From Mizuhopecten yessoensis (lineage: Eukaryota): a stretch of 64,000 nucleotides of DNA. Of this stretch, positions 1-64,000 are shown one piece after another (position 1 is the stretch's first letter; each line of letters opens with the position of its first letter). The position numbers were made by a program, and so were the translations under genes. The notes below the pieces were generated by a model. That model was not told the DNA's origin and made no database searches. It worked only from the letters and a program-made list of their open reading frames with translations. Where the stretch lies: NCBI RefSeq assembly GCF_002113885.1, contig NW_018407390.1:2725587-2789586 (forward strand), read 5' to 3'.

Positions 1-344
1 GGCGTTACAGACTACGTAAGTACGGACAGAACGAGTAACGCTGTCACTTGGACGGTGATAAGGGCGTTACAGACTACGTAAGTACGGACAGAACGAGTAA
101 CACTGTCACTTGGACGGTGATAAAGGCGTTACAGACTACGTAAGTACGGACAGAACGAGTAACGCTGTCACTTGGACGGTGATAAGGGCGTTACAGACTA
201 CGTAAGTACGGACAGAACGAGTAACGCTGTCACTTGGACGGTGATAAAGGCGTTACAGACTACGTAAGTACGGACAGAACGAGTAACGCTGTCACTTGGG
301 CGGTGATAAGGGCGTTACAGACTACGTAAGTGCGGACAGAACGA
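1..344. repeat. 62-bp minisatellite, about 5.5 copies, cut by the window start
   Basis: Unit ggcgttacagactacgtaagtacggacagaacgagtaacgctgtcacttggacggtgataag recurs at about 1, 63, 125, 187, 249 and 311 with few substitutions. Confidence 0.97.
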
Positions 345-2979
345 TATATTTCATCAAACTTCCATTGCTCATCTTTTATGAAGAAGAAAAACATCATTTT
401 TATTTAAAAAATCATGCTGATGTAATCAAAGACAGGTAATATTTTTTAGCCTTATTACAAGTTTTCATCGAGGTTGTAGTTAAAGGCAGATCACAAATTG
501 AACATGAGAGACCATCAATGAACTAACACCCGGATTGCTGAATGGTACGATTAGGTTAACGGTGAGCTTTGACCTTTAGGATGTTAATAAGAATCAACAT
601 CAAAGAAGTAAACCATCCTTTGAAAACGGTTTTCTATACCTTCTTTGTCTTTTTGCCATCTTTCTGAAAGTATTTGTTATTCAAACATGATGCCAATATT
701 GGTACAGCAATCCCAACATAACTTCACTTAATAATAGGATACTGACAAAGTCGATTTCACGATAGGAAACCCTCGTCGGTATGAAAATAAAAAGAACGGA
801 ATGTAGACAACTTCAAACGGGAATATAACAATGTATCTTCACTTTGCAAACATTGTTCAAAATGTCAATTCACTTCACAAGCAGCCGCGCATTAATCTTG
901 GTTTCTAATAGCCTTTACTCATTCAACGGATATTTCACTAAATTACATGGGACGGTCTTCTCAACGCTTAATTTGAATATTTTATCAAATGATATATTTG
1001 CATTTAACTGATTTCGTGGTGTTATCATGCATACAACCGATGGACTATCATGCACTTCTAATATGATCAAAGGTATAGAATGAACAGCAATTACTACAGA
1101 CAAAACGTATTGAAATATACGGCACATAAAATTAAACAATGAATGCATACTCACTGTTAGGTTAGATAGCAGACTCTAACTTCTGATGATTTATAGACAT
1201 GAAACACGTTTTGTTTCCATAAAAAGCGTCAGCTATCGTTTAACATAAAAAATAGCTATTAACATATTTTATAGGTGCTACAATGTCTCCCTTCCGTTTG
1301 TCCTTTGATATACAGGGCGGTAGACTCTACTCCTAGACTATTGTTATAATGATCCCTTTGGAGTAGTGGCTACGGTTTAAAGATACATACTTTATTAAAT
1401 TGGTAAATTTATAGTATTTAAGTAATTTTACACACCTCCCCTTCTGCTTCGATATATTTAAAATTAATTTAGTTTTCCAGTTTTTGGGTCATTACATCAC
1501 CTGTAAGACGTACAAGGACTATTATTTTCGTTATTGTGTTACGCCCTTATATATACCCGACCACATTATGAAAACCGGAAATGCCTAAGGAAGCACCGAC
1601 TGTTTCTAAAATATACCACAATAAAAGGGAACAGAGAAAGTCCTATGACTATGTAGGGGACTCCACATCAATTACCTCTTAGGATCACAGATGCCGTTAT
1701 GCAGGTATAATTATTTTATAACATGATAACAATCGCGAATCATGCACGTGCAATGTTTATCTCTCCAAATATAGGAGTTAACGGCACACGTCTAACTTAA
1801 CACGCGTCCAATTCAACGAAAGGGAAACACCACGTGAATGTCCTTTTCTCCAAACATGTAAGTGTAAACACAACTAGATAGCCGTTCTCGTACCACACTC
1901 CACCTCCCTCCCATCAATCTCTGTAATCCTCCCTCCACCACCCTCCACCTCCCTCCTAATCAATCTCTGTAGTCATCCCTTTGTCTGCTGTTTAAGTGTA
2001 CCAATACGCTCATCTCTATGTACCGAAATATCAAAACGAAAAAAGTCGTTTTAAACAGACACGCTTGGAAAGGTTATGTTAGTTTGATTGATGATCGTAA
2101 ACAATAATCAGCAGCGTTCCCAAAATATAGGTGACTGCTTCCAACCATCTTGCACGCACAAGTTTTGCCCACAAGCAAACATGCTAAGATAACCTCAGAA
2201 AACATCCTTCTATATTCAACTAAAAACATAATAGGATCTGAGTTTAAATTTAATCCATATATTACTTGAATCGATCTGTATTACGAGACTCTGTCATCGT
2301 CTATGCCTACACAACTGCAGAATTATACCACTATCACAACCGTGCTGCATCTTGTTGGGATTTAAGTACTGAAGTAAGGCTGACTTTGCAGAGCCAGAAA
2401 GTGACCTTCTCCTCGCCTTATATACAGCCATTGAAGTAGAAATTTTGATGTTAACTAATCAACAGTGCAACCAACTTGACAACTACATTATACGCCATCT
2501 GTCCATCACCACCGCCTTCATTCCATTGTACTTTCTTCTATTATGTTACATCACACAATGGCATATGTAAAATAATGACATAACCTCATATTTTGTTCCA
2601 ACACAACTGGTGTAAACTATACAAATTATATAATTTAAGATAACCAGAAAACATATCGAATGTGTTTTTTAGTTTACATTCTTTTGTAGATTAAATCTTT
2701 CTAAAACACCTCCGCTGCCAACAATATGATAGTTACCAAATAGGGAAACGATGTCTCTAAAAAGAGGGCGTGAATTCAATTCCGCCGGAACAGCAGTTCC
2801 TGACCTTGTAAAGTTTTGCATGGTCTACAGATTGGTAGCTTAAAAAAAGAAACAGGCTGATATTTAATCGTGTGCGATCAAGAAACAAGCGCTAACAAAC
2901 CTTGCTCTGAAATCAGATAAACTTCCTAGTAAAACAATTGGGGTTATTAAGGATATTCAATATCAAATTGTAGAGAATG

Positions 2980-4480
2980 GCAATAAAACGGACCATCCCA
3001 ATAGAAAACAATTAACGATTTACACATGCCGTATTTTCATCGATTTTCCTTTTCATTGAATAGAGTATTTTATTGACGTACGTGAGATTTCGAAATCGTC
3101 TGTTTACAGCTGCAAGGAAATTTCTCTAGGGTATTACACAACTCTAAAAGGAGACACTGGTAATATGAACTACTATACTGTTACCAGGTAGCATTAAGAT
3201 AGACAATTATTGTTATACAATGTAAGAGTATCATCTATCACGAGCCTACTCGGCGTATAAGACATTTTTTTCCCCTCAAATATTTAGCGACTATCACTTT
3301 ACACTGCGTGGGACGGCCATCCTAACACGCCATTCGTATATTTGATCAGATTATAAATACTATTCTTATTTCAAGCATTCGGGGCTATTTCATATAAAAA
3401 AATCGATTCTTCGAATATCTAATCAATCAAAACAAAATAGAATTCGGATGTCGATACCTAATGTTTGATATCAAGAACTATCTTCAATAGAGCTCAACTT
3501 TTTGATATCAAAAATGATTCCTCGGTATAAAAATGGATATATATATATAGTCAACTGTCACTCTTTATGATTGCAATATACATTTGCTTTGTCCTCTCGT
3601 TTTCGATTACGGATGACAAGTCAAGTTTCTGAAAATTGAACAGATACCAAGCAAAAGGGTATTGCCGAAAGCAAGACGACATTACCCAACGAATGTCGTA
3701 AGGTCTTATTCGCATTTGGTGATCATGAAGAAGCAGTAACTTGCTTTTGACATTGTATTCAAATGCTTTCAGCGTTTCTGGTCAATGAAGTGTCGAGGTG
3801 TGCTCCTATGTTAAGTACAAATCGGACAGCGGGAATAGTGTAGGCACCAACCATCTGATTTCCTCATCTGGTGCTATCGCGTGAAGAGGCGATCTGCCTT
3901 ATCTTGGAACAGTTTCAGCATTGACGCTCATCGACAAACAACATTTGTTTTCTACCGAGCAACAATCCAGGGTAAGAGTTAAAGTATCGTTCTGCATACA
4001 CTCTTATGTAATAGTGAATAACTGGATTCGTTCATTCTTAAAACTCTGTAAGTATCGCAAGAGTTGCAACATAAAACCACTCCGACTTTGCATGCCTTTA
4101 TTAAACCAAACCAACCCAGTCCTCCTGATTAATAACGATATAAACAACAAAAATATGTATTTGTGAACAATCTTTCAAATCGCGCACATAGATAAAGTAA
4201 AGTCCAGCAACAGCAGAAATATCGGAGTGATTTACGAGAGACAATGCCATCTTGATAAGATTAGCAATAAAACGGACCATCCCGATAGCAAGAATTTACC
4301 TATTACTACTGGCTGCACTTGAATTGATTTTCCTTTTTATTGAATAGACTGTTCAAATGACGTATGTGAGATGTCAAAAATAGTCTAAGAAACTTTTTAC
4401 GATATTTCCGTATCATCTCCAGGGCAATACACAATTCCAAAAGAGGACACCGACTGTTTAAACTAATACACAGCGACCAG
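2980..4480 (+). repeat. Diverged ~210-bp direct duplication (about 2980-3190 and 4264-4480)
   Basis: Exact 20-mer gcaataaaacggaccatccc at 2980 and 4264, followed by collinear matches (gattttccttt..attgaataga, tgacgta.gtgagat, aggg.a.tacacaa). Confidence 0.8.
3620..4005 (-). mobile_element. Highly decayed L2-like LINE reverse transcriptase fragment
   Basis: Minus-strand fragments read YA(E/D)..., MLKLFQDKA and VGAYTIPAVRFVLNIGAHLDTSLT. This is the order of L2/CR1 RT motifs (YADD, LKLNxxKTE, VxNLGxxLDxxL), broken by stops and frameshifts. Confidence 0.6.
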
Positions 4481-7400
4481 ATAAGATTAAAATATAAATG
4501 AAAATGATTACACATCCTTCGAATATATCGAGTTCCTGAAAGCTGGAGCCAGTTTATGTTATATTTAGTTCAGCAATTTATTATTCAATTTGAATTTCTC
4601 TCATGTCATACTGTTTGATGAAGATATGTCGTAGCCCTTAGGTTAGGGACTGTTTGCCGACTGGTCTGCTAGTTCACCCTGATCGATATAACATAAGGTT
4701 TAGTAGAGGTATAAATTGGTGTTATTGTGATTGATTTATAAGTACACTTTTAGCATAAGAGTTGTAAATGTTAGTTGTTAGGAAATCACAGTCGTCACGA
4801 GAATATAAGAAACGTGTCGAAGCATCAGCTAACGACATTATTTTTTTAATCACAATACTCCGACTGACCAATCCCAAAAATACATACCTGGAAAGAGTCA
4901 TGCATCTATGTCTACCTCTGACGACAGCAGGTAGTTATCATACATATCTCTCTCCACGTGTGGCATCAGCAAGTACCTATCACATACATTGTCTACGTTT
5001 GATGTTGGCTAGTTGATATATATATTAACATTTAATCCTTGCAGATCATCAAAAATAATTGGGTTGCTTTATCCCATTGCTTGACCGTTAGGGAAAAGTT
5101 ATACTGGGTCCGATTAAGATGTTATTTATAATATCTTCAACGTGGGAGACATCAAAATAGCAGCAACACTGCAGCAATTAATTATCGTTATTATCAGTTA
5201 TGATAATCATAACAATAAAGTGCACAGACATTGATGTGCAACTTTTGGAGTTGACAGAAATGCACACACAGTTTTAGGTTTAGAAAAGTGGAAGACATTA
5301 CCATACCTAGGTTTCAAGTTAATTAAGACATTGCTGCAGTTGTTTTTCTATAGTATTCATGTTTTTATCTGTAACAAATAAGAGGTCATCCTTTGGTTGA
5401 ATTTAATCAAATGACAGAACGCTAAAATGTTATTAATATAAAGGATACTCCTATGTACAATATATATTCTTTAGGTTCTTGTTTGATGTTTGCGATTCAA
5501 TCTAATATCATTCAATGTGCAACCAGCAGAGCAGAATGCCGAGAGAAAGATGTTTTTTGCGCATATCTTCATTAAACACATCTTGGTTCCTGTTGATGTT
5601 TTAGCGTGTTTTTTTTACCTTTTAGCCCTTGGTTTATGTTTGATGTATTCGTTTTTTATGTTGTTTGTTCATCGCTTATGGATCGTAAAACAATATAGAA
5701 ATAAGCAAAACAACTCAATCTCGTTGTATTCCACAGTGTCTTGGCAACAGGTATAGGAAAAAAATCAAATTTAGAGTTAAGCAATATTACAAAATATTAC
5801 CTCTAAATATCAGATTGTATGATATTGGGACATGTGGTGATACAAGATTAGAAAATGTCCGAGCGGCTTTCCCGGTTTAACCTGCTGATTTTAAACTTCA
5901 TTTTAAATATTTCAACCACCAGAATAAACACAGAAACCATGAAAATGCGTTTGAACTGGCCATCATTTTGCTCCGTTTACATGTAATTACCTGTACATTT
6001 TAATGTTGTTATCGTTGACCAGTTTAATACTACAGTCAGAAGTATATACTGTAACTTTTGGAATGAAAACAGGTATTTGCTACAAATAACTTAAACAATT
6101 TTCGTACTATTTTATTGTATCTCGTTGTGTTTGCGTATTAATGGATTACACTGCAATGGTATAATCAATAAACTTCACAAGGCGAGTTAGGTTTAAGATG
6201 TGCATATACGAATGGAGAGTAATACCTATTTTTTTGTGTGTTTTGGCGTATCCTGTGGTTATTTCTCTCACTTTTAACTCTATTCTATTCAAGATAACTC
6301 GTATATCGTTTACTCCATTGATTATGGATTGTTTTTTCTTTTTAAATTTCATTGTCATGTAACTTATCGGTCAATTGAAGTTGTGTAATTCCTTATATGC
6401 GCAACAGCAATGAAAAATAATATCATACTTTATAATCGCTAGTAACGAAACGAAATATAATATAATTTACTGTATATATTCATTTATTATGTATATATAA
6501 CAAAAACAAAGCATAAGGCATGAAGATCGTGTGTTGATTCAAATGTACATATGAAAGGTACGCAAGGTTTATATATGTACACTTATTCATGCAATTGAGA
6601 TCTTTTAGAATCACCATTCTTAAAAACGCTCACCATTTCTTTTTTATCATTTAATTGTAATTTGATAATAGTATTTGTATATCACACTTGGGAATTATTG
6701 TTTCCTTTCATTATGTAATTGTTTCAGTATGTTTGTTGGTTACACAAATAGTCAACACGGCAAATTAAGTCAATTATTAATTTTTTAAACATATTTTTGT
6801 TCCTTTTGAAATTCGCTGTATCTTTATTTAAAGCATAAATTTGGCCTAATATTGATTAATCACAGCTATCAATAGGCCTGTTCAATACAGATTAAAATGA
6901 GACTTATTGGCGATGTTAAAGACGACCACGTAGGGAATACCGTCACTGGGATAACATGTGACTCTGCATTTACATGTTATTGTACCAATGAAACGAATAT
7001 AGGAAATGATGAGATGTAGTCATTTAAATGAAACAGTCACCAAAAAATCAGTTTCTTAATTAAGTCTTAGATAAGTCTATGCGGATAAGACGGTAATATG
7101 AATTGTAATGGGGCAATCTTGTTCAAAGCGCAATCAGTCTCATAGCAATACTGATAAAATAACTGTAATTATTCTCAAAAAAAAAATAAAAAAAATAAAC
7201 TGGACGCAAAGGAATAATAAAATCTATCAAATTCAGAACAAGACAACGTAATTATTACTGCTTCAGAAGCCCAGTAAAATATCAGTTTTTAATACTTATG
7301 TGAATAGATTGCTATGCGATTGCTAATCATACATTGTACGAAGGACCGTTTACGGACATGATTAAGTCGTCATAAAGCAATTTTCTTTAGATGTGAAGCC

Positions 7401-10029
7401 CTGTACAACAATCTAATTCACTGTTAATATATATGTAGTGGCTTTGTTCAATCATACAGCTCGTCACACAGGTAAGATGGTCTCTGTATTTAATCTAAAA
7501 TAGTCTTAATTGCAAATGTGATTAATCCTTTTCGCCGATCCCTAAAACAAATCGTATCTACAGCTAAAGGTTGTAAAGATAGCATTTAAATGTTATATTT
7601 TCTATTCCGTATCATTCCCCGGTGAATAATTTAAATTATTATAAATGATCGTTATGTCCAATGTTTTTAATTTCCGATATGAACTGGAGATAATCTATAG
7701 TGTCACAGATTCAGGTAGCAGATGTGTCCTAGTAGAGTAATAATCCTTCTTTACGTCTTAAAAGGATTGTTTTCTTCCAATTTACAGTTTTAAGCTCTAC
7801 GTCATGTTCCATGAATAGTGATTGCATTTTCTTTATGCCGATACAATTTTTGTATATGATATGGTCACTGTGTTTGTTCTCGGAATGAACAAAATATGGA
7901 GGATCATCACTGCCAACCAGTTGGCTGGACCAGTATTGAGACCTAAGAGCGATTGATGTAATGAGTTTGAGCTTCAAGAGTTAGTATGTGTATGGCATAA
8001 ATCACAATGATCTGTGTTCCTTTCTATATCAAATATATCATACAATAATTATATAAAATAGTTAAGTTATCTGAATAGGTGATCTAACCGAGGATACTAC
8101 CTGATACGATGACTGTATATCTGCTGTATATGATTGGTTAACACTTACATCGTGTATCCATACAATTAGGTGTACGTCACATTATCAAGACCATCTTATG
8201 GATATAAAGTACATGTAATTAAGCGACGCCTTTCTTTGATATACAATTGTTTTCCATGAATTGTAAATGGAGTAAAGTGTAAATAAAATATACGAACCGA
8301 ACCCATGTTTCAAGAGTATCACAAGTGAATAGACTGATCATTATTCAATGTCTATACATTGTGAACTACAACGGCAATCTTTTTGGATAGTCTTATTTAT
8401 TATAACCGTGGTTAATTGATCTAGATCCTAATAACTCACAAACCCTCTACTAAATAGCATAGCTTTAAATTTCCATTTCTACATAGATGTTATCGTGACT
8501 ATTGACTAAGTCCATATTGATATTGTGCTAAACGTTCACTCTATGGTTGGTTTGTACGTAAACACTCCTAACGAGTTCAGTCGATCCCTTCCGCAAATGG
8601 ATTTCCTCTTTAATAAAGAGGAAACATATGCATATACAGGGTCCATGCATAATGCCGTTTCACCATGTTCCGAAACAAACATGGGATTAGGAACACGTGA
8701 CATAAGCCTTGCATAGCTCATCATCTTGCTCATTGATTTTACGGTAGGTGACGTGATTTGTAATCTGTGTGTATTGAACGCTTGTAAATAAGAAGACACT
8801 GGTAAACACCCAAGAGATGTGAATTACACGGGTTTGAGTTACGCAATAATTGTAAATTTCCATTTATAGATGCAACAAATGCTGATGAAAACGCAAAATG
8901 TGAAATCTTTAATAACTTCTTATAAGAACTCTAAACCAGATGATAATAAAACGCCCTATCAACGAGATTAATTTGAAGACAGCAAATATGAGCCTTTGTT
9001 CAGCCTATACAATGGCCTTAAGTGTTATACTGTATGATTTTATGGCTCAATACCATCTTGTAATCTATTCTTTTGTCAGTTGACGGCGACTGTAGGTATG
9101 TTTAATGTGTGACGTTAACTAGCACCTCTTAATATGATTAAACCAGACTCTGATGGTAGAAAATCAAACTAATCAACCGTCAATAAAAACCTGAAGGAGC
9201 ATGCTGCGTTTTCTATAATTTCCCGGAAATTATGATGCTACAATCATAATAGAATTGTCTGGTGTCTCTTGAATAAGGTGCGGTGAAAGTATGCAAATGT
9301 CGCAAATGAAAACTCGTTTAGTTTGGTGTGTAAATTGTGCGCCATATGGTTCATTATGGTATAATTTTTAAAAAGGAATACGTTAAGGTTTTGCAAATTC
9401 AGATGGAAAGAAAGACAAAAATGAAAAATACTCTGCATTGTAACTGCCAAGAGGAACGTGAATTTAGGCAGGATCGCCATAAACAACGTCCCCAAAGAAA
9501 TCGGAAGGTTTTTTTAGAGTGAATCATTAGTTTATTGATTTATTGATTTACAATATCTCAATATCTCAACCGCAATACAAAAAAGAACAATTAAAAGGAT
9601 GTTAAACCCGAACAAAAACAAGATAACAACGTCAATCTTAAACTGTGCAATCTATAATTTATAGAGAATGAATTATGAAATATGTGAATATTATAGAAGA
9701 CAGGATATACTAGTTATATTTGGAAAGATTCTCATGTATCGTATTGCAACTTCTTCTGTCCGTCGTCCTCTGTCCGTCCTTTAATAGATCACCTTTCACA
9801 AGCAATGAATCAATTTTAATGAAATCGTGAAGGACGTCTTCATGGACGAAAAGGGTAATTTGATAGAATCAAGTAGCTTTTACTGATAGTGATTATTTTA
9901 TTTTTTCGAGGTCACAGATCCCAAATCACTCCCGATCCATAATAAATCTGCTGCAATAATTGGGATATTTATCATTTCTTAAATCCGTTTTGTTTCCTGG
10001 CGGCCTGTTTGGGAATGGTTCACTAACTG

Positions 10030-10390
10030 CCGTAGTGTTGAATGTTCGCTCAGCTGAGGAAGCAATAGATTCTGTCCAGAGGTCGGGACATACCAAGTCC
10101 TTGAAAATTGTAGTTAAACATTGATAAACGTTCAGCATTTAGCTGCTTAATCGCAACAACTGCTTTACCCTTTGTCAGTATAATTTGACCGAGTGGAATG
10201 CTGTGCTAGATACCCTCGACATGGTTTTTCAGAAAGTTCGCACAATAAAGTCGGCATCAGATCTGAGCTATCGAAACCAACAGAACGCCTCGAGCGACCA
10301 AAGACACACAGACACATATATTACACGCATGGGGACCTTAATGACCTAATGTATTAATAGTATGTTACAACCAATGAAACCGAACCAAGC
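10030..10390 (+). mobile_element. tRNA-derived SINE with a Meta-like core, near full length, diverged
   Basis: tRNA-like head, core ggtcgggacataccaag..aacgttcagcattta (also present inverted at 40660-40730), and a tail ...ccttaatgacc...ttaatag...aaccaa shared with other copies in the window. The Meta label is from recall. Confidence 0.7.
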
Positions 10391-12139
10391 GAATCTAAAG
10401 TTAACCGTCCATATTTGCTATGCATGTATTATTTTGCTTTGTCACGTCACAGCAACAAAAACAATGTATCACAGATCAGATGTTCATTAAGGACCATGGA
10501 CCTCGTGCTGAAAAAACCGTATATTGTATTAATTTCTTGCTTTTTATAAGGTGGAAGCATATATGAGTGATGTAAATTCTCTCCGCGAATCTCAACATGT
10601 CACAGGAAGAAACGTTGTAATGGTACTTTTACGTTTTCAATGTGGGTTTTATAGTCCTTCCTTGAATTGAACCTTATTTATTTGCTCGTTCATGTCAGTT
10701 TTTGAATTTGTACTGTTGGTTTTGTTCTTGTTGTCTTTTTCCACGATATTTTGAGTTCACGTCTATTTTTACTTATTTGCTTTGAAATCTTAATAAAACG
10801 CGGTATTTGTTAACAAAATTGATTTTGAGATAGAACTTGACTCGCTCTTCTCTGATGATTTCGTTGTGCTGTCCTGACGTACGCAGTCCTATCTACATCA
10901 ATAATATGGCGGCTGAAAAGAAATAAAACTGACGTGTACGTTGTGTAGGACCCATCATCGATAAACAATAACCCGAACAACTTATAGATAAGATAAGAAC
11001 AGACTGAAAATAACGATTCAGTGTTAACATCGTCATTAGCATGTCAACACTTAGAAAGAAACAGGACCAAAGATGAAAGCAATTTACTCCTATGTGTCAA
11101 TAGCTGTCCATGTAGTCTGGACAAATATATATGCACTTTTCTTTCAGTAAAACCAAGTAATAATAGTTTCATTTTTATACCTCCTACACATTTTCTTGCT
11201 GCTGAAGGAACAACATATGGTGAACCATACTGACAAATTGCATAGATTAACTCACAGTCAGTGATTGACAATATGGCGACAGAGATGGTCACATGGTTCA
11301 AGGTTTATTTTTCAAATTAAATATCAATCTATGGAAACGAAAACTATCGTTTGCTGATTTTAAAGTAAATGTTATGTTTATGCATGGTTTAGGAAACATA
11401 TCCTGTCTGCCGTATCAAAAATATATTCAGGTATGAAAATGTAAAAAGCTAACAGGAGTTCTCATACAAAAGAAGAAAGGTAAATGGAAGTGAGAGTCCG
11501 GAGAAGGGCAAACAACCATTACTGCTCTCATGACGTAAACATTGAACATATGGAACCTGACATTGTGAGCAAATAGACGTTTGAATGTACTGTGATTAAT
11601 TTACGATGACGCATATAATTAAATTACCAACCCTCTAAGGTCACGACGAAACCCTAGCACGAAGCATTTGCTAAACTATTTAGACTTCATTTTTTTTTTT
11701 ATTAGAATTTCCTATTTTGAGAACACGTCATAGTGACGTAAAGTACAGTTGTAATTGCAATACATATTCCCTAGGAATGTTATGCATCGAACATTAAAGC
11801 TTGCTATGTACACACTGAGTATGATGATGCTAAGTATCCGAGATCAAACGTCACATTTGGTGCAGTAATCAATGTCTTAAGTGACGTAATGTAATACACC
11901 TGCAGCGTCGATGTATCTATTTTATTTGTGCTATGGTAATCCATCTTCACGAAAATGAAACATATTTCCTATACAGTTACGCCTATCATTTAAATTAATG
12001 TTTTATACATTCAATGACATTTTCTTAATATTTTATACATGTGTCAACTCTCAAAATCTCTTCATATATTTCGAGATTTTTTTCTCCGTTATAACTTAGA
12101 TTGCAGTACGGCTCGATAATAATATGCGTGTGATTTGGA

Positions 12140-12190
12140 GGGATGGGGTGGTGGTGATCGGGATGGGGTGGTGGTAATCGGGATGGGGTG
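12140..12190 (+). repeat. G-rich 20-bp tandem repeat, about 2.5 copies
   Basis: gggatggggtggtggt(g/a)atc repeated. Confidence 0.85.
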
Positions 12191-14344
12191 TCACCGTGTG
12201 AAAGAGACACCGCGTTAGATATAGAAGGATATTGATTCAGTTTATCAAGACCGCCGTCTCGTTTTAAATCCTTTTTGCATCGAACCATATGGAAACCTCT
12301 ATGTGGAAGCAAACAAACGCCAGCCAAAATATCGCACAACAGAATTCTGACAGCAGGTTTCTTCACAGGTAAACTGAAATCCAGACAGCCTAGCTAAACA
12401 GTCAGTATTTAATCTCAGTTATAACTATCTTTCGACTTATTATTTTTTCATAATTTTGCATACGACTTCAAAACTATGAAGACAATTCGGATTATTACCC
12501 ATCGTCAATTAATGTTTGCCATTACAACCCGAACTCTTCATTGCACGAATCGGTAGACTTGAGTAAAATCACTATGACACAATATCGAGAAGTATCATAA
12601 TCTTCCGTGCGTGCGCTGTTTGTTTCGTAACTTCTGGCTATATTTTAACCAGTAAAACGTCTATTTACACAAGTGATTTGTTTCTTTATTCTTTTGATCA
12701 ACGTCCCATTACCAGCTTCTGTCATTGAATTAATGTTATCAATCTGACTTGAAGACTGATGAAGTTGTAAACAACATAAAATGACCATTCCTGACAATAT
12801 AGTCTGATGCATTGTCAGTTAAGTACTACTTAGGTCTAACAAGTTAATCTTTAAAGATGTTCTCATATCGAACATGCCCCTTACGTCAAAAGGATTTTCA
12901 GGTCCTGTCACCTGACCTTTATTTGGGTTCCCGGTCTGTCGGAACTAATGGGGATCAGAGGAAATGAGGAACGTAGATCAGGCTTCGCGCTGCTAAAAAA
13001 GCACTTAAATACCGATGTACATCTTGACGTTATATACTTCCTTACTCTGATTTCAAACCTTTCATAGCAAACTGTAATGCAACGAACTGACAGAGATTAT
13101 GAAGTTGTTTGTGATATAACCAAGCTTTTGACACAAGTACAGCAGAGCAGACCGCCTCAGACAAGACTGAGCGAAGGCTATTCCTACGCAGTCTTATATT
13201 TTACGACCGAGGAATAGTCTAAATGTCAGCCATATACGATCGAACTTTTACTGTCAAAACTTGTATTCTTGAATGTGCCCTTTCAAACAAAACCAAGCGT
13301 AGAACAAACCTGCTTGGTGTTGTTTATTTGTCATTAATTAATGGTGGTATACCTTCAGTTGATCGTTAACGAGATAATATATAATACAACCTACTCGTTC
13401 TGTTTTTGTTTTCTTTTCTGTTCCTATTGGACGTTATTCTCGCCCCGTCTTCACCGTACTCATACTTAAGCATGGATTTTCAGGTCAACTTTCTTGTGAC
13501 TTGCTTCAATCATGTGACACGGTATAAAATTAAGTGTAAACATAAGAAACAGTATTCGGCTTTGAGTCTATCCAACGTTCATCCAAAATTATTTATCAAA
13601 ATGTGAATTATTATGAATTGATCACAAGGACATGAAATTTGACTTGAGCACAGTAACTGAATTTGAGCATGAGAACGGTTTTATGAATACGGCCCAAGGA
13701 TTGGTAACAAAAACGCCTTTATCAGTCAACCATTTGACAAGGAATTTGATGGTATGAACCTTTAGATTATAAAATAAATTTGAAATTGAGCAATAAATTA
13801 TTTGCCATGGGAAAGATTTAAACATACATTAGAGTTTTGGACCTCATTGTCTAACACTGACGTAGTTTAGTTTAAAGTTTGTCGTGTTTTCTCCTAATTG
13901 AATTACTTAATGTGACATGCAACCAATTCTAAGCGCCATTCGTTGACAGTGAAAATCAATATTCAGAAGAAAAAAACATACCAATATTGCAACATTGATT
14001 TTACTGCATTTTTCTTCTGTCATTTTTTTCTAGCATGCTATAATAGTGGATTTACCAGTGGAAGGGAAAGTTATTTCGGTTACGTGACATTCACATAACT
14101 TCCGTTACTAATAACAGTTCGTGCCGCTTTGAATCATTTAAGTCGAAAAAATCAGTTCTTAGTTTTCTTCATCTACTAATACATTTTCTAATATGCGTTT
14201 CCTTACATTGTATTTCTAGGGATGATTTTGAGCTTCAATTAGCAGAACGTCAAATTAACGGCATTCGTCAAAACGATTTTTTTCAATAAATCTTTATCTT
14301 TAAATGATCATTTTAGTCTTTACAGGACACCTAACCATGAAATC

Positions 14345-14810
14345 AGCTCTTATGGGTATACGACTTAAGGGTTATATAATAAAACACGGGAATCACACTT
14401 TATGAGACAAAACATAGCAAAAGCTCTGATAACTGTCAGCGATATATCAGGCACAATCTGATTTATTTAATAAAGGGTTTCGGCTACGTTGTGGAATAGC
14501 TTACCATCTGCTATTAAAAAGGCAAATACCATGGGCTAATTCAAGAGAGACATCAATACTCACCAGTTCACGTCTGCATTTTAGGCTTTATGCAAAGACG
14601 TCATGTAAATTCCACCCATTATTTATTCCTTTATGTGCATGTTGCGATGATTATCTACTTGTCTAATGTATAAAAGTGATTGTAAGTCTTTATTTTTGTT
14701 TCACAATCATAACTAATACTATTATCCATATATTGTAAAGCGCCTTAGAGTAGTTTTACAAATTATATAGGCGCTATATAAATGTTGTATATTATTATTT
14801 ATTTATTTAA
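14345..14810 (+). mobile_element. L2 LINE 3' fragment
   Basis: Encodes LWNSLPSAIKKA..FK (ORF2 C-terminal motif) and ends in the L2-type terminus tgtaaagcgccttagag...aggcgctatataaatg followed by a (tta/ttta)n tail. Confidence 0.8.
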
Positions 14811-14880
14811 TTTCAAACCTAAAATATTGATAACGTACAATGTATATTGAAAGTTTTGGATTTTCAGTCTTAAACACTGA

Positions 14881-15037
14881 CCACATGTAATACAGCCACA
14901 TGTAATGCAGCCACCTGTATTACAGCCACATGTAATACAGCCACACGCAATACAGCCACATGTAATACAGCCATATGTGTTACAGGCACATGTAATACAG
15001 CCATATGTAATACAGCCAAATGTAACAAAGCCACATG
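14881..15037. repeat. 15-bp minisatellite, about 10 copies
   Basis: Unit ccacatgtaatacag with variants. Confidence 0.95.
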
Positions 15038-28420: not shown

Positions 28421-31400
28421 TTGCTTTATTTAATTCTGTTTGAGTTTTAATTTGTTTTTTAAATATGTCAATGTTGAAAATAGTAAACTATGAAGAATTG
28501 GCAACGCGTTATATTGTGGGACTGTTGGAAATATAAATGTTCCATTGCTACAAAAACGTGTCCTGAAGCTGGATAACAGTTCCCCAGAGCTTTAATTAAG
28601 ACGTTGTTGTTAGGTTGGGGGTTTTTTGAAAGAGAGAAAAAAACCATGCTATTCAGATCTTGCTAATAATTACACCGAGGTTACCAACTAAGGCCGTCAC
28701 TGTGATCCTCTGATTGCAGCCGTGGTCCTTTAATCTATTTCTTTTAAATTGAGATGCTGTTTGCAACGTTCATTACCATCTTAAAGCGCGGTCACCGTTT
28801 CATCAAACGAACCAGTGTAAAGTACCAATCCATGTCTATGTAAAAGAAACTTCCAACGGCATAATCAGGCGTCTGTGGAACACATGTAGCTCATTTTGTG
28901 TAAACTTAGGGGGAAACGGTTGTCTAATTCGTATGCATATATTAACCTATGCTGTGTGGTCGAGTAGTTATCAGGCCAAGTGATTTACATTTGGTGATTC
29001 TGGATGCAATTTACAATAACAACAAATTGATATTTAGAAATATTTCTGATCATGCTTCCCATACTATTATATAGTTATTTTCTGCAAATGCCGGTTTCTT
29101 AATGTTAATATAACAAGGTTTTAACTTATGTAAATCATATATTCTTAATGAAAACCGACATCTTATATTATAACTTCTTATACAAAATGAAGCGAAGAAT
29201 CACTAAAAAGGAATCAGGAGCAGTAACGTGATGATTCATGTCAATTAAAAAATTTCTTGCAAATAAAAAACTTCTAAAAAGGCAATCCTATCTACAGTCG
29301 AGTCTACATTGTTGTGTTTAAGCGTGGTGCTAATAAGACAATCATTCCCGTGTGATACATGATATACTTCTCCTAACGACAAAAATTAGACACATTGACG
29401 TCAGTCATACACAAGGGAATCACGTGATAGGTCGTTAAGAACATTTAACGTTATATTCATGCTATTCGGGTCTTTTCATCAAGCTACATATAAACTTATA
29501 TAGATTGATGTTAAAGGTCATGAAGCTAAAGGCATGAGTGATAAGCATCATAAAAACAGATATAGCTGTATGAATCAAACTCCTAAATGTTAATATTTTA
29601 AGTTATAATATTGGCTCAATTTAAAGTTTTATCTCAAAACAGTTAACGTTTTTGCTTGTAGACAATACGGAAAAATATTTCTATGATGGTGTTTGATTGT
29701 ACTATGTATGTTTAGCGAAGCTGGAAGGACGATTGTCATGTGTTCATTTAGAAATATGATGAATGAAATGATCGCATGTGTCTGGTAATGAGTAAATAAC
29801 TATCACATGATTTATGGTTATTATTGATTTTAAGGTGATTGAAGTCGGCGTTGTAGTCAAGATTCGATCACATTAATTAGCTTATTAATAGTCAGTCAAT
29901 TATCAGGCTAACTTGCTAAATATTTACCTGCCACACAACCCGACAGACTTTGAACCTGTCTGTCGCTCTCAGTAATTTGATAATGAGAAATATACTACAC
30001 CAAGTCAATTTGTCATGCTATATCAGAAAAATGTTAGAAGGCAGGTGGGTATAACACAGTGATCATCACAGACTAACTTGTTTATAACAGTGACTTATCT
30101 TATATTTATCACTTCAATTTTAACTTGTAAAATGATGTACTCGACCGACTTGCACTTTAGTACGTACTACTCCACACCTACACTATACCACTGCTATATT
30201 GTCATAGCGACCGACTTCCACGGTGTATATATGTACTGTATATGTATCGAACTTTAGTTCGTTTCTTGTATTTCACACACAATTTGAGCAAATTCACAAG
30301 TGTACAAACAGAAACAGGTTATGGAAACAAGCGTAGAGCATAGAGCTTATATGTATCCACTTTTGTAGCTTTGATAAATTGTTGAATTTGTTGAAATTTA
30401 CAAATTATATCATGCAACATTTTCAAGAACAGAATACAGATATACTCATTCATATTTAAACACATCATATTCACAAATCATATTATAAAGCATTTTCAAA
30501 AACTACTCGTGTACTTTAATTGTGTGTTATGGCATTATATTTACATGTGCATGGCATTGTCACTATAAAGCCTCTTTGAAAGCTGTGTCGTTGATGGGAC
30601 TTTAATTACCATGCATCACGAGACACAATTCTTAGCGTATTAATACAACACTGACCGGAACTACAATATCCAATATAAATAAACATGACGGCTGCTGAAA
30701 TATCGCTGGGCATTGTGAGATTTGACAATGTCATTGTAAATTTATGTGCAAAATAAAAAATAAAATGTAAAACAATTTTATTACAACGAAAACAAGACCA
30801 AGGTTTGCAATACGTACAAAATGCACATCGGTTAAAATCATCAATGCCGGCAATGGAAACAATTTTAACGCTCATGCAATTTATCAGAATTATCGTCTGT
30901 TACACTGCACTGATCAACAGGGGTTCGTTACAAATGTCTGAAATACACATATTCAACGGACCTACTGACACATATGTTACAGACCTACTGATATGAGTCA
31001 CAGCACACTAACGTTTCAGACATTTGTAACGAACCTGTGCTCCGTCACAAGATCACTCACTTCAAACGCTATCAGTTTCACGCGTCTCGCATCCAAGGTT
31101 CCTCAGTTTCTGTCGACATGTCAAATAACGAGGATGACTGGTGTTAGGTTCCCATACAATCAACAAATAAATTCACGCCTGGATTCCTCAGAAAATGAGC
31201 AAAGAGAAAAGTTCGAATTAACTTCCAAAAGTAACTCCCTCGTGGAGGGCAAGGTCGGATTTACGGTGTTCACTGTATTTGTCCATGCGTGAAATTTGTT
31301 CCGGGGGAAAAACGAAACAATTTCAAATCTAACTTTCAGCTCAGAGTTCTATTGATAAACTTAAATCACCCTATAGAGATATCATACGCAATTGTATTTG

Positions 31401-31879
31401 TACTGAATTGTGGAATAACATTGAAGTATTTGTTAAAAAAAAATGTTTGCCAATCAGCACGCGACAAACACACTGTTCAAACTATTGAACGAAATTTTGT
31501 GGACTGTCGATAAGGCAGAATTTAAATATAAATTATAAGTTAAAAAAGAACATAAGAGGCAGAGAAAACGTAAATATAAGTATTGAACTGTTTTTGTATG
31601 GTATTTATGATCTATTTGAATGACACAGCTTTGCAAGCAAACAACATATTGCGCGCTTTCAATGCTTAAATAAGAGATGTAAAAGGTAGGAATAAAACTT
31701 TTTTGTAGCTATGGCTAATGGTTGAACACAGGTGAAAAGTTCATAATTTTCTGCAAAAAGGAGATACCATCTCCAAATGTATAATCGGGTTGAAGATAAT
31801 TAAGAAGATGTTATCATGCAGGTAATACGCAATAGGTAGTCGAAGTTTGTTGCTTTTGTTAACCGCATGTACAAGATGC

Positions 31880-32605
31880 ATCAAGGCTCTTGAGTAAAGA
31901 TAACTATTCAGAGAGCTACATTCCATTGTGAGCCTCGCATTGTGAATCTGATCATATCTACTTCCACTTCAGAAACATGATGGAACTATATTAGACTGGT
32001 CATATACCTGTTCCTTAAGCTCACGCGACGGTGGATCTGCTTTAAGGTCGGGAGGAAGAGAATTCCAACATTTAGGACGGACGGGAGGAACGAATATCGA
32101 ATCAAAGTAGTGCGACAAAACCTTGGACGAACGTTGTCTACGTCTCTGTAAGCATGAATATGTACATCAACATTTCTATTTGAGAGGATATATATCTTGT
32201 AAGTATGGAGGAACCATTCCTTGAACCATTTCATGAAATTGGACTGCTCAATGGATTTTGCGTCTTTTGACAAGGGTTTCCGATCCCGTTTCCCGATATA
32301 GCATAAATCCACTCGTAAGTTTTGTTTCTCCTGTCAACTACTTGCGGACTCTAAATTTAGACTTTCTACGATATTTACTTGGGAAACTGTACGATTATCC
32401 CATACACGGTCAACATGTTCTATGACTGGGCGAATAAACGAAAAGTATAAGGTTTCGGGTGACTGACGATTAAGAGACAATTCCTAGCAGATGATATCAT
32501 CTCAATAATGTACTGGATATGGTATTTCCATGCACCATTGTCAGATATGTAGACACTGAGATGATTGTGAAAACTTACTTCATTTATAGGGATGTTGCTC
32601 ATACA
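31880..32605 (-). mobile_element. Decayed CR1-like LINE 3' fragment
   Basis: Fragments PINEVSFHNHLSVYISDNGAW, RTTLIRYSFLPS and ARLTMECSSLNSYL parallel the motif order of the 19.9-kb element, with many frameshifts. Confidence 0.75.
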
Positions 32606-35094
32606 CCTTTCCTGCTGACTGTTATGATTTCTTTTTTTAAGGAGATTAGCTAAGGTTTACTTTTCCCTATTTAAAGCCTATATTTTTGACTTTTGTAAAA
32701 TGAATTCAAAAATAGTTAGAAGTTACAAATCAAAACCATGTGTGTAACACAGAGGTAAACCTATATAGATATACAAATTACTAAAATGATTGCATTGTTC
32801 ATAATATGTTCTTATTTGTAAAGCTACAATGATTTGCATATAACATATAATATCTTTACACAATTTATTTATATCCTTATTTTATTATATTTTCTTATTG
32901 CTATTATATTTTTCGGTGCAATTTTTAGGATGGAAGGTAATTTGAAAAAAACTATGAAGAAGACTCGTATGACAAAACCCTAGTAGGGAAAAGTGGAATT
33001 CTATGAATTACAATCACACTATACAAAAAAAAAAAACAGCATCTATTGCATAAATCACAATTAGGTAAATCTATCCACCATATAAAAAAAATACTGTAAA
33101 GACGAAAATATCCGTCAATTATCTTTGAGCAATTAGCACAGATATGGACACAGAGACTCGTAAAATGTCATCAATACCGTTTTTAACGGCTAAGCGTCAA
33201 AACGCAGGGAAGTGAGCTGGCAGTAGCAGCAAGGTTACAGAAACAGAGCCTGATGAATCAATGTCGGAACCACGACAGGAACTGGACAATTTGAACAGAA
33301 GGGGAAAACTGACACAGCTTAACAAAATATGATTAAATAGATTAGTAGTAATAAGTATTGAGGAATGCTTTCACAAAGCATTACTAGCTTTGCGAAATTA
33401 TTTGAATTTTTGATCGATGTTTTCACTTTGTTTATTCGTTATATTTTTTTTTTCAAAACTATGTATTAATAAACAATGTTATGCTTCACCTTTGTTGTAT
33501 TTCATATAATTAAAAAATAATGTTTTCAAGCTCGTCACACAAATACTAAAACTGACCGATCACTAACCTGACAGTTACGCAGTGATATGTCTAGAGGCCG
33601 TGTTCTAATCACTATACTGAACAAATACAGGTACAATTATAGATACAACCGGCAAATTATCTAAATTTCTCCTGGGTGTTCGTATTTCCTCATTAGTTAG
33701 CATCGCGGCCTGATAGGAACTGGTCAAATCCTAAAACGACAAGACGTTTTATCAAATGTACCATTTAGAGGTAACACACCGCGTGTGGTCATATTTCCAA
33801 AAACAGAACGTGTTTCGACATATAAGGTACATGTATAGCGAAATACAAATCTGATTTATTATGTACAACTCAAAATTGTGACACCTGCTTATTATCATTA
33901 TCCTTACAACTGTTCTATCATGACATTACAGAAGTTATTTTTTAATTACAGGATGTGAGTATGACCAGTCCGTGTCATTGTGATTTATTCCTATTTGTTA
34001 TTTCGATTCATTTTGTGTTCCAGGCACTGAATGACATTGTACTTTAGCTGTTTAGGACTTTGATAATTCTAGGAACTTCCTGCTTAAAAATCCAATGGTG
34101 CAAAAGCTGATGGCAGGATACAGAGTCCTTTTTATTTTAATTTTTTGGCTTTGATGTTTTTCTGTTATTCAAGTGTTACAGGTCTGAGTATTCTGTATTT
34201 TGAAATTTTTGTTTTTATCTTATTAACGCATTCATTCAAAACCAGCAGATAAAGTTTGAACTACATGTATGGTTATATCCATATTATCAGCTGAAGTGGT
34301 AGTGTTATATAACTGTTGTTGGCATTTATCAGTATCCATCTTATATGTATCCTGTTTCCGATATGTTAATGACCCTTTCCGTGATTTATGTGTTCCATCA
34401 CGAATCGTACACACCTAATCACCATTTAATACGTTTGAACTTTAAATTCATTGTTCAGTTCATAAGGACAATTGTTTACATATTAGCCTGGAAAATTGCA
34501 TAATGTCTCACATTCATTCATAAACTCGGGTTTCACTTAACATGCATATTGCAAATAAGTATGAAATATGTATTAATAATTCGAGCTCACCAAAGAGCTA
34601 TTTTCTTTAATGGCTGGGATTGTGACGGTGGGTTTGGTGCGAGAATGACTTGATGCGGTATTGGTGCCGGAAGCAGTATAGTCGATCCAAGGAGTGGGAA
34701 ATGTAATCTCGTAGTGACGTAGAGGGATATTTCCGGGTCCAATTTCATTCCATTACAAATGAGTATATGTACCTAATGGTCGAGTGACAACGCCGGGTTC
34801 CATACCTAATATGGAGATAATAATGTTAGTCATTTATTCAGTATAATTCATTTTCAGACGGTTTCTCTTGTTTATATATTTCTTTTCTACATTTTCTTTT
34901 TTGCATAAGATGCACATTTGTTTGGAAGAAATTTCAAAAAATACTGTTAATTGACGATCGTAGTTTTCCCCCTGATATTCATTCATGAACCCGCATTCTG
35001 TAAGCTTGATTCATAATCAGGTCACTTTGAGCCGTGACCAGAATTAGTTAGACTATTGAGACATGACTGGGTTTATTTTGTGATATGCTTCATA

Positions 35095-36465
35095 ACATTA
35101 TGTTACATTGTATAAACGTGATGCTACATTGTATCTACGTTATGTTACATTGTACCTACGTTATGTTACATTGTATCTACGTGATGTTACATTGTATCTA
35201 CGTTATGTTACATTGTATCTACGTTATGTTACATTGTATCTACGTTATGTTACATTGTATCTATACGTCATGTTACATTGTATCTACGTTATGTTACATT
35301 GTATCTACGTTATGTTACATTGTATCTACGTTATGTTACATTGTATCTACGTTATGTTACATTGTATCTACGTTATGTTACATTGTATCTACGTTATGTT
35401 ACATTGTATCTACGTTATGTTACATTGTATCTACGTTATGTTACATTGTATCTACGTTATGTTACATTGTATCTACGTTATGTTACATTGTATCTACGTT
35501 ATGTTACATTGTATCTACGTTATGTTACATTGTATCTACGTTATGTTACATTGTATCTACGTTATGTTACATTGTATCTACGTTATGTTACATTGTATCT
35601 ACGTTATGTTACATTGTATCTACGTTATGTTACATTGTATCTACGTTATGTTACATTGTATCTACGTTATGTTACATTGTATCTACGTTATGTTACATTG
35701 TATCTACGTTATGTTACATTGTATCTACGTTATGTTACATTGTATCTACGTTATGTTACATTGTATCTACGTTATGTTACATTGTATCTACGTTATGTTA
35801 CATTGTATCTACGTTATGTTACATTGTATCTACGTTATGTTACATTGTATCTACGTTATGTTACATTGTATCTACGTTATGTTACATTGTATCTACGTTA
35901 TGTTACATTGTATCTACGTTATGTTACATTGTATCTACGTTATGTTACATTGTATCTACGTTATGTTACATTGTATCTACGTTATGTTACATTGTATCTA
36001 CGTTATGTTACATTGTATCTACGTTATGTTACATTGTATCTACGTTATGTTACATTGTATCTACGTTATGTTACATTGTATCTACGTTATGTTACATTGT
36101 ATCTACGTTATGTTACATTGTATCTACGTTATGTTACATTGTATCTACGTTATGTTACATTGTATCTACGTTATGTTACATTGTATCTACGTTATGTTAC
36201 ATTGTATCTACGTTATGTTACATTGTATCTACGTTATGTTACATTGTATCTACGTTATGTTACATTGTATCTACGTTATGTTACATTGTATCTACGTTAT
36301 GTTACATTGTATCTACGTTATGTTACATTGTATCTACGTTATGTTATATTTTATCTATATTATGTTACATTGTATCTACGTTATGTTACATATTATCTAC
36401 GTTATGTTACATTGTACCTACGTTATGTTACATTGTATCTACGTTATGTTACATTGTATCAACGT
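35095..36465. repeat. 21-bp minisatellite, about 65 copies, nearly homogeneous
   Basis: Unit tatgttacattgtatctacgt; variants occur only at the array ends. Confidence 0.99.
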
Positions 36466-36657
36466 TATTGTCCCCTACAGGTTCGATGAAAGATTAGTCC
36501 TCCTGTAGTTCACTTCATGTCGTAAAGGGTTACTCGTTTTGGGACATCCACCGGAATCCGGTTTTTATCTGTTTTGTCAGAAGTCATGGAAGAAATCAAA
36601 ACTGATACGCCGATCTATTGCAACTCTTTGATTTATGTATTTTCTTGCTCACTTCTC

Positions 36658-37035
36658 TGATTTTCCTTTCCGCGACATCTCCCCTAGCTGCCGTCGTCTT
36701 ATGATGATCTTCCTTTCCGCGACATCTCCCCTAGCTGCCGTCGTCCTATGATGATTTTCCTTTCCGCGACATCTCCCCTAGCTGCCGTCGTCTTATGATG
36801 AATTTCCTTTCCACGGCATCTCCCCTAGCTGCCGTCGTCTTATGATGAATTTCCTTTCCGCGGCATCTCCCCTATCTGCCGTCGTCTTATGATGATCTTC
36901 TTTTCCGCGGCATCTCCCCTAGCTGCCGTCGTCCTATGATGATCTTCCTTTCCGCGGCATCTCCCCTAGCTGCCATCGTCCTATGATGATCTTTTCCCTT
37001 CTGCGACATCTCCCCTATCTGCCGTCGTCTTATGA
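36658..37035. repeat. 47-bp minisatellite, about 8 copies
   Basis: Unit cctttccgcgacatctcccctagctgccgtcgtcttatgatgatctt; starts at 36665 and 36712 give the period. Confidence 0.95.
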
Positions 37036-37434
37036 CATTAGCTGTTATTATACCACTAAACCACACTCCGATCTGCGGTAATGTAGAGAAGGCATGATTA
37101 ATAAATGCATACAATCCGAATTCTAATATATTTATCAATGGAACACAGTTCAGACTCGTTGATATTTCTACAACGGTGCCCTACTATACCACCTATTTCT
37201 AAACATGATGTCATAATGATTCAGTCGTCTCAGAATTTAATCAGCTTTGTTTAGAACGTTGGTGGGTGGATTTTCGAGACTCGTTTTACTATAATTATGC
37301 AAAATATTCAAATGATAAGTACATGTCCTATTTTATATTACAAAGATACCTTCCAGACGGACGTTCATTTCTCAAACATATTGTATAACACGAATGTATT
37401 TGTCCATGTGAATATTTCGAATATGAGAAGGTAT

Positions 37435-37585
37435 GGGTTACCTACCCGACCACGTGAGTTTTCTCCGAGTACTCCAGTTTCCTCCAATAATACGACCACG
37501 CGTGCGAACATTCGGGCTAAGAAGACTGATTATTATGAGATGAATGATGTGTTTAATAATTGTTGTAAAATATATAAAGTTTTTA
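37435..37585 (+). mobile_element. V-type SINE core and 3' part
   Basis: ccgaccacgtgagttttctccgagtactccagtttcctcc resembles the V-domain motif ggttttctccgggtactccggtttcctccc (recalled consensus). Confidence 0.65.
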
Positions 37586-38066
37586 TTTTCATATGATTCA
37601 AATATTCATTTTTAGGTTCATTAATGTTAAGGATTTCCCATTTCTTTCATGTCCACCATCTTGGAAAATCATTACAGTTTTATGATGATGTCATCGATGT
37701 CGGCACAAAATCGCTTATGTCGTTATGATTGTTTCTTGTTTTTCATCAAATTCTGGTTGGATTCTCTTTCTGATGCACTTTCTGATTCGTAATTAGTTTG
37801 TGTTTTGGCAAAGCTATAGGCATTCGAAAAGGGACATTTTTTTGTGTGTATATGCACAAAATAGGAATAATATGCGAATTCGTGAATATAAATACCCAAA
37901 GATATCAACAATTCTATAGGCAAACCATTATATTTTCGTGTCCCAAATGTCTAGAACAGGATTAGCCTGTCTAAAAAGTTAGTCACAAAGGCAAGCATTA
38001 CTAACTTTGACAGGGAAAATTGTGAATCAGTAAATGGAAAGTTCACTCTTCTTGGTCTTACAAAAC

Positions 38067-41000
38067 ATCATTACACGTCATAACAGTGATCACCATTAAA
38101 CGTCATTACAGTGATCATCATTACACGTCATGACAGTAATCAGTATTACAGGTCAATACAGTGATCATCATTACACGTCATTACAGTTATCACCATTAAA
38201 CGTCATTACAGTGATCATCATTACACGTCATTACAATGATCATTATTACACGTCATTACAGTGATCATCATAACACGTCATTACAGTGATCATAATTACG
38301 CGTCATTACAGTGATCATCATTACACGTCATTACAGTGATCATCATTACACGTCATTTCAGTGATCATCATTACACGTCATTGCAATGATCATCATTGAA
38401 CGTCATTACAGTGACTATCATTACACGTCATTACAGTGATCATCATAACACGTCATTACAGGGATCACCATTACACGTCATTACAGTGATCATCATTAAA
38501 CGTCATTACAGGGATCACCATTACACGTCATTACAGTGATCATTATTACACGTCATTACAGTGATCATCATTACACGTCATTACAATGATCATCATTACA
38601 CTTCATTACAGTGATTACCATTACACGTCATTACAGTGATCATCATAGTGATCATCATTACATGTCATTACATTGATCATCATTACAGGTCATTACATTG
38701 ATCATCATTACATGTCATGACATTGATCATCATGAAAGGTCATTACATTGATCATCATTACAGGTCATTACAGTGATCATCATGACATGTCATTACAGTG
38801 ATCATCATTACACGTCATTACATTGATCATCATTACAGGTCATTACAGTGATCATCATTAAAGGTCATTACAGTGATCATCATTAAAGGTCATTACAGTG
38901 ATCATCATAACAAGAATTACAGTGATCATCATTACACGTCATTACAGTGATCATCATTACAGGTCATTACAGTGATCATCATTAAAGGTCATTACAGTGA
39001 TCATCATTAAAGGTCATTACAGTGATCATCATAACAAGAATTACAGTGATCATCATTACACGTCATTACAGTGATCATCATTACAGGTCATTACAGTGAT
39101 CATCATTACAGGTCATTACAGTGATCATCATTAAAGGTCATTGCAGTGATCATCATTAAAGGTCATTACAGTGATCATCATAACAAGAATTACAATGATC
39201 ATCATTACACGTCATTACAGGAATCACCATTACACGTCATTACAGTGATCATCATTACACGTCGTGACAGTAATCAGTATTACAGGTCAATGCAGTGATC
39301 ATCATTACACGTCATTACAGTGATAATCATTACAGGTCATTGCAATGATCATTATTACAGGTCATAACAATGATCATCATTACACGTCATTACAGGAATC
39401 ACCATTACACGCCATACAGTGATCATCATTACACGTCATTACAATGATCACCATTACCCGTCATAACAGTGATTATTATTACACGTCATTACAGTGATAA
39501 TCATTACACGTCATTACAATGATCATCATAACACTTCATTACAGTGATCACCATTACACGTCATTACAGTGATCATCATATTGATCATCATTACATGTCA
39601 TTACAGTGATCATCATTACAGATCATTACAGTGATCATCATTACACGCCATTACAGTGATAATCATTACACGTCATTGCAATGATCATTATTACAGGTCA
39701 TAACAATGATCATCATTACACGTCATAACAGTGATCATCATTGAACTTCATTACAGTGACTATTATTACACGTCATTACAGTGATCATCATAACACGTCA
39801 TTACAGTGATCATAATTACGCGTCATTACAGTGATCATCATTACACGTCATTACAGTGATCATCATAACACGTCATAACAATGATCATCATAACACGTCA
39901 TTACAGTGATCATCATTACACGTCATTTCAGTGATCATCATCACACGTCATTTCAGTGATCATCAGTACACGTCATTACAATGATCATCAATATACGTCA
40001 CTACAGGGATCACCATTACACGTCATTACAGTGATCATCATTACACGTCATTACAGTGATCACCATTACAGTGATCACCATTACAGTGATCATTATAACA
40101 GGCCATTTCAGTGATCATCATTACAGGTCATAAAAGTGATCATTATAAAGTGATAATCATTACACGTCATTGCAATGATCATTATTACAGGTCATAAACA
40201 GTTATCACCATTAAACGTCATTACAGTGATCATCAGTACACGTCATTACAATGTCATTACATTGATCATCATTACAGGTCATTACAGTGACCACTATCAG
40301 TGATCATCATTACAGGTCATTACAGTGACCACTATAACAGGCCATTACAGTGATCATCATCACAGGTAATTACAGTGATCATCATTACAGTGCAGTGATC
40401 ATCATTTCACGTCATTACAGTGATCATCATCACAGGTAATTACAGTGATCATCATTACAGGTCATTACAGTGATCATCATTGAACTTCATTACAGTGACT
40501 ATCATTACACGTCATTACAGGGATCCCCATTACACGTCATTACAGTGACTATCATTACATGTCATTACATTGATCATCATTACAGGCCATTACAGTGATC
40601 ATCATCACAGGTCATTACAGTGATCATCATTACAGGTCATTACAGTGATCAATTCCTCTAAATGCTGAACGTTAAGCAGGAAACAATCACTACCATTAAT
40701 AAGGACTTTGGTATGTCCCGGCCTGGGAACACAACCCATTGCCTTCCTCACTGGGGCGAACGCTAAACATTAAGGTCAAATGCGAGGTGTTGCCAAGCAA
40801 GGCGCTAGGAAATAAAAGGCAGTTAGAAGTAGACACAAAGATAAAAATTCAATATATTGCTATGGGTGCAGCAGAATTATTTTGGTCGTTGTGTCCCCAA
40901 ATAGAGGACACTAAAGTAAATCCCCAAATCACCATTACAGGTCATTACAGTGATAATCATTACAGGTCATTACAATTATCATTATTACAGGCCATTACAG

Positions 41001-43110
41001 TGATCACCATTACAGTGATCATTATAACAGGCTATTACAGTGTATGATATAACAAGCCATTACAGTGATCACTGATGATCACTGTAATGGTGATCACTGT
41101 AATGGCCTGTTATAATGATAGCTGTAATGGTGATCACTGTTATGGCCTGTTATATTGATAACTGTAACGGCCTGTTCTNTGATCACTGTTATGGCCTGTT
41201 ATATTGATAACTGTAACGGCCTGTTATATTGGTAACGGTAATTGCCTATTATAACGAGACCTGTAATGGCCTGTTAAAATGATCGCTAACATGTCATTAC
41301 AGTTACATTATAACAGGCCATTTCAATGATAATTATAACAGGCTATTACAGTGATTAATATAACAATCCATTACAGTGATCATCATTACAGGTCAATACA
41401 GTGATCACCATTACAGTGATCACCATTTCAGTGATCACCATTACAGTGATCATTATAACAGGCTATTTCAGTGATCATCATTACAGGTCATAAAAGTGAT
41501 CATTATAAGAGGCTATTACAGTGATGAATATAACAAGCCATTACAGTGATCACCATTTCAGTGATCATCATTACAGGTCATTACAGTGATCACCATTACA
41601 GTGATCATTATAACAAGCCATTACAGTGATTAATATAACAGGCTATTACAGTGATTAATATAACAAGCCATTACAGTGATCACCATTACAGTGATCATCA
41701 TTACAATGATCATTATAACAGGCTATTTCAGTGATCATCATTACAGGTCATAAGAGTGATCATTATAAGAGGCTATTACAGTGATAATTATATCAGGTCA
41801 TTACAGTGATCACCATTACAGTGATCATCATTACAGTGATCATTATAACAGGCTATTTCAGTGATCATCATTACAGGTCATAAAAGTGATCATTATAAGA
41901 GGCTATTACAGTGATAATTATATCAGGTCATTACAGTGATCATCATTACAGTGATCATCATTACAGGTCATTACAGTGATCACCATTACAGTGATCACCA
42001 TTTCAGTGATCACCATTACAGTTATGATTATAACAGGCTATTACAGTTATCATCATTACAGGTCATAACAGTGATCATTATAACAAGCCATTACAGTGAT
42101 AATTATAACAAGCCATTACAGTGATCACCATAACAGTGATCATCATTACAGTGATCACCATTACAGTGATCACCATTTCAGTGATCACCATTTCAGTGAT
42201 AATTATAACAGGCTATTACAGTGATTAATGTAACAAGCCATTACAGTGATCACCATTACAGTTATCATTATAACAAGCCATTACAGTGATTTATATAACA
42301 AGCTATTACAGTGATCATTATAACAGGCTATTACAGTGATCATTATAACAAGCCATTACAGTGATCATCATTACAGGTCATTACAGTTATCATTATAACA
42401 AGCCATTAAAGTGACCACTATAATAGGCTATTACAGTGATTAATATAACAAACCATTACAGTGATCACCATTACAGTGATCATCATTACAGGCCATTACA
42501 GTGATCATTATAACAGGCCATTTCAGTGATCATCATTACAGGTCATTACAGTGACCACTATAACAGGCCATTACAGTGATCATCATTACAGTGATCACCA
42601 TTTCAGTGATAATTATAACAGGCTATTACAGTGATCATTATAACATGCCATTTCAGTGATCATCATTACAGGCCATTACAGTGATCATTATAACAGGCCA
42701 TTACAGTGATCATTATAACAGTGATAATTATTACAGGCCATTACAGTGATCATCATTACAGGTCATTACATTGATCATCATTACAGGTCATTACAGTAAT
42801 CATCATTACAGGTCATTACAGTGATCATTATAACAGTGATCATTATAACAGGTCATTTCAGTGATCATTATAACAGGTCATTACAGTGATCACCATTACA
42901 GTGATCATTATTACAGGCCATTAGAGTGATCATCATTACAGGTCATTACAGTGATCATCATTACAGGTCATTTCAGTGATCATTACAACAGGCCATTTCA
43001 GTGATCATTTTAACAGGCCATTACAGTGATCAACATTACAGTGATCATTATAACAGGCCATTACAGTGATCACCATTTCAGTCATCATCATTAAAAGTCA
43101 TTATAGTGAT
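38067..43110. repeat. 25-bp (15+10) CATTACA-based satellite of about 5 kb, with a unique island (40652-40926) and an inverted block (41076-41290)
   Basis: Unit cattacagtgatcat+cattacacgt/caggt; the period of 25 is seen at 38281 and 38306. Confidence 0.97.
40652..40800 (-). mobile_element. 5' part (tRNA head plus Meta-like core) of a SINE
   Basis: Reverse complement gtttagcgttcgccccagtgaggaaggcaatgggtt..ggccgggacataccaaagtcctt..aatggtagt..aacgttcagcatttag aligns with 10040-10142. Confidence 0.75.
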
Positions 43111-46100
43111 TGGTTACGTTTGTTAGTCTCTCTTTCCTTCCTATTGTTTTGCATCCAGTTCAGGTACCTTTTGTTTTTACTGCTAATACCTTTATTCTGT
43201 TTTACAATATTACACAAGGCTTGGCTTGATTATTACAAACAACATACGCTAGCGATCGTTTCATATCAAATATCTGAAGATGTACCAGGCAATATCACTG
43301 TATTTTATACTACTTCTGGGTTCATTTCTCGGGGCAGACAGTTTCTTCTGATGTTCAATGATACGACAGTGCTTGCTCCTTATGATACTAAACGTATACT
43401 CGCAAAGCATAGAAAGACTGGCTAAGGAACGTCATGTCATCCAGTAAGTTCTTAAATGTTAATAATGTGTTCATGAGCTCAATAACGCAAAATAAATTCA
43501 AACAAAATTTGCAAGTGCGTGGTCACATAAACAAGAAGCATAGATTTATCACAGCGTTTACTCACAGGGACAGAATTGAGCTCAAAATTAATACGTAGCT
43601 ATTACTAAGGACACATCGGAACTAAAATGAGCCACTTTAAATAACAGAAGGAGGATCCCTCTGGGAAGGTTCATGGGTTCTCCCTTACTGTGATGACACG
43701 CAGTGCTATTTTTTAGTCCACATTGGAGGTTTCAAATTATAAAGCTCCGAATTATTGGGTTTTTTTTAGAACTTTTTACAGTTGCGTTGAATGTGGTTGA
43801 TTCATTTTACTTCGAAAATCACTAAAATAGCGGTGGTTGTTTTATAAAATACATGGTGCTACGTATGTTATGCGCGAGTGCGATCACACATCGATCTCGT
43901 AGTGAACAGCAAGGCTGTATATATATATAGTTGATCACTCAGAATTAAATCAGTTAAACATTGTCCAGGACTATTTGTTTCCATTTTGCACTCAAAAACA
44001 GTGATCAAATGTCTGTCACCTGCCATGTGTGAAAAAATCGTTCCATATATGACAGAAAGTGTCAAATATTTTAACAATTCAATCGGTCAATACAAGGTAG
44101 GCGATGTGCTGAAGGATAGGAAAGAGATAAAAGAAGAAGAAAAGACAAAAAGGAAAGAAATAACACAATTATTTATGAAATAGTATTAATGTCCTCACTC
44201 GATTTGAGATGAAACCGGTCAAGATCAGCCAACTGGGAAGTGGTTTGTCGCTTGTGTTGAAATTGCCACGTCCCTTTTAGACGTTCAATATATGAGATGT
44301 GGGTTCTGTGTGTGTGTAATGTGATTCCATGACGTACATAACTGGTCTATCTATCATTATCGACGTATGTACTGTTGTCGATGTAACACCGTTAACAGTA
44401 AGGCAATACACTAGATGCGGTGTTCTTCAGTCTATTTCTTTCTGTGAAAAGTTGAAAGTTTACTTTACGATAAACTGAGGAAAATGAAGATGGATACCTT
44501 AGCGTGTTTGTAGGATCATTCCTCACATACGCATGTATATTGCATTTACATGGCATTATCACTAAATAAAGCAACCATATGAATGATGCAAACAAAGTGC
44601 TAAAAATGCCGTTGCCCGCCAGATTGTTGACGTCATCAGTATAATGACATCGCAATTGTGAAGTTCCATAACGGAGAATGATGGTCACATGATACGCAAT
44701 ATTTACATTATAGCAATAATCTGTGTTGCTTTCAGATATACCATCCTTAACAGGACTACATACAAATATAATAATTCATAAAACATACAGTAAAACTTAT
44801 ATGCTGCCATCTTATGATCGGCGAGTTTTTACGTTGTAAATGATTTGGTGATACATGACAGAATAAAGTAAACAGAAGATAATGGTTTTACTGTATCTCT
44901 CTAGAAGCATTGACTTTCTATTTAGACATGTAAACGTAGCAGTGTTTCACGCCTAACACAAACCGACATACAAACTATGTGTGTTTGGATGTTTTAAAAA
45001 GGGTGTTTAAAAATATTTTCCTATTCAAACCAATTGCTGAATTTACTTCCAACGAGTTCCAATGTATGCTAGGCCTTATTCAAAGGGATGCTGTGTACAA
45101 AAAAACAGTTTCTCATTAGTTTACTATGCTGACAAGTGTCCCTTGCAGGTTTAGGGAAATAATCGGGTAGCGGACTTCTGAGAATCTAAAATTGATCTGT
45201 TTCCCCAATCGCACACTTTATCACGATAATTTTCTCTGTTGTGTACTCTTTTTGGCAGTTTTTCCTAGGAACAAACAAACAAATAGCGCTTGCTCCATCT
45301 TAACACCTGCTAAGCGGTTGATCTGTTTCTCTTTATTCATTTGTAAAATTGATTTTCTGAATCATTTAAAAGGATACCGTCACATTCAAATTGCAGAACA
45401 CACATCTCACTAATACATGATGGACATCCGACTTCTAATCACAGTTCGTTGTGCAATTGAAATACCCGTGTGGCGTTTGCATTCGTTTCTGCTTTCGACG
45501 CCACGCTGCTAGCAATTACCATCACTAAGGGAAGGAGAATGCCTTGTTGAGTGTCCTTACATGGAATCGTCACAGTTGCAGTTCATGGCCTGAAACAAAA
45601 TCGCATATGCATACCTACTGAGCCGTTTTTAGCATCGGATATGTCTGGGTTTTTTCTGTCCAATGGCGAACTGTATAACCCCACATTTATAATTATTATG
45701 ATGTGATATAGTTTTCATATATTGTATTTATTAACTCGTGACTTAGTAATTAATGACGCAATATCAAAATGAGTATATATTATATATTCTATGATGAAGA
45801 ATCTCACAGTTACCGAATCCAACGATGGACTACAACCAAATGAGACACAAACTACAGCTTGAAGAAACTAAACATATATTATAAATATATCGGAGAACGG
45901 GAAACAGTTAAGAGGGATGGGGTCTGTTTGTGTTTAGTGACCACCTATTTTCCATCAAGCAAGCTAGTGTTATCAACAGGAATGTTAATTACTTGTGCAA
46001 AGTTTGAAACGTATCAAGGCTCATACGAGCCAACACTGCGTTGTAAAAAACAACAAAACACAAATTGACAAAAATAAACAAACAACTAAGAACAGAAAAA

Positions 46101-46193
46101 AAATCTTTAATGTTCATAGACATTTGAAGCGCCCACTGGCAACGGAAAGCCATGGAGAAATGTACGTGCTTGTTTTGAGACCATAAATCTGTT

Positions 46194-46199
46194 TTTATT
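46194..46199 (-). terminator. Candidate AATAAA poly(A) signal of the neuropeptide-like gene
   Basis: First minus-strand AATAAA I found after the stop at 46521, about 320 nt downstream. Confidence 0.45.
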
Positions 46200-46396
46200 C
46201 GCAATTTTTTTTTAATTAGTAATCAGAAATGGTTTGCACAAATTGATGAATACTTATAAATTGTATAAAAACAACGCAGTGGATATATAAATCTTAAGGT
46301 AGTTGGAACAAACGATAACCTGGTCTTAAATATTGAAATAGATATGTCAAACCTCAAATTTATAGCGTTTTCATGAAGGTAGTTCTAGATTTGTAC

Positions 46397-46523
46397 TCTT
46401 TATGTGATTTCTGTCCATATTTGGGTCCGATTGGACACCACACAAAGTCACTTCTTTAATTCTTTATGCGATGTGGTGTCCACATTTGGGTCCGATTGGA
46501 CACCAAACAAAGTGAATTCCTTA
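46397..46523. repeat. 64-bp tandem duplication at the start of the 3'UTR
   Basis: tctttatg..gtcca.atttgggtccgattggacacca.acaaagt occurs at 46397 and 46461. Confidence 0.9.
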
Positions 46524-46639
46524 CTTCCGACCAGCAGCTCCGAAGCGCATATAGAGAGGACTGTTGATGTTGCTGCCATACCCGTACATAGCCATAATCC
46601 GAGAAAACAAGTCATTCAAATCCTGACGTTTGTTCATTT
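46521..46639 (-). CDS. Terminal coding exon of an amidated neuropeptide precursor (tentatively QSGamide-like)
   Basis: Strong acceptor tattatttttatttattccAG| entered in phase 1. Translation (E)MNKR-QDLNDLFSRIMAMYGYGSNINSPLYMRFGAA-G-RK-stop: dibasic site, N-terminal Gln, Gly amide donor and terminal dibasic residues. Confidence 0.85.
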
Positions 46640-49287
46640 CTGGAATAAATAAAAATAATACATATATTCAGTACAGCAAATCGGAGAGTGATCTTGATAT
46701 TATTTTGTCTTACTTCTTTCCTTTAGTATTTCTAGGGAATCTTACAGAAACTTTTTTTTGCAGAATTATCTCTTTTTAATGCCTGTAAGAAAATTTCAAT
46801 ATATTTGGAAATAATGCCTGAAATACGTCACAACTTGTATGTCAACAATAATACATAAATTAATTAATTAATTATTATGCATTAAGTATTCGAAAAATAG
46901 TTTAATACAAGTATATCAATACAAATATAAATATATCATTTATATCCTGTTTTCAAATTCTCTGTTCCAGTTTTGGCGAAGATTATCAGTTATACGTTCT
47001 ACATCTGTTACAGAGCGTATTTCTGTCCTGTGATAAATAGATATATATAGATAGATACATTGTGATGCAATGATAAGTACAGCAGACCGATATTGGTCTC
47101 TGCAAACGTCTCCTTGTCGGCGTATACGGTAAAGAATCCCCAATCACAAAAGTCACATTCTACAATCATACAGTCGGATACAGCAGGGCTATTCTTAACA
47201 GGAATACTTGTTGGTAATTTTCTTACTTTTAATGATATTAATCATCTGTTTTTAATGAATTACGTAATGTCGATAAACCTGTATTTTAATTTACGTTGTA
47301 CATATATGTTCATTGTATGACCTTAAAAGTACGAAATAAAGATGGCGTAAATAATGATATGGCTACATTACTTTAACATGTGGTTTGGTTACCTTTGACT
47401 CTCCTTTCACATAACTTTGAAGGGGACTTTTAATTAATGCGTTGTTATTTTTACATTATGCTCATCTAAATTTTAGATAGATACAATTGTATATTACGTT
47501 TTATTTATGTTTTTGCAGCATTATATATTACTTTAATTGTCAATTTGATTCGTTGTAATTTTCATGTGTCACCTACTACGCTTTCCGGAATTGATGTAAC
47601 AAATATGTTACTTTGCCTCGCATACAGATATTAAACAGGTTCGTGACAATTATTACGACGTACCTTATATGAAAACATAGTTCTGTACTATAATTTGCAA
47701 AAGCTTTCCTTTTTATTATTTACGTGGAATTGATCTAAGCAATAATATAAGATATTTAAGATACTTGCCAAGTAAAATTTTACCATTATTCTGTATAGGA
47801 AATATGCAGATTTAAAAGTGTCTTCTTTGAAGGGATACTCACCATGAGGCATGAATTAACATTTGTAAAGTAATACAATACATTGGGGCATAAACCACAA
47901 GGAAAGGTTTACGTTGAGACAATTAAAAATAGTCGAGGAGACTATGTCTTTCGGACGAGTTTTCGTCTCATAAATCATCGACTCCAACTGTCATGTGGTT
48001 CTAGGTCACTTTCTCAAAGCCAGAGGATAACGTCAAAGAAACCAGAAGGCACACAAATGACCAAGGTAAAGAAATCAAAATAGGATATTTCCCAACACGA
48101 TCCTTGGGCGACCATATCAACAGTCACCTCTCGAAAACCTTGCTATGTTAGTTTGTCAGCCGTCTATATACATATGTCTCGGAAACTGTTATACAGGTAT
48201 CGTATGCAAGGACTTGAATACCGAATCATATTCGAAATGAAAACAACGTAAGCTGAGAAATCAGAGATTTCACTATTAAGGAAGGGAATGTTCACAATGG
48301 AAAAAATGAAATTGTCACGGTAAATAAATAGTCATCCCTTTCTTGTCAGAGTTGGTCAGTTAAGTCCAAAGTAGGCGATTGATGTAGGCTCAGTACGGTT
48401 TATATGATCGACTTGGCCAATGGGTTTTTTTTTATCTTAAAAAGTTAAAGAGTCAGAAGGAAATAAAATATGTTAGCCAGCACAGAAGTTCAATTTGTTC
48501 ACATGGAAATGCGAACACTCTACTGTTAATTCTTGCCACCAAAACCCAACAAGGAAAGTGTCAACATGGAATATCATTCACACGATTTCATATTCAGTAT
48601 ACTTCATCTTGGTGTTTTTCATGTGCTTCTCAATAGTTAACAGCCATGTATTGGTATCGCTGTCCGCTGTTTGGGGGAATAAGCTCCTGATAGAGTGGTC
48701 AAGTCAAATGTTCTGATTAAAAAGGAACATATTTTAAGAGAGGACGCTCAGGCTTCAAAATACAGAGTCCACTTCTCGATAGTAGCGTCATAATACGACT
48801 GTAGCGCTAATTCAATGGCACCAGGAATGGAAGCTAGGAGTTTGGACAATAGCTAAGTAACTAGTTGTTCAGAGAGGTGCCCTTGACGTTTCGGAATGAA
48901 TGCAAACGAGGCAGGTCAATTTTCTTACCACTATCTGGTACATTGTTTGTGAAATGACTGTAATACAGAAGCGTGATAAGCTAACATTTCGTTTTTTCAA
49001 CTTTTTGGGGAAAACAGAAGTTCTTTGTTATCACGCTTTGGTGTATGATATTACATATAATAATAATGGCAATTTACCCCTTGTCATTAAATGTTGCGTT
49101 AGCGGAATGTTGTAACTATTAATATGCAAAGGTTTAAGAATAGAATATGTGTTATGGTTTGTCAGTGATTTTATGAAGTCTCCAAAATAGTTTCCAAATG
49201 TCATCGATCAACATTTTCATTTGAAACCTCTTTTCTTGTTCGTAATACAGAGACTGGAAATGAATATAGCGTACTTCGAACATGCTA

Positions 49288-49797
49288 GACAACCAGTGGT
49301 TCCTCTGGAGATCTCTGTGGAAACGAACATTTTGGACAACCAGGTGGTCCTTCTGGAGTTCCTCTGTGGAAACGAACATTTTGGACAACCAAGTGGTTCC
49401 TCTGGAGATCTCGGTGGAAACGAATATTTTGGACAACCAAGTGGTTCCTCCGGAGATCCTCTGTGGAAACGAACCTTTTGGACAAACTAGTGGTTCCTCC
49501 GGAGATCCTATGTGGAAACGAACATTTTGGACAACCAGTGGTTCCTCTGGAGTTCCTTTGTGGAAACGAACATGGTGGACAACCAGTGGTTCCTCTGGAG
49601 TTCCTATGTGGAAACGAACATGGTGGACAACCAGTGGTTCCTCTGGAGTTCCTATGTGGAAACGAACATTTTGAACAACCAAGTGGTTCCTCCGGAGTTC
49701 CTCTGTGGAAACGAACATGGTGGACAACCAGTGGTTCCTCTGGAGTTCCTATGTGGAAACGAACATGGTGGACAACCAGTGGTTCCTCTGGAGTTCC
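49288..49797. repeat. 43-44-bp minisatellite, about 11-12 copies, inside the neuropeptide gene intron
   Basis: Unit gacaaccagtggttcctctggagttcctatgtggaaacgaacat(tttg/ggtg). Confidence 0.96.
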
Positions 49798-51240
49798 TTT
49801 TTAAATTATTGTTTCATACACAGAATATTATTTCTTCAACATTTTCACTAGATTTTCGCAATTTGGTTGTGGTTCAGTTTAGAAGATTTTCTAATATTAG
49901 CCAATCCCGTAGTGCTTCCAATCAAATAGTAAGATTAAATGTTTAGTAAATGATGTCCATCTATTTGTACGTCCTATATGATCACAACACTCTAACGTAC
50001 AGTATCAAAGCTTACACTAAACTCAGACACGTAAAAAGCGGAAGTTTATGTATTATGCCGCCCGTTTGCTTTGCATAAAAGGTTATAGCAGTCGGATGAA
50101 TGCCGCGGTAAAAAGACGTTAGATGTATATACTGGGGGAAGCGAGTATTTACAATTTAGCCGATGAAAACATTGTTACGGATACTCTGGAAAATTACCAA
50201 ACCATAATATTGTTCATAACATAATATCACATGGATGCCAGGTATTCTCTTCCAGATTAATTAAAACAGTTTTAACCATCTGTATATATAGCTAATCCTT
50301 TTAGACGGATTATTGATCGTGTATCTCTTTCTGTTACTATAATTAAATATTTCAGTTAACACAAAGATTTCTAATGCTTTATAACACGCTCTTGCTGGTT
50401 ATCTGACTGGATAAAGGTACATATATACATGTAGCTACTCTCTACTGTTAATCATATTTTTCACGAATATTATCGATCGTTCTTGTTCGCGATTATAATC
50501 AATTCACAAAAAAAAAACACCGAACATTTTCTCTTTCGGCAGAAACATTCACAAGTTATGTTCCTGATTGGTTTTCCTCACGACCTGACGCTAATATACA
50601 TTGTAAAATCATGTGACTTAACGCTAATCTAGCGATATAATCGTGATTGAAAGCAGTCGTTACCTAATTATACTGGCGGCAAATGATATCAAATACTTGT
50701 TATTGTCCTAAGGCTTGGTTAATGCTATACATTTTTAATTGGAAAAGGTCTAATCGGTTTTACGAACTTCGTCAAAAGCGTGCTAATATATCGGCGAATA
50801 CATAATCGAATCGGTATTTTTTTTATAGTCAATTAATGAATAAAGCTCAAACCATCACACATAAAGATAAGATTAGATGTTTTCCTGTAATTTTGTGACC
50901 AATCGTTATTTCGAGAACAAAAGCTTTGACCTAAATAAAACTCGAGTGAGAAAAAATAATTCTTTAAAACAGAATTGAAATATGATAAATATGTAAATCG
51001 AACATCTTCAAGGTCAATGATAAAATCTTAAATTCATGTTGAAATAATAACAAATGCATCCGAATATATGAAGAAATGTAAAATACTTTAGTTCGTGTAA
51101 TATGATATTTTCTGAAAATTCATGAACGATTACATGTACGTGTAATGTTAACTTTTAAGGGTAAATACACATAGCAAGAAACAGGCGTTACATTGTAATA
51201 ACAAGTACAAGTGTAATACAAATATATGGGGTTTACCTAC

Positions 51241-51340
51241 CTTGCCTTGGAATGGTGTACGCCTCAGACAACTCAATGAACAGCATCGCTAACACAGGTG
51301 TGGCGAGCAATAGCCAGGTAAAGAATAAACATTTAACCAT
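51241..51340 (-). CDS. First coding exon (signal peptide) of the neuropeptide precursor
   Basis: MVKCLFFTWLLLATPVLAMLFIELSEA|YTIPRQ + G, 100 nt, ending at a phase-1 donor AAG|GTAGGT. The phase is compatible with the exon at 46639. Confidence 0.8.
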
Positions 51341-51497
51341 GCTTCCCCTAATTAGAACAACGCTAAATCTACCTGTAGTTTGAACCGGTTTACTTGTTTA
51401 AGGTAGTACACAATTGGCTTTTACGTAAAGTCTTTTACGTAAAGTCGTAGCAAAGGTTGAGCAGTGAGATAATGGGATGAATTTATCAAAGTAGTCC

Positions 51498-51504
51498 TTT
51501 TATA
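51498..51504 (-). promoter_or_regulatory. TATA box of the neuropeptide gene
   Basis: Minus strand cggcaTATAAAAgg, about 160 nt upstream of the ATG, with pyrimidine-rich Inr-like sequence about 30 nt downstream. Confidence 0.55.
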
Positions 51505-52797
51505 TGCCGATTGTATTTTATTTCATTCAAAGGTCTCACTACGCGCACTGCCGGAATTACATCGTCTGACGCGCGTGATTCTTCAAATAGAAGCTGGCCT
51601 CCACCACAGACGATTTACAACCGTTCATGAATATTTATGAGTTCCTTAAACGAGCACTCTTTGCTGAAGATGTGTCGTCTGTTCAGTAAATGGTAGTAGC
51701 ATTAACTGGTCAGAATCAAACGAAGGAAGCTATAACTTCCAACATCTACCCTGTCAACAACATTGGCAGAGGTTCCGAAAACAGCTTTGGTCAAATGAAA
51801 CCAAACTGCCATTAAGGCATCCCGTAGGGAGATTGAATAGGAATTTACAAGTAGTAACAAAATACTGGGACGAAAGGCTGTTATCAACTTCAGTTAAATG
51901 AAAAGCTAAAAACCCGAATCTGTAGTGCCATGTGCTCTAGTTATCGATTGGCCTTGTGTTTTGGTAATTTTGAGAACGATACAAATACAAACAATTGTTA
52001 TAGTGTATCTACATGAAATAGGTTTTTAAAGAATCGAAACAAACGTTAGCAATCAAATTAATTATTCATGAACTCTGGAGAAGAATATAAAGGTTGTTAA
52101 TAGATTAAGCGAATCAAACTGTTCAATAAAGGTCTTTGTACGGCATTCCCCACGGTGTCGCCGCTGGAGATGTGTGTAATTGTGTGAATAACAAAAAAAC
52201 AACAAAAAAACTATCGTCATCGACGCAGTAGCTATAGCAATAACAACTACTTCAATGATGACTGACAATTAGGAGCACGTGTTTATGAATTCTAAGAAAA
52301 TAACAATCAGTGCTTGCATTTTATATTATACACTGTATTTTATATTATACACTGTATTTTATATTTTATCCCGCCTCTGACAAAAATGAAGCGCCTCGTC
52401 CAATACAGGTTTTTTCGTGGACCCCATATATTTCCGTATACCCCCTGCAAGTAACTAATAATACACTGTATTTTATTTTATACATTGTATTTTATATTAT
52501 ACACTGTATATTGTAAAAGATCACTATGGTATACGATTTAAGAAAATGTTTTTTAATATTTCAGGTAAACCGTGTCAGAATAATTAAGTTTAAACAAGAA
52601 CTCAGGAAACTAACTTTCTTTGTGTGGTGTGTTCCAAGGCGATGGAATGCAGATAGAAAGTACTTTATTACAATGATAGTTTTATCTCTCTTTTTTTACT
52701 GACAGGATGATGGATACCTGGATGCATTGAGAAAACAAATGTCACTGTTCGGAGAACCAGATTTGAGACACCAGTATTCATACTCATTGTTGCTTTT

Positions 52798-52870
52798 CCG
52801 ACATCACATGACATGATCCGACATCACATGACATGATCCGACATCACATGACATGATCCGACATCACATG
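52798..52870. repeat. 20-bp tandem repeat, about 3.6 copies
   Basis: ccgacatcacatgacatgat repeated. Confidence 0.95.
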
Positions 52871-52875
52871 ATAGA

Positions 52876-53065
52876 TTTGTTTATTTGGTTTGTTTAGTTT
52901 AGCTTCCTCTTTACAGCTAATGCCATTTAAGGACATGCCTCCTATCTCTATTTGTGTAATGTATGTGTATGTCTGCGGGAGCCAGTATGTTGGTGTATTT
53001 GCCTTCTTCTTATGGCACAAATCTGATACCGACCAGTACTCTACTCGGTCACATTACACCACAGG
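52876..53065 (-). mobile_element. SINE 3' half
   Basis: tttgtttatttggtttgtttagtt..acagctaatgccatttaaggacatgcctcc..ctgataccgac..actcggtcacatta, reverse-complementary to parts of the SINE at 10030. Confidence 0.6.
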
Positions 53066-53869
53066 TAAATGACGTAACAAGTGTCTGCAGCATAGTCATG
53101 CAATAGAAAACAACATGCATAAACTTCAATTGGCGCATTGATAATCAAAGGGCGCTGAAATAAGACTATCTATACAATATGTACATTTGCAGTACTTAGG
53201 ATCACAGACAATACAAACACAACGATAACTTCAGATAGTCTATATACAAATGACTTGGAAAAATAGGTCATTATATATACGTTCCCAATATATATCTCAT
53301 TCGTGAACGCTCAGCATATTAATCAAGGTAAAGAAAACAGATGCCCGGCGAATCAAAGTATTTTTTTCAATAAACAGAATTATATATATATATATATATA
53401 TAGCTTCTTTAATTTCATAAAGTTCGGGGAAAATCACATCAAAGATGACCTACTTTACAAGACATTCTGTTCTATTACAGGGACAGACAGATACATGTAT
53501 AAAAGTTCACTTCGAAACATCCTACGAATATATTTACCATCAAGGATTTCGTCCAGAAAATTTAGCAACCGTTGCCTGACGAAACTAAGTAATGAACTGA
53601 GCAGCTAGCCCAGAGGAAAACGAGACTAATAAAAAGGCAATAGGACAGGTATATTTAATTCAAAGTCAAAACTTCAAAACCTAATGGATGATATGAATGG
53701 CGATGAAACTGAAGTGGAAAATGCGCTGGTTTTCACTAAAGTACAAGAAGCCAGACGCTATAGGGGTGTCCTCTTTTTCACTTAGCTTCTGAATGACAAT
53801 GCGCAAACCTTAAGTGATGATCACGGAGCAATTTACATTTAAACTGAATAACTCAATCGTGATTTCGTT

Positions 53870-54370
53870 GAAATTTTCTTCCTGTAGGCGTGCTTCCTAA
53901 GATTATGAAGACTATGAAAAAAACCCAGTACCTTTGTAGCATCAATTAAAACTGTCTGGTGGCAAACTGTATGTAAGGCGACGCTATGAACAGAGAAAGG
54001 GTTCCATTCAGTTTATACGGAGGAGTTCGAATCTCATCAATATGCCTTATAAGGAACGACATGATCCAGGTATGAGAATTTCAACATCGATCCAAATAGA
54101 ACGCATACGTCACTTAAATCGCTGAAACCTTATATGTGAAAACATCTGGACCAGACATGTTGAAGACTTGACAATGCGCCAAAAATCTTGGAGATTATTA
54201 TATCCACTTCTTTCGAATAAATCCACCCATTTGTCAAGTGACATTAAATCAAGGAACAATTCCAGACGACAGGGGAAAGGCCTCTATCGTACCTGTTTAC
54301 GAAACGGGAGATAAGGAATACCGAAGTGGAAACAAACCCGTACTACTGTTTGTGTCTTTGCTTATGGTGT
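53870..54370 (+). mobile_element. Decayed CR1-like LINE fragment (start of the RT domain)
   Basis: Reads QVTLNQGTIPDDRGKASIVPVYETGDK..NKPV, compared with consensus SLxxGxIPxDWKxAxIxPxxKKGDK..NYRPV; an SGPD motif lies upstream. Confidence 0.7.
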
Positions 54371-55892
54371 TTACATGATATGCAGACGGTTCCTACAGAC
54401 GGTGGAGCAACTCAAGGGTCATTTTAAAGTATAAATCACTGAAAATTATAGGCAGGGCACGGAAGCTTGACACTCCACCAGCTATCAAGGCCTTTCCGTC
54501 ACTATTTAATGCACAACGCCGACCAAAAAGCAATGTCCCAATTTTTCGGGACTTTTGACACCTCTATTTTACCTCACTTGAGTTAACGATCAACACTATA
54601 GGCGAATGTGAGGTAAAAAATCAAAATTGTCAATGGACACAACTTTTCTAATAATTACATAATTTATTTCATTTTCTATCTGTTGCACGTAAAAGTTTGA
54701 GACATGTACATTTTAATATTTTAATGAAGATCTTTTAATAAAAATTTTTTAATTGAATCCCAACAGTGATTTAGACCACACCATTCAACACAAACAGTCC
54801 CCACAGGTTTGGTAAAGGGGTGTCCCAAAACTGTAGCGCCAAAAATAGCTGTTTATTTACTTACCATAGAGTATATTTTTGATTGAAAGCAAACAGCACA
54901 GACCTTTTACCGAATCACAATCCACCATCACCAGTCAGTGCACCGATAACAAGTTAACAACCTGATAATTTTTCTAGATCATATTTTTTTTTAATTTCGC
55001 ATAAATGTTGACTAAACACGCAACAACACTACGGAACAAGAGTGTTCTGAATGTTAACAAACCATGGATTTCAGATAATTTTACGATCGCTCTAAACAAA
55101 TTAGCTACCTGGTCAATGAAAGTACATGTATCTTGGCTCAGTGTCGCTATAGTTACGCTTCTATATTCGAAACAAAACTTAGAATATACTACAGTAGAAT
55201 TCTCTATTGTTTTGCCGGCAGTGGGACAGGAATCCGTTAATTATTTGCTATGTTTTTTAGATGTATATGACCAGTTAAATTATATCGCTAATATATACGT
55301 CGTTATCTTGTGTAAATAAGGATTGGCTATCCAGAGAGATATTCGTTTCTTTACTTTTGATTTCTCTGACGATATCGTTTGCTTAAATGTCTAGAAAGGA
55401 TTCATTTTTAATTATTAGTATTCGTATCAATGAATAGAGTATTTGAATTGTTTACATTTCGTTTAAAAACAAAATCGTTTGAATAATGAATGAATTGAGC
55501 AAAAAACTTCAAACATTAACATACTACGACAAGTAATGAAATAAAACATTAAAATGATGTAGCAAATAGCAGTTAATGGTTAGAAAATCATTAAATGATC
55601 TTGTCATATAAAGTTGTAAAACTTCCCTGATGTTTCTTCTCTCTATAAACACCACTCGGTACGTACCAGGTAACTACTGTATCATTTGATACGTGCTCTG
55701 TCACAATTTAGTGCAGAAATAATACCCAAGACTGTTAGGTTTCTCTTAATGTGGAATTCCTTTAAATTAGATTTGCGAAATTGGAATTATTAAGTTATCA
55801 TTATTTAGCTAAGATAAGATTGAGACATTTCACAACGCTACTTTACGTCGGCGGCTCCTGGTGTTATGGTCACTTTCAATGAGAGCCTTTCC

Positions 55893-56122
55893 TCCTGACA
55901 TATCGAGGAGGATATTCCGTCTTTGCGTATTGCAGAGTTATCTTCTCTTGGGAGCAGGAATTGATTGTTACGTCATTGGTTTGTGAGAGAAAATTACGTC
56001 GTTTTCTCAAAAATTAATGACGTTACTCTCACAAACAAGGGACGTAACAATCAATACCTGCTCCTAAGAGAAGATAACTCTGCAATACGCAAAGACGGAA
56101 TATCCTCCTCGATATGTCAGGA
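55893..56122. mobile_element. Palindromic MITE (about 230 bp)
   Basis: Left tcctgacatatcgaggaggatattccgtctttgcgtattgcagagttatcttctctt is the reverse complement of the right end; pairing continues imperfectly toward the centre. Confidence 0.9.
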
Positions 56123-56559
56123 AGATAACTCTGCAATATGCAAAGACGGAATAGACAGGACAGGGACAGGAGGTAGAGGTAGTGTATCATTCAGAAAACT
56201 TATCACAAACAGGGAGATTATGGGAATTTATCACTCACCTGGATTCCATTTACCTTTAATAATAATGCGTATTTCAGGAAATATATCATAGACATCACAT
56301 GTAACATGACAGTTGACATACATATTACAGTACAACATACATATATATTACTAAAAATATTAAACAGAATATCACAGGTTTTTGGAGCAGTCCAAGGAGC
56401 ATGTGATTGGGCATCCCCTTCCTATAAGCTCTCCGGACGCTCAAATCCTAATGAACCTACATGAATTAAATTATCGTCAGTAATAAAACATTGTATTATC
56501 TTAAAATATTATATAATATATGAAACTAATATTCATAACTGATTTTAAGATATAGGTAA

Positions 56560-59165
56560 TATATTTATACAATTAATACAACACAAACATTGATCTATAA
56601 ATCTGAGGATAGCCCATGAAAGCTCGAAAGCTTATTTCCAATGGGGTCCATGTTATATTGATCACGGGAAAGATTTTGGTAGGAGGGAATGATTGACAAC
56701 ATATTATTAACTTTATTGTCAGTACCTACAGTAATTCCGTAATGACTATATAATCTAAGAAACACACATATATATGTTCAGGTTTAAATAGTAACCCCAA
56801 CTTAAAATATGTAACGTGACTTTCTAAGTATTTCTAAATAACAAAAATAATACGGTACAGATGTCGTCAGCACGTGGATTGCGATGACACAACGTTTGTT
56901 TTCTTAGGGTTGGGGATCCCCCTACCAGCAAAGTCTATTTGTTTTGTGCCACCGCAATCACATATAATTGTGTTATCAGCATGAATTTTGAAATTTAAAA
57001 GCGAGATGTTTCTTCACTGCTGCCTTAAATGCATACATGGATTTTATACCCTTGATTTTGTCAGGCAGACTATTCCAGTCATGGATCCCGTTAAGATAAA
57101 AAGTAGCGGTATCTTTCCCTTTACATGGTGGAACAACAAAATTAAAAAGACATGATCGTGTGTTATGCTGATGAACACCTGACACTTTTATGAAGTTTAG
57201 GTTTAAGTAGGATGGACATTTTCCATAAAAAATCTTGTTCACATGATTAAGTCTTAATTGTTTGACTCTATATTCTATATTTAACATATTGAGCTTTGAC
57301 AGCTCAGTGGGAGTGATACTCGTTCTGGGTTCTAATTGGCTAATAAATCGGACAACTTTATTTTGTAAAATCTGTAATTTGTTCTTCATTTTCTTGTTTA
57401 ATCCTGAGTTCCACGCGGAGCATGCATAATCTAGGTGACACTGTATAAGTGCAGAACATAAACTTTGTCTGGTTTTTGTAGTTAGACATTTACTTTGTCT
57501 GTATAAAAATTTCAGTCTAGAATTAACTTTCTTTACGATGTTTTCTACTATTTCTTCGCCAGACATACAACAATCTATATTAGCTCCAAGATATTTCACA
57601 GATTTTGTTGATTTGATGGTATGATTGTTTGCGACACTTTCAAAATGATCAATTTGATTTAATTTTCTTTTCGTTCCAAATAGTATGCTCTCTGTTTTAC
57701 CAAAATGCAACGAAAGCTTATTATCCACTAACCACTCTGCACATGATTCAAGTACAGCACCAAGTTTCATGGAAATTATTTCTGGGCTTTTAGGTGCGAA
57801 AAGGATAACACTGTCATCGGCATATAATAGTAATTTGCATTCTCCATCAATGCTGATTGCCATATCGTTGACTTAGCATAAGAATAAAAGAGGGCCTAAA
57901 ATACTACCTTGTGGTACCCCACCCGTAATAGTAGCTGGGTCCGAGTAGATATCGTGAATTTTGACTGTCTGATGTCTGTTACTCAGATATGATCTAAACC
58001 AATTTACAGATGTCACACCCATCATTTTCAACTTGCCACACAGAATGTCATGGTCAACCGTGTCAAAAGCTTTGCGTAGTTCTAGAAGCAACATGCCAGT
58101 GTAAAGACCTTTACTAGTATTACATTTAATATGGTCAGGCAAATGTATAAGACAGGTATCAGTGGAGTATGCCTTCCTAAACCCTGATTGATATTCATAA
58201 AGCATGTTGTTGTTGGTTTTTATCAGAAATGCTTCCATCTGTGAATACACCGTTCGTTCTGATAATTTAGAGACAATGCTCAATATACTTACTTGTCTGT
58301 AATTACCAGTATCCAGACTGCTTCCTTTTTTATAAAGAGGTTTGACGCGGGCAGATTTCATATCATCTGGAAATTTCCCTTCTATAATTGACATGTTAAT
58401 TAAAAACGTGATAGGAATTTGTTCAAGACTTCAGCACCATCTTTCAAAAACTTGGCTGGGATTTCGTCCAGTCCTGTACTTTTACTCTGATTTAGTTTAC
58501 AAAGTTCCTTAAAGATATACTCCTCTGATACCTGACGGAGAACAAATTTCTTCTCTCTTGGATTTATTAATTTGTAAAAATTCGTTTAAAGAGCTGAACC
58601 TATGGAGTACAACTTCTTGGCTGGAGGTAACTCTTGTACCAATTTGGAAGCTACATTTGTAAAATAGTTATTAAAATGATCTGCTACACCTTTGTGGTCA
58701 TGACAGTTTTCTCCATCTATATTTAAAACAATATTTGAATCTCCTTTTGCTTTATTTGTATAGCCCAAATCTTTCAGATGTTGCCATAATTTCTTTGAAT
58801 CATGTTTGTTTTTTTCTATTTTTTCCGAAAAGTAATTTGACTTAGCATCTTTTACATCCCTTTGTACTTTGTTTCTAATGGTACAGTAAGACATGTAGTC
58901 CTCATTATTTTTACTAGCTGTGAATAAATTCAGGAAACCATCTCTGTGTTTAATATTTTCTAAAATCTCTGGTGTAATCCATGGTTCGCTCCGTTGTTTT
59001 ACTCGTACCTCTTTCACAGGTGTATCTGTGTCTAAAACCGTCATAAAAATGGTTTTGAAGGCTACCCATGCACTATCTACATCCTTTGCATTAAAACAGT
59101 CTTCCCAATTTGCCCTAGTTAAGCCAGCCCTGAAATTTTCTTTGCTGTATGTTTTTATGTTTGAA
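56560..59165 (-). mobile_element. 5'-truncated L2/Crack-like LINE; ORF2 disrupted
   Basis: Complete RT motif series (KSTGLD, PLYKKG, QSGFR, KAFDTVDH, GVPQGSILGPLLF, YADD, KYLG, WNSLP). In-frame stops at 58586 and 57873, a frameshift near 58420, and a 3'UTR hairpin aagctttcgagctt near 56620-56633. The 3' boundary is approximate. Confidence 0.92.
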
Positions 59166-59190
59166 TTGCTTTGTTACATCATTTCTAATT

Positions 59191-59368
59191 GAATAGAGGT
59201 TCCCCAACGAGTGTTGGTTGGTTATCAGGTTTATCTAACTCAAGTTAGTTAATCTTCAGATTGTATAAAGACACGAGGTTGACCGAGTGTCTTTTACAAT
59301 TTGAAAATTAACTAACGAGAGCAAGACAAATGTGATAACTAATCATCACGAGTTTGGGAACCTGTTTC
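59191..59368. mobile_element. Imperfect palindromic MITE
   Basis: aggttccc...gggaacct termini, inner pairs gttagttaat/attaactaac and aaagacac/gtgtcttt around the centre gaggttgaccga. Confidence 0.75.
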
Positions 59369-59789
59369 TCCCATAACGTTCGCATTTTATCTTGAAAAAA
59401 CACGTTTTCCTTGGAAAATACATCATGTGTGTTTCCGATAAGGGAAATAATGCCTCGGGAATGGCGCCATAATGGCAAATGGCGTCAAAAAAGCATTGTT
59501 TTGTGACGTCATAAATAACAGATTAGCCAATGAAATCACGTCCAAGGAGTTACCCACTAGTGAGTAACCAAAATTGTTTACCAACTCCTAGCAGGTTTAT
59601 CCAATCAGTCATGAGTGAGAAAACCTGCAGTGGTGGTGGGAGAAAAGCTAATCTGGTCCTTACTTACCTCTTTTGTATTGTATCGTATAAAAGTATTTAC
59701 CCTGTTTTTATTACCCTCTGTTATATTATTTCTAATGAATGGCTATCTCTGTTTTAATTTTTCGCCATGATATTATTTCTGATTACTTC

Positions 59790-61095
59790 TAACCCCATCC
59801 TCGATATCCAAGGGTTACGCTCACTTACACTCTCTACACCCATGGAATATGCCATAGCAAAATTGAAGGATCAGTGTGCGCCTCTTTGTTGATGAGACAA
59901 GAAGACTAGTTCAATCAAAGAATCTCGCGGTCGCGTAACGGTAAAATTGAATGACTTTCTAAGTCGGGTGTCGTCCCTTTTGTAATCTTCAAAGGACAGA
60001 TATCAGCCTAGCGATTGGTCAGGTGTTTTTTTTACCTGAGACCAATCAAACATGTTCTCACCTGGGTTTTACTTACCTCTGTTATATCAGTTCTAATGAA
60101 TTCTTGCCTGGGTTTTACTTACTTACTTTTACGTGGTACATATGTAATATTTCTAAAGAATTCTTGCCTGGGTTTTACTTACTTATTTCTACGTGGTACA
60201 TATGTATTTTTTTCTAACGAATTCTTGCCTGGGTTTTACTTACTTACTTTTACGTGGTACATATGCATTATTTCTAAAGAATTCTAGCCTGGGTTTTACT
60301 TACTTACTTTTACGTGGTACATATGTATTATTTCTAAAGAATTCTTCCTGGGTTTTACTTACTTACTTTTACGTGGTACATATGTATTATTTCTAACGAA
60401 TTCTAGCCTGGGTTTTACTTATTTACTTTTATGTGGTACATATGCATTATTTCTAAAGAATTCTTGCCTGGGTGTTACTTACTTACTTTTACGTGGTACA
60501 TATGCATTATTTCTAATGCATTTTAGCCTGGGTTTTACTTACTTACTTTTACGTGGTACGTATGTATTATTTCTAACGAGAAATCATCTGGTTGTTACTC
60601 TCTGTTATCTTATTTCTAGTGAACAAATTGGCGAACCTCTGTTGGTTTTAGAAAGAAATAAGCCTGTTGTAACACACCGCATGTTACCGTAAAAGGACAA
60701 TTATATACACCCCATTCATAACCCCATCCTCGATACTCCAGGGATAATGCTCACTTATGCTCTCTGCACCCCTGGAATATGTCATAGAAAAATTGAAGGC
60801 ACGTGGCTAGCTATTTGATTGGTCTCATGTAAAAATCAACATACTCACCAATCACTAGGCTGATATCTGTCTTTTGAAGATTACAGAGGAGCGACACACA
60901 ACATCAAAGCCTGCCAGTTTTACCGTTATGCGACCGTGAAATTCATGTAATGTACATAAAAGGATCGAACAAGTCTTCTTGTCTCATCCACGAGGTGCCG
61001 CACACTTAAGCCTCCGATTTTGCTATGACATATTCAAGGGGTGCAGAGAACGATCTAAGGTGATCGTAACCCCTGGTGTATCGAGCATGCCCTAA
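59790..61095. mobile_element. Composite of one MITE family: arm 59790-60050, inverted arm 60814-61095, extra direct partial arm 60719-60800
   Basis: Inverted matches: gatgagacaagaagact/agtcttcttgtctcatc, tgtaatcttcaaa.gacagatatcagcctag/ctaggctgatatctgtc.tttgaagattaca, tgagaccaatcaaa/tttgattggtctca. aaccccatcctcgata is direct at 59791 and 60720. Confidence 0.85.
60060..60620. repeat. 60-61-bp minisatellite, about 9 copies
   Basis: Unit cctgggttttacttacttacttttacgtggtacatatgtattatttctaaagaattcttg. Confidence 0.96.
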
Positions 61096-61099
61096 CCCA

Positions 61100-61280
61100 C
61101 GAACCGTGGGTTTACTTCTGTGTCCTTTGCTAAAGGGACATCGATGAAACGAAAATAGATCTGCCGTTCCCATGGCAACACATGGAATCTACACGTTTTC
61201 GGTGATATTTCACAAGGCAATGCAACCGTCCTCATATGACCCTGGCTGTTGCGAGAACGTTAAACTCCAAATAAACAGAG
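61100..61280 (+). mobile_element. SINE 3' fragment
   Basis: Ends ccgtcctcatatgaccctggctgttg..acgttaaac..aaataaaca, a variant of the shared SINE tail. Confidence 0.5.
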
Positions 61281-62289
61281 GAATACACCAGCCAAGAAAA
61301 TGCTAAAGTTAAAACTTTAGTTTGTTATGCGAGAGTGTATGGCTCTGTAATCTTATTAAGGAACAGTTACACATGTTATCATATTCTTCTTTAAAAATGT
61401 TTTTTTCGCAAATCTGTCCATAGAATAAAAAGGAATGGATGAATATTGCTCTTCGTCTGGTGTCTCCACCTCGACTGGTCTGGTGTGGCTGTACCTATCC
61501 AGTATTGACAGAAGTTTCAATATGAAAATAAAAACTATAGATTATTTATAGTTATATTACACCGTATGTTTATAGTATATACAGGTTACTGAGACATGTA
61601 TATATAAGGGTACTCAATGCAAAAATAATCTATAAGATTTTTTTATTGTACATTTTATCTTATTCATGTTTCCTTTGAATCATCTAAATTTACAGTCATC
61701 AACATTTTCTTCTGTGCAGCCATATTTAAATCAAAATTTAGCTCTCGGGTTCATCGAAATCAAGACACAATATGATACAAACGCATTGCTATAGGAATAA
61801 TTGGGGTGGGATATACGAAAAGGTTGAGAAATATTGGGAAAGCTCTATGTTGAAAGTGAAAAAGTTCGCATTATTTTAATTATGAACCCTCCAGTCTATT
61901 ATGTCCTTTTTTCTGCAAATGAACGCATTTAATATACAAATGATTACGCATCGATAACTGAGAGAGCATTGCTATGATAGGGGTGGGGTGGGGGCTATAC
62001 AATTATGAAGTAGAGAAAATCATTACTAAGCTACCGATATCAAATGTCAGCTTTGGCTGATTTGTATACTGAACACATAGCATGCATTTTTTGGAATTGG
62101 AGTTATACCGTGCCCTTAAATGATATACACATCAATCTGGCTTATGGACTACTTAGCATATATATGACCTAATTACCTGTTAACATCATTATGCTCCATC
62201 CATTCCGTGCTTTGCCCGTGTGAGGGCTACACTCACTATCATGCAATTTTGTTTTCCCTTAGGGATGTTGTATACAAAATTTATTCCAA

Positions 62290-62853
62290 ATCTGTCCTTT
62301 TGTCCTCAGAAGAAAAAATATTTCCCAATTAAACGGGACCCTGTCCTCAATCCCCAGGGAGGCTACATCCTTCATCAAACAAAATGTATGTCCTATACAC
62401 TTTGGTTAAAATCAGGAAATTGATTGTATTCAGTGTATTCAGATTCCTATGGTACAGCTAATGAAATGTTGATGTTTCAATGACTAGCACGATATGTACT
62501 CTAGCAAATGACCAGTAGCCGAGATGTCAGTAAAATATTTACGGGAATGAAATCGAAATGTCGATTCAACTATGTTAGTACCAAATTTACGTTTTACAAA
62601 TGTAGCTATAAGAGTTATTAATGTGCGAAATCACCGACAAACAACACATCGATCAGCTACGCTTTGTTAGTACCCAGTCATAGACTAATTAATATAAGTG
62701 TTAAGTGTATACATGTATATCAATTTCGTGATTTTAACCAAAGTTTATAGGATGTATACATTTTGTTTGATGAAGGATGTAGCCTCCCTGGGGATTGAGG
62801 ACAGGGTCCCGTTTAATTGGGAAATATTTTTCTTCTGAGGACAAATGACAGAT
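62290..62853. repeat. ~135-bp inverted repeat (62290-62424 / 62719-62853) with a ~295-bp spacer
   Basis: Perfectly paired core of about 75 bp (aaatatttcccaattaaacgggaccctgtcctcaatccccagggaggctacatccttcatcaaacaaaatgtat). Confidence 0.95.
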
Positions 62854-63278
62854 AGTTGTACATGTATGTCTATATGAACCCCTCATCTCGATTCGGAACT
62901 GGCCGCCACAATATATATATATATATAGTATCTTAAACGTTTAGGCATATCAAAAGTATTCTACACTACTTATTAATAGATATAAAATATTATTATATGC
63001 ATGGATTTCTGCAAAAAAAAAAAAGAGAGAAAAGGGAAATGTTCAACTTCTTGTAAAAAGAAATGCGAAAGGTACATGTGTGCGTAGATTATGTGAAAGT
63101 AAAACATAAAACGTTTTATGATTGTAGAAAATCAAATATATTATATACTTCGGCGATTTTGAGTTCAACAGTTGTATGTATTTGCTTTAAAGGATTTAAA
63201 AGCAAAAACAAAATCTATTTGTATACCCACATCCGGTATATATATTGTTTTCATAACGGGTTAAACCGCGGGTTAGAC

Positions 63279-63372
63279 TAGTACTAATATTATTACCCGG
63301 CCTCCTCTGCCCCGGCCGGCGCAATATATAAAAAAAATCTCTCGTCGTCAGAAAGCTACGTTATCGCAGCTA
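63279..63372. mobile_element. 94-bp non-autonomous DNA-transposon-like insert with a 9-bp direct repeat (AcademH-like)
   Basis: Begins TAG, ends CTA, and is flanked by gggttagac at 63270-63278 and 63373-63381. Confidence 0.55.
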
Positions 63373-63554
63373 GGGTTAGACCAGCTAGAGCGTTTAAGTT
63401 TATTTTACTTTTGAGCAGAGACGTAGTATACTTGCTTTATATATGTCTCTTGTAGTGAGTATATGCCATTCAAGCTCCTGGATGATTATCGTTAGACTTC
63501 AATCAAGCGTCTGTATAACCTGACCCATGGCAGATTTCATGTTTTCGAGCGAAA

Positions 63555-63701
63555 ATGTCACAAGACAGAAATGCGTTATGCTGTTTAATTTTACAGGAAC
63601 ATTTCGGAGAATTAATTTCGAAGGTCGCTCAAGTTTTACTCAAGAAAGGACCGTGCATACTTAAATACATATTGGTGGAATCGGGACTTCAATTGAAACA
63701 G
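63555..63701 (+). CDS. POLR3C: RNA polymerase III subunit RPC3/RPC62, first coding exon (49 codons)
   Basis: MSQDRNALCCLILQEHFGELISKVAQVLLKKGPCILKYILVESGLQLKQ matches the recalled human N-terminus MTQAEIKLCSLLLQEHFGEIVEKIG...LDQ. Phase-0 donor CAG|GTACAG; the read-through sequence loses similarity. Confidence 0.9.
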
Positions 63702-63944
63702 GTACAGCAGACTTGTTGTGCTTCCGACGATACCTAATTCGACGGATTGCATCGGCATTATTTGACGATGAGATGGCTCTCAATTCAAGTTGCATCATGG
63801 TCCGATATATATTTAATTTCTTACAGATCAAATATCTTCATTTGACGTTGTTTAAAGAGACTGGCAATTATCAATTATTTAACCTTATGATATATAGAAA
63901 ACATTTTCAACTAAGTCACCTAATTTGACGGATGGTGTGCATGT

Positions 63945-64000
63945 GTAACATGAGAGGGAAAATGCACGGCCAGACCGGGGTTGGAACCCGGGACCCTCCG
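63945..64000 (-). mobile_element. tRNA-derived SINE head fragment (intronic, cut by the window end)
   Basis: Reverse complement cggagggtcccgggttccaaccccggtctggccg contains a B-box-like GGTTCnAnCC. Confidence 0.55.

What the first reader, a model, noticed from the sequence alone, without database searches (positions are those of the whole stretch)
46521..51504. Hidden two-exon neuropeptide precursor encoding a 31-aa pyroGlu/amidated peptide
Seen: joining 51340-51241 to 46639-46521 (canonical GT-AG, matching phase 1, 4.6-kb intron) gives 72 aa: MVKCLFFTWLLLATPVLAMLFIELSEA-YTIPRQEMN-KR-QDLNDLFSRIMAMYGYGSNINSPLYMRFGAA-G-RK*. A TATA box lies upstream and AATAAA downstream. Neither exon is in the ORF track. 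Established: signal peptide + KR + Gln start + Gly-dibasic end is the substrate pattern for prohormone convertase, glutaminyl cyclase, carboxypeptidase E and PAM. Inference: the mature product is pQDLNDLFSRIMAMYGYGSNINSPLYMRFGAA-NH2. It contains an internal YMRFG, but no basic residue follows, so it should not be released as an RFamide. From memory it resembles lophotrochozoan QSGamide-type precursors. If so it is an atypical '-GAAamide' variant; otherwise it may be an undescribed family.
Basis: partly seen in the sequence, partly recalled or inferred. Interest (0 to 1): 0.88.

Follow-up and report, generated by a model that had tools for sequence, protein, structure and literature searches.

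The report
Second scallop SYGAGamide-family neuropeptide gene
This is a real, spliced and conserved but unannotated Yesso scallop gene for a small secreted peptide; it is a sister copy of the scallop neuropeptide SYGAGamide (oyster WGAGamide), so it adds a member to a little-known bivalve family and does not found a new one.

Summary
The joint 51241/46639 is present in assembled contigs of two independent public runs.

The genome is Mizuhopecten (Patinopecten) yessoensis.

The peptide exon is not QSGamide-type. Profile comparisons with the scallop's own QSamide and PXXXamide exons are null. It also lacks that family's cysteines, its P-x-x-x-amide end and its C-terminal exon.

It is a paralogue of the last exon of the published SYGAGamide precursor (Zhang et al. 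2018), which corresponds to oyster Cragi-WGAGamide (Réalis-Doyelle et al. 2021). That exon lies 63 kb away on the same strand. The two share the intron phase, the KR site, the L-N-x-L..R..A core and the end RFGA[AG]-G-dibasic-stop.

Argopecten irradians has both exons at the same spacing. Its peptide exon is 74% identical. The last 14 codons carry 7 synonymous and no non-synonymous changes. The N-terminal Gln is Tyr there, so the pyroGlu is not conserved.

No database protein holds the peptide, and it is absent from the 2018 scallop catalogue.

Argopecten gene models splice the same signal exon onto the SYGAGamide exons, so the two may form one complex locus.

Verdict: a new member of a known orphan family, of moderate interest.

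The parts
51498..51504 (-). TATA box (TATAAAA) upstream of the transcript
   Evidence: Read directly. It is conserved, with its flanking TAAAATAC, in Argopecten. The longest contig starts at 51436.
51341..51436 (-). 5' UTR, minimum extent
   Evidence: The X8 contig covers 51436-51241. There is no upstream ATG. The ACAGGTAGATTT motif is conserved in Argopecten.
51241..51340 (-). Exon 1 coding part: start codon, signal-type leader, YTIPRQ and one base of the split codon (phase 1)
   Evidence: The hydrophobic core is residues 4-21 and a (-3,-1)-rule site lies after SEA. It is 55% identical to the Argopecten leader exon L008:20291-20392 (E 1.8e-8).
46640..51240 (-). Intron, 4601 bases, GT..AG, holding a 48-base minisatellite at 49277-49798
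   Evidence: It is skipped in contigs of X1 and X8. The repeat is shown.
46521..46639 (-). Exon 2 coding part: E-MNKR, the 31-residue peptide, amidation Gly, RK and the stop codon
   Evidence: The paralogue aligns at 47-50% identity. The Argopecten orthologue aligns at 74% identity, E 3.5e-15. dN/dS is about 0.11, with 0 non-synonymous changes in the last 14 codons.
46320..46520 (-). 3' UTR, minimum extent
   Evidence: Contigs of X8 and X10 end at 46320 and X1 at 46376. Candidate signals are ATTAAA 46460-46455 and TATAAA 46364-46359. It does not align with Argopecten (38% identity).
16229..16364 (-). First coding exon of the neighbouring published SYGAGamide gene (LOC110455033), also phase 1. 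Its other exons lie left of the window at G000:C4063, about 2,712,9xx and 2,709,334-2,709,453.
   Evidence: tblastn of P0001 residues 1-47 matches at 96% identity. Sequence; middle and last exons.

Best explanation
The two exons form an expressed, evolutionarily conserved transcript of the Yesso scallop that encodes a 72-residue prepropeptide. It is the second member of the bivalve SYGAGamide/WGAGamide neuropeptide family in this genome.

It arose by duplication of the terminal peptide exon. It sits head-to-tail about 30 kb upstream of the SYGAGamide gene.

Proposed working:
- The leader is removed, most likely after SEA.
- A prohormone convertase cuts after KR.
- A carboxypeptidase removes RK.
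- The exposed Gly is converted to a C-terminal amide.

The product would be a 31-residue peptide ending ...SPLYMRFGAA-NH2. In this species its N-terminal Gln could cyclise. The peptide has an N-terminal amphipathic helix and an invariant amidated tail, and presumably acts on a still unknown receptor.

Shown: the splice, the transcript, the paralogy, the orthologue and purifying selection. Inferred: every processing step, neuronal expression and receptor action.
For: - Splice: the joint is in two independent runs, and the exon-only word share is seen in 14 runs. The genome has no retrocopy.
- Paralogy: BLASTP E 4e-9, 18/38 identical. Both exons have a phase-1 acceptor two bases before x-NKR. 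Both lie on the same contig and strand.
- Identity of the paralogue: P0001 is named SYGAGamide / LOC110455033, Mizuhopecten yessoensis. The family is described in PMC5996578, where mass spectrometry found peptides starting right after the KR site. The oyster counterpart Cragi-WGAGamide is in PMC8398477.
- Argopecten orthologue: same acceptor, stop directly after GRK, diverged flanks.
- Selection: synonymous changes exceed non-synonymous ones (Fisher p 6e-6). The last 14 codons have 7 synonymous and 0 non-synonymous changes.
- Promoter and donor are conserved.
- AlphaFold2 on the 5-sequence alignment gives a helix over residues 3-18 at pLDDT 75-82. The hydrophobic moment is 0.5-0.7 there.
Against: - No peptide from this precursor has been seen. 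It is not among the 63 scallop precursors of the 2018 ganglion transcriptome and peptidome study, so ganglion expression may be low or absent.
- The 'RNA' label of the holding runs is a guess, and their tissues are unknown. The one raw RNA run laid gave no reads, which is no test.
- SignalP could not be run.
- Even for the paralogue, only N-terminal fragments were detected by mass spectrometry, not the amidated end.
- The middle of the peptide is poorly conserved.
Confidence: 0.78

Rival explanations
1. This is not a separate gene but one isoform of a single complex SYGAGamide locus of about 67 kb. The locus would have two alternative signal-peptide first exons (51340 and 16364) and two alternative, paralogous terminal peptide exons. 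Promoter choice and last-exon choice would then decide which amidated peptide is made (RFGAA-amide or RFGAG-amide), as with calcitonin/CGRP.
For: Argopecten RefSeq isoforms X1-X3 (P0005, P0003, P0004) begin with the exon homologous to this gene's exon 1 and continue into the SYGAGamide middle and last exons. All junctions in both genes are phase 1, so the exons are interchangeable in frame. The exon order is colinear in both species.
Against: In Mizuhopecten only the exon 1 to exon 2 joint was seen, and the stretch laid did not reach the downstream exons. The published scallop cDNA and P0001 use the other first exon. The Argopecten isoforms are computed gene models that pass through an extra exon (L008:67021-67077). 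That exon was not found in the Mizuhopecten window or in the 10 kb upstream of the Pecten gene.
Confidence: 0.35
2. It is an atypical member of the QSGamide/PXXXamide (insect-PTH-like) family. It would then act on a PTH-type class B receptor.
For: By eye, the peptide resembles some non-Cys family members listed in PMC8557429 supplement 27: a helix directly after KR and a Y-G-x-G-S...P-L stretch as in Phoronis and Rhodnius. hhalign puts the two KR-helix registers together.
Against: BLASTP finds no alignment. hhalign gives probabilities of 1.7-1.9% against the scallop's own QSamide exon (L009) and PXXXamide exons (L010, L011). The peptide has no Cys pair, no P-x-x-x-amide end and no shared C-terminal exon, because the stop follows GRK directly. 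The scallop and oyster catalogues both list the two families separately.
Confidence: 0.06
3. The transcript is real but the product is processed differently, or is not a neuronal signal. It could be cut at single arginines into shorter fragments, or be a secreted peptide of a non-neural tissue with another role.
For: Mass spectrometry of the paralogue found only fragments ending at or just after an internal Arg. This precursor was not reported from ganglia. The oyster family member is barely expressed in visceral ganglia and was not detected by mass spectrometry.
Against: The strongest constraint is on the C-terminal 14 codons, including the Gly-dibasic-stop. That is what an amidated, receptor-binding tail predicts. 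The internal arginines lack a convertase context.
Confidence: 0.12

Closest known systems
SYGAGamide precursor of Patinopecten/Mizuhopecten yessoensis (MH045261, LOC110455033; Zhang et al. 2018, PMC5996578)
   Same: Same contig and strand. Same phase-1 intron just before x-NKR. Shared KR, the L-N-x-L..R..A helix core, and Y-x-RFGA-x-G plus a dibasic pair plus stop. The terminal exons are 47-50% identical.
   Different: No middle spacer exon: 72 against 117 residues. A different signal exon. The end is -GAA-amide instead of -GAG-amide. The middle part is different and two residues shorter. The start is Gln instead of Tyr. It evolves much faster (dN 0.21 against 0.011 versus Argopecten). It is not in any catalogue or protein database searched.
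Cragi-WGAGamide of Crassostrea gigas (XP_011447899; Réalis-Doyelle et al. 2021, PMC8398477)
   Same: That paper reports it as the oyster relative of the scallop precursor, with similar amidated C-terminal peptides. XM_011449597 is the oyster sequence paired with SYGAGamide in Zhang's Ka/Ks table. It is an orphan, 'mollusk-specific' family with no known function or receptor.
   Different: By its name, the oyster end is -WGAG-amide. That precursor is said to hold four peptides, two of them amidated. Its sequence could not be fetched here, so no alignment was made.
QSGamide / PXXXamide (insect PTH-like) precursors of lophotrochozoans (Thiel et al. 2021, PMC8557429)
   Same: A single long amidated peptide directly after a dibasic site, with a helical N-terminal half, encoded by one exon. 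That family also uses alternative paralogous peptide exons.
   Different: No Cys pair, no P-x-x-x-amide end, no C-terminal shared exon, and no significant sequence or profile similarity to the scallop's own members.
Calcitonin/CGRP-type alternative last-exon peptide genes (from established knowledge, not tested here)
   Same: If the one-locus reading is right, the choice between a proximal terminal exon with its own poly(A) site and distal exons would decide which peptide is made.
   Different: Here the two peptide exons are paralogues of each other. A shared transcript is so far supported only by Argopecten gene models.

Membership tests
SYGAGamide/WGAGamide (bivalve) | Precursor ends in an aromatic residue, then G-A-[GA], then an amidation Gly, a dibasic pair and the stop | tested here: met
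   RFGAAGRK-stop here. RFGAGGKR-stop in P0001, P0002 and P0005. RFGAAGRK-stop in Argopecten L008:24653-24769.
SYGAGamide/WGAGamide (bivalve) | Significant sequence similarity of the peptide exon to a named family member | tested here: met
   BLASTP E 4e-9 against the SYGAGamide last exon. tblastn of P0001 against the window gives E 2.8e-5. A search of the 988-Mb genome returns only these two exons.
SYGAGamide/WGAGamide (bivalve) | Same gene structure: the peptide exon is entered in phase 1, two bases before x-N/S-K-R | tested here: met
   Acceptor AG|AA ATG AAC AAA CGT here and AG|AC CAA AAC AAG CGA in L002. Argopecten has TAG|GG ATG GAC AAA CGT.
SYGAGamide/WGAGamide (bivalve) | Mature peptide detectable in nervous tissue | not testable with these tools
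   Only the paralogue's fragments YSLNDLIAR and YSLNDLIARL are on record. This peptide is absent from that study's files.
SYGAGamide/WGAGamide (bivalve) | Similarity to the oyster WGAGamide precursor itself | not tested
   The sequence of XP_011447899 could not be obtained by reference. The link rests on PMC8398477 and PMC5996578.
QSGamide/PXXXamide (iPTH-like) | Either two Cys in the peptide (QSGamide type) or a D-P-x-x-x-amide end after a G-H-G-type motif (PXXXamide type) | tested here: not met
   No Cys. The Pro lies nine residues before the amide. Compare the family sequences and the scallop exons.
QSGamide/PXXXamide (iPTH-like) | Peptide exon followed by a shared C-terminal exon after G-K/R-K/R | tested here: not met
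   The stop codon comes directly after GRK, in Argopecten as well.
QSGamide/PXXXamide (iPTH-like) | Sequence or profile similarity to family members of the same genome | tested here: not met
   BLASTP finds no alignment at E <= 100. hhalign gives probabilities of 1.7% and 1.9%. Family members from other phyla were compared by eye only, because they have no reference.
RFamide peptides | R-F-G followed directly by a basic cleavage site, giving a C-terminal RF-amide | tested here: not met
   RFG is followed by A-[AG]-G and then the dibasic pair in all five sequences.

The most novel reading that the evidence does not exclude
The 67-kb stretch is one transcription unit. Two alternative signal exons and two alternative paralogous terminal exons are combined to release either an RFGAA-amide or an RFGAG-amide peptide, with tissue-specific control. 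The whole [F/W]GA[G/A]-amide family would be a strongly diverged bivalve offshoot of the PTH-like QSGamide/PXXXamide peptides, which also use alternative peptide exons. That would give it a candidate class B receptor.
Probability: 0.08. Interest if true: 0.6.

Novelty: new member of a known kind. Interest (0 to 1): 0.36.

Why it matters
Bivalve neuropeptide catalogues are used to look for regulators of spawning, growth and settlement in farmed scallops and oysters. The SYGAGamide/WGAGamide family is an orphan, with no known function or receptor.

This finding adds a second, conserved ligand that the catalogues and gene annotations lack. It shows that the family signature is the amidated tail [F/W]-G-A-[G/A]-NH2 preceded by Y-x-R in scallops. 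It gives exact masses and exons for targeted peptidomics and receptor screens.

The possible sharing of exons between the two genes is a small but testable case of peptide diversification by exon duplication plus alternative last exons.

The result does not change any general principle.

Tried and rejected
- Database searches with the peptide exon gave nothing: the word-based search of 5.8 billion proteins and HMMER against 1.84 billion representatives. So no annotated protein holds this exon. The Argopecten copy is 74% identical and would have scored well above threshold.
- Pfam and PDB sequence searches gave nothing.
- Full-text searches for peptide motifs found no paper. The supplements of Thiel 2021 and De Oliveira 2019 hold no match, though some files were cut when stored.
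- The QSGamide reading was tested and rejected. A first degenerate pattern for the PXXXamide exon found nothing. A looser one found the exons.
- A chance ORF was rejected because of the splice and the orthologue. A retrocopy or DNA artefact was rejected because each exon occurs only once in the genome.
- The raw RNA run X24 laid no reads, which is no test.
- The Pecten maximus locus L007 reaches only 10 kb upstream of the SYGAGamide gene and holds neither exon. The expected place, 30-50 kb upstream, could not be fetched.
- The bacterial promoter and terminator scan is irrelevant to an animal gene.

Left out on purpose:
- Alignments with family sequences typed from papers, because they have no reference.
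- SignalP and NeuroPred, which are not available. A hydropathy and (-3,-1) heuristic on exon 1 alone was used instead.
Full report
**1. Observation**

On the minus strand, 51340-51241 opens with ATG (A at -3, G at +4). It encodes a 33-residue leader plus one base and ends at a GT donor. After an AG at 46641-46640, the stretch 46639-46521 completes the split codon. It then reads MNKR, a 31-residue peptide, Gly, Arg-Lys and TAA. A TATAAAA box sits at 51504-51498.

The only weak point is the poly(A) signal. The nearest hexamers after the stop are ATTAAA (46460-46455), TATAAA (46364-46359) and AATAAA (46199-46194). Assembled contigs extend to 46320.

**2. Is it transcribed and spliced?**

Eighteen public runs hold the exon-2 stretch. 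Fourteen of them, from about ten studies, hold a uniform 0.62 of its sampled words. That share is the exon part without the intron part.

I laid four runs on 45900-51700. Contigs of X1 and X8, from different studies, carry a joint that skips exactly 4601 bases between 46639 and 51241, with CT..AC ends on the plus strand. The X8 contig runs 51436->51241 and then 46639->46320 without any other difference.

The 'RNA' label of these runs is a guess. But the 988-Mb assembly holds each exon only once and has no intron-less copy, so the joined form is best read as mRNA. The one raw-read RNA run laid no reads at all and is no test.

**3. Organism**

The window is G000:C4063:2725587-2789586. A protein encoded on this same 3,787,003-base contig is named 'uncharacterized protein LOC110455033 [Mizuhopecten yessoensis]' and, in UniRef, 'SYGAGamide'. 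The genome is therefore the Yesso scallop.

**4. What the peptide exon is related to**

Searching the scallop's own genome with the exon-2 peptide returns itself and one other place. That place is 63 kb away on the same strand, 16 kb to the left of the window. It is an exon entered in phase 1 that reads x-QNKR, then a 33-residue peptide ending RFGAG, then Gly, Lys-Arg and stop.

The two exons are 47-50% identical (BLASTP E 4e-9). They share the position and phase of the intron, the KR site, the L-N-D-L..R..A-M-x-G core and the Y-x-R-F-G-A-x-G-dibasic-stop end.

This second exon is the last exon of the SYGAGamide precursor. Zhang et al. (2018, PMC5996578) described it as one of 13 'potentially novel' scallop neuropeptides. 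Two fragments that begin directly after the KR site were found by mass spectrometry in ganglia.

Its oyster counterpart (XM_011449597 / XP_011447899) was later named Cragi-WGAGamide. It was filed as mollusk-specific, barely expressed in visceral ganglia and not detected by mass spectrometry (PMC8398477). Neither paper nor its held supplements contains the peptide of the present finding.

**5. The neighbour**

P0001 residues 1-47 match 16364-16224 at 96% identity. The gene's middle exon (phase 1 at both ends) and last exon lie left of the window.

On the minus strand the order is:
- new exon 1 (51340)
- new exon 2 (46639)
- about 30 kb of spacer
- SYGAGamide exon 1 (16364)
- about 29 kb of spacer
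- SYGAGamide middle exon
- about 3.4 kb of spacer
- SYGAGamide last exon

**6. Conservation**

The SYGAGamide protein has orthologues in Pecten maximus (P0002) and Argopecten irradians (P0003-P0005).

The 110-kb Argopecten locus (L008) holds all the pieces in the same order. A homologue of the new exon 1 is at 20291-20392. A homologue of the new exon 2 lies 4.3 kb further on, at 24653-24766, with 74% identity (E 3.5e-15). After these come the SYGAGamide exons.

The Argopecten peptide exon keeps the AG acceptor, the KR and the whole tail N-S-P-L-Y-M-R-F-G-A-A-G-R-K, followed directly by a stop. The intron and the 3' flank do not align (51% and 38% identity, against 70% in the coding part).

Between the two species, the exon has dN 0.21 and a saturated dS of about 1.9 (Fisher p 6e-6). 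The last 14 codons carry 7 synonymous and 0 non-synonymous differences (p 4e-6). The TATA box, a 5' UTR motif, the ATG and the donor are also conserved.

The SYGAGamide peptide itself is identical in all three scallop genera (dN 0.011). The new copy is therefore the faster-evolving one, and its constraint is concentrated on the tail.

The N-terminal Gln is Tyr in Argopecten and in the paralogue, so pyroglutamate is not a family feature.

**7. One gene or two?**

All three Argopecten RefSeq isoforms start with the homologue of the new exon 1. They run, through an extra small exon, into the SYGAGamide exons. All junctions in both genes are phase 1, so such combinations stay in frame.

The locus may therefore be a single unit with two alternative first exons and two alternative, paralogous last exons.

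For Mizuhopecten this is untested. The extra Argopecten exon has no counterpart in the window or in the available Pecten flank. I give the one-locus reading about one chance in three. It does not change what the transcript seen here encodes.

**8. The QSGamide idea**

Thiel et al. (2021, PMC8557429) list QSGamide/PXXXamide (insect-PTH-like) precursors. By eye, a few non-Cys members (Phoronis, Rhodnius) share a Y-G-x-G-S...P-L stretch with the new peptide.

I located the scallop's own family exons with short degenerate patterns. The QSamide exon is on C2495. Two tandem PXXXamide exons are on C1094.

BLASTP finds no alignment with them. Profile-profile comparison of the five-sequence family alignment gives probabilities of 1.7% and 1.9%. 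The defining features are also absent: the Cys pair or the D-P-x-x-x-amide end, and a shared C-terminal exon after the dibasic site.

So this is not a QSGamide-type precursor by any test available here. A very remote common origin cannot be excluded with peptides this short.

**9. How it most likely works**

The leader has a hydrophobic core at residues 4-21. A site obeying the (-3,-1) rule lies after S-E-A, which is T-D-A in Argopecten. This is a heuristic on exon 1 alone, because SignalP was not available and the joined protein was not submitted anywhere.

Cleavage after KR is supported by analogy, because the paralogue's mass-spectrometry fragments start exactly there. Removal of Arg-Lys and amidation of the Gly follow from established knowledge of prohormone convertases, carboxypeptidase E and PAM. 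They fit the absolute conservation of Gly-dibasic-stop.

AlphaFold2 on the family alignment predicts a helix over residues 3-18 of the exon (pLDDT 75-82) and a poorly defined tail. The hydrophobic moment is highest in the first 11 residues.

The likely product is a 31-residue peptide. It has an amphipathic N-terminal helix and an invariant amidated tail, and a mass of 3513.66 Da, or 3496.64 Da with pyroglutamate. Receptor, tissue and function are unknown for the whole family.

**10. Novelty and score**

No protein in the two large collections holds this exon, although both hold the RefSeq proteins of Mizuhopecten, Pecten and Argopecten. No paper text holds its motifs. It is therefore an unannotated gene or isoform.

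It is nevertheless a clear paralogue of a family that was described in 2018 and 2021, so I class it as a new member of a known kind. It is useful for bivalve neuroendocrinology, and the exon-sharing question is neat. A specialist would not be greatly surprised. Interest is 0.36.

Noticed in passing
The gene's middle and last exons lie 13-16 kb left of the window start. All its junctions are phase 1.
   Followed up: yes
L008 (Argopecten irradians) 20291-20392, 67021-67077, 73163-73204: Argopecten RefSeq isoforms X1-X3 join the leader exon homologous to this finding's exon 1 to the SYGAGamide exons. They pass through an extra small exon and an internal acceptor inside the SYGAGamide first exon. 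The extra exon has no match in the scallop window or in the Pecten flank.
   Followed up: partly
P0001 against the supplement text of PMC5996578: The SYGAGamide sequence held as text for the 2018 paper differs from the genome-encoded protein at three spots: a missing Y near the start, P for D in the leader exon, and RFAGGKR for RFGAGGKR. These are probably typing or extraction slips. The genome, Pecten and Argopecten all read RFGAGGKR.
   Followed up: partly
window 49277-49798: A 48-base minisatellite (10.8 copies, 90% matches) sits inside the 4.6-kb intron. It creates the long repetitive ORFs on both strands at 49152-49946.
   Followed up: partly
window 25523-28427: A 24-base tandem repeat with 121 copies is strongly strand-asymmetric (GC skew -0.76, AT skew -0.66). 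It explains three long ORFs that have no Pfam match.
   Followed up: partly
window 35098-36468: A 21-base tandem repeat with 65 copies at 97% matches. Its translation gives a spurious Pfam 'insect antifreeze repeat' hit.
   Followed up: partly
window 38066-40651 and 41295-43110: Two large arrays of a related 25-base satellite (CATTACAGTGATCA core), together more than 4 kb.
   Followed up: no
window 56976-58394 (-): Two adjacent ORFs carry the two halves of a reverse-transcriptase domain (RVT_1, E 9e-19 and 1e-5). This looks like a broken retroelement copy.
   Followed up: no
G000:C1094:28100-30325 (L010, L011) and G000:C2495:160132-160154 (L009): These are the scallop's own PXXXamide exons (two in tandem, 2.2 kb apart, both starting KR-x-x-SDQRIAEL and ending at a donor after D-P-x-x-x) and its QSamide exon. 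The tandem pair suggests mutually exclusive peptide exons, as described for the oyster.
   Followed up: partly
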